Below, piece by piece: positions 1-64,000 of a stretch of DNA of 64,000 bases (position 1 is the stretch's first letter; the number at the start of each line of letters is the position of its first letter). The notes under the pieces are model-generated. The model did not search any database. It was not told the origin of the DNA and saw nothing but the letters and a program-made list of their open reading frames with translations. The stretch lies in contig NW_002060957.1 of the NCBI RefSeq assembly GCF_000150275.1, forward strand, positions 1,543,407 through 1,607,406. The letters run 5' to 3'. The position numbers and the translations under genes were made by a program. Source of the stretch: Trichoplax adhaerens (taxonomy: Eukaryota; Animalia; Placozoa).

Positions 1-819
1 ATAGGCAATATTCATGGCAAAATAGCTCAAAGAGGTTTCCATGAGTTAGCCAATTGTGACAGTGCTATATACTATATTAGAGTAGAAATAACTATGTTAG
101 GATAATTCTGTTAGACTATCCTTATTTAGTTAACTTCTAATTTGGATATACTGTATTTTAATATAGTACTGACTTTTTATGACAGTGACACTTGTACACA
201 TACTGAAATTAATAGTTATAATAGGGAATGCAAATCATCTGCTTATAGTTCGAATCATTGTGATGGTAATTTACTTATGGTAGATTGTAAATTATCATGG
301 AAATATTCCGTGATAGGACATATCGTAATCTGACTATTCTGTATTAGTCATTACATGTCTATGTTCGTAAATACTGTTGTCTGCATTAAAGGAGCAGTAG
401 CTAAAATTGATATCTAATTCAGTAAATGATTCCAATGTTAATTGTCTTAACTATGACTCATGAACTATTGAGGAATAGTATATAAATGCAGTATATCGTG
501 TAATAAAGTGGATTCTCAAACTTGGTGTTTAACGTAAAATACGAGGCGATTAAGTCTTTGTGTAATCTGCTAGTAGAGCAAAAGTGTTTCTCTTAGTGCA
601 GATATCGTTCCTTGATACGTGGTTCAAGGAATTGACTTATTGATCGTACATTACGTTATCTTGTTGCAAAGCTGTTTTGTGACACCAATCAAACGTGGCA
701 ACTTATTCAAAATGTTTCAAGCATCACTTCCCTTCCACGAAGTCAAACGCAGTTACGAATATGAGCAACAACAAAACTTGAAGTCTACTGCAGCTTCATT
801 TCCATAGTAACGCCGGAAC

Positions 820-1330
820 TACACTGTACACTGTACAGTGTACAGTACTTCAACTTCGCTTGCAGTACGGTAGTGGCGTGCACTGTGCAGAGTGGGTCTC
901 CTTGCCGTTGTTAAAACTCAGTACTGTACTGTGTATACTGTACTGTAGAGTGTGTCACGTTACCTGGACGGTATATTCGCAAAGGATGCTTTCTGATATG
1001 CAGAGGATAACATGTATATCTTATACTGTAAGTAACTTTTTCGAGAGAGAGAAAAGCAAAGAAGACTCCGAGGAAGGTTTCGCTTGAAAGTTCTGTATAC
1101 TGTACTGTACAGCTGACTGAGCGTACTCAGGATACTGTACTGTACCTACTGTATACTGAACGGTACTATTCGCTTGCATTTGGTACTGTTTTGGTACTGT
1201 TCGCTTGCATTTCGCTTACATTCAGATTGCATTTGTGTACTACAGCGGTGTACGACTGTACAGTGTACAGTACAGAGGTGCGAATACATTACTGTACACT
1301 GTACACTGTACACTACAGTATACCGACAAT
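820..1330. repeat. TACAG/CTGTA pentamer-rich low-complexity array upstream of SCAPER (putative promoter)
   Basis: Many degenerate TACAG, CTGTA, CAGTG and CACTG units in both orientations (e.g. acactgtacactgtacagtgtacagtac at ~821-848). These generate the spurious C/T/V/Y-rich ORFs in the track. Confidence 0.85.
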
Positions 1331-1517
1331 TAGCGACAAAGCAAAGCTTGTTGCCAATACAGAATTCTTCACGATCCATTCTAACCAACTGGCATGCCAG
1401 AATTCAAACTTACCACCAATTTGAAGTTAGCCTAATAGTTCATTTTTGCTACCTCTATGGTTAGACAAGGGAGGAATTGATCGACGACTTTCAACATCCA
1501 GTTGTAGCCAAAAAAAA

Positions 1518-4500
1518 ATGCCTTTGAAAAAGAGTCAAATTTTACAGGTGAAATATGCAACTGGATAAGTACGACAGACACAAGCTGATAACCCTAATCG
1601 AGTTTCTCATCCATTCATCAAATAGATAGTAGGCAGGAGGCGTAGGTTAGAATGAGCATCTTTTAGCTTTCATCGACAGTACTGTACAGTATAGCGTCGT
1701 AGAATGCATATCTACAGTAGTGATCCAAAGCAAAATTTTAATTTATTATCCCTATATACAGTATATCTTGTTCATGGCCTCGAGAATGATTTGGATCCAT
1801 TTCACTGCACCTAAAATTGATCCAAGCTTGATTTAGACAATGTGAATTAATCTAGAGGTCAGCTAATGTTGTACTTTATATTGATGACGATAATCATATC
1901 AGCAATGCATCTGCAAAATAAGTAAAAAATACTCTGCTATCCTTACTTTAAGCATTAATTTAGACAAGTTGATATTGTATTTACAGTCGATTATACCAAT
2001 CCAACGATCGAGTACTAGTTCATACCAATGCCCAAAGCTGTCATTGGCACTCTCAGATGCGATCGATTAGATCATCATACTCGTACTCCAATAAAGTTCT
2101 AATAATTGAATGAAGATAGCAATGTATGATATAATCGATGGGAAAGACTTTCATAGCCGATCAAGTAGATGTTGCTTTACTGCTTTAACAGTCTGGATCT
2201 GACCAGTGGAATGATACCAACAAGACATGCAGTAATGTTCGTTAGGAATTGTCTGACTGTTGAAACTTCCTATAATATGAATATAGAATAGAAGTGTGAA
2301 TAGAGTTCAGGAATGCAAGATGCCCTTTTATTTTATCACATGTTGGTAGTAAGAGAGTTTTGCTGTTCTATTTTTACTATAACTTCAATAGTTCGACATT
2401 AATATACTGTACTGCTATGGTAAGAATCAATCAATTGGACTTTGTATGACTCATTCGACATAATTCTCCAATGCCTCCATTGATTGGTTTGACTAGTTTG
2501 TAAATGTTATATGGTTATAGCAATTTCCTAATGGACTGCCTATTCAATTTAATCGATGCCACATTGACAGTAGATCCGAAATCTCTATAACACACCAACT
2601 TTATAAACGAAACAATTTTATTAACGTATGTATATACAAAAATAACCGTCCATTGTAAGCCAATAAATATGCCCACTCTTGACACATTCCTACAATCACT
2701 GCTATGGTCATGTTTAAGTTACATCATAAGCATGCTATCGTCAATATGTAACGCGATCCTAGTTAACTCAGTACAATGTATGATGAAATTTACGGTTGAA
2801 ATACCATTTCATCTACAACTGAACGTATTATCTGAGCAAGCAAGTATCCAATTGCAATACCAAATTCAACTATAGCTGTCATTCGACTAACCCTACTAGA
2901 TTCATTACGGAAATAGCAGACCCTAACCTCGTAATGATAGCCAAATATGTAGCAACTATTAGAGATAGTTGAATTATACGAAAAGCACAATTGCAATCTA
3001 GGTTTTAAATTGATATCGGATAACCATGTTCTTGTAATTAATCATCTAGTCAATCATACATATTATATTCGCCCTATTGCATATTATTTGCCGCAAGGCC
3101 CAATATAGTCCTTCAGTGCATATATTTCGTTAACGTCTCTTCAAAATGGCAATGGCGGAGGTATCTTTATCAATATTAAGGTTCATAATATTGGACTTGA
3201 TAGTAAGTATTGAATCTCTCAAGCCTGTAAACAATGATTGTAACTATGAAAAATTGAACAGAGCTAACTTTATATCTTCATAAACATAGCCCCTCTCGTG
3301 TCGAACCCAATAAGTGATATTGTAATCCATCAACTTTTTTAAAAATAATTTCTCATATAAAATAAATAAATATTTTTATAGTCTAGTAGCAAGCATTAAC
3401 AATAACATCATTATAGAAACAAATGATCGAAGAAGTTACTTAATCGGCTCATATCATATTCATTACTGTAGTTGATGTATTTTAAATTTACTCGCTAGAA
3501 AATTAATAATTAGTTATGCCTATGGAACAAAATTATAGACAGAGGAAGAAGAGAGTGATACCAACCAGCAATCCAGCAGCGACTCTTCTTTACAAAGTAT
3601 TATCAGCAGACATAACCTAAAAGCAAGATATTGGTCTTACTTATTTGATAATCTAAATCGGGCTGTTGATGAAATTTATTGCGTTTGCGAGAATGATGAA
3701 AATATTAATGGTTGTCAGGTAACCAATCTCATGGTAGTTTGTGTCGTAAGATCATCTCAGAGTAACCTTAACGTATTTACGCCTATAACGAAATTCGGTT
3801 GCTTTAGTTAGCACCAAAAGAACAATGCAAAAAACCTAAGTTATAAAGTTTGAATTATAAGTAATTATGAACTACGATAGAGTTTCCATTATACGCGTAT
3901 TTAGATAGTATGGCGAAATGATGTGTATATTATTGATATCATAATATTAATAAACAATTCATATGCATATGATCGGCAGGAAGTCATTATGACATTAGAT
4001 ATATGCAAGAAAGATTTTAATGCATTAGTTGAAAGAATTCACTTACAAACAGAATTTGAAGTTGCAGATTCAAAGTATGTATTCAATTATTGTTTTTAAA
4101 TATTTTGGTCACACAATTTTATACTTTACTATAGTAAAAAGTGTAAGCGTATGTAACATGCTGTTTTAACCATCGATTCAATATATCCTCATAGACCAAC
4201 ATCTTTAGCCTGGGAAGTCAGAAAATCCTCTCCCGGTAAATCTTTTTCTATGGATGGTAGTAGAAGAAGCTCAGAACGTACTAGCAGTAGTAGCAGTAAC
4301 AGACTATCAATGGGTTCTGCCCGGAAAATTAATTTTGACATAAAAGAAAGCGATGGACAACAGAACGCTGCTGTAGAAATGCCATTAGCCAAAGATGATA
4401 GCAATCCACGCCTTGAAGTTGTACACGAAAGGACCACCTGGGCTGATAGAGTGAAAAATAAAGGCAGTGTTATCAAAGAGGTACGAAAAGTCATTCAGTT

Positions 4501-7500
4501 TCTTTTTTTACCAGGCTAATACATTACTTTATTAACCGATACTTTAGTTTCTTAATTATCATAGTGAAAATTATGTATTCGAATGTTGGTAATAGAATGT
4601 GTATCTCAGTTTAGTAAGCGACGACAGTAAATTAGACATTTTGCTATACTGTAGGTAGTAACTACGGAGTCGCAAACAAAAAAAGACAATGATTCTATCG
4701 ATAACGATGGTGAATGGACCCTCGTACACCACGGGAAATCTAAGCGTACCCGTAAGATATTACTTGCATTTTTGCCTATTATTGAAACTGTATAATGACC
4801 TCAAATTGTAAAAATATAATTTAGCTTTCTGATTATATGATCAAATAATCAATTTTGAAGTCAATTTTCTGAATCTTCTTACAGGGAGTAACCAACAATC
4901 AGATTCTGTTAGAAATGAAACAGACTTGCAAAAACTTCAGGTGTACTTTACTTTTGATTTAAATACTTTATGCAGTATTATGGCCTAGTAATGTGACGGC
5001 GTTTCTAAACGATGTTAGGATGATTACGGCGATGAAGACATTATCCCATTTTTAGAAGCCAATGGTAGTTTATCAATAATATATGACTTATTCTTGCTTT
5101 GGTGAAATGAATTTTAAGATCCTGGAGTAAAGTTTGCTATTTTTTATTGAAGACGAATTCAGAAATCTCAGTTTGACAGATAGAATGGAACTTCTAGATG
5201 TTGATTCCAATGTTAGACCTCCAGGTAGGGTCATTGAAATTCATCAAAAACTGTCGTCCCCAAGGAAAAGGTATATTCTAATAAATTTAGCATTTAATAG
5301 TTAATTAAAACAGCCATAAACTGAAAGCTACCATATTATTGGCTATAAAATTGATTCAGTATACATGACTTATCAGCATTTTATTGCTTATCGATGTAAT
5401 TACAGACCTCTTGATGAAACTAAGCGAATTCAAGACGAACGCCAAGTCAGTAATACATTTGGCTGCAGTTGATGTGCTTAATTCCGTCATATATTATAAA
5501 CATCTATTTGGCTATTTAAATTGATAAAAATTACATCGATTAAATAACATATGCATGACGTCACATAATAGATGAAAGCTGCGGAGCGAAGAAATTATAA
5601 TCAAAAAGAAAGATTAAAAAAAGTAAAATCAACCTTAGAAAAGGTATATTTTTGTTAGTGCTAAACAAAATTCATACTAGGATTATGACGAATTGTTGTA
5701 GAAATACTGATATGAAATACTACTAATTTTATATTTAGGGGAAAAAAATTCGACAGCAGCAAGAAGAGATGCAGCGACAAAAGAAAGAATACTTTGAAAA
5801 GAAGCATACAACAGCTGAACAAAAGAGACTTGATCAACTACGAGAAATAGTACGAAAGGCTCAGGAAGAAGATGCCAAAGTCAGTTAAAGATGCAATGTC
5901 TAATAAGAGCGCTTAGACGTGAATTATCTACGTAGTTTGCATACGTGTGCTTGAATATTTATTACTATAATGTAAATCATGTTCTACAGATTAGTGAGAT
6001 TGCGTTTATTAATTCATTGGAAGCCCAAAATAAGAGGATTGAAGTATTTTCGAGACATCAGGTGTGAGCACGAATGATGTAATCATAATTTAACACTTCA
6101 ATGACTTACTGCTAATTCTGATAAAACGGTATTGATTTGCAATTTATGATACAAAAATATTTCTTAGAATCACAAAGCACGTTTGAAGGACATTCAGGTT
6201 GAAAAGAATTCATCTTAAATAATGAAGTAATGCAGTTGTCAACTTTGAATTACTAGTACAATTTCTGCTATTTAATGTAACTCGATAGACCGAGAGGCAA
6301 AGAAAATTCGAAGAACAAGCTGCAAAGGAAGAAGCTGCGCTGGTTAGTTCGAGTAAAGTTTAGATATCTTGACCTAATTTAATACTGTCAATGATTAACT
6401 AAGTTATCTATGATCCTATACATTTTAGGAGCGACGACGTGCCTTGGAAGCCGAAAGGCAATTTAAATTAGAAGAGTTGCGACTAAAAAAATTAGAAAAG
6501 GTAAAGGTGTTAACAATTCTTAACATTGTTCAAACAATCTATAGTAACTCTGCATGGACCTACTTATCACGGTAAATTTTCAATTTGCTGACTTATTGAA
6601 ACGCTTTAACTTACCTTTAGGAGGCCAAAGTAGAACTTCAACGGCAGGAACGTGATAAGGCTAGAAGTGATGCCCTGAAGGAGAAAGCACGGTAGAATTA
6701 TTACCGCGATAAGATCTATGCCGTAAATTATTGCATAAAAAGTTTACGCCGTATCAATTCTATAAATATTCACTGTAGCGACCGAGAACAAAAAAAATCA
6801 GCGCTCCATGCTGCTCTAGCAACTTCAGCTAAAGAACTTCAAAAAAGGATTGAGCAAAAGGTTAAACAATTACCGTCTCTGAGTAAAGTGTGCGCATAAA
6901 TATCATTCTATTAAATGAATAAGCTTTCATTACCGATAGAAAATAATAAGTCCACTGATTTAAAATCATTGCTCTAAATGCTTAAAATATTGGAATATTT
7001 CTATTTAAATAGCATACTGAGAGTAACAAACGGCACGAAATGTTAATTGAACAAAAGAAAGAAAAGGTTAAATTCTATATTTAATATTTGCATGTCTGAT
7101 TAATACGTATATCATCGTAGCTAAAACGAGAATTTAGACTAAGTGTTTCTTGACGTAAGTGTAATGTTGTTATTCCTAATACTGTAGGCAGCTACTTCTT
7201 ATCGTCCAATGTCCTCGGATTATGTTCCTAACGTTGCTCCCTATGAATGTAAAAAATTTTGTTCACTTTGCAAAGTTCAGGTACATGTACATTTATACAT
7301 TTATTGGCCATAATGCCTTCAATATTCAATTAATGTGATATACTGGCGCCTTGGTTATGTCAATATTTCTGTATTGAAAACAAGGCATACCTTAATTGGC
7401 TTAGAGGTGAATCTTAATTATAACAACTACATATTTATTATAAAAAATCAGATTATGTCTGAAGTATATCTTCTTAGCCATTTACGAGGAAAAATTCACA

Positions 7501-10500
7501 GAGAAGCTTTGTATGGAGACAATAACAAAGAATTTTGCCTGGATGACATTGTAAAAATAAAGCTTTTGATGTACCTGTTATCATCGATTTGATATAAGTT
7601 CTCGCAAAAATGAAATATCCATTGATTAACATTCCTATGTTTTTCACTGTTATTTTAGTTTACGGAATCAATGAACTACATCGTCGACGTTCAAAGCGAT
7701 ATGGATGAGCAAAGCGCAAATGAAAGTAAACTACGACAACAATCTTGGAAAAAGAAAGCCAAGAAAATTAAGCAAAGATTAAATTCAAAGTAATATATAG
7801 AGAAGAGTGATCATATTTGTTACTCTAGCTTTATTTTTTTATCAACGTTTGTATGTGCAGAACCAAAGTGAAGCTAGTGGACAAAAAAGCACTAACGGCT
7901 GGAAACTCAACCAAGTAGGACAACACTGATAAGTTTTCAGTGAATATCCCTAATGACTGATTATCGATAAATGTTAACTTCCGGAAAATATTCTGCAGGA
8001 CAACCAAAATTATAAAAGATTTAGAAAAAGCTATCAAGTCCGTGAGCGACTGCACCGAACTTAATCAATCGCAATGTAATCTTATAGAAAAGTGCTTAAG
8101 AGAACTTAAGTCGATACTAAAGTCAAAGGTATATTATCAATACCATTATCAATACCATCAACTTATCCTGCCACAAGCAATGATTAAAACTCGTAGATTA
8201 AAACTAATTTTATTTTAAACGTAAATGTCACTTTGTAGATATCTAAGACTGAAGTTGTTGCCTTCAAAAACAATAATGGCATTACTTTAATATGTAAACT
8301 GTTAGCTATGTTTGGAAATCAAGCCTCTAATCCGGTCTTTAGGAAGTAATTTCATGCGTTATATTAACATTAAAATGATCAGTTTTGATCGAACAGCCGT
8401 ATGTAACATCTCATATTAACGGTATGAAATCCTAATTGCGTTGCAGGTATGTAAATGGCTTTACGGAAGTAGTTATTCTCATTTGTTGGGACAATTTAGA
8501 CGCGTGTATGGAGTTCATTTTAAGTGGCGAAGTGATCTCATTAATTGATATTTTAATGAAAAGATTTCAGGTAGGCTACATGTTGTTATTATTATTATGG
8601 CTAAGGCAATCGCTACTTAAGATACCCTCTAGTATATCAGAGTTGAGGTACTCAATAAATTTACGTTGACCTAGCTGTATTGAAAGACATGAAATTGGAT
8701 TGTTGTTACTCTAACGACCCTTACCACAAATTAGTGTTTCCAAAATTAATTTCTAAATAAATGTAATTTAAAATTAGGTAATAAACTTAGAAGGAAAGGG
8801 AAGTTCCGAAGGGAAGCAAAAGCAAAAATTATCCCCTTATTGTCCTATAGCGCATAATTTTTTAAGTCTGTTATCAGCGATATTTACAAGTTTGATAAGG
8901 AATGACTGCAAGAGTGTGACCATATCGGAAAATGTATCGCTTTATCAACGAGCATTGGACTGTATTAGGTGTGTAAATTAATGTCCCTAAACAACTTTGT
9001 AAATAAGGGATAACGTAGGTAAAAATTGATGGCTATTTTATTATTATTAATAAATGCTTCAGCTACATTGTTTGCGTTGGAATTATCGATGCTCTAAAAT
9101 CTTTCTTTGGCTTGGTATATAACTCTATACTTGTTGATAATGGAGTATTAGAATTGTCACACGAATGCATTAAATTTCTGCTCGAGTTGTCAAGTTACCT
9201 TATTGAAAGGTATGCTTATCACGGATGTTGACTATCATTAGGATAATCAAAATAAGGAGAAATTTTGCTTACGGAATTATTTATTAAACTAAGGCCAAGA
9301 ACAATATTCAAGAATAAAAAATTTCAAGATAACTGTAATCTGTTAACCGCTTTCAAAGAAACACAATTTGTTGGTTAGTTACTAAGCTTGAAATTAAAAC
9401 TACCGAAAGATTCATGTTTAATGTTAACCTGCATTTTGCGGGAGAAAGGCTCTAAGTTGGATTCACACTCAAACTATTCTTTTATGCTAAAAAGGAACAG
9501 TATCACTGCTATACGCTATTTTGTTAGCAAATGGTCCTCCACGACGAGCATCTGATCCTCCAAAGTTATGTTCTCGTATTCATAATCTAATAAAGACTTC
9601 AATTGAATTGCTGAATTGTGTTGCAGTATTAGATCTAGATTTGTTTCAGGTAATTTTTGATACGGATTAAAACAGATTCAAAGCTGATAAAAAAGTTTAT
9701 TTGAATTGCAATCAATCATAGTCTATTCTAGGCCAAGAAGGAATATCCTTAGAATATCGTCATGTTATGGTCTATTTACTATGGTATTTAACTGATTTTT
9801 TACAGATTATTCGACATAGATTTACTTTTTAGACATAATTAAGTGACAGCTATAACGATTTAAATTTCTTATTTAAAATTTGCTCAAGATATGTTTAGTA
9901 GATTAGCTATTTTACACTGTGTTCTTAACGCTTATTTCCTTAAGGGTATAAGGAGAGAAATTAAAAATGTACATGAAGCTGAATAAGTTATCTGTTTACA
10001 TTGTTAATACTATCCTATAGGCATTTCAGTTTTCACAAGGATGATGCATTATTGCAAGATATTATTATGAACATTGGATACTACTCAATTCTTAACAACG
10101 ACAATCAAACATTTATTCAAGCTAGTCGTAGCCCAACCATTCTTCAATTACTTTGTGCTTTACCTTTTGACTACTTTAGTAATCCAAGGTAATTATGTTA
10201 GTTTTATCATTAATAATCTCGGTTAGTTGACATATATTAGATAATTTGGTTGGTAGATATAGTTTAGACTTCGTTCCCTCAGAACGCATTGTTTCACTAA
10301 GCTTTCTTTTAATGAACTTAGGTTAAAAGATGTTTTGTTTCCAACGTTAATGGCCTTATGCTTTAGAAATTATGATAATAAAGCTATTTTGGATCAAGAA
10401 AGTAGCAGCTCTTTCTTAGCAGAATATATTACCGTAAAATCTCCTTTATTCAATATTTTCCACACTTTTTAATAAATGTATAATTGCTGTTAAAAAAATT

Positions 10501-10750
10501 TACACCTCGTTCTTATAGGGTTACCAATGTAAGAATAAGGGGTCAGAAAAGAAGACGGAGGAAAAGAAAGGTTTAATCAGATTTACTTAGCTTTGGTTAG
10601 CTACAGCGAGAGATTTCTGAATACTATTCGATACTAAAAGCGCATATCTGCATTTATCACATTATAGATGATTTAGTGTCACTTCCATCACGGTTTCCGT
10701 CCAGTTATTGGCTAGAGGCATGCCATTTCTTCTCATCAACCGCTAGCTAA
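1518..10750 (+). CDS. SCAPER: SCAPER (S-phase cyclin A-associated protein in the ER), multi-exon
   Basis: Exon 3539-3718 encodes LKARYWSYLFDNLNRAVDEIYCVCE (SCAPER_N). Later exons give PTSLAWEVRKSSPG, RPPGRVIEIHQKLSSPRKR, a long K/E-rich coiled coil, a C2H2 finger (KKFCSLCKVQ|IMSEVYLLSHLRGKIH, ~7250-7500) and LLQLLCALPFDYFSNPR-like ILQLLCALPFDYFSNP. Last exon 10668-10750 is DLVSLPSRFPSSYWLEACHFFSSTAS*. The first exon 1518-1547 (MPLKKSQILQ, phase 0) is only a frame-compatible guess. Confidence 0.93.
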
Positions 10751-13570
10751 ATATATGGATAATCTCATTACAATTAATTATATTATTTATGCAGCACACA
10801 TAGCCTGTTCGACAATTTACTTCATGTATCACCTTGAATATGATACGTTGGAAAAATTTACTAAGAGAAAGAACACACATCAAACGCTCGATATATAATA
10901 TCGTTGATGCTAACATAAGAAAAGTATTGCTTATGTAAAACTGGATAAGATAGTAATTCTCCGAATAATTTACAGTCCGCGAGGATATACGATAGTTTAT
11001 ATTTAGGTCATATAATTGATATTTTTTCAAATGTAACAGTGACCACTAGTAACCGCCCTAATTTTAGGCCTGTCAATGATGTAGAGTATGTTAATAACAA
11101 TACCTCTACCGATTATGGTTGGCACAACTATGTACATATGTGGTATTTCAAATCGTATAGCTGGCAATAAATCAAGTTTATATTAATAATAAAAACTATG
11201 CCATAAAGATATGCAAGGAAGTGAGCTCGATTATGTAGTATAATCGCGGTTAACCAAGTTCTTGACAAACGGATAAATTTAAAGTCTAATTAATTGACAA
11301 AATTATCATCTATAGATAATCAGTTGTACGCCACTGTATTTTGATAGCGTCTTAAGTTTAGGTTTATAATAAAGGGTCTTTAACATTTAGTAAAGTAAAG
11401 ATAGACACGTCGGGATTAACTTCAGAAATCTTATTAAATTGTACTTTCAAGCACCTTAAAAAATATGTTATACTCCATCATCGTAGATACATCATTTTTG
11501 GCCCACTAACGACTACCTGAGAAAGGAACATTCGGCATTATTTTGCAAAATATAGCATCGTGCATTTTTCCTTTGAATGCATAAAATTTTATCTGAATAT
11601 GCTCAACAAAACGCTCTTGTAGTTTTTTCACAATTATTTAGCGATCTTACTTACAAACTAACAAAACAGATAAATGGCTTTAATATATGCTGCTTAACGG
11701 GCCAAATTATAGATGATTCGAAGATAGCATAAGTTGAATTGGATAAATACATTGCAGTGAATTTTATAGTTCATTGATTTAATTTTACCTTTGCAATATC
11801 TTTCTGATCGAAGCAATTGCGCGGAAAGATTCTATTATGGATATTGCAATTACAAATTATTGCCCTAATTGATTAAATTAGCTAGCTAAGATCTATTCCA
11901 GTACTCTATTACTGTTTAGGTGATTCTATTTTCATGATTACTACTGCAAGCAATCAAACAAGGCACCAGTATTATTAAATATTACTAACAGTCGGCAAAA
12001 CTAGAAATGCGATTGTTAATACGTCTATTACTCTAATTGAAGATATATTTGGTCACAAATTATTTGGCAGCGAATTCTTGCTTGCTCTAAATCATTTATT
12101 AAGTATACAAAATGCTGTAATTACAGGTTAACTACAACGTTGTTACTGCACGCCATATATCAGTACATCTTTAAACTATATCTAACATAATCAATAAATT
12201 GGAGTATTCATTTGATGATAATAGATATTTCATAATAATTATAACGATAAAAATTATAATATTCTTATAAATGGGCAACCGCACTGCAATTTATCCATGA
12301 TTTGTACGGTAATACTACTACTTATCTTAAATCATACAAGCTAATATTACTTTAGATAAATTAGCTAATTATAACTATTGTTGTAAAGTGGTTACATATT
12401 ATTCTAACGTTAATAATTATAATTTCACCAGAAATTGAAGACATTAAATCTATAATCTCCGCCCATAATTAACAAACTTGTTAAAATGATCTTCTACGGA
12501 GAAAAATAAAGGGAATTTAGGTTATAACACTATAGCAACAGACATTATTTCAAACAAGACTTTATCTGGTTAAAGACATCAAATGTTTAGGTTGCATAAG
12601 TAACACTTTATATTTAGTAAGTAAGTAAAGGTAGCTATAATATTTAACAAATGTAGTAAAGTTTTTGTCTTTCTTTCGACTAAATATATTAGCAGGCTGC
12701 ATTCAAATTCTCCATGGTGTTAACTATAATCTGTATGGAATGTATGATGTCTTTACTAGATAACTTTTCATCCCCTTAATAACCTAAAATTGCGTCTTTC
12801 ACCTTATTTAGCTGAGAACAGATAAACTCAAATTAAGCTATCAGTTTATTTGTACAATAAACAAAAAATGGTACAAAAACATAAAAATAAAACTGCTCAA
12901 TAAATAATCTGCACTATGTTGTCAAAGTAAGTTTATTGTACGGCTTCACGAATATTTAGTAACGGTTCCTTATTTAATAGTGAAACAATGAATGATGTCC
13001 ACTGATAACAAGAGTAAAGAGGTAAAACAAGATATGGTCTAAGAAATACATAATTAATGATAAACATAAGATGCCTTAGTGGGCGATAGTGATTCTTGAA
13101 ATCACTACATGGTTAATAAATGATAAACAAGACAAAAGATAAAATAAATTAACTGAAAAAGAAACGATGAATACGATAATCAAGATTTAGATATGTAATG
13201 TAGAGAGAAATAGATTGGTTTATTGTACTGTTTTTCTATTCTGATAGCTTCTACGCATTTTTTTTTATTGAGTGCAATAAAATTGACTATTTATCTTAAT
13301 ATTAACCTGCTTAACTGTTATCGTGAAAAGTCGAATAAGAATACGATATGGTAGACAGTATTGCAAAGAGCAATCCTTTAAACTAATTTCCATCTTGATC
13401 AAAATCATATTAAATTAGATTGGGGGTTCTGATAAGATTAAGTAGAGTTTGTCTTCGAAAGATTTAGATAAATAGGCATTCTATAATAAATTGTATTAGA
13501 AGCGGCTCATGTTTTCAATGAATCAGCAATATTTTCAATCAAATTACAGAATCAACTCAAATGTTAAGCG

Positions 13571-13624
13571 TGTGTTTGGTTTAAAGTTTAATTTCCATTA
13601 GTTTGAACGGGTAGTTCACCAGTA
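13571..13624 (+). repeat. Dispersed ~50-bp repeat, copy A
   Basis: tgtgtttggtttaaagtttaatttccattagtttgaacgggtagttcaccagta aligns by eye with the reverse complement of 19490-19543 and with 26443-26476. Confidence 0.55.
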
Positions 13625-13957
13625 CATATAATCATAGTAAAGAAATTTTAGACTGGTTCCTTATAGCGGAACAACCGTTAAACATGATAAAGTCACGTTG
13701 CAAAATGGTGACAACTGTGTTGTATAGCAGCCTAGAAGTAATAAAAGAGGATAATCTGTAACATAATTCTACAAATGCAGCTCTAGGTGTATTCGAAACT
13801 AATAAATTCATTTATATCGGTATTAATTGTGGTAGAAATTGCTGTAGCTGTCACAGAGTTGGGGTCTAATTTTAAAAAATCATAAATATTGCATCGAATT
13901 ATCAAGAAGAATGAATTTTAGTGCAACAAAATTGATTTAAAATTATGCTAGAATGAA

Positions 13958-14965
13958 TTAGTAATTAACGCGCCTTACTCCTTCTTTAGCTGCTTGCCAC
14001 TGATAATTATTGTTTTCACTTTCCGGTAATGATTCTGTAGAAATTGAAAGTTTCTTACAGCAATATAAAGACAGTGTTTCAGAAAGATGGCCAAAATCAA
14101 TTACGTCTTGATGAAGTGCTAGAGTCTTTTCACTCCCATTATCGTTGCAATTCTTATCTTTCCAGTAGATTTTAACGCGAGAAAAGCTACCAAGCCTAGC
14201 TGTCACGCTCTATGTTTATTATATTTCATCAATTAAACAAACATTCTTATGCAGTGTGAGTTTATTAGAAAATTCGTACATCATTTATTTAATAAGCTGA
14301 TCTAAATAGATGTGAAATATTAGCTCCATCTCCAATTAATCGGTATGCTGCAATTAACTAAATTCACTCAACTTACACTTGGCTCTGTAACAACAAAAAC
14401 TGCACCAGCATTGATGAAGCCATGTGCAATTAAATTCGATTGTAAAGAATCCACAGCTAAGGCAGTATCTTTAAGTATTTGCAAAATTTGCGTTGGTTGT
14501 AAAATTTTGGACTCAAGTTCCATTAAATGACTTAATATAGAAACATTTTGCCCCTTAGTTGCGTAGCATGTTATTCTAGTAAAATAAAATTCAAAGCTTG
14601 TAAATGGCGAAAATGATTAGGTAGTACCCTCACGAATTCAACCGTTAACTGTACTTTCAATCAGTCAAGATTATTTCAAAAAATACGCATTAATAAAATT
14701 CTAAGTTTTGCGTTATGGCTAATATTATTTACAATTTTCCCTGTATATCGATGTTGACCAATTCATCATTTACCATTTGACATTTGCCACCATTAATCAA
14801 CCTCAAACACTTGGCAATATTTTGTAACCTAAGATTACGCCGTTTTATAGCAATATAGAATTGCATCTCATTTTTCCAGCATTTTATTTCATCCTTAGAA
14901 TACATTTTTAATAATTCGAACGGACAGGCCTTAGTATTTGTTTCTTGCTCAACCAATAAATAGCT
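13958..14965 (-). CDS. Three in-frame exons encoding a degenerate (pseudo)kinase domain; probable C-terminal tail of the upstream GPCR
   Basis: Exons 14965-14733, 14575-14377 and 14209-13958 have canonical AG/GT ends and matching phases (0/2/0). Translation: ELLKMYSKDEIKCWKNEMQFY..RNLRLQNIAKCL (beta3-Lys, alphaC-Glu), ILQILKDTALAVDSLQSNLIAHGFINAGAVFV (alphaE and catalytic-loop position), VTARLGSFSRVK (DFG position), HQDVIDFGHL (subdomain IX). Confidence 0.7.
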
Positions 14966-16258
14966 CTATAAATGTGAGAGTCAGTTTTAAAACTCGAAGT
15001 TATATTTACTGTGCATAGCCTAGCCAATTTAAATTAAGGTGATATCTATCGCCCTACTTTAGTGAGGCTTAAGTAGATTATTATAATTTAACTAGCAATC
15101 TACCGTAGACTAATGAATAAATTAATTAACGGCCATTCTAACTTCAGGCGGAAAATTTCATAGATTTTTATGACTTATTTGTGATCGTATCAATCAGATA
15201 AATTATACTAATTGCAACAGTTAAACTTATTTAAAAATGTAAATTAGATAAATTTAGAAATGATAACAGTTTATTTTTCACCGTATGACAGTTTTTGGCA
15301 GTATCTACTTTTTTTAAAGTAAATTATTTTATTCTAATAAATGAAACACTTAAAAGCCTAGGAAAAACTACTATTCTGGAGGTACTTAGATATAAAGGGT
15401 CTGAAAAATAAATACTTCGTTAACAATTTCAAATTGAAAATTGTTTAATACATTTCATAGTTAAAGCAATAGCATAAAAACGAAGGAAAAATTTCAAAAC
15501 TGTCAAATCCAATTTAATTCTAACATCACTAATTCACACCCCAACTGATAATGCATTTAATGAGCGAATAACTCACTTAAAACGGTAGTTAAATAGACAA
15601 GAAATGCAATAAACCTCAACTTAGACCTTGTTATTGTCTTTCAATTAGTCGAATACCCACTACCTATCCAAATCTAAAGAAACTACGGTAATTAATATCT
15701 CTGCATTTACTTAAAGCTTTATACAATTTTCTATCCAAATTTAAAACAAAGTATCAAATCTATTGATTTTGATGTTGCATTTAGAGCCGCATCTTGGGAA
15801 TACAAAAATAGAAGAATATAGTAGCTTCTTGAATTTTTAAAAGAAATAACCTCTACTATTGAGATATAAGAGACAGGAAATAAATACTCTAAATGATCAC
15901 TTCTTGATATTTTTTCGTCACTCAGGACTTAAAAAGGTGAAAATAATGTTAGCAGCTACTTCTTGGAAATCATTTTATTTTAAATTACTGATTTAGCATT
16001 CTTATTACTGTACAGGTAATTTAAATAGTATTTGAGCCGACCTTATCTATGTGATGAGAGGTAGTTAAACATGATTTCGCCAGGTGCTTCTTAATTCTAG
16101 ATTCGATTTCAACACCTTCAAGATATTAAATATTATTTAAAATAAAGCATTTAGAGCATTAGTCATTAAAATGAAGGAATGTATGCTTTATAGACTATCG
16201 TAGTCTAGAGCTAGCTTTTAAATCCAAAATTATTTAAATTTGATCGTAATCAACTTAC

Positions 16259-16555
16259 TATGCCATTCTTGATAGCGTTCATTATGCTCAATTCGTTCAC
16301 CACAACTCCAACAATATCTCATAAGTAATAAACAGCAACCCAATATCTTAAACCAATTATTCGCCGTATTGATAAAAGTTGTTATAAATATAGTATACAA
16401 GATAGGATTGATACAAGAATTAAGTGGTAAGGAGAGAATAGCAATAAATGGTAAACTGTGAGTATCCAACCCTAGGCCAAATCCAGCCCGAAGTAGAACC
16501 ACATACAACGGTAGCCAACAAATGAGATCCGTTATTGCAATGGTGATCATTTTAG
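16259..16555 (-). CDS. TM6-TM7 and start of C-tail of a rhodopsin-class GPCR, LGR/RXFP (LRR-GPCR) type; truncated by an assembly gap
   Basis: IAITDLICWLP (LGR-type TM6 TDxxCWxP) and ILSLPLNSCINPILYT (LGR/RXFP-type TM7 with NPxxY). A strong donor GTAAGT at 16258-16253 shows the gene continues downstream rather than ending at the ORF-track stop. Confidence 0.85.
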
Positions 16556-16605
16556 NNNNNNNNNNNNNNNNNNNNNNNNNNNNNNNNNNNNNNNNNNNNN
16601 NNNNN
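16556..16605. other. Assembly gap (50 N)
   Basis: Run of N, plus a single N at 16622. Confidence 1.
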
Positions 16606-18000
16606 ATTAATTATAAGTGAANTACCTTTTTATTATTTTCAGTGCAAATATTGATTAGCCAGAATCTTTAATGTGCAAAGATTACTGTCAGAAATCAAAA
16701 AAAAATGATGAGTAATACCAGTATTACAAAGCAGTTTGAAAGGTTGATATATGAACTATCCATAAAGTAGCAATTAATGGCTCATCGGAAGTAAGTTACG
16801 AAATCGATACTTTTAGAACTCGATCCGCCCTTATCCTTATTTAAACAAATGAAATACATAAATGATTTTTATTATTGCAGTATAATCACATTGAATGTTA
16901 AACTAGCACAAAATTTATTGGTAATATCAAGCAGATGGTCTTCTCCTTGCTAGAATAGTGTGACAAAACCTGTCGTACTAACTGTAATTAGCGTTTAGAT
17001 CATACAAGTAATTTCATAATAGCAGATTTTATTACTGATTCTATACCGATTGCGATACTACGTAACAATATAACAGCTCTGACAGACAAGGAAAACTTCT
17101 TACAACAGCAGATCTTAGAAAAAAGGGCTAGAACAACAGTAACAGAAAAGCATAGCTGCTTAAATACGTCATCTAACTTTATTACAGTATAACGATTGCA
17201 AACAACATCAATTAAGACTTACAGAACTTAGCATGAGAATAAAATTCTTTAATTACAATTAGTATTACATTCTGTAAAGCAGAAATCAATATACTCGAAC
17301 TATTGCAAATATTACATATATTACACCTTTAATTGTCAACAGCCCCAGATTTTGATATTATTTTTAAATTATATCTAATTTATTTTTACATAACATGTTG
17401 ACAACGACAGCTTATCTAACAGCTTCTTTACCAATAGTAATTTAGAATTTACAGACAGCAAAGAACTGATATTTTTTTATCTACTTCTTTTGCATTATAA
17501 TTTTTACTCAACTTTAGATAAAAGAAAATTCCATCTCTTGAAATGATTTTAAATTTACTAATTGCATGTATCTCATTAGCCTTAAATTAAATTCTGGGGA
17601 AGAAGAAGATATATGTCTTTTCTTTATTATTTATGTAGCTACTGGGATTAATATCATAGGTAATTAAATCTATTGATCTCTGTATTATTAATAATATAAT
17701 AAAAGAATTCCTTACTTATAAGTAGATACATGAAAAAAATATTGCAATATAAGGCGATACTTTATTATCACAATTCTACGCTAAATTTTCTATCTAGTAG
17801 TGAGATAATAACTTCTTCATGCGTTGCTAATTATTTTTTTGAAGACTAAGATTATTAATTATCCACATATGTTATACTGGATAAGCTCAGAACTTTCCGA
17901 ATTAATATAGATTCTGATGCTAATCATAAATTTTCAGATTTTAATTAGCTTGGGAAATTTAACTTCTTTAGTCTACCGTAATTATCATTCATATAATATA
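16606..18000 (-). pseudogene. Possible decayed LRR-GPCR 5' portion
   Basis: Short minus-strand fragments in the expected order: LRR-like GRLKKLNFP (~17978-17952), DITNKFCASLTF (ECL1/TM3-like, 16928-16893), PLIATLWIVH (TM4-like, 16780-16751), DSNLCTL (ECL2-like, 16689-16669). They are interrupted by stops and frame changes. Weak evidence. Confidence 0.3.
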
Positions 18001-18642
18001 TTTTGGCCGTTGTTGCATATCGTAAATATTACTTGCTAATGGAGTATTACAACTTTAATTTATATGGAGATAATTGCCTATTGTCACGAAGAGATTCCGT
18101 ATCGTTTACTGTTACCTAATTTGATTTTACTTTAACGATAAATTTGGCCATGCGGTTGTAAATCACTACCGGACTCAATTTGTGCTCAAAGTGGCTTCTA
18201 CGTGCATTTGCATTGATGACAGCTTTTTTGAGTTTTGTATTAAGTTATGTCTTTGACCTTGTCGTTGTATCTGCTTTTATGGTAAAGCAATAAAGTCCAC
18301 AATACAAAACCCGTTTTATCATCTACGAAAATTACATGCTTGTCCGTAAACAACAAACTTTACTTTGTATCGATTTGCAATTAGCAATTAGCAACGGTTA
18401 TTACACATAACAATAATATTTTCATATACGTAGAAGTTTAAAACTTATTATGACGTTAAGTTGTCATACGTGTATATTAAGTGAACAAAAATTAATTATA
18501 ATCTAAAAATTTATGATTATTTTCTATATCTCAATTATTCCAGAGAAAATTTATTTGAAGAAAATACATAGTAGTAGCATAAGCAATTTTGGTAACAAGT
18601 ATTAATGACGATACAATTGTTGTAAGATCTATTGTATACATT

Positions 18643-18756
18643 TTAGACCATCCGAAAGTATCAAAACTACTTACAATCTTTCGTTACCCCCCCCCCCATC
18701 ACTATTATAGGGTAACGAAAGATTGTAAGTAGTTTTGATACTTTCTGCTGGTCTAA
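18643..18756. mobile_element. MITE-like element: 47-bp terminal inverted repeats around a 20-bp spacer
   Basis: 18643-18689 versus the reverse complement of 18710-18756: 45/47 identical. Flanked by TATACATT / TATACATG (candidate 8-bp TSD, 1 mismatch). Confidence 0.75.
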
Positions 18757-19489
18757 TATACATGTTAGATAAGAACAGTATAGAGCAATACATATGCAGT
18801 ATTTATTACTTGATTGAAAGCTATAAGTAGGTTTGAAAGTGATTGCTAGCTATATACCTAAATCTAATAATCCCGTATACAGTACTTGCGTTTGATCCTT
18901 ATAGAAGAACAGCACAATAAATGGATGTAGTTGGTAACGATAATAGAGACTGAATAACATGTACCTGCTATATCTTTCTTTTAATAATATCGTCCACTTT
19001 CTAGCTGTGGTTGTCATTATGGAAATAAAATAAAAATAAATAGTAACAGTATACTTGAGAACATATAACTAATGATAATTTAGTAAGTACGATATTGTAA
19101 TTCATCGCAAGTAATAATATTGGCATCTAGGTAATTTTAAGGAATAACTGACAGTATGATAGTAGTCTACAATCACAAGCTTAAGTGGCAAAATATTAAA
19201 ACAAGTTAGCTACTCTGTCATTCTACAGTCGATGTACTGCGTAACCGAGTTTAATTATCTTTTACATGTAATATTTGTAAAAGTAGCGAATGGAATGTAT
19301 TCTTGCAGAACAGCACTGGCAACAAAGTTCTAAGGTTCTATGCCTCTAGCAGATTCTAGAGTTACAATTAGTTCACTCTTTACCTGAATCATATCCGAAA
19401 AAGGCATCTGATTATTTTGCCATCCATAGCTTGTCCGGGAAGTTGGCGAGGATCTAAGAGTATATATCAAGATATACTACTATTAAAAT

Positions 19490-19543
19490 TACTAGCAGAC
19501 TACCCGTTGAAATGAACGGGAATTAAATTCAAAGCAAGCACAT
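19490..19543 (-). repeat. Dispersed ~50-bp repeat, copy B (palindromic core CCCGTT-n6-AACGGG)
   Basis: Reverse complement reads tgtgcttgctttgaatttaattcccgttcatttcaacgggtagtctgctagta. The core is 18/20 identical to copy C. Confidence 0.55.
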
Positions 19544-20359
19544 AACTTGTAGATAAACATCAATTGAATACTCTCGGAACTTATCCAAATTCAAAGAAAT
19601 GAGCGTTGTCGTCGCAAAGGTATGGAAAATCTGACTAGTGCGGAATAAATTATCCAGTTTCTCACGGTTACCCGTTTGGGAAAGAAATTCGTAATTTTAG
19701 TCCAATTTTCTCTTTCTCAACAATACCTTCCAGTTTAATTAACGATAATTAGTTAATAAAAGTTATTTTTCTATATTAAATCGATGTAAAAGGTTCTCTT
19801 TTATTTAGGCATATGCTGTAAATTACTGACTCTCTCATTGGCAAGGAACCAATGAATTGAGCACATATTATAGCAGATACATACAAGACCAGAGAGTATT
19901 CTCTACTTTCCGCCTCTTCCCCACCCCCCCCCCCCCCGGGAAAAAGGATACCCCTCAATTTTTTGCCCTTTAATTCCTTAACTTAAGACAAAACACTAAC
20001 GACGAGCAAGGCTGTTCTGGACTCCTAGATGTGCTAGGAAGATTGCCTAAAAATAGTCCATGACGTGATCCTGTATAGACCGATATTACGACGTGACTTG
20101 TAAAATGGTTGAAGCGACCAAACATGTAACAGCGACCAATAGTTTGTATAAGAAACATTAAGGCAACATTATAACTAAATATCTTTCAACCATTTGAGAG
20201 GGCCTCGCCACGCCCCGGCACTGTAATTGTGATCTTCTACTGCCCATTTCAGTATACTGAAGTACTCTATACTTCAGATGGACGGATTTCTTCGATCGCA
20301 ACGTCGAAAATACGGTAGTTAGTTGGTTTTTAGTTCGAAATGTCTGTCCGTATGGTTAG

Positions 20360-20398
20360 GTTCAGCTCATAGAGTTGACTTAACTCTATGGTTCAGCT
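20360..20398. mobile_element. Minimal DNA-transposon remnant/footprint: 23-bp palindrome with perfect 8-bp direct repeats
   Basis: GTTCAGCT [CATAGAGTT gactt AACTCTATG] GTTCAGCT. Confidence 0.75.
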
Positions 20399-20449
20399 AG
20401 AGCCATTTTTAACACTACTACATTCATACTGTTTTTTACAGTTAATACT

Positions 20450-20805
20450 ATACAGTACTGTAGTGTACAGTACAGTACAGTACAGTACAGTACAGTAAGA
20501 AGTACTGTACATTCAGTATGCAGTACTGTACTTGACAAAATTTTTGTTATTGCACAGTACGGTACTGTACTTTACAGTGTACAGTATGTAGCATAGCTGC
20601 ACTGGTACTTGTAAAATGCGTGAGAATCACATGATCGTAACGAATCGTAACCATACTGTACAGTAGACCACTACAGCACAGTCACCACAGTGCACCAAGT
20701 CCAGTACTGTACAGTACAGTACTGTACTGTACCGTACTGTACGTACTGTACAGTACGGTACGGTACTGTGCTGTACAGTGTACAGTACGACAGTATACTG
20801 TATCT
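20450..20805. repeat. TACAG/CTGTA pentamer array upstream of hexosaminidase (putative promoter)
   Basis: Perfect (TACAG)6 at 20466-20495 and many degenerate units in both orientations, ending ~130 bp before the ATG. Confidence 0.85.
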
Positions 20806-20932
20806 TTGCTAGTCCATCATTCTGTCTGTGTGTCCGCATACTGCAAAGTAATAACTTAACTTAAATATCCAAGACAAGACGCTGTCGATACGTTTTAAAC
20901 TGCTTATACTGTCTGTGTACCATAAAATCAAA

Positions 20933-23900
20933 ATGGCAATGATGAAAACGATTCACTGGTTCAAACCGTTGATTCTGTTGATATTGGTGGCTTATCCAGC
21001 CATGTGTGTGGTATGGCCGATGCCTCAAATGATGTCAACAACCTCGACTGTACTCACAATTAATTCAAAAAAATTTACCTTTCAATCGAGCAGCAAGAGC
21101 GATATATTACATCAGGCATTCGAAAGATACATGAATATAAGCTTCATTCCATTAGGGAAACAAATTCAACCACAACTTTCGGAATCTTTCAACGTTACTG
21201 CTAGTAGTGGTAGTCTTACCAGTTTGAAAGTAAACGTCCATAGTTCAAAGGAAGAATTAAATCTGGATTCTGTGGAAAACTGTAATGATTGATTTTGGAA
21301 TTGATTCGATTCAACGTTTACTCTCTTTATTCAATGTCGATGTGTTTATCATTGTTTCATACAGTAGTGTGGTGTATTGATGATGAACAGCGAATTACAG
21401 TTAATACTGTGCGTGTGTACAGTATGAGTAGTACCTGTACAGTACATTAATAGGAGTCCACACGACGCCCATGCCAATAACTTCGATCTTTTATTAAGTT
21501 AATTCACTAATGCCTGATACTTATTTCTGATCGTAGATACTTTGACGGTAACGGCAAAAGGAGCTACATTAGATGCTGACGAAGTTTGGGGAGCTCTAAG
21601 AGGTAGTACAGCTAGAAAGCTGTCCAACATAACATAAAAATATCCACGCCATAGCTAACTCTTAAAATGGGGAATGAAACGATTTTAAGGCTAAACAAGA
21701 TTATCTTTTTGTAGGATTGGAAACTTTTAGTCAACTTGTTGAACCTACTGAATCGGGCATGGTAAGTTTAGCTATTCTTAAGTAGTTTTACAACTATTCA
21801 TGGCTTCATGCTGTAGTGGAGGCTTCGCTTTTAACATCTCTTCAAGACTTTGTAATACGTTATATACTGTACTTAATATTTACGCGTAATATGAGTTAAT
21901 GTGATTTTTGGGGATCTGAATGTTAGTTCCAGATTAACGAAACTAAAGTTATCGACTTTCCTCGATTTAAACACCGTGGTATGCTTGTCGATACAGCAAG
22001 ACATTTCTTGGATATGGAAGTACTTTACGAACATATTGTAAGTTTACGTTAGATCTAGGACGCTCATTGATGACATTTAGGAACCGATAAAGATGAATTG
22101 ATGAAAAATGTTTCTAATTACTACTATTGAAACCATTTAACTAAGCTTCTTTTCAAAAGACATAGCTAACCGGTCAATTTTTCCACATAGGATGCTATGG
22201 CTTATAATAAGTATAACGTATTTCACTGGCATATCGTTGACGACGAATCCTTCCCATATGATTCAAAAGTCTTACCAGAAGTTACGGCAAAGGTAGGCTG
22301 TCAATATTTTATTGATAAGGTTGAGTCGTTTGTTACTGTACGCAATTTATCAAATAAAGTATTTTGATTGGTTTGAGCTAAATGGTATTATTTTCTTCAT
22401 CAGCAATGATTAATATTCTACGGTATAAAAACATGCTATTTACATTTGTCAATTAGGGATCCTTTAATCCTAAAACCCATGTTTATACTGCTGATGATAT
22501 TACCAAAATTATCAAGTACTGTAGATATCGTGGTCTAAGAGTAATTCCTGAATTTGATACTCCGGTAAGCACTGACATGAATCTGTATTAGATAGCCCAG
22601 CGAAGTAGTATACATTTAAAATGTTTACATTTAATAAATAACATTCTTTAAAACAGGGACATACTCGATGTTGGGGTCGAAGTAAGCCAAACCTTTTAAC
22701 AAAGTGTTACACTGGATTTTTGCCTAACGGGTATGTCAGGGCCACTTCCTTTATTAGTTTATGACAGTGGACTCCGTTTATTATATAATCATAGTTTGGA
22801 CATGAGCTATTTTGCTCTTTTGAGAATAACCAAAATACAACATGTTGGTTATCTCAAAGAGAAAATCGGAACATGCTGGCTTTCTGGAACTAATAGTCTT
22901 ATTTCATTCAACAGCAAAACTGGCCCAATCAATCCTATATTTCCTGAGAATTACGAATTCATGAAAACTTTATTGTCTGAAGTTCATAAGAGATTTACTG
23001 ATAAATATATCCATCTAGGTGGTGATGAAGTCTTACTTAATTGCTGGTTTGTATGCATGAAAGATACGTACTGTTTAGACTTTGATAGTGCATATAGCAA
23101 TGTCGGTGACTACAAATATTTTTGCAAACGCAAATTTTATAATATAGGAAAAGTAACCCTGATGTTAGAAACTGGATGGTAGAGAAAGGATTAGGCAATA
23201 ATATTTCTCTATTGGAATCCTACTACGAGTCCAGGTGCTGTTCATAGGAATAATGCATTTTATGCTAATGCATAGATAACATAGATATGTTATACAATCT
23301 GAATATGGTCTCATAAAATTTTTTCTTAACGTGAACAGATTGTTGGGAATTGCTTCCAATTTAGGCTATGACTACATTATTTGGCAGTCTGTTGTAGATA
23401 ACAACGTGAAGGTACAACCCCTCGCATCTCATCTTGCCGAAGTGTTATTATCCTGTATTGTAGCAAGCGTAAATAATAATTTCTTAATTATTTACAGGTA
23501 ATGCCGTCTACGGTAGTCAACGTTTACAAAGGCGGATTTCCAGCTGAATTAGATAGGGTAACAAAGAGAAATTTTACTACTATCTTATCTTCATGTTGGT
23601 ACTTGGATATTTACGCTTACGGACCTGACTGGAAGAGGGTATGATTTATTAGTTAGAAATTTTCTACAGAATCCTGATATTTTGTTAAATTTTGTTGATA
23701 TTTTACAATCTAATAAACTATTCGAATATAATATATATAGTACTATAGTTGCGAGCCCTTTTCTTTTAATGGTACTCAAAAACAATACGACCTAATCATT
23801 GGCGGCGAATCTTGTATTTGGACCGAATACGTTGACGATACCAATCTAATATCCCGCGTATGGCCGCGGGCAAGTGGAACTGCTGAACGACTATGGAGTG

Positions 23901-24034
23901 CCAAAAATGTGAACAGCATCGCATTAGCTACACCAAGAATACATGATTTTAGATGTAAAATTCTAATTAGACGAGGTATTCGAGCTGAGCCAGTTACCGG
24001 TCCAGGATTTTGCGAGTATGAATTTGGAATGTAA
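20933..24034 (+). CDS. HEXB: Lysosomal beta-hexosaminidase (GH20, HEXA/HEXB family; HEXB-like active site), about 12 exons
   Basis: Signal peptide followed by VWPMPQ. Motifs [62 protein letters not shown], catalytic HLGGDE (23012-23029), [17 protein letters not shown] and [13 protein letters not shown]. Stop TAA at 24032-24034. All junctions I traced are in phase. The gene is probably co-orthologous to vertebrate HEXA and HEXB, so the symbol is approximate. Confidence 0.95.
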
Positions 24035-26442
24035 ATGAGTGAAGGCTGCTATTTACTATGGACATTGAATACCTGACCATATAATTCATATTAATTGATA
24101 ACTTTTCTTAAATGATTTCGTTACTTTCAGTGATCTATTATGTTTATTCTCAGATATGATGTTCATTTTCTAAGCAAAGATAGTTTTTAAATGTCAAGTT
24201 AGTGATTTTTTAAATTGTACCATATTTAGTTTCATTTTTGGAATGGCTGTGATTACCTACGATGGTAACTGACGGTTGTTTTAATGTAATGATATTTGGT
24301 GGATAATGTACTAAAATATATCTTATTTTATCACTCGAATTGCATGCTCAACAATTGAAAATAACAAGTTTCTCTAATACAAAGATTGAAGACATTAGCT
24401 CAGTAACCCTTAAAAACTTGCGAAATTGATACTGATTTCATATAGCTAAAGTAGTTTCCAGATTGTGTGCGATAGCCAAATCTTGCTAACTGCAACGTTT
24501 TGTATGGCTATATCATGTTCTCCCTTCTATCAGAATCAATTAATTATCGCTTTTAAGCGCTCGAATACTTACTCTGCATTGCAACAGTGGAATATAGATT
24601 GACAACGATGGTGATAGCATGCCGACTCCTATATTATCGCTGTGTATGCTAGCTATACTAAAAGTAATTACCTAACAAAGGAGGCTAGGCTATGACTCGG
24701 TCTGAAAGCTGTTAATCTCTTGATTACCCTTAGTTGTATAGGAGAAATATACTAGTGCTCATTAATAATTATGTTATTAATAGGTATAGCATGCCCAACG
24801 TATCTCTTTAAAATAATAGCGAATATTATAAGCAAAAGGCAATAATTTAGCTATACAACTAGTTGCGCTCTTACATGAGGTGGTATAGTAGTAATGTAAT
24901 TTAAGTAACAAATATAAGGTGCGGCCTTAGTATATTTTACCTTTTGACTTGATAAACTTGACAGAAATAACTCAACACGTTGCAACTATACTGTTCACAG
25001 TCGAATACTACATCGAAAACGGGATGAGCAACAGTATTACAGAATAACTTCTGTGTAGCTGTCGTAACATAATTTATCCGACAACTTATCTAAGAATGTG
25101 TTGATAGTAACTTAGCTATGACGTTTCACATATTTTTGATAGATAACGGTATAGTTATATAATGTAATCCATCAAATGATAATTAATCGCACTAGTTATA
25201 CTGTACTGTACTGTTTATGTAGACTTACTATAAATTGACTGGCTTCTCAATAACTTTAGGTTTTACTGTAGTTTTGTCTAAGAGAGACTAATGGGGTCAC
25301 TCTTTCTCTAGACGATTGGAGATCGTCAGTATTTAGAGGCGCACTGTAGCCAAATATTAGGGAGGACAACCCTGACAGTAGACTCGTAGTGCTGTAGTAG
25401 CTTAATTTTCTCCTGTTACAAATTTTGTGTAACAGCAACATAACAACTACATTTTCTTATTTATCGACCAAGATTGGACTAATCACTATGCATATACTCG
25501 TATGGTAGCTACATGTTAAAGATGCGTAATGCATTCTATTCTACTGATGGCGTAAAATAAATAGCAAAAGAAATATTTGTCGAACCTGATAGCTTGCTAT
25601 TTTCAATAGACTAAGTCATATACTAGATAAGTTAGTTAATTACTTCAACTATATTACAGCAAATTGCATTTCATTTTGCTGACAAAACGAATACTAATTG
25701 ATCATTTTTAATACTTAAAAAACTGCTGTTCTCAATAGGTTAGTCTGACGGTTACTACATACTACTGACACTTACTTTTGCATAATTTGCTGCACACGAC
25801 AATCTAAACCTTTATTATTGTAAGCAGTGGTAGGCATGAGTTGACGTATTCTGGTGGTATATGTTTTTAATTCATTCGGTTAATGACATAATGAACTTAT
25901 TAATTTATGTCACTTGCTATGTCACTAGCTCTGACTGCTACTTGCCTTAAGTCAAATTTCGAAATATCATTTTCACGTCATAACGTAAATCAATTTTAGA
26001 AGAATTTCAAAAATCAAATCTACAAATACAACAGTATTTGGAAATACTATAAAATGCAATTTTCGATGTACAGTTTTGAAAAAATTGGATAGTGAAACAT
26101 GGCATTTACGAGAATTCACTTTATAATAAACCTTATGTTCTTGTCTAATTTTTTTAGCACTATACAATCGAGTATACTGAATTCATGAACTTTATTTTAA
26201 GTCAAAAGATTATGCACGCGCACACAACGTGTATGTGAATTGCTTATATTTGATTATAATTATATAATTATCATTCACTAAATAAAATATAAACAAATGG
26301 TATTATAATTTATTTACAGTGCTCTGTCGACTTGATGCATCATTCAATTGTGAGCTACCTATCGCACACTAAGAAGGGATTCATACATGGTCTGATAACC
26401 TAGCTCTGAATTTTGCTAAGTGTAATGCGTTGTGTAGTATAC

Positions 26443-26476
26443 GTTCTCGTTCATTTGAACGGGTACTCGATTAGTA
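26443..26476 (+). repeat. Dispersed repeat, copy C (shorter)
   Basis: gttctcgttcatttgaacgggtactcgattagta matches the core of copies A and B. Confidence 0.5.
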
Positions 26477-29400
26477 TCTACTAATTGTGCAAACATAAGT
26501 GGGTAAGATTACACTTTTATATGAGTAGAAAGAAAATAAAAGTTCGCGTATTTAGAAGCGGACATTGAATAAATACCGCTGACCTAAAATAATTATTGCA
26601 TATGATACTTTACCAAGCAGCATCTGCTATAAAATACTAATGTAAATGTACATGCGTACACTGTTGCTTATTACACTGTGCATTGTTTTCACACTGTTAA
26701 GAATCTTTTGAATCTGTTATGAGCATTTTCAGTTTAGAATTTCCATTCAAAGATAGCGTTGGTGTCTTTAAGACATAAATTATATCACTATCAAAATTAG
26801 AATTGTTACTGAAAGACTCCAGAATATTCGAGTATTCCATCTTTCATCGCTGCAATCCTTTAGCACATCGGATTGGTTAAATTAAAATAGTTGTGATTCT
26901 ATTTCCTAATAGAAAATATCTGTAAAGCATACTATCTAAATAGACTAGGCACTATTTAAAATATTCCAAGTTTAACCTGCAGTTTTTATGGTATGGCTAT
27001 AGCACCCCGTAAGATCTAATGTTTATGATATTTCAGACCAACCTTATTATCGAGTTATTATTAATTTTAATCTCTTAAACGATTTAGTGGAACTGATTCT
27101 CTAGGTCTTAATTGATCGTTAATTGATTTATATTAATTAAGGTTGTTTACTGTTAGATTCTGTAATATGTTATATTATAAATTTACCTCTCATTCTAATA
27201 CTAATATAAGTAAATTGTACAACCGGCACATTTTAACAATGCTCCATTAGTTTATGGCAAATGTATATAAGCCAGTGTAACATTTTAGTTGACTAATTAC
27301 TATCTCTTAGTCGTATACAAAGGTTTATACTTTTGTTTACACTTAGAATAAAGACTCAAAAGCTAAACAAACTTCTAGCCGCATATAGTGCTGTGTCACA
27401 GTAGTTAGTCTAATTCGCAGCATTAATTTATCTCCATAGTTAGTAGGAGCTCGTTAAGTAGCCAGTAAAATAGTTTAGTCGATTACAAAGACGACCTTGT
27501 GACAGTAACATTAAAATTAGATAAATCGTTTAGGAATGAATTGTCGAATTGAAGTGAAATAGCTGAGCCAAAATATTTTAACAGTAAGCATAGCCTCTGC
27601 TAAACGCAATCAATTTAGTTGACAAACTCATTCATTGAATTTTATTTAGAACTTACAATCTTACTAACGAAATAGAATTTGATCACCCCAAACTACTATT
27701 TTACCCCGGCGGCAGCTGAATTGCTTCCATTTAATAAAAGTAAATCATTACCAAAGTTGAAATAGATATCCACAGCGTTAAAAACTGTATTGCAAACGAA
27801 GCGAACTTAAATACTATTAATAGATTAACGGTAAATTGCAGCCTATTGATAAATTTAAGGTTGACTAGATTTCTTTTTAAACGCTGCTTTAATCTTAACC
27901 TTAACCCACGCGACTTCTTCCTAAGTCATCATATTATTCGATGGTAAGGTAGGCTAAAAAGTTCGAATTAGCTTCCAATATGATTAAAGAAGCTTTTATT
28001 TTCTTAGTTAATATTTGCTTGATTAATGATTGTTACGAAATCAATTACAAGATTACTGTCATGATAACATTCTCGCAGTGTCGTAAACTGCAATTAATCT
28101 TTTAGTTTTACAGCATCAGTAGCTCTAATGTTTTACATGAACTAATTATGTTGTCTTTTACGCGCAATACTTTAATTCAATCATCTTGGTTAGGCAGTTA
28201 TATAATAGAACAATAAAAAGTAAAAGTAGAAACAACAATAATGAATCCGTTATCTTAATTTAATTAATGATGTTTAAACAGTAACAACAAATTCTCCTTC
28301 CCTAGAAAAAGACTAAGAATTAATTCCCGTAAATCTAATTGGCTTTTACAGTCCTTTATGGAACATCAATAGAATAAAATAATCATTTTATCCAGAAGCA
28401 ATAAAGCCATACACGAAATTCGATTACTATTAAGAATCAACACTAAATCTCATTTCGCGAAAAGATGCTAGTAGTATCTATCATTGTACTGTATGTCTAC
28501 CTTAGATTATTTCTATTTCATAATAGAGCTACATTGGAAACAATTTTGTAAAAATTAATATTATACTACATCAGTAAAAATATTAGATTCCATTAATCGG
28601 TTACTAAATTTATTAAAATATAATATTGGCCATGATATTATACGTATACCTAATTTGCCAAAATCAGTTAGAAAAACTGAATATTTAATAAATCTAAAGT
28701 GAATCTCTACATTTACATGAACTTCGATATCGTAATACAGTTCAAATAATATATTTTACGTAACCATAATCTAGCAAATTGGTAAATAGCAAAGATAGCC
28801 AAATTCAATATTGTATATCAATATTAATTCAGAATTAATTCGGGCATAATTCTATCGATTGCCATAATGCTTTACTGTAACATTGCTATAAAATATCGAT
28901 GAAACATAAATAAAACGGAATTACTTAAGCAGTCTAATTCTAAAATTAAGATAAAACTAGCATAAATATCTGTAGAATCAATTTAGCGCATAAATATTTG
29001 CTTTCATTAATCAAAATGTTAATCCTGATAATAATGAAGTAGTTTCAAATTGCGAAAAAATGAAGGATAAATGGCGAATGGATATGCGCTTTCGAAGATT
29101 CGATATAAATGTAAAGCGTCATAAAATGCCCGATCGAGCCTTAATGAAATAATTTCGCATAGGTTTTCCTCCAGCTAGATAATAGAACCTAATTGGTCTA
29201 ATTACCATTCTTATATAATCAGTAACCCATTGTCTTGTCTTTTGTATTGATGGATCGCTTATGTCCATTTATCTATAACCGTTAATTCTGCAGGTGTTTC
29301 AATTCCTCTAATTTTCTCTGTCGTAGATTGGAATATTAATCAATTTAATGGAATGAACTGTTAACACAACTAGAAAGACCAAATACTGATGGTTAAAAGC

Positions 29401-32400
29401 AAGCTAGTTGAATTCATAATGCTAATTTAATCGTAAATTTTAGCAATCATTTAATTCTATACAGTATCAAAATGATTGTAGTCTATTCAATACATTATCA
29501 TTAGCTATTCATCTTTATTCTATTCAAGCTTGTAATTTTCTCCTCATTACCCCACCTTCATCCTTCATATGAAATGTAAAAAATGCCGGAAAGACGGAAA
29601 TGAATCAAGACACAGTTGCGATACTATAACTTATCATATTATGATATATAGAAGAGGATCAAAATAGTTTTCCCGATTTGAAATATTGATATTTGCTGGA
29701 AAAAACAATACTTCTGTGTCCCAAATCGGTACGATTTATTACAATTGTTGTTGAATTCACCTTATTAAATTAGCTGTGTTTTATTAATTTCTAGTAAAAA
29801 AAATCGAAGATGACAAAAGTACTATTTGTTATCAAATAATGATAACTTTTAATACTATCTAAGTCATCAAAACCTGTATCTGGTAGTTGTCATGTGTACT
29901 TCCATTATATTTAACCCTTCGGAAAGGAAAACATTTAATTAATACGCTTGTTAAGTATTGCAACTTTCCTGCAATTATTTTGCAATCCTTATTCTCTGAT
30001 CAAAGTACTGTAAGCTCCTTGTAGAATTAGACGAATCTGATTCTAAATCGTTATAAATTTACTGGCATCTATTAACTAATATTTTACGCCCTAATCCTTA
30101 AATCTAGTAAAACTTGATTATATTTATAGTAGTGAAGATCTTAGGAATATCGCATATAATGTAATCGTTAACACACTGCAGTAACATTACCTGTAAATTT
30201 TAGTTATAGAACTTCACCAATATTTTTATAATTATCTTCCTCCTTATAGCAATTAGAAATCAGCACACAATCTTATTCAATTAATTTATAACTAGCGTCA
30301 ATCAAAATGATTATTTTATGATTATTTCGCAATTCATTGATCAGTTCCAATGATTATATGCAGCAAATATGACTATTATAGAATTGGATGTAATATGCTT
30401 CATACCATCGTAGCACTTACCGGTGCCTAATGGCTAAAACTTCTTAATTGCAATGGATATGTCGTTAATATCAGTTACAGTATTCGGATTTAAAAGATAA
30501 TTATTTCTTATTTCATATTTTACACCGGCAAGAATTGAAGAAAATCGTACGCCTAATAAATCCAAGGGGCATTTCAATTGCCATCAAAGCTTAGCCAAGA
30601 ACACAATCTTTGTTCATATAAGCTTCCCTTCATTGCAATTTTAAATTATTACTGTTAATTGTCCAAAAATTTATGGAGTCAATTATATAAATATAGGCAT
30701 TTATCGGCAAAATTTTAATAAAAACAACTCAGGTTTCGTAAATAAAGGCTACACTAAAAGGCTTACTTTAATGAATTGCAACGGATTTTATTTTGATTGC
30801 ATGTTATTTCACATAATACTCATAAATCAATAACGTTCAACACATCATCAAATTTTTCATCTTCTCGTATAGTCATTATTTGGTCAGCTTATAGAGCCTT
30901 GCTAGATATAAATAGCTATTCCAGTAAATCTCATTTCTGTTATCAAATTTCTTATGAAGTATTCGTCAAATTACGGATATTCATCCTTACTTCTTAGCAA
31001 AATAGCGATGTCAGTAAACTTATCAATCTTCTCCATACTCATATATAAGGCCAATAGAAATAATGGTGAGAAAATCTATGGTCATACTGCGATATTACCT
31101 CTGAAATCTTTAGTCTTAAAGCTACACCTCTGCAGAGATGAATATAGAGAATCTAAATTGCAGAAATCATAGGTGACTTAAAAACAATTTATAAAAAAAT
31201 CAAGATTTAACATTTGTGTTGACCAATTTACGTCAACTCTTTTGATTTTTTTTACCTTGAGTTTTAGTACTACACTAACGGACTAGTCTGCTACCTAGTT
31301 ATCTCATCTTGCTTATAAGAATATTATTAATGCTATATCAAACCTATTGATGCTATTTCATAACAAATCAGTAAGCTGATTTAGCTCATGTCCTTCTTAG
31401 GATGTGTTGATATTAAATCTAATATAGCTAACCCAGAATAATGATTGTTAACATACAAGTTAACAATCCAAATTTTATTTTTCTCTTTCAAATATGCCTA
31501 AGTAACACATTTTTTGCAATTTTATTACAAATTTGAAATATTTAGATTTACAATCCAGTGATAATTAAATGCTTTCTTTAGCATACTCATGTAGTGACAA
31601 TTTATCACCGATGGCTGTGATACTTATAAACGATTGCTTACATTGTCTTTTTTTAAGAACTGATATTTTTCTATCGTAGTTACAATTTTTCCATGTCACA
31701 GAACAAACAGAACAATATAAAGAACGGAAAGTGAAATCGATTTGTTATCATGCAAATAATTATGTATCTCCCTTATGCACGTAATTATCAATTTTCATTG
31801 AAACCATTGAATTGGAATTCACCATGTTTAGAACTATATTAGGATATTACATTCGAACTCAAATGGATTAGATGGAAATTGCTTTCCGCATTTCTGCATA
31901 ATTTCGTTAATAAAATGATTTTGCATCAGTAAAATTATAAGAATTTTTAATCTTCACTTAATATGAAATCACTTATTTCACTAAAGTACTTTTTTATCAA
32001 TTCGAAACTTTCCGTTAACACTAATCTGTTTTCATTGATTTTGAGTTTGATTGCAGTATCACAGTACATAGCTCCTTAGAGTTTTATTTTAATCTATTTT
32101 ACGTTATAAAGAAATTAGAACTTCTTTATATAAATTCTGCAAAATTTGTCCAACTCTGTGGCCGTAAATCATTCCTATATTAAATGGTAGCAACAATTAC
32201 AGTTTCTTAATCAATCATGATATACTGCATATTGTTTCCTTTATCATTTTTGTTATAATTTCAAATCAAAACAAATTTTATTAGGGCTACTTCATCCTTT
32301 ATTATAATAAAATAACCCAACGATAAAAATGTTTATTAATTCCACGTTGAAATATATTGTTGATCTATATTATATGCTATAAGATAACTAACTACCTAAT

Positions 32401-35400
32401 TTTACGGTTATTTTGAGCTATTATTGGTGTAATAACGCTTTAAAAACATTTATTACGCTATTTGGAAACTGGTAAATTATTCTAAGGCCATATTTTAACA
32501 GCATGTGCAAAATAACTAAAATAAACCAATTCAAACAATTCTGTTTTTGAGCTGAATTTGTACTGAATTATAACTATTACTATTGCTAGGTTTATTTTAA
32601 TTGAAGCCGTTGTCATGTACTTGATTAGTGATATATACATGGTTATTCTATAGCAGTTAGTAGCTGGTAATGAACGTAATGATTAATATGGAATTATGAA
32701 TACTATTACATGTACTACTGGTACCTTAACTTAACACCATGCATTGCAGTTATTGCAAAAATCTCTGCCAACTGAAAATAAGGACTCTTTTCTACTCTTT
32801 GCAGAATAGATTTATTTTATATAACAATGCCATAAAATGAAAGTTCTATTTTTAGTCGATGCAAAATTTTTTCTACCTCTAGTTATTTGAAGCAGCTGGC
32901 ATTTTGATAAGAATAGCTAGTAGCAAATTCTGCGAATAGAGTTTATTCAATCAATCATCATGGTCAAGTTAAGCCGGCCAAGGCGAATATATACTATAAT
33001 GTTGACCGTATTCATGAAGACTTCACCTAGTTGCAGTGAACAAGTGCAGTAAGTGTAAGAATTAATGAGGGTGGAGAGAAGGACGGCAACAATAGCTTCT
33101 GGCGAATACAATTCTCTAAGCAAAATGAAGAATAAAGTTCTACTGCAATCACTAAAAAAAATCAATGCTGGTTTAGCAGATTTTGTCAAATACTAAATTC
33201 AATATACAGCAAAAAAATTAACATTAATACATACGATGCAAGCTTTTAGACTGTTTCCTATAACTCTCTTCACATTCTACCAACAGCCGCTTCCATCCAA
33301 ATTAGATCAAGGTTTGGCTTTGTTCTTAAGTATTTAATAATTTGTTAATTGTTCTTTTAATACAAAGAAATAGCTGTCAGTCACAATCTTATTAACGATT
33401 GCATTTAGGTAAAACTTGAACAAACCAAATCTGTAATTGCTATATTCTTACGAAATTCCATTATTTAGTATTATTTCAGCATGATGGGCTGCTTTTAATA
33501 ATGTTTAGACTATTAAAATGATAGTATTTTAGCTTCGATTAAAGCAGCTGTAAGATGAAGACATTTGAAAGCTTTTCGTCAATCTGTCAATATTTATTGT
33601 CCATGCTAATAAAGCTTTCGTTTCCGCTATTGTGAATTCAACTAGTCAATTCCAGACGATTGTATTTAGCTGTGCTTGATCATCTAGTATAAGTGTATAA
33701 TTCTTCAATTGTGTTGATCCACTTGAGCCAGATTTGATAATTTATTCAATTACTACTTCAGAAATGTTAATTAATCTTCAATGATAATTGACTTGAATTA
33801 ATGTAAACATCAATCGACAAATAGAACAGTCAATATGACTATTTTCTATCTAATTTAAATCCGAACATTTTCTTTCAGGATGCTTTATTTTAAATAAGTT
33901 CAACCATATCATTACATGAAAGAAGCATACCTTGGCTGTACTACTAAAATTTTGTAACGACTACGAAGCATAACGTAGATAAAAATACTAAACAAAATAT
34001 TACTGACAAGGTAGTTTGTTGTTTTTTCTAGTTCATATTATTGATTATCTAATTATATCAATGAAACTTTAAAAATAGAATTAAATTGAAATTCTAAACT
34101 GATTTGCTATTTAGATTTTCAAATCTATGAGAATACAATTACTCTGTCTCATATTTTTCTTACAGGTAATGTTTTACCTATCCATCTTGACAAACATCGT
34201 ATTCATACCTAGAACTTGTAACTTATTAGGTATCAGTATATAGACAATAGCAATGGCAACAATGACGTAATACTTCAATTCAATGGATTTAAATCCTAGT
34301 GAATCGCCATAGTTTAATACAGTAACCAAATCTGTTTAAAGAAAGTATCATTTATTTGGCAACGGTAGTACAGTCTCATAAATGGCTTTGAATAGAGTAA
34401 TTTGGTCATGGAAGTAATAAGCAATAATTATTACTTCACGTAGATAGTTATAATTGAAAAATTTTGCTCATGACTTGTTCCATTTTATATCAACACCCCA
34501 AAATATTAAAATCAAGGCCTACGATAACAGCTATACGATTGTGACCGTTACCCCACAAGGAAAATTTATGCCGCATTTTCAAAGTTAGAAAGAAGGGCTT
34601 TTTAAAATCTGTTTCTAATTACTGATGACCAGTCAACTTGATTGTTATTGACAAGATAGAGCATCAATCAACAAGAATTGATCGGTTATTATTTAATACG
34701 AAACATAACCAATTGGACGTGAAAGTGAAATGGTTGAAAATTTAGCAATATAACTCAGGATAACATAAATCTTTCAGCACATGGAATAATTCATCCATAA
34801 CTAACATGTGTGCTATTATACCTAGTTTGCTAGACTATTAAAGTGGATATTGTTACCTTAATTGTTATTGTTATTGCCAATCTTATCAAACAATTGTTGA
34901 GCTATTGAATTGGTGATTCTTTTATTATCTAATGACTTCTATTGTTTTTAGCTTAGCTAGTAAAAGAGACATCGCTGGAAATACTAATGAAATAAGGCCT
35001 TAATTGAATGCTTGAATGAGTTAATTACAGTAACTGCATCGGCTATTTGTCATAATAACACCTGACAATTTCTGTTTCTGTCATGGAATAAAGTAGAGAA
35101 AGAGAGGCACATGTCTAAATTAATAAGAGACTATCAATAGCAAGTAGGAATCGATCCAATCCAAAGAGATTTACAATAGCCAAATGGTAGCGGAGAATTA
35201 TTCATGTTTCACAAAATAATAGTTGTCAATACAATTGAACATGCTATTGACTTGAATGAGACAAAAAATTTCAATCGTAAATACAAGTGTTATTATAACG
35301 TTGAGGGTAAGCAACATGTATCGATTGCTATTGAAATTTATTGCGATGCCATTGAATTGTTGTTGGATTGATATTTGATGGTAGAAGACAGTATATTATT

Positions 35401-35505
35401 AGAGTCCACTTGAAATATTGTCATAATTGTTGTTTAACTTTGGCAGAACAACCATCAAAAATTAGAAGACTTGGGACTTTTACTAGATTTTTATTAAAGT
35501 AAGTG

Positions 35506-38500
35506 ATGTTGAACGGAAACAGTAGATCAACTAATAAAGAATTTACGAATGGTAAGCCGTGTTTTATATTATTTTAGTTATATTAAATCAGAGTAACAAG
35601 ATTGATTACAAAATTAATGACATCAAATTGAGTTCAATCAAGGTTCAATTTGATTTGAGCAATATCAACTAGCTGAAAACGATCATTCAAGCATCAGTGA
35701 TACTATTTGTTCAGTGATTATTATTTTAAATCTTTATCAAACGATTGATTGTGCCATCGTTTTGTTCACATCATCAGCAAGCAAATATGATTAATATTTC
35801 ATGAATTAGATATGTAAAGTTTCCATGATGAATCTAAATTAACAGACATCATCAAATAGTAATGGATCGTTTTATTTAATTAGGATAGTAATTACCAACT
35901 AATATGGATATTATTTATATCATTAGGTCGATCTTGCGTTGTTAATAGCCAAGAAGTGGAAGACATGAAAACTAATAATACTAGCGACTTAAATTCTCAA
36001 CAGAATGACCTGGGTAGCAGTCCTAGCATCGGCAATGGAAACGATGACGAAAAATGTAATAAGCCTAAGCGACATCGTACACGTTTTACACCTGGGCAAT
36101 TAAGCGAATTAGAAAGATGTTTCAGCAAAACTCATTATCCTGACATTTTTATGCGCGAAGAATTAGCTCTAAGAATCGGATTATCGGAATCACGAGTTCA
36201 GGTAAGGAGGATCTGCCTGTGATTATATAATTAATATAGCTTATGAATTGCTTTAGCTAGATTCTGGGTGTGCAAAGTTTTAAACTAAACTATCAACATT
36301 CAAACTTAGCTACATTAATGAGGCTACGTTTATTTTCTGCCGCTTTAAGGTTCATTGATTGAATAGAAATTAATCTTTACCGTCTCAAGATAGTATAAGT
36401 GAAACTCCATGTCTTTACATTATACAACAATATGCCATATTTTGGGTAGAAGTAATTTTAAATACTGCCGAAATATCGATCTAATCTATGAACTACGGTA
36501 CTTAAAAATGAAATCAATTTCTTTTTCTAATAGTTTTTCTCTGAACTCACTTATAAATATGCCCGTAATGTTCGTTGAATCCTGCATAATATTCTAATCC
36601 GCTACATTAATTAAGTAAAGCAATGACAACTTCCTAACCTTGATCGATGATTGCCAATACTAACTGATGACGCATGTTAGGCTATTAAGAGGATATTTAC
36701 TTCACTTTGGTACTGAAAAATGAGAAATGATGCGAGTGGAACAGTTGGCGTAAGCCTGAGTACATTATTATTAACAATCTCCGCCTAAGATTATTGTTTA
36801 TAGGTGAACATTAAACAGGTTCTGGTTTTAAGTTCATTAAAGATATATTATGTCAACGCGAATTGTGCACTACTACGGTACTCTTCTGAAAGAACTGCGT
36901 CGAAATTCATAGATTCTATATCATATGAATACAAACTCAGACTTTTTTCCTTATCTCTAAACAGTATTAGATTTTAACCAGTTATTACGTTTAGTTAGCT
37001 GATCATTTACTAATAAATTGTTTTTACGAAAAAAGATATTCTTAAAAAAATCTCTACTGACTGTACTTGAAGAGTTTTCTTGAATTAGTAAATTGGTATC
37101 ACGATTATTGAACGACTTAAACTACCTTTAACTTTACAATTGAGAAATAAACTACTATAAAATTTATTCAATGCAAAAATCCACGTTTTTATAAGACAAC
37201 CCTCAACTATAAAGATGTTATTATTCCAATCCCTGTTGAATACTAAAATGGCAGACTTGAATATTATTAAAATGAATTTGCTTTTCCAATAATCAATCTT
37301 CTTTGTTAGCTTGTTAAGGGTCAATATTTGCCCTGATAACTTATTAGATGAGTCATTACCTAGGAATTAGATAGAGAATATTTAATAACAGCCTATAATA
37401 TTCCTTCTTATCACGTTTATTTAGCTGCATAAATATAATGATTATTCTCGATCACTTTATATGTACTACCAGCATTCCCAATTTCAGAAACCCTGTATCT
37501 ATATATTTTTTATTTGTTACGGATACTGTAAGGTCCTTATGTTCTGAGATAAATTTTTTTACAGGAATACTTCGCTATAATTTATAGAGAACTATTATTA
37601 AGAAACTTTACCGCTGAGCAATCTGTGGGGTTGTTTATCATTAATAACGCTAGGAGCAGTTGTTAATATCTAATATCGATATGGAAATTATTTTTTGCAA
37701 TTTTCAGCATAAACATCATTAGAAACAGCTCTACTTTCCAATAGTCTATAACAAAAAATGCAAGAATGAAGATGCCTGTCAGTAATATTATCATGGCATC
37801 TAATCTTTCTTTTGTCCGATCAATGATCCATAAATCTAGGTCTAGTAGATATGATGTCTCTGCCGTATTGATTGATATTAGTTAATTTTAGTTTTACTTC
37901 TTATTTCAGTTATACAAGTATACCGGTTTATAAATCTTCTTGTAGATATATAATATCAGCTACCAATTTTTTTCCCCTACTAAGGATTAATTCCATTGAA
38001 AATTTGATCGATCATCATTTGTACTTTCGATTTCATGCTATTTGCAATTTTTTAATTCATATATTAATTTTATTCTATCTATGAGTTCAATTTCATCTAA
38101 AGTGTTTTGGCCTCCGGCTTCAACGATTCTGTTATTAAAAGAATTCTAGCATTACTTCGTCCAGTTTTTCTACATAGCTATCCTTTGTTATTTAGTTTTG
38201 TATCTATATGCTATAGTCACGAATACGTTTTCTTTGTTTTTAATAATATAATTAATGCTTTTCATAAATCTCCAATCGATGTTGAGAATTGCATTATTGC
38301 ATCAAATAATAGCAAAATAGCAGAAAGCTTTTCTACGCCATACCTGGTTGCTGTATTCTCCTGAAACGCTGTATTATTCGGCAACAATTTATCTGTTTCT
38401 CGGCCAATGAATTTTTTTTACATTTATCCATGATGTAATGAATTGATTATATAACAATGTGCAAAAGTTGGGAAAGGCACCCCAAAAAGTAGACATCAAT

Positions 38501-41138
38501 AGATTGTTATAGTCCATTAAAGCTATGCATTGCGACTGTTACAGTAACATTACATGAGACCTGCAAATTTTTCTGCCAAAACATACAACGCTTTTCCTCT
38601 TCACATAAATTATTTTTGTTGCCAACTAATCATAAATCTTAGATTTAAATTCAGTATTCGCCATAGTTAATAAATAGAGAAATCATACTTTTTGAAAATA
38701 AGGCAGGCTACTCTCTTTATTGAATACTCACCGAGAATTCGATCCTTTTCTACGTTACGAAACTGTCTGTCTACTGCTGAAATAAATTTAAGCATAGTTG
38801 GACTTGCATATTATTAGTACTTATATTACGAATATCACTACAGTAAGCAAATGATGAGAAATACCGGGGATAAGCTAGAATCGATGCTTTCTTTCGACAG
38901 TAAAAATTGTTAATTTCTAGTTCAATCGTCATTAGTAAAGCGATCACATCATAAATCAGTGAAATCGAGATTTTAAAGAACCTGCACCGTTAAGGCTTAT
39001 CGATTATTTGCAATGTAACAGTTGTATATTTTTATTGAAATTGTTTTAGCTTTCATGCTTTCGCTATTTCTCATGTACTCATGCTGTAGGGGCTCACGAA
39101 ATTGTTTAGTACGTTATCATGCAATGATAAAAACGAGATTGAAAATATTAGATCATGACAATAGTCCCTTCCCATTATGCCGTATATCCTAATCCTATCT
39201 GAATTGTTAAATTATTCTAAATTAAAACCAGTGCCTTTTGTCCTTAATAAAATATTCTATCTGGCTACTGCTTGCGTATATTGCTACAGTATTAACTAGT
39301 GCAATAATAGTAGCATAATGTCAAAGCCGTTATTCGCCAACACTCGCCCACTATTGATTTCACCCATATGTAGTTGAAAACAACTATAATCGGCTGCATT
39401 GCTCATAGTCAAGGTAAATGCATCTAGAAAATGTTGTTCTATCTGCATATTGTTACATAATGTTATTACGGATCTTTACTATCAGCTTTTATTTTCTAAC
39501 GGACTTCACAAATGCTACATGGTTGACATTTTTCGGAATAAGCAAGTTAATAAAGTGATCATCCATTGCCATTTTAGCTGAAAATTAAAGAGGAAATAGA
39601 TACAGTCTTTCTGATTACCTATCTCTCTTAAACAATACAGTAATGTAAATGGACTGAAGTAAAATTTAAAAGTATTAAATCTCTAACAGAGAATACTAAC
39701 AATTGTTGGGTCTAGCTGAAGAATAGATGATATTGAATTGAGATACTTCTGATTGCTCCCTAACAGAGATATTTGTACCCACGAAAATTAATTTCAGTAA
39801 TGATTATTTTCATAGGTATAAAATAGAGAAATCATGGAGCGTACTAATTTTAATGTAAGATATTTACTACCAAGCCTAAGTATTATCAATAAATTTCGTT
39901 CGAAATAGTATTATGCGCACTACGCGTACAACTTGCAGTGCGCTATTAAACAATAATAGTTATAACCCTAACCAAATTCTGTCTAGCTATAACGAAGCAA
40001 TTTTAGGAGTTTTTATACGTACTTTACAGCAATTGCACAATAAACTTTATCAAGTCAAAGACATATGTTTCCCCCACAACGAATAAAGCAACTCAATTCT
40101 TATTTATATTATACAACTATATTTAATGACATATTTTCATGGATAGGCTAAGCTGATTCTATACCCGCATTTGCGACAGTTCTTAAAACTGTAATACTGT
40201 TAATATATACGTAATCGTGATTTTTTGGTTAGCATAGTTACATTCTAACAATAAAATATCCAAATTTGACATCGAGAAACTAGCAACCTCTGAAGAAAAT
40301 AATTTTAATTTACCATAAATTCTCAATTTTGAAAACACCAACGTACTAGTTACTAGTTATTAAAAAGAAATATTATTGGCACGCTTTACGATATAATTTC
40401 AAGAGAGTTTAAATATGCATTCATAACCGAATAATACATAAAACTCTTTTTAAGAGAGAAGTAAATGCAATTGCTGCAATTAAGACTTATCAATAAATCT
40501 AATATAAAGAGAGAATACTGATAAAGATAAATAATTATAATTTAAAATGGCAGGTATGGTTTCAAAATAGACGCGCAAAATACAAAAAAAAGAAGAAAAT
40601 TGGCTCGAATGGTAACTTGTTTGCCTGTGGGTCAACATTGCCATCAGGCCAGCCCAGTATTAATAGTCATAATTCTGTTATGGGCGAAGGTCTAAGCTAC
40701 GGAAATTATCATTCAGAAGAGCCTTGGCCAACATTAAACTCGACCGTAATGACAACATCGCCATCACAACCTGTTTCGTCCTTGCAAGTGCCTAGTAACC
40801 ATCTATCTCAACATCCAAACCAACATCAGCAATCCATACTACAATCTACCGGTGGACGAAACTATCAACAAAATCTCCATCATCATCAAAATTATTCCAA
40901 TCAAAATAATTCTAACGTCAATGGAGCACCTAGCATGTTCACATCACAGCCTTCCACTTTCCAAAACGCGCAATATGTCAATCCTAGATTGGCTGCTGCT
41001 ACTCACCAAGGCGTTTCCTTAACTTCGATGCAACCAATTAATCAATCAGTGGCAGTTAATGACTCATGGCAAGGATCTAGCTTAGCAAATTTACGTCAAA
41101 AAGCTTTAGAGCACAAAGCCACCATTAACTATATGTAA
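35506..41138 (+). CDS. otp: Orthopedia, PRD-class Q50 homeobox protein with C-terminal OAR motif
   Basis: Exons 35506-35551 (predicted start), 35927-36201 and 40554-41138 are in phase. Homeodomain [46 protein letters not shown]|[12 protein letters not shown] carries Otp-diagnostic [15 protein letters not shown] and ESRVQ. OAR motif [16 protein letters not shown]. Confidence 0.95.
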
Positions 41139-44100
41139 TATTACAAATTAGAAAATCATAGCAAGCACAGTTGGTCTAATACTTAAGAAAGCATTGCTTA
41201 GTTCTAAAACTTATTAAAATTATGTTTTACATAGGCTAAATTTAATGCAAACTTGTATTTTCCCTAGTTCAACAACCTAGTTTAATCCGATATGTAACAA
41301 TAAATTTTTCCGAATTACCATCAATTTAATTGGCATATAGATGATAAATCTGAAACAAAATGCAAATTGATAAAAGCTCAATCCTTTTTTTCCTCACCAA
41401 TCTACTAATGAATTTCATCCCAAACACATTGAATGCATTAAAGACAACATTTTGTGTAGATCAAAGTGTTCAAATAGATTAATGTAACTACGTAATATCA
41501 GCATGGCTTTGTTTCATGCTATATTTATCAATCGCCTATAAGCTGCACTGACTGATATATCTGCCATAAAATTAAATCTGACTACTTAATTACAGTACCT
41601 GAATAAATTATTCGATGTGAATTGTATTTTTAGCATGTATTTCAGCAAGTATAACGCTATAATTCAATAATAATATATGAGTTTTCATAATTCCATTCAG
41701 CGTAAAATCTGTATGAAATCTTTCTATAAGATGAAGTTAAAATATTATTAGAATTCTGTTAAAAATATAGGATTTGTTTTTCTGAGCTTGGTAGGATACA
41801 ATTCATAATAAATACTGATCATCATTACATCAAAAAAGGAATCAGCAAATAGAGATTTCATCCTCCTGTCAAATATTTTCTACGAAGACTTTCTAAACAG
41901 TATTTTTCGTTGCACTTGTGTAGATACTAGAATATATGTCGAAATAACTAATTGGTTTGTATGGACATCATTCTGAACTGTACAGCAGATAAAAATAATG
42001 ATGGCTGTATCAAAGAAAATCAAAAGTACGGCGAAATTAATTTTATCCTTATAATGCTTTACCTAGTTATTTCAGTCGTAGTTCCATTAGCTATTGTAAT
42101 TTCAAGTACAGCCGCAGGCAATATCTAAGCCCAATAAATAGATTTAGCACAATTAAACATACTAATCCTCTATTATATATGGCAGAGCATAGATTATTAC
42201 ATGATTGTATTTCTATTTAATTTTACGTATATTGTAGAAGTGCTTAAGCAGGTGCAAAAGAGCGATAATTCAAGATGTCTGTAGATAGAGCTTTATTGCT
42301 CGATATAGCTTATTTTAATTTAATTCTCTATATCTAACCTACAATTATGATCGACAACCAGCCCTATATCCTAATTTATCATTGAAATCGACTATTGGTT
42401 TATAATTTTGTCCTCATATTCCTACACCAGAAAGAGAAAATGAAAAATGTAGTTTAAATTTATTGGAGATGTAGTAATCTTCAATTTACGTTGGGTTAAG
42501 CATAATTAACTAAGAACTTTAACTTAGGAAATTACCCTTGCTTGTAGTTAAATAACAAAATCTCTTCGAAATATCTTCTTTGAGTAGCAAATTTTCGAAT
42601 TTATTACAGTGGTTGTATATAAATTCTTGAGGTTGATATTAACATTAATAATATTCATCTGAATTAACCTTCAGGTAGTCAATGAAGCATTTATTCAGAA
42701 ATGAAATAAAATTATCTGAAATATATCATAACTTAAATATCGCCTCATTACATAAATTCTTTCGTCTACTGAATTAATAATCCTACATATGATTTTACTA
42801 TCTCATACTATCTTAAAATCTCAGTCTAAAATCATTTTTGCATAAAATCTAAAGTTAAAATGTTGAGATTTCAAGAGTATCGTCTCTCATATTGGCGGTA
42901 GGCCTCGAAGATTTTTCGTAAAAAATCAGTCAACGAAATAATTCACTTACTGTAGCCCACAAATTAAGAAACCCTGAAACTAATAAAATAAGGCCGTATA
43001 CTAGCGCACTTGTACATGCATATAGAATGGCAGCATAGACACTGTCTCAGAAATGAAACTTGCATATCATATGCAAGACCTGTTTTAATGAAATTCATTC
43101 ATCTTAAAAATTCGTCGAAATAGTTCTTTGAAGGAAACATAAGTTTTTTTATTAATAAAAGTAAGATATTTAAAGAGATATTCGACTAATATCGTATTAC
43201 AGTTATGTTTGATAACTACAGGCAGCAAATGCTAGGTCTCATTGAAAGTCATGAATGAATTGAAACTATTCTAAACCACTTCCAAACGTATTAATATTCA
43301 ATAATAAGGGATAATTCTTTTTCTAGCCGATATTTGATGAATAAATAAAATAAAACTCATAATTATTTCCCAAATTCATCTCTAATTTAATAAGATCATA
43401 GGTCACTTGTTCAATTGCTTCGCTTAATTCAAGTAATAGAAACGAATTAAGTTAGAAGTAGTAGTAATATCGAAAAAGATATTTTATTCAGAATTTTTTT
43501 TTAAACTTTTCCTGGAAACGTTGATATATCACCGACAAATCCTACTTTACAGCTTTTCATTTTACAAGCAAGAATATGCTGTACGTACAGTATGCACTGT
43601 ACTTTATTGGAATTATTTTCTTACTCTTCCTGAGTCCTATCAACGAAATTACAAAGATTATATACTGTACCGTGTTCAGTAATAATCACTAATAAAAGCC
43701 AATTTTAGTAAATATGTCCTACGAATTAGTGACCACAGTTCCGAAAGCAAAAATTCTATCGTGTACATAGCACGTGTAACAGTAGATGATCTAACTAGAG
43801 TCAGGAAGAATCTTAATTTTAAGCCAGCCTAATATAGCCGTTTAACCGACGCTAATTATATCGAGATTGCTTCAATTAGTTGCAACTAAATCTACGTGAG
43901 CAATTTTATGCAATTTATTCAGAAACTGCTCCGAGTCTCGTATAACTAAAGTTTTTAAAGGGGGAAAAATTATGACAACCACATTTTCCATTGCCATAAT
44001 CGAGATAGTCATCGAAATAGAGTTCAATTAACATATTTATTGCCTCCTATCTATTTTAAATCAAACTACCGTTAATTATAGACTAACAGGCCGTTTCAAT

Positions 44101-47100
44101 TAGGGTTTATAACCCCTCCGAATTTTGTTACCCCGGAGTCCAATCCATGATTTGAATACCATGATGTTGAAATTTACTTCAGTAACAGTCTGCTTACTTG
44201 AAATCAGGCTGTTCTTCGGATACACTCCTATAGATAGCAAACACTAGAAAAAATAATTAAAGATTAAGGAATGGGAACTAGCTAAAATGCTTCAATTTAA
44301 CAATAGAAAGTCTATTGATTGATAGATTAGTAAGTTTTCTCAAGGCTTACATTGTCCTACCTATTTCACCCTCAGTAGAAGACAGTAAAGTGATTTTTGC
44401 TCTACCGCATATTATAATACTGTACTGAAGCAAGCACTAATATAGCTTTTCAGGATGGAGCTCTTATCTAAAACCAAAAATCTTAAAAGTTTACTTTTGT
44501 AGAGCTTAGATTGGAAGATTGTTACCGGTGCTATTCGTCAATTTAAGTAATGCTGCCGTTGGACATCAATTTATCTATCAATGTCGGTTTAGACAAATTC
44601 AATGCAACCATACTAATATTTTAACATGAGAAAGTGCTCTATGAATTTTAACTAAGATTCTTTATTACTTGGTAATTTCATTAACTAGCACTACTATCAC
44701 TGCTATCACGACTTCCTTCAATCGGTACTGGAGCACGAAGTTTTCTTACGCAAAATATGATGCAAAGTGAAATCGCTTGACTAACGCGAATATTTAGTCT
44801 GCTAGCTGCAAAAAAGTAAAGCCTGAGCATGTAAACAGACTTTAAAGTCATCAGCAATCAGTGAATTATATTACTTGAGCCCGTTTTTAATATCAAAAGA
44901 AAAGGAAACGGATGCTTTGCATTTCATGTTGTAACTACTGTCAAATAGTCTTCATTACAAAGTGATAAATTATAATTTTCAATAAGAAGCAAGCTTGACA
45001 ATATTGTTAAACTATTTTACTATTAAAGGTTGGTCAAGTAATTTTACTAAATCAGATTATTAAATCAATACGCTTGCATCTGAAGGCGAGAAGATTAAAA
45101 TTATTAATAATTAAAATAACGCATCATCATGATAGAATCGTCTCATGATACAATCATCTTCAAGATGACAATTCTTGAATAGACATCTACGGTTGAACCC
45201 GTAATTGTTCACCAATTAATACTTTATAGCTTACGTTTATCACTATAAGACTAGATAACATTCACTTAAGTTAGCAAGCGCATTATTAATCAAAATTCTA
45301 TTTGGTTTATGATAGCAAAACTTCACAAGTCAATATCTCTGGTAATAGCCATGAAGCGATATTGTGTTTACACATTCGGACTGCATTTGAATTGATTGAT
45401 AGATACCCTTCTTTCACTACTCCAGTAAGAAAAGATCTTATGCAATCGTTATCATAAGAATATTGCTTGCACACGACCACATTTAAGTAGTGAATAGGAT
45501 GAACAATCAAGCAATCACTTTATAAATACGATGTCTGCAACTAAAGTTTTATTATCCTGACGAATAATAAAAATCCCTTCTTCTTCTCTACAACTTCTTT
45601 GCTTGAAGTATGGGTGTTGTAACATTCTTCCTGAATCAGTAATTTCAATAATATGGATATAAATAGTTGAAAAGATTACACAGACAGCTTCTATGTCAGT
45701 AATTAATTATTATTTTATTCTTTTTACATGGGTACTGTTCTGGATACAATTCAAAATGTTAAAGAGAAGTTGGTATTGTATCGAATTGCACAGCTGCTGT
45801 GAGCTATTTTCTTGTCGACAAGATCGGTCTAGTGCAATGACACCTACTGCGAAAGCACTTGAATAAAACCATTTCAATAAAGGAAACAAAAAAGCCATTA
45901 GTGACGACGATTGCTAACTTGTAAATGTTCCAACTCATAGCATGTGGTCGTCAATTGTGGTCGATAAAGTAGTAGAGCTATAGCAAACAGTTCAGGTAAA
46001 ACAATGAATCAAAATAAAACTAATGGACTAGTTGGTTTATCATGATGATATATCTCAACCAATGAGCAATAGAAAAAAGCAAGCATTTAAAATTTTATAT
46101 GAATTTTAAAGACAACATGGCGACGATAGTTGGCAAGTGGCTATAATAACTATTTTCCTTATTGATTATATGAAAGTATTTTACTTTTCATCTCCATAAT
46201 TTGAACTTTTTTAAACTTTCAGTAAAGCTCTATATCACCATAAAAAAATTGAATTCATTACAATAAGGATAAATGGAAATCAACTTTTTTGCCTTCATTT
46301 ATTAATTATTTAAAAGTGGAGTTATATTGAAGGTAGATAAACAATAACTTGATTTTAAAGATTATGACTAGATTATTCAAGTTATGAATAGTATGGGAAC
46401 AAACAACATTATATCACTAATTTAGATGGTCGATGCAACAAGTAAGCACCACCATACAATTTCTATGGTATAACAGCAACATTCAATCAACGACTTGTAT
46501 AGCTAGCCAATACATCATACAAAACAATAAACAATTTACTTTATTCTTTATTTTATTGTGTCTGAAATTATCTAATAGCTTTATAACTTTATCGATAACA
46601 ACAGCCAATTAAAGAATAAAGCGAACCCATGGAAAAATAATATATTATACAATCTAGAGTCCATTTAATCGTTTACCAATGTACTCATCATGACAAAAAT
46701 TGATTAACAATATTACTCATAATTTCCTCCCATATTGCTGTGATGCTATTTGAATGTGTCTAGCGTTGAAATCAATCTAATTTCAAATTGTATTGTAGAC
46801 CCGAACTCTACAATCTGCATAGACCCAACCCTGCTTCTATCCCGCCGTTTACTATTGCCGTAGGTGGGCATGGCAAAATTTATTTTTCTAGTATTTTCAA
46901 ATAAGATGGTATTATTCTATGTTAGCGGTGTTATTATAACAATTTCTTGCAGCGCAGGTCTTTAAATCATCATTCCAGATACACACCTTAGTATTTGATA
47001 CAAATTCATCATGAAAATCGATCTAGCAATTTTTTTTTACTTCTAGAATCAGGTAATCATCCATTCTTCAAGAATAATTAAATTCATTATGGTTTTAGGG

Positions 47101-47145
47101 TTATGATAATCTATTTTTTTTTACTTAATTCAGCCATATATAGCC

Positions 47146-47773
47146 CACGCTGCATGAATCCAGTCTGCGTTCATCATTACGTCTGTTTTGACTGCAATAA
47201 AAATTAATCACCTTTACATGGACAGTAGCAACGCGTTTATCTGTGTTTGCAAGGTCGTCTTAAATCAAAGCTGTTATGGACTAAATGCATAATTCGATCG
47301 CTTAATACACTCAACGAGAATCTAATTTGTATTCTTTTGATTTCTTTCTCCTACAGTTAAGCATCATAGGGAGAGATTCATGATTCAATTTTTCATTCCC
47401 TTGTCAACTCAACACACTCTGCATGAATCCCGCTTGCATTCATTTCGATATACAATCGTTATAATCAGAAAAATAACAAGACTTCATTGCCTACTTGCTA
47501 TTCCTATCTTCAAACTTCCGCTTTACCTGAACTATACTAGATAAAATTTTCTTTGAATCATCTTATATCACATTGTTAATGATAGATGCAGTATTTCACC
47601 TATTTCTACAGTACTCACCTAATCAATTTCAATTACTAGCATAATTCAAGTTTCCCGGATCAAAGTCGGTCATATAAATTTATTTTCCCTAAATGATGAC
47701 GAAAATAGTTAATATATTCCATTTTTCAGTTTGGTTAGAGATGAAACTCTACATGAGTCCAAATTGCATTCAT
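47146..47773. promoter_or_regulatory. Three copies of a 29-bp motif in the Otp-Hbn intergenic region (candidate enhancer module)
   Basis: 47146-47174 cacgctgcatgaatccagtctgcgttcat; 47415-47443 cactctgcatgaatcccgcttgcattcat; 47745-47773 aactctacatgagtccaaattgcattcat. The repeat is observed; a regulatory role is inferred. Confidence 0.5.
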
Positions 47774-50700
47774 CGATAGATTTTTATTCTTAAAATAAAT
47801 ATAATATTGATAAACTCTTCGTCTCCTGCAATATTTTATTTCCCTTTATTTCAATATTCTTATCTTCATTGCAAACAGCAAAAGCATGTATTCTATCATT
47901 TCTTCATTCCCTGAAGGCTTCTCCACATGTATCCTAATACATCGGATCGAAACAAATAATAGCAATTCGATAGTCAATCCTATCTTCCTAAACTAATTGT
48001 CAATCCACTCTCCTATAAGCATTAAATTGGTTACCTTTCACTGTTACACTGATGCATTATTTAAAAAGCGGCTGAGCCTGATTTATCCATGACAGAAATA
48101 TTAATTTGCTATCTCTGTTAGATATAAATTAATTAAAATTCAGGTGTACATTTGCAATACATCTTAAATATATCTATTCATGATTAGATGATCAAACACC
48201 CCTGATTTATCAAATGATGTTTAAAGTAATTTACAACCGATGAATCAAAATCATATGACGTATAATCCCCTTATAATCTGATTCTGACATTAAGGATGAA
48301 TTAGAACGTTTTGTAAATCTTCGAAATTGAAGACAATAATCATCTATCATGATCAATTTAATAATTTGACAGCTATTAGTGTTTTCACGATATTGTTACA
48401 ACTTTTAATCAATTTGTTTTTTCATCATGAATAGATGCAATCATGATTACTAGGAATAGAAGAATCAAATAGTAAAGCAAAAAACAATGATAGAAAAGAG
48501 ATTATCTTGGCGCTTATCCCCTTATTAAGAAATAAACAAAAGAAAGTTATAAGAAATCCAATTTACCACATAGAGTGTGGATAATAATTAACTTGAAGTT
48601 TTTGTCTAATCAAGTTCAATTTAGTTAGCATTGTTTTTTATTGCTTATTGACTTTGTTCAAACTAATCGGCCTTTGATTCATGTGTACATTTATGATTAA
48701 ATTTTATAAAACATATTGAAAAAAACAATTCATATCTACGATCGGTCTCAAATATAAATTATTGATGAGACCGAAAATACTGCTAATTTCCATACCCTAA
48801 TAGATAAGGTATTTCCACTTTACATACGACGATAATCATGATCATTCCTAACTGCTTAATTAATTTTGAACTTTTACTGGATCCTAATGGTCTTTATTGA
48901 TAATACTGGTGTTATATCTCAATTTGATAATGGTAATGGAAAAATAAAGGCTAAGTATCGTTGGGGCTATTATATAAGAGGAAAGAGGCTTAACGCCAAT
49001 TATCAATCACTGCACAGTATGGAATATTGTCGGTGTCCTAGGCTAATTTGCCGTTAAAGTAATTATATTGTATTAGATTCATCAATTAAACCTTACATTG
49101 ATTATTATAAAAGATACCAGACGACGCCGATCCAAGCTAATATAAAAGCAACAGACTAAAAGGTGTAAAAAAAATTACATCAACATGTACGTAAAGTTAT
49201 TTATCTTGCATTTACTGCCAATCATCTATCATAATTTGAAGTTGTAAATGAGTTCACTTAATCCACATTTTAAATGCAGCATTTTCTGCTTGCTATGCTG
49301 CTATGATGATACTTACGTACGTATGAAAAAAAATTTATCATGATATTATAAAGTCTTTTAGAATATTTAATCCATTGTCAACAATAAGAGGAAAAGTTCA
49401 ATATCAACTTTGATGATAGTTGCTAAATGTCAATCAATTAAACAATAACCAGACTGCATCCACCTATGCTGCAATTCTGTTCCTTTTACCGGAGCTTATA
49501 GCTAATATTTTATGCCGTAATGTTCTAAAGTAACAATAATAATAACGGATAATCCCATCATTTTACATGTATATCGATGTGATATTTCTAAAGATCAAAT
49601 TGCTATAACAAGTATCGATTGGATGTAATCATCCAATCTTTACACTACAATTAGATAGACATAATGCAATTGAACCCTTACAATTTGATTATGACTAAAT
49701 TAGTACAATCGATTATACGATTAATCCCCATCTTATTCTATAGTTATCTTAGACAATTAGTTATTGCTAATCGAATTTACCCGTAAACAATATATTGATG
49801 AGTTTAATTGTTCTCTTGCAGACAGTCGCCTAAGAATAATAGTTCAAGTAAAATGGTAGAAATAGATTCATAGCGATCAGCATGCTACAGACATAATTGT
49901 TTACTTTATTCATTTAAGTAATCATATCATAGAACAGGTAAGTCAATTTAAAGGTTGTTTAAGCTATTTTATTTTCACTTATTGCATTTCAATCGTACGG
50001 ACAAGATCTCAATCCGTCTACTCCAGTCAACTCTACTAAAAGCTATCTGTAAGTCCTGATATTAATTATTATTGCATAAAAGTTGTTGTTAGCCAATTAA
50101 TCAGACAGCTCATCTGACTACATGCCGTAGTAATTCATTAATTCTAAATACTGCTTAAGATTTTATTTTGTTAGCAACAAGAATCTGAGTCACGACAGTC
50201 TAAATACGAGCTCAATTATTATTTTCTTCCAGCGAAAAATTAAACCAGGATACCTTATGATATGAGTTATCCACTAGTTTTCTATAGGTTTGATAGATAT
50301 CTAGTGTAATTATCAACATAGATCAAATTAACTATATTCCCAATATTTTTAAGTCATTAGAAATTTAACTTAAAAGGACAAATTTGCTTAAAGATATCAG
50401 GGCTAATTTTTAAATTGATTAATTTAGCCTTTTATAAGTATGTAATCAAATTATAGCCTATGCCCTTGAAATCTCAATTATAACATCTTAAATTGCGTAC
50501 GTGCACATCATTCGACTTAACATCGACGGAAATTGAGTATATCATTTATCGATCTGAGCATGCAATCTATATGTCAGATTGCATTAACCATACCGTATGA
50601 TATATTTGGCAAGTTGGTCATTATGAGTGGAAATAACCAAATGCATAGTATAGTAATGTTTTGATCAACTTGTTTGATCTCTACCTATTATATTGACAAA

Positions 50701-53700
50701 AGAGCTGATGAGCAGCTATTCTTTGAAGATACGTCACAGTAATTGTTCTCTGAGAGTAAATACGTCGATATGTATGTCATCAGAATTCTATGTCAGGGTG
50801 AATGCAGTGAAGAGATCAAAAGTGTCTAATCTCTTCTAAAGTCTCTTGGGATTTAATAAATAGTGTAGAATAAATAATGCCAATGATTCAAAATTAAAGC
50901 AACGCATGTCATAAGCTGTCGCCAATTACATCATCAAACAATTAAAGGAGCAGAAGTAATGATATCATAGTCGGTCAGTTACATACTCGTGCAGGTCTTG
51001 AAGATAACTCTGTTTAAATCTTAATTTTAATCTTAGTATTGCAGCTAGTTAAACACGTTTACTTAATATTCTGATTTTCTAGATTTGCCACTCAATAGCA
51101 ATAATAACAATTTAATGTACACGATTATGAATTATCTACTAATCTGACAAGTTCCCTATCCCGTTGTAATACTTGTAACAATCAGATTAGAATAGAATGA
51201 ACAGCTTATCAAGTAATACTGTAATATATACCCTATACTATTATAATTTTATAACCAAGTTATTGCAGAATTATTGCTTTAGCTTTTTTTCAGCCTAATA
51301 TTACTGTAACATTTCTACATTAATTTATCTACCGATGGAGAAAATTTTGAATTGACTCCCATTCAACATGATAATATACGTTCAAGGGAAAATAAACAAT
51401 GTGGCACTTAGTAGTAGTAGCAGCTTTCATATATCCTACAGAAAAAGAAAACTTTAATCAGGGAACACCTTGTTCTTTAATCATGAACAAAGTCATTCAT
51501 TAAAATCAATGTAAATCACTACCGTTTCCTGCACTGGTAAGAATTAATATTTCAGCTAACATATCCTATCCCTATAAAAATTAATGATAATTTGCTTATT
51601 GAATAATCTCGATTAATGAATATTCAGCAGCATTTACTGGAATAACTGTATAAATTAATTTATTCTTGTTCAAGTCTTTAAAATCTACTATCGGATTCAA
51701 TTTATACCTTACTTAGCGTATAATGATGCATAATAAAAGAATGGATAAGAACATTAAATGAGTTCACATCCGCTCATATTTTCCCTTTTTATCTTTAAGC
51801 TATGACTGCAATGCATTTTGTGATAATCTGGATAATTTATGATTTAAAGAATTCTCTTCGTTTATTAATATCAATTGAGTTACACTCTCCTAGATAGAAA
51901 TTGCTATTTTTTCCATTAGATTATGATTAGCGGTATAAATTTTGAAAACGTTCATTATTAATAATCAAATTAAATAGTTTCTACTATTAATTTAATCGAT
52001 GGGGAAAAAGTTTCTATATAATACAATTTTACATTATGCAATTAAAGTATACATTTAATTCTAATGGAATTTGCAATAGTTTTCTTTCCTGTGGTCATAA
52101 AGCCTGATGCGATTAAAGGAAAATAACTTATTCAAAATCATGCCTTACATGATAATTTTCAAAAACTAAATTCTACTTCGCAGTCAATCATATTCAATAA
52201 GATTATATATATTTACTAGTCATCTATGATTCTTATAATTATCGATTGAAATACTGTACTATAGGAAGGTAATACAAATATTATAAAGTTTAATGATTTA
52301 ATCTTTATTTTCGGTCAATTAATTAACCCTATCAAGAACGCAAATTTTGAATCATCAAATTAATGATCGTAAAATTAAAGAAAAACGACATCAATTAAGA
52401 GATAGAGAACAAAAGTTGAAGCTATTGTTGACCCTAGAGAATAAGGTATTGATTCATAATGAATCAATCCATGATTAGTAATGTTATATTAGTGTAATCT
52501 AGATGAATAAATGTTCATTCTGATAACTTTTTAATCGCGCTTTTCCATGATAATCCATTGAAGTTAATAGACAATAATCAATAATAGCATCCTAGATAAT
52601 GGCGTCATGATCACCAACCCAGGTGATTCTTGCTCTTAAAAACTTTCCACTGCTGTTAAGACTACCTTTTGTTATAAATTTCATTTGTTCAAAGTATTTT
52701 AATGCCAATACATTGAATACATGAAGTAGCTGTGCGCAATAATAATTAATTTTATTATTAGAAAGGCAATGAAGAATAATGCGTTTTCATCACAAACAAG
52801 CATCATTATACATTACTATACAGCTCTTAAAATTTGATTTAATACTTTTACTACAGTTGGGCATGTTCCCACCAACAAGAGAGACTGGTCTCATTTATTT
52901 TTATCTAACTACGACAGTATCAAGATTGATCATAGTATAGTTAACGAATATATTATCCATTTGACTTGACCATTTTTAAAGTGAAAATTGTTCATAAAGT
53001 GATTAGGCTACATAACTTTCATTGTAATATTCTTAAGTAATGGTTAAAGTAAATCCAAAAATAAGAAAATGCTTGAGTAAACGTTCACTTATTTGATCAT
53101 TCTCCTTTATCTGTAGTCGGACCATTTCATATTCTTGATGATTTAATGATTTCAACCAGTAAAACATTTAAAAACTGAACCCCCCTGCCAATCTATTCGG
53201 AGATTCTAAATGATACCATTGTTGGTTAGCCTTGAAAAAATAATTTCAGGTAATTAACTACTTTCCTAGCTGGCGCCATCTCGGCAGGTTTCCACTTGAT
53301 GGAAATAAGGAATGGGTGTATTAGCTGGACTTTGTTCTACGATAACCTAAATTAGATAGAGAGAAAAAATCACCAGGTGATTGAATATAATTGACGTAAA
53401 TAATAATTAACAATCCAAAACTGTCTCCCTTTCTCCTACCTATCAATGACTAACTAAAGATCAAACACAAACCAAATATTGTAAATATTACTCTGATTGA
53501 ATTATTATTTTACGGTTGCTAACTGAATTGTGCCTATCAGTTATGGATAGACTAATTAACGACATTATCTAAGCTTAAAGAAAAAAACGTTTTCATTATA
53601 AGCAATTTAATTCCGCCTCTATCTGTTTCCAATCTAATCCAATTTACCACAATTGACCTTTACAAAGTGATCCTGTAATAACACCAACTTGTTGCAGTTA

Positions 53701-53883
53701 GATACTATATCTACATTTCCCGCTCATACCTCTGTTTTCATAGCGATTACCTTTCTATGTATGTCCTAAGTCTTATTTTTTATCAGAGTATGGTACTTGA
53801 TTTGATTAATTCAATTCCTATTTTGTTTTTCCTTTATAGAAATCTTACTGGTTTTTAAGAAACTTTGCCATATTTTCATCGAC

Positions 53884-56467
53884 ATGGGTCCAAAAAATCA
53901 TCGTCAAAAATCATCCAAAGGCTATACTATCGATTTACTATTAAGTGACAGCGAAACAGATGGAAAAGTAAAAGATGGCCAACTTTTTAATGCTGTAGGA
54001 TATGCCAATAGTCCAGGTAATAAAAACAGCTTTTTCCGCTTTACTGTAGTCATATCTAGAGGTGAGCTAATACTACAAGTATCCTATTTTATATTGAAAT
54101 TCGCATATTAGCATATTAATTGCAATCGTAACAAGTTTGCTCTATATTAATAGTATGGATCTACAAATACTCATTTGCTAAGTATTTTATTCAATTTACT
54201 TTAGTAACAATCTGTTGATGTTAATTTAGCATATGAAATCCTAGAGAGGCATCTTGTATTTCATTTAAAGTGATGATCTACTGCCGTTATATAATTACTT
54301 AGTCACTATTTCTGGTAACATAATCCTATGGTGACCTTAGCTGCAGTAGTATAACGATTAAGCAAAAATGCAATAAATTTGAACTTTTTATTGCTTATTA
54401 AATGACGCAATATATTTTTTACTGAAATAATTAACACTTTCTACATAATAGCCTTAAATTGCTCGCCATTAGTATAAATTGCGTTAGGATAGTAGTGATG
54501 AATGCTGATTATGGGATATTATCAATTCTACTTGCTATCGCATTCGCATGAATATTTCTTCCTAATCTCTGTAAATCCAATTAAGATAAAAATTTCTCCT
54601 TCCTTGGCGTATAGAAAACGTAATTATTTGATTTTATAGCATCTCAATTTGTAACTACTTTCAACACTAGATGTCAGCAATAGAGAAAATTTTCTGTTGC
54701 TGAATTTGAAAAAGCATAGTTGACAGTATTGCAAACATACTGAGTAAAATACCGGAGCAGTCAACAATATTATTTTATACTCTAAATTTGTTGCGACCAG
54801 GTGTACGTGTAACTGCACAATCTACAGTACATAGTTTAGGTAATAGAAGTGGTTATGACTTGACAAGGGGGACAGCGACCTATTCTAGTTGAATCATTAA
54901 GAAAAACAATTTGCCTTTGACTGAGAATTAGAATAGCATGTATTACAGACTGCAGGATTATCCGCCATATATTTCCAATATTAGTTTTTTCATGATGAGA
55001 TGGCTATTCTAGATAGAAAATATTTATAATAAGTTGCAATGGTAGATATTGAAGATCATCGTATTCTGCGTCGCTAGGAAGCATTATTTCGTGTTGTATT
55101 CGTTCAATAATGCGAGCGTACTTATTCCTTAAAACCCAAGTATCTAGTTGTTGAGTTCTTACTGATATCAATAAATGCTAATAAAATCTAAATTACTTTT
55201 AAATACATGCTTTGAAGAAATAATGTAGCATTTAGCCGTAACTATGCATATTGAGATGTTAAAAAAGACTAATGCAGCTTCTTGTTTTGATAATTACGAC
55301 AGATAAAAGTAGCAAATGCCAAAGTTCATATTAATAATTAAAATGATTAATCATCCCTGTTACATTATTAAAACATTTTAAACTTCTTTAGCAATAATAT
55401 TAGACTCTGTATTATCATACAACGATGTTCTATGTGTATCATTAATTTCCTTGTAAAGTACCGCTACAACTGAATTCTCATGTGAATATTCTTACCTATT
55501 AATTATTTGTACCTATATTACTATTGCTTGATTATATTACGTATTTGTACTACTGTCTCGTCTCATATTAATCCTTTATCATACATATTATTCCGATAAG
55601 TAATATCGTCTCTTGTAAAGTAAAGTAGCAAGTAAATATCAAGCGATAACATATTATAAGATTTACAGGAGAATACAGAAAAGGATGATCTTGTTTCTAC
55701 CCATAATTCAATACAATTGACATTCGTTGTCCATTTTCTGTTTTAGATAGTAGTAAGTCTAGTGGTGATGGCATCGATGAAAGTACAACTACGATGCGTT
55801 CAAAGGGTAATAACAGAAAATCGAAGAAGCTTAGGAGAAGTCGAACTACCTTTACTACCTTACAACTTCATCAGCTTGAACGAGCATTCGAAAAAACACA
55901 ATACCCTGACGTCTTTTCACGTGAAGACTTAGCTATGCGATTAGAACTAACGGAGGCTAGAGTTCAAGTAAGATAATTATGATTTTAATATCATAGACGA
56001 CGATTGTTAGTCTATGAATGTGATATTACTCATCGCTGTCTCGACCATTAATTGTTAATGGCATGAATGGAATTCCAAATATCAAATAGGTGTGGTTTCA
56101 AAATCGCCGCGCTAAATGGAGGAAACAAGAAAAAGCCACTGGCCGAGAAAGTCCTCTTGGAGATTATCCCCTTGGGCAAAATGTTCAAGAAGGTCAATTA
56201 CGAAGTTCGAATGGTTATGAAGGAGTAGTATTTTCAGGATATCCGTATAAATCGGCAGTTCCATTAGTAACTACCATGACAACTGCATATCCATATAATA
56301 CCAACATTAATTCAGTGGCACGTTTTGGTCATCAGATACCATATATTGATTACTCGAAGGCAACTTATATGAAAGAGTTAGCAGCTTTGGCAAACACTAC
56401 ACCAGGAATTTATAACGGTCCTGCTATCGCTAATTATATTAACGGGCTTCACGTAATTCGCAATTAA
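53884..56467 (+). CDS. hbn: Homeobrain-like PRD-class Q50 homeobox protein
   Basis: Exon 1 starts at 53884 (donor after 54016 or 54061, both phase 1) and has the eh1/octapeptide-like GYTIDLLLS. Further exons 55747-55967 and 56090-56467. Homeodomain [46 protein letters not shown]|[14 protein letters not shown]; [13 protein letters not shown] and KTQYPD are Hbn-type rather than Rx/Arx. No OAR seen. Confidence 0.88.
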
Positions 56468-58053
56468 GTAAATTAGTTGATAGTATTAGATCGATTACAT
56501 CTTAGATAATTTACTAAGTCAATGCATTTGACAAATCGCATTTGCGTATTTAATGATAGGTGCATTTGTTTCCATAGCATTGGAAAAATATGATTTTATT
56601 TTTGTTACGTAAACTACAATGATATTTCGTACCGTAATACCGTGCTTATACTCTAGAATTTAGAAAAAGATGATATGCGACCTGTGTCTAATTTACTATA
56701 GTTCAGTTAGATAATACGTCAATTATAATCGAAATCCGAGTTCTATTTTATTTATTTATTTTCTGTATATTCCAAATGTGTAATCAATTAGGCAACAAAG
56801 CTATCATTTATTTATCCTTATCTATTTGTTTATCATACGAGAATCTAGATTTTCAATTTAATCTATTCATTAATTTGTCAACCAAGTGTTAAATTAATAA
56901 TACCAATGTGCATAGAATGATATATTTTATTCTTGATCCAGTAATCGATCTCATACTGGGTATTTGCGTTAGTTTGATATCTTAAGCGTATGCGTACATA
57001 CATATATCGCCGTATATATTCTTATCCTATATATCAAATCCGTGATGTGAGCAATCCGCTGTAGCAACTATCCATCTGCTAGATCTGCTTACGGCAACAG
57101 ATTTAGCAAATAATAACGACATTACTTTGCACTTTTACACTTTTGACGTAGCCCCTGCATAACTATAGCTGTCATATTCATGTTATTACCATTTAACGTG
57201 GTGTCTTCATTATCTTAATCTGCTCGATATTTGATACGCCTGATTATAACTTCACACTAACTGCATTATTAAGGTAAAGTACGTTGATCATTATTAACTT
57301 ACGAAGCCTAAGCATTCATTCTTACGATTATATTCGCCGAATATAGCAATGTTTGTGATAATTTATGGTTAATTATATTTACTACTATGAAGGTCTAACT
57401 TTTTTATAGATTTCAGTAACTATGTCACCATTACAGTCTACTCGTGTCTGCTATTTTCATTAGTGTTCAACGTAACCGCACTATGCTTTAGCATTTCTCC
57501 GCTAAAATCCTTTTTAGGGATTAGTCATTAAATTTAATTTATTGCTGCTCTATTTTTTTTAACTCTGAAGAAAAATACCCCAATTCATGCTGGCCGAAAA
57601 ATATTTTTAATTTCAATAAAGTTCATTGATACATTGCACTCTACAATTGGTTGTTGAAGTTGTATTGACTTTAATCGCCAGACAGAAGACGCAGTCAACC
57701 ATATCTATACCCTATTCTATATATTAAGGCTAATCTTATAAATTATGAACAACATGCATCAGTTGCAATTGTACAATGGATTCTTTACAAGCAATGATTT
57801 TATCAAAAATATTGGCGTCGAGCAAATTGCGATGCAAATAAAGTGTTGTCGTTCCATCTTTAACTAGACAAACATCGAAAGACACTTTATCGAGACTTAA
57901 AGGTCTGTGCATAGGACATGCGTATAATAGATTTTAAAACTGCATGAAACGACCATCTGTTTATATGAATATAGTTACTACCATAACAATTAATCATTAA
58001 CTTAGTTCGATAAATTCACAAATAAAGATATACGATTATCGTGCGCATTGAAA

Positions 58054-60405
58054 TTATGAAAGTTTAAGTTTTTTGGCACTATTTCCAGTCTCAAAAGAAC
58101 TTAATTCTGAAATATTTGGAGCGGCATCTCGTATTCCACTGGTCTAAAATCGTAAAGTAATGATAAGGGTCAGTGAGAACAATTGTCAACTTAATATATT
58201 TCAATGATTGTACTTCCTATCATGATATTAACCTTGATCTGAAAAGACACGGTGGCATTTTGCTTCTGCGGTGATTTATATAAGCGAGCGTATCTACGCC
58301 AAGATAAATTACAATATACTCTATATTAGTGCTAATGAAGGTACATTTTATTCAAGTAGAATTTACCTGACGCCGTTTTCCATAAATAGGATGGTACGAT
58401 TTGCACACGTGTGACCCCAAGTCTCTCCTATGTGTTATATGATCAATTAATGAGTGAAATTGTTACTTAATTTAGTACTTATTGCCTGCATTATACTTTG
58501 TACCTAAAGCTGGTAACAACTGACTTGAATCAGAGTTGGAATTGAATCTCATCGTAATATGATTGGTTAGTACAACCTATATAAGATATCGAATAATTTA
58601 GAAGTATAAAAGGGGGTTGTCAATAGATCAATCTTAAATTAATGATGAAAACTCTTACCGCCAGTTCGTGATCTGTTGCGATGCGAATCAGTTGTTGTGC
58701 AATTCCATTTAATACTCTTGTTCTCATTACCAAGTCATCGAAAGAGTAACGAAAGGGAGAAGCGATACTATCCACAATAATTAATCGGACCTAGTATAGT
58801 TGATACACTACAGACTTTGTAATTCTCCAGGCAGGGTTATGACATTCATCTTAAACTTTGATTATTCTATTCTCGCTATCAAGTCATACCTTTCTACTTC
58901 TTTCTTGAATAAAATCTTCTAAAATGTTTACAGTTGCTATTACTTCCAAATAGTTCAGACAGCGGAAACAGTAGATATGCTCCATGATAAATTCAGGAGT
59001 AAAAGTTGATAGTTTTGACGCTGATTCTAATGTATATATATATATATATATATATATTTATGAAGACAAATATCCTTGTTTTTATACCCATCTTGAAAAT
59101 AAGAGTAAGAATATAAACCTGCCCATAACCTTTATGACCTTTAATATTTTGTCTCGCTTCTTTAATACAAATCAATAAGGAGTCTTACCTTTATCATCAT
59201 TTTTCTCAACGGTGGCATTTAGATAGCCTACGGTAGCTTTGGCTATGTCATACAATCTTTCTGGCAAAAAACTGCCCTCGGTATCTACCGATTAATATTT
59301 ACAATTTGCTTGATTTATAAGTATCATATATACGTATATTAAGCCATCTCGATCAACTTGAGGCGATATTACGTCTAAACTAAAGTCATATTGATGGGGA
59401 AGTACATCTTTCTGAATCGTATTGAATAACGAATGTAACTTACCAATGTAAATGACGGATCCATTACATCCGCCACATTCTTCCATAATTTGAGCACTGA
59501 CAGCCAATTGCATGCTAGAAAATGGTCGTTCAACGCAGTGGATGTATCATATCGATTTATTAATTTATTAGGCAAGTAATTTTGCAATGTTAAGTGTACT
59601 ACTATACATGATTCTATTCAATGACAGACAGCCTGTAATTAGACTTATAGGTAACATAGTAAAAAAAGGAGAAATCATTACAATTATAATTATTATTACT
59701 GCTTTTATGCCTATTATAATTATATTATGATGACAAATTCATTCCTTTGCTTACCATAGTTGTGTTTTACCAATGCCAGGGGGCCCACAAAACTCTGTAA
59801 TCTTTCCTAGAGGTATACCACCACCGAGAGCTTGATCTAACTTTGCACAAAATGTGACTATAGGATTAAGGTTTTGCTCATTTTCTAGTAGTTGTTGAAC
59901 TGGGATTAAGGCATCGTCTAATTGCTGAGAAATTTGCGTTGCATTACGAGCTACTTGGATCATTTGTACTGCATCTGTATGACTGATTCCGGTATCTACG
60001 AGATTAATTACATCAAAAGTGGCAACCATAATCTGTCGTTGTACATGTCTAACTTATCAAGTATGCAATTCTTTTATAAATTAGGGGAAATAGTAAAGAC
60101 TAGCCCCCATAGTAAGTGCATCGTTACGGCTTTGCTATCGATGCAAATGATGTGTTTGCTATACTCGTATGCGTGTATTAGACAACAACACAATTACATA
60201 CATGATGCTCTACTGTATGCTGTTGTACATTAAGGTAGTACACTTAGCCATTATATGCGAACGATGTTAACTATGCAGTTTTCTAACCTTGGCTTAGCTC
60301 TAATGGCGTCGATGATAATAAATCTCCGACGGTTTCATAACCAGTAGAAGTTAATTTGACAATTTGCCATTGAGGCAGCTTTAGAGAGTTAATCTGTTGC
60401 TGCAT
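58054..60405 (-). CDS. RAD51C: DNA repair protein RAD51 paralog C, about 10 exons
   Basis: ATG at 60405 ([26 protein letters not shown]). [41 protein letters not shown] (Walker A), [47 protein letters not shown] (Walker B, RAD51C-typical), PALGETWGH and LYKSP. Stop at 58056-58054. Confidence 0.95.
59033..59056. repeat. (TA)12 microsatellite in a RAD51C intron
   Basis: Direct read; lies a few nt from the minus-strand splice acceptor at ~59027. Confidence 0.95.
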
Positions 60406-61540
60406 CTGACCAACTTATTTGCATTGCATGCGATTGACGAAACGTGTGTGAAAAAAATGAATAAGTGCATACGCGTATGCTGTACAGTACAGTACAGTAC
60501 AATAATTTTAAGTCATGAGCGACTTGCAGCAGCCTACCTCGTCTACCAAAAAAATGTTATTTAGTCCTAAAGCTAAGATGCTTCCATGGTTGATAGTTGC
60601 ACAGCCTACCATAACATGGACTAAATGCTAAAAAGTTACGCACTGTCTTGAACTATTTCTTGTAGTCCATGATACTGTACATACTGTATTTGTTGTGAAA
60701 GCTTAATACAATAGTCCCTGGTATAAAATATTTTGTACCTTTGTGGGGCAGTTCAAAAATGCCAAATTGAAAAGGACCCCACATACAGTGCTTTGTACTG
60801 TACATTGTATTACCAGTACTGTACTGTACAGTATTTAAATCATGATGGGCGCTACGGTAGTAGTAGAGGTGATACATGACGTCACTTCTGAGAGACTGAC
60901 GTCATCTTAACGTCATTGATGAATAAGAATTCTAGATGCGACTCTCGTCCAAGGAGAAGGTGATCATTTTGCTGGTCATTTCACTGTAACGTACTGTACA
61001 AAATCAATACGCCAGGCAGAAGAGCGTATAGATTCATTCTACGCATAGAATGAATGGAAGAAAGAAATGGTAAGTAAAATCGTTAGCCGACTGATTGCTA
61101 CTAAATAGTTTGACTTCGTTCTCTTCTCTGTGCTCCCGCAGACGTACAGTACAGTACTGCACACTGCACAGCACCGTTCTGTACTGTACAGTACAGTACA
61201 GTACAGTACAGTACTGTTCTGTACGGTACTACTGTACAGTATACAGTACAGTACGGTACTGTACAGTACATTGTATTGTTGTACTGTTCGTTGTACCGTA
61301 CGATGTACTGTACACTGTACAGTAGAGTAACCTGTCAAATGCCAACCTGGCTTCATTCTCCGATCCTAGTTTTAATGAGCATCAAGGACTGATAGCGAAC
61401 ATTTTCTGTCGAAATTCTAACCAAAAGATCTACTTCTCTACTACTCACGATTCTACAGACTGTGCGTTTTATAAAGTCATCTATAGTGTTGAACTCAAAA
61501 TCGACTATTGACTAAGTAGGTAGGTGATTGCTCATCAGCC
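60406..61540. promoter_or_regulatory. Divergent promoter region between RAD51C and FUNDC, with TACAG arrays and tandem CRE sites
   Basis: Head-to-head ATGs about 1.1 kb apart. (TACAG)3 at 60483-60497, (TACAG)5 at 61187-61211, and dense degenerate units at 60670-60835 and 61140-61325. TGACGTCA at 60877-60884 and 60897-60904. Confidence 0.75.
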
Positions 61541-62595
61541 ATGTCAGAAATTGTGCCAGCGGATTCCAACGATGATGATTATGCCATCAGTACCATCAAC
61601 ATCGGTTCAGTTGGATCTCAAGTTGCTGTTGGCGGTGTATCTGGATGGTAAGAATGACGTTCTAGCATGATCATTTCGAATTAATGATAGGACAAGGACA
61701 AATGCAGATTCACCACAGATTAACGTTGAATGGATGCATTAGCATTTATAATATTGTGTCCGGTAGTGGAGCATTTCCTGATTCTATCCAATACTAAGAG
61801 CAAATACTCAAAATCAGCTTTCCGTCGCATTTACTGTACTGTACTGTAGTGTAGTAACTGTATTGTTCTGAACTGTACAGCGTACATGGGCAATTTGAAA
61901 TGACCTGAAAGTTGATGGTGGACCAACGATTACAGCTAAATGATACAGCCTTACATAGGCGAAACAAGAAGGCTTTTACTACTGTTCTCTCTAAGAATAA
62001 CGCGACATCTCTACTGTAGTTAATAAGGAATAAATCACTTCATTTTGACGTTGCATTGTTAATCAATTTTTGAACGTTCTTCAGGTGCATTGGACACGTT
62101 TGCAAGCGGGTTGGAATACTAGCCGCGACGACGCTTGGGGGCGGATTGCTGGCTTTAAAGGTAGTAATTATGATGACTAATTCATAAAGCGTTTATAGAT
62201 TTCTGTTTCTTGCAGCTCTATTACACATTTTTTGGCCTTCTATAAAACTAGATTGCATCGGATCGAGGATACATCAAAATTAACTGGGGTCGTGTTAACA
62301 CTGATCTTCAGAGGGCAGCTGATCGGCTTAAGGAAGCAACAAATAATCAAGAAATAAGTTCTTCTCAAGCAATGGAAGAAATGAAAACAAAAGTATGCTA
62401 TAAATGATGTATTCTTTCTGAATTGGACATGGTGAAAGTAGCCTGCATGCCTAGTTATAATGTTATTACAATAAATGCCTGAGCCCTTACTCAATTTTCT
62501 CTGACTAATTATGACAGATACAAAAATTTATCAAGTGCAATGCTGTTTTGACGGCAAGTTTTGGTGCTGGTATTTTAATTGGAATAACCTACTGA
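61541..62595 (+). CDS. FUNDC1: FUN14-domain mitochondrial outer-membrane protein (FUNDC1/2-like), 133 aa; absent from the ORF track
   Basis: Exons 61541-61647, 62085-62160, 62252-62392 and 62518-62595 are in phase: SVGSQVAVGGVSGW|CIGHVCKRVGILAATTLGGGLLALK|IASDRGYIKINWGRVNTDL..|IQKFIKCNAVLTASFGAGILIGITY*. This matches the FUN14 pattern. Paralog assignment (FUNDC1 vs FUNDC2) cannot be resolved. Confidence 0.9.
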
Positions 62596-64000
62596 ATTGG
62601 GTATTGTAAGGAAAGGGTGCTAGGATGTAGAATTTCAAGCACCAAAAGTTAAAATTGCTCTGCGATACTGTGGCAGACTTTTGTATTTGAAATCTTCATA
62701 TATTGTATACAGAAATTTATTTATTTATAATAATATCTATCGCGCTTAGACAATCTCTAAATTCAATAATATCATACTTTCAAAATGTCTGATCAGTCTT
62801 CATTATGAAATCAAATTTTGAAGCAAATCAGCGTTACATTGATGACTGTTAAAGCATGTTTACTATATTTCATCATTTTACACATCAAATGAAATCATGA
62901 TTTACTGTTGTATATTGATTAAATATATATAATATAACAGTAAAACTTTTCCATAGGTAAAGAATGTTTTTTCGGGTGCGGTTTTTCTATTTGTTAGCCT
63001 TTTGCTGACGGACTCATTGCATGCTGGTGTATCGCTGGAATGTGTTGAAACTGATCAACTGCTTAACTCTGGTATGAATAATCCAGAACAAGTGTGCATT
63101 TTCTACAAATTCTATTCGTTTGATATCCTCCAATTCTGTATTTCGTCTCGCATCCATGCATTTTGATTTTCGCTATTTTACTAATGATTTTGCAGGTGAA
63201 TAATAGTACAACTCGAAACTAAATCTACTTCTACATTTGGTAATTGAAGGAAAATTAATGATTAGAATTTTCGAAATCAGTGTTAATAATACAACAGAGC
63301 GTTTGTTTAATAAATATCTGTATACTGATGATCATCATGTAATACCAGATTTATTTGCTAAATGTGAACCAGCACCTTAAATACGTGATTGCAATAATAA
63401 ATTTAATCAATGTATAGAGTGCATCCAACTGGAGAAGATATGGAGGCATTCAGTATCTGACATCAAACCGGAAAATAATAAATGCTGATTTTTTAGGTGG
63501 CGTATTGATATATATGAGGTTCGTAGCACTGCTTGAGTCAAGTGATAAATCTCGTATAGCGTGCAACATAATTTAAGGTTTAATAGGAAAACTGTAACGT
63601 AACAGGATAAGGTAGATTTATAGTTAAAATAAATCTGTAAGCATAAATCAGTGTATGTAATCGTAAGGTAAGACCGTATGAGTACAGAATGAAGGTAGAA
63701 TGTAAGAGAAGGATTAACGTAAAATTATATCAATCTTAAAAATTACCCAGAAGAACTACAAAAACTGTTCACATAATAACAAGCATTCGTTTCAATAGTA
63801 ACAAATGAAGCATGCTTGTCCATGAGTTACACGTGTGAAATTACATTTTAGGTGAACATAAAATGTCTGCAATTGTGTACAACAAGCGTAATAGTACATA
63901 TATGCAATAGATGCTTAATACATACTAACAAATCTAAATATATAATAGTTACCTACTATACTATCATATGCAATAAGTATATCTAGGTTTCGAAAAAGTT

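What the first reader, a model, noticed from the sequence alone, without database searches (positions are those of the whole stretch)
13958..16555. Putative LGR-type GPCR fused to a C-terminal pseudokinase domain
Seen: the 7TM exon ends at a GTAAGT donor (phase 1, 16259). Two alternative small linker exons (16115-16042 or 15927-15851) each convert phase 1 to phase 0. Either joins in frame to exons 14965-14733, 14575-14377 and 14209-13958, which read as a kinase fold. The N-lobe LLKMYSKDEIKCWKNEMQFY..LRLQNI resembles the TGF-beta-receptor/TKL pattern VKIF..D..SW..E..IY....LRH.NI. Beta3-Lys and alphaC-Glu are present, but HRDxxxxN reads HGFINAGA, DFG reads SFS, and no Gly-loop or APE is visible. 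Known: characterised LGR/RXFP receptors have no kinase tail; GPCR-enzyme fusions are described mainly in oomycetes and other protists. Inference: a receptor class with a built-in pseudokinase scaffold, possibly signalling independently of G proteins. The ORF track hides it because it is split over short exons.
Basis: partly seen in the sequence, partly recalled or inferred. Interest (0 to 1): 0.85.

Follow-up and report, generated by a model that had tools for sequence, protein, structure and literature searches.

The report
Hormone-receptor-type GPCR with dead-kinase tail
This Trichoplax locus is the rear part of a hormone-receptor-like GPCR gene whose last exons encode a catalytically dead, TGF-beta-receptor-like kinase domain; about 14 such genes exist in the genome, but this copy lacks its front half in the assembly and I could not check the splice with RNA.

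Summary
They match the public model TRIADDRAFT_60497 (XP_002116506.1), which joins the TM6-TM7 exon through linker exon 16115-16042 to the three exons.

About 14 paralogous loci show the same layout on one strand: 7TM exon, linker, exons A, B and C. Splice positions and phases are conserved. dN/dS of the tail is 0.2-0.3. Four evidence-based Trichoplax sp. H2 models join the 7TM exon to the tail (three also carry LRRs). A contig from another placozoan-like genome has the same exon order.

The tail is kinase-like:
- An exon-B profile hits the kinase alphaE/catalytic loop (E 2e-5).
- An exon-A profile hits only TGF-beta receptor 2.
- AlphaFold models match kinases only (ACVR1, ALK1, ACVR2A at Z 13).

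The Gly loop, HRD Asp, DFG Asp and APE are missing, so it is a pseudokinase.

Corrections:
- Exon C ends at 13979 and a last exon follows (13001-12933).
- No LRR or TM1-5 lies upstream of the gap at 16556-16605, so this copy may be a relic.

GPCR-kinase fusions are published for protists, choanoflagellates and sponges, but I found none for LGR-type receptors. This scan noted the same family at two other loci.

The parts
16259..16555 (-). 3' part of the 7TM exon: TM6 (CWLP), TM7 (NPILY), helix 8 and a Cys-rich tail. It ends in phase 1 at 16259 before the GTAAGT donor. If unspliced, an in-frame stop follows 9 codons later (16230).
   Evidence: Pfam 7tm_1 E 2.8e-4, below the cut-off because only a fragment is present. 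It is 66-84% identical to TM6-7 of 14 paralogs.
16556..16605 (.). Assembly gap (run of N) that cuts the 7TM exon. TM1-5 and the LRR exons are missing on its far side.
16042..16115 (-). Linker exon as used in the public model TRIADDRAFT_60497 (phase 1 to 0). In paralogs the corresponding exon forms beta1 and a degenerate Gly loop. The choice is not proven for this copy.
   Evidence: Model residues 103-122 are included in the kinase alignment.
15851..15927 (-). It scores slightly better against paralog linkers. The choice between the two is undecided without RNA.
14733..14965 (-). Exon A: kinase N-lobe, beta2-beta3 (Lys) to alphaC (invariant Glu) to beta4/5. It starts at a TAG acceptor in phase 0 and ends at a TT|GTAAAT donor in phase 2.
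   Evidence: Paralog hits. Conserved splice sites. The profile hits only the TGFBR2 N-lobe. The public model uses an earlier donor after RRNLR.
14377..14575 (-). Exon B: hinge, alphaD, alphaE and a degenerate catalytic loop (HGFINAGA).
   Evidence: Paralog hits. The 15-sequence profile hits the kinase alphaE/catalytic loop in PDB (E 1.9e-5). It also hits bona fide kinases among 1.84 billion proteins.
13979..14209 (-). Exon C: DFG-equivalent (SFS), a short activation segment, and a helix with a D..L..C motif (alphaF-like). It ends at the conserved GTAAGG donor in phase 0.
   Evidence: The public model agrees.
12933..13001 (-). Last coding exon of the public model (22 codons plus stop).
   Evidence: It aligns with the last exons of paralog models.

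Best explanation
The locus is the 3' part of TRIADDRAFT_60497. It belongs to a placozoan-specific subfamily of about 14 LGR-like receptors with LRR ectodomain, hinge and rhodopsin-class 7TM. In this subfamily the 7TM exon is built to splice, through a short linker exon, onto four exons that encode a roughly 230-residue protein-kinase-fold domain. That domain is nearest to TGF-beta/activin-receptor (TKL) kinases.

The domain keeps the beta3 Lys and alphaC Glu. It has lost the Gly loop, the catalytic Asp, the DFG Asp (in most copies) and APE, and it has a shortened C-lobe. It therefore cannot phosphorylate.

Most likely mechanism (inferred, not shown): it works as a tethered non-catalytic module on the cytoplasmic tail. 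Receptor activation would change its docking or dimerisation with partners such as active TKL receptor kinases or other effectors. This is comparable to the kinase-homology domain of receptor guanylyl cyclases or JAK JH2, and it would act alongside G-protein coupling. The DRY, CWxP and NPxxY switches are kept in paralogs.

Shown here: exon structure, family layout, purifying selection, kinase fold and dead motifs. Inferred: the splice in this copy, and the scaffold role.
For: - Same-strand order (7TM exon, then exon A, then exon B) at about 14 loci.
- Conserved acceptors, donors and phases for exons A, B and C.
- A phase-1 N|GTA(A/G)G donor closes the 7TM exon in 5 of 5 loci examined, with a stop 2-19 codons after it.
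- Public fused models: XP_002116506.1 for this gene, TRIADDRAFT_60495, and Maker evidence-based H2 models RDD45091.1, RDD39592.1 and P0154 (LRR_8 + 7tm_1 + tail) plus RDD41878.1 (TM5-7 + tail, no LRR).
- dN/dS of 0.21-0.31 for tail exons.
- The same exon order on metagenome contigs from another placozoan-like genome.
- Kinase homology: the exon-B profile hits kinases. The exon-A profile hits TGFBR2 only. There are sub-threshold PK_Tyr_Ser-Thr hits in paralogs.
- AlphaFold models with tail pLDDT 72-94 give only kinase hits in Foldseek. VIA-align gives Z 13.3 to ACVR1, ALK1 and ACVR2A over model residues 103-333.
- All family-invariant residues are present in the window copy.
Against:
- The window copy lacks TM1-5 and LRR exons beyond the gap.
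- No H2 model falls in its 90% cluster.
- Single-exon searches, the exon-C profile and a 5-sequence whole-domain profile found no kinase.
- The TGFBR2 hit is only E 0.14, and the structural ranking among TKL/TK kinases is tied within 1 Z.
- TM-scores are modest (0.35-0.48).
- Two public models predict the tail as a separate protein (P0002; P0001 is marked partial).
- The linker exon cannot be fixed in this copy.
Confidence: 0.7

Rival explanations
1. This particular copy is a 5'-truncated relic, either a pseudogene or a fragment left by a rearrangement. Only TM6-7 and the tail remain, so no functional receptor is made here, even though the family architecture is real.
For: - There are no TM1-5 or LRR exons in the 4.4 kb upstream of the gap, and the LRR motif density is at background.
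- The sequence flanking the gap is non-coding.
- The only genomic relative of the upstream segment 19265-20235 is contig C922. Its TM1-5 piece carries stop codons.
- No H2 gene model clusters with P0007.
Against: - The break coincides exactly with an assembly gap next to low-quality sequence, including an N at 16621.
- About 240 tail codons stay open in a 30% GC genome.
- All splice sites and family-invariant residues are intact.
Confidence: 0.3
2. These are two genes, not a fusion. The GPCR ends at its own stop (16230), and the kinase-like exons form a separate soluble pseudokinase gene that merely sits next to each receptor.
For: - An in-frame stop lies 9 codons after the putative donor here, and 2-19 codons after it in paralogs.
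- JGI model TRIADDRAFT_61685 (P0002) and H2 model RDD39140.1 (P0001, partial) contain the tail alone.
Against: - No stand-alone tail with a complete flank was found. Every exon A/B hit lies downstream of a 7TM exon on the same strand, apart from copies cut by a contig end (C1266, C1288 second copy), one locus with only a broken TM6 remnant (L020), and one marginal exon-B hit at C1385 (E 0.0098) with no clear family 7TM exon beside it.
- The phase-1 donor and the phase-1-to-0 linker are conserved.
- Four evidence-based H2 models and two JGI models join the parts.
- P0001 starts inside the linker exon and is flagged partial.
- The start of P0002 is an ab initio mini-exon.
Confidence: 0.1
3. The kinase-like reading is a chance resemblance, and the tail is a novel helical/beta domain unrelated to kinases.
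For: - There is no Pfam hit above threshold.
- Single-exon, exon-C and whole-domain profile searches are blank.
- TM-scores are only 0.35-0.48.
Against: - The exon-B profile retrieves hundreds of kinases, at the correct sub-domain and in the correct order.
- Two independent AlphaFold models give kinases only, at probability 1.0 and Z 12-13 over about 190 residues.
- The exon-A alignment to TGFBR2 is collinear.
Confidence: 0.03

Closest known systems
LGR / RXFP / GRL101-type leucine-rich-repeat GPCRs, including the 41 Trichoplax-specific LGRs of PMC9545775
   Same: The rhodopsin-class 7TM has CWxP and NPxxY here, and DRY in paralogs. Paralogs and their H2 orthologs carry an LRR_8 ectodomain and a Cys-rich hinge. 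NCBI names the H2 models 'GRL101-like' and 'Relaxin receptor 2'.
   Different: Characterised LGRs have a short C-terminal tail (own knowledge). These have a roughly 290-residue tail containing a kinase-fold domain. The review of 46 placozoan LGRs never uses the word 'kinase'. The window copy itself shows no LRR or TM1-5.
GPCR-kinase fusions: oomycete and amoebozoan GPCR-bigrams, choanoflagellate GPCR-TKL/K, choanoflagellate and sponge GPCR-TK, and sea-urchin GPCR-TMKs (PMC6033456, PMC12716839, PMC10463195)
   Same: [quoted passage not shown] It appears to have arisen independently, and none has been functionally characterised.
   Different: Those fusions were found with Pfam- or InterPro-detectable kinase domains, on 7TM domains that the papers do not place with LGRs. 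Here the receptor is an LRR-bearing rhodopsin-class LGR in Placozoa. The kinase domain is sub-threshold, catalytically dead and has a reduced C-lobe.
TGF-beta / activin / BMP receptor serine-threonine kinases (STKR, TKL group)
   Same: The N-lobe pattern (beta3 K, then W..E..FY in alphaC, then NI) aligns with TGFBR2. ACVR1, ALK1 and ACVR2A are the top structural matches at Z 13.3.
   Different: There is no Gly loop, HRD Asp, DFG Asp or APE, and the activation segment is short. The domain is attached to a 7TM rather than a single-pass receptor. The Z ranking is tied with IRAK4 and SYK within 1 unit.
Receptor-tethered pseudokinase modules: the kinase-homology domain of receptor guanylyl cyclases and JAK JH2 (functional analogy, own knowledge)
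   Same: A dead kinase fold built into a receptor signalling chain as a regulatory or scaffold unit.
   Different: The kinase lineage and receptor type differ. No function was tested here.

Membership tests
Rhodopsin-class GPCR (Pfam 7tm_1) | A 7tm_1 match above the gathering score (30.5 bits) | tested here: inconclusive
   The window fragment (TM6-7 only) scores 20.9 bits, E 2.8e-4. Paralog models score 87-92 bits. The window piece is 66-84% identical to their TM6-7.
Rhodopsin-class GPCR (Pfam 7tm_1) | CWxP in TM6 and NPxxY in TM7 | tested here: met
   CWLP and NPILY are in the ORF 16553-16230.
LGR-type receptor | An N-terminal leucine-rich-repeat ectodomain and hinge on the same gene | tested here: not met
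   There is no LRR or TM1-5 hit upstream of the gap in the window. The feature is met in H2 orthologs of paralogs: LRR_8 E 8e-38 and 4e-24.
Protein kinase superfamily (fold) | A bilobal kinase fold | tested here: met
   The AlphaFold model of the window's public protein gives Foldseek hits to kinases only (E 7e-5). VIA-align gives Z 13.3, rmsd 4.0-4.7, with 184-194 residues aligned. The paralog model gives at least 500 kinase hits. The C-lobe is shortened.
Protein kinase superfamily (Pfam Pkinase / PK_Tyr_Ser-Thr) | A score above the gathering threshold | tested here: not met
   The window model P0007 has no kinase hit. Paralogs score 20.5-21.7 bits against a cut-off of 23.1. The family profile of exon B does reach kinases at E 1.9e-5.
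Catalytically active protein kinase | Gly-rich loop, HRD Asp, catalytic-loop Asn, DFG Asp and APE | tested here: not met
   The window has HGFINAGA, SFS, no GxGxxG and no APE. In the family, HRD is mostly HG[NSGFC] (one copy reads YG, another HR), and the DFG position is [NDKGSE]F[ST] (once FL). The beta3 Lys is present here and in most copies, and the alphaC Glu is invariant.
GPCR-kinase fusion protein | One transcript joining the 7TM and kinase-like exons | not testable with these tools
Indirect support comes from conserved phases, the layout, and the fused public models.

The most novel reading that the evidence does not exclude
Placozoans evolved a receptor class in which an LRR-bearing, hormone-receptor-type GPCR carries a pseudokinase derived from a TGF-beta/activin-receptor kinase. 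Ligand binding at the 7TM would be relayed by pseudokinase docking or dimerisation to TKL receptor kinases or SMAD-type effectors. That would be a direct, G-protein-independent bridge between GPCR and receptor-kinase signalling in an early-branching animal.
Probability: 0.15. Interest if true: 0.85.

Novelty: new variant of a known kind. Interest (0 to 1): 0.55.

Why it matters
GPCR-kinase fusions have only recently been catalogued, in oomycetes, amoebae, choanoflagellates and sponges, and none has been studied functionally. An expanded animal family that welds an LGR-type receptor to a dead TKL-like kinase has apparently escaped domain surveys because the domain scores below Pfam thresholds. 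It would give a tractable case for asking what a tethered pseudokinase does on a GPCR, and how placozoans, which lack neurons but have hundreds of GPCRs, wire peptide sensing.

For annotation, it shows that several JGI models split or truncate these genes. For this window alone the gain is smaller. The copy is incomplete in the assembly, the gene model is already public, and the scan has already reported the family at two other loci.

Tried and rejected
- Exons were searched one by one by reference. The only spliced proteins used were public ones returned by the database (P0007 and others). P0007 lacks the last 32 codons of exon A.
- Single-exon Pfam and PDB searches found no kinase.
- The exon-C profile and a 5-sequence whole-domain profile against PDB were blank.
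- Two word-indexed homolog searches on tail regions returned only the query's own cluster (P0005) or one H2 protein (P0154).
- TALE-repeat 'hits' of the exon-B profile are a repeat-summation artefact around an LTPE motif.
- Search for the missing 5' half: contig C775 looked like an orphan TM1-5 but is a 99% copy of paralog locus L013. C922 shares a two-copy 1-kb segment with window 19265-20235, but its TM1-5 has stops and the rest does not align.
- An LRR motif scan upstream of the gap gave background density.
- The linker exon could not be decided: there are 21 phase-compatible candidates, and BLOSUM scores against paralog linkers do not discriminate.
- No complex prediction was attempted, because no specific binding partner is claimed.

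Full report
**Setting.** The window is G000:C1400:1543407-1607406 of a 105.6-Mb, 1414-contig, roughly 30% GC, intron-rich genome. Database proteins identical to its exons come from Trichoplax adhaerens. The feature lies on the minus strand.

**Observation.**
- The ORF 16553-16230 reads as TM6 (CWLP), TM7 (NPILY), helix 8 and a Cys-rich tail. It gives a sub-threshold 7tm_1 hit because only a fragment is present.
- A run of N (16556-16605) cuts this exon.
- The exon can end in phase 1 at 16259 before GTAAGT. An in-frame stop follows 9 codons later.
However, 21 such candidates exist in the intron, so they are not significant by themselves.
- Exons 14965-14733 and 14575-14377 are exactly as described.
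- Exon C begins at 14209 but should end at 13979 (donor GTAAGG). A last exon, 13001-12933, follows.

**Already a public gene model.** A profile of exon B from 15 loci (A1), searched against 1.84 billion representatives, returned P0007. P0007 is TRIADDRAFT_60497 / XP_002116506.1 / B3S8D3, 333 aa. It is this locus spliced as follows:
- TM6-7 exon;
- linker exon 16115-16042;
- exon A, with an earlier donor after RRNLR;
- exon B;
- exon C to 13979;
- last exon.

**A family with a fixed layout.**
- Own-genome searches found about 14 further loci with a paralogous 7TM exon. In these loci, homologs of exon A (E down to 4e-6) and exon B (E down to 4e-10) lie 1-4 kb downstream on the same strand.
- Exon C is too diverged for a single-sequence search. 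A motif scan found it in every locus that was scanned and extends that far.
- Acceptors, donors and phases of exons A, B and C are conserved in about 12 loci, including the window.
- In 5 of 5 loci with a database model, the 7TM exon ends N|GTA(A/G)G in phase 1, with a stop 2-19 codons further on. A 21-25-codon linker exon then restores phase 0.
- Among recent duplicates, the tail exons have dN/dS of 0.21-0.31.
- The window copy keeps every family-invariant residue.
- Metagenome contigs from another placozoan-like genome (30% GC, about 50-55% amino-acid identity) show 7TM exon, exon A, exon B, and A, B, C, in the same order.

**Public fused models.**
- Trichoplax sp. H2 models RDD45091.1 (1129 aa), RDD39592.1 ('Relaxin receptor 2', 896 aa) and P0154 (747 aa) carry LRR_8 + 7tm_1 + this tail. 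RDD41878.1 (417 aa) carries TM5-7 + tail without LRRs.
- The H2 annotation is Maker evidence-based, with a Trinity transcriptome (PMC6057997).
- Two models contain the tail alone: TRIADDRAFT_61685, and RDD39140.1, which is flagged partial. The partial one starts in the linker exon.
- UniRef already labels two tail fragments 'Protein kinase domain-containing protein'.

**Is the tail a kinase fold?**
- Single exons give nothing.
- The exon-B profile hits hundreds of PDB kinases at alphaE/catalytic loop (CDKL3 at E 1.9e-5; also MST1, PAK1, RAF1). The only other top hits are a TALE-repeat artefact.
- In the large library, the non-placozoan hits that I checked are bona fide Pkinase proteins.
- The exon-A profile has only three PDB hits, all to the TGFBR2 N-lobe. 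They are collinear through beta2, beta3 (K), alphaC (W..E) and NI, at E 0.14.
- Paralog models give PK_Tyr_Ser-Thr hits just under threshold.
- AlphaFold2 of RDD41878.1 with a family alignment: mean pLDDT 69.5, tail 72-94. Foldseek gives at least 500 PDB hits at E <= 0.001, and all 50 listed are kinases.
- AlphaFold2 of the window's own public protein: mean pLDDT 71.8, tail 79-94. Foldseek lists kinases only.
- VIA-align ranks ACVR1, ALK1 and ACVR2A first: Z 13.3, rmsd 4.0-4.7, 184-194 residues aligned, model residues 103-333. IRAK4 and SYK are within 1 Z.
- The exon-C profile and a 5-sequence whole-domain profile were blank.
- After the DFG-equivalent, the models show long helices and no normal activation segment, so the C-lobe is reduced.

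**Catalytic state.**
- The beta3 Lys is present here and in most copies, and the alphaC Glu is invariant.
- There is no Gly-rich loop.
- HRD is mostly HG[NSGFC].
- The catalytic Asn is mostly lost.
- The DFG Asp is kept in two copies only.
- There is no APE.
- The domain is therefore a pseudokinase.

**State of this copy.**
- No TM1-5 or LRR exon lies in the 4.4 kb upstream of the gap.
- Contig C775, an apparent orphan TM1-5, is a 99% copy of another locus.
- Contig C922 shares a two-copy 1-kb segment (89% identity) with window 19265-20235 and carries a stop-containing TM1-5 piece.
- No H2 model clusters with P0007.
- The front half is therefore either lost in the assembly gap, or this copy is a truncated relic. 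I put the relic reading at about 0.3.

**What I could not do.** Exons were searched separately, and only public spliced proteins were folded.

**Comparison and novelty.**
- Characterised LGRs have no kinase tail (own knowledge). A review listing 46 placozoan LGRs does not mention one (PMC9545775).
- GPCR-kinase fusions are published for oomycetes and amoebae, for choanoflagellates (GPCR-TKL/K) and for sponges (GPCR-TK). None has been studied functionally (PMC6033456, PMC12716839, PMC10463195).
- I therefore file this as a new variant of a known kind.
- Earlier notes of this scan (s1-771347 for the neighbouring gene, s1-760346 elsewhere) reached the same reading. I re-derived it independently for the neighbour (L011, P0005, P0152), but those notes are not independent evidence.

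**Mechanism.** The mechanism is inferred only. The tail is most likely a non-catalytic docking or regulatory module, in the manner of the receptor guanylyl cyclase kinase-homology domain or JAK JH2. The 7TM keeps its G-protein microswitches in paralogs.

Noticed in passing
window 19265-20235; contig G000:C922 (L030) 1924-2910: A 1-kb segment occurs just twice in the genome at 89% identity. In C922 it lies 1.3 kb from a TM1-5 exon piece that carries stop codons and runs off the contig. This could be a decayed duplicate of the window gene's missing front half.
   Followed up: partly
window 20915-23179 (+): Exons of a beta-hexosaminidase (Glycohydro_20b2, E 6e-8; Glyco_hydro_20, E 1e-9) lie just upstream of the receptor locus on the other strand.
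   Followed up: partly
window 40617-41135 (+) and 56090-56464 (+): One ORF ends in an OAR motif (Pfam E 9e-5). Another begins with [11 protein letters not shown], which by eye reads like the end of a homeodomain but gave no Pfam hit. These suggest one or two paired-class homeobox genes.
   Followed up: partly
window 59754-60029 (-): An exon with a Walker-A motif gives sub-threshold RecA/Rad51 hits (E about 1e-3).
   Followed up: partly
window 1174-1464, 20386-20839, 61039-61356: ORFs made of TVLYCTV-type peptide repeats, seen by eye. They look like translated short tandem DNA repeats, not genes.
   Followed up: no
G000:C1394:136000-353000: At least six members of the LGR-pseudokinase family sit on one contig (near 138 kb, 173 kb, 268 kb, 308 kb, 343 kb and 351 kb). 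Some carry stops (268 kb) and some are near-identical recent duplicates. This is a tandem expansion with ongoing birth and death.
   Followed up: partly
L032 and L031 (ENA ERZ23499115 metagenome scaffolds 11326 and 6618): AT-rich metagenome contigs carry the same 7TM exon / exon A / B / C order at about 50-55% amino-acid identity. The family is therefore older than the Trichoplax H1/H2 split. The source organism is not identified.
   Followed up: partly
proteins P0142, P0148, P0048: A second sub-type of the exon-B-like module (ICYELP...IVHNAILPENI) keeps the catalytic-loop Asn. Its origin and genomic context are unknown.
   Followed up: no
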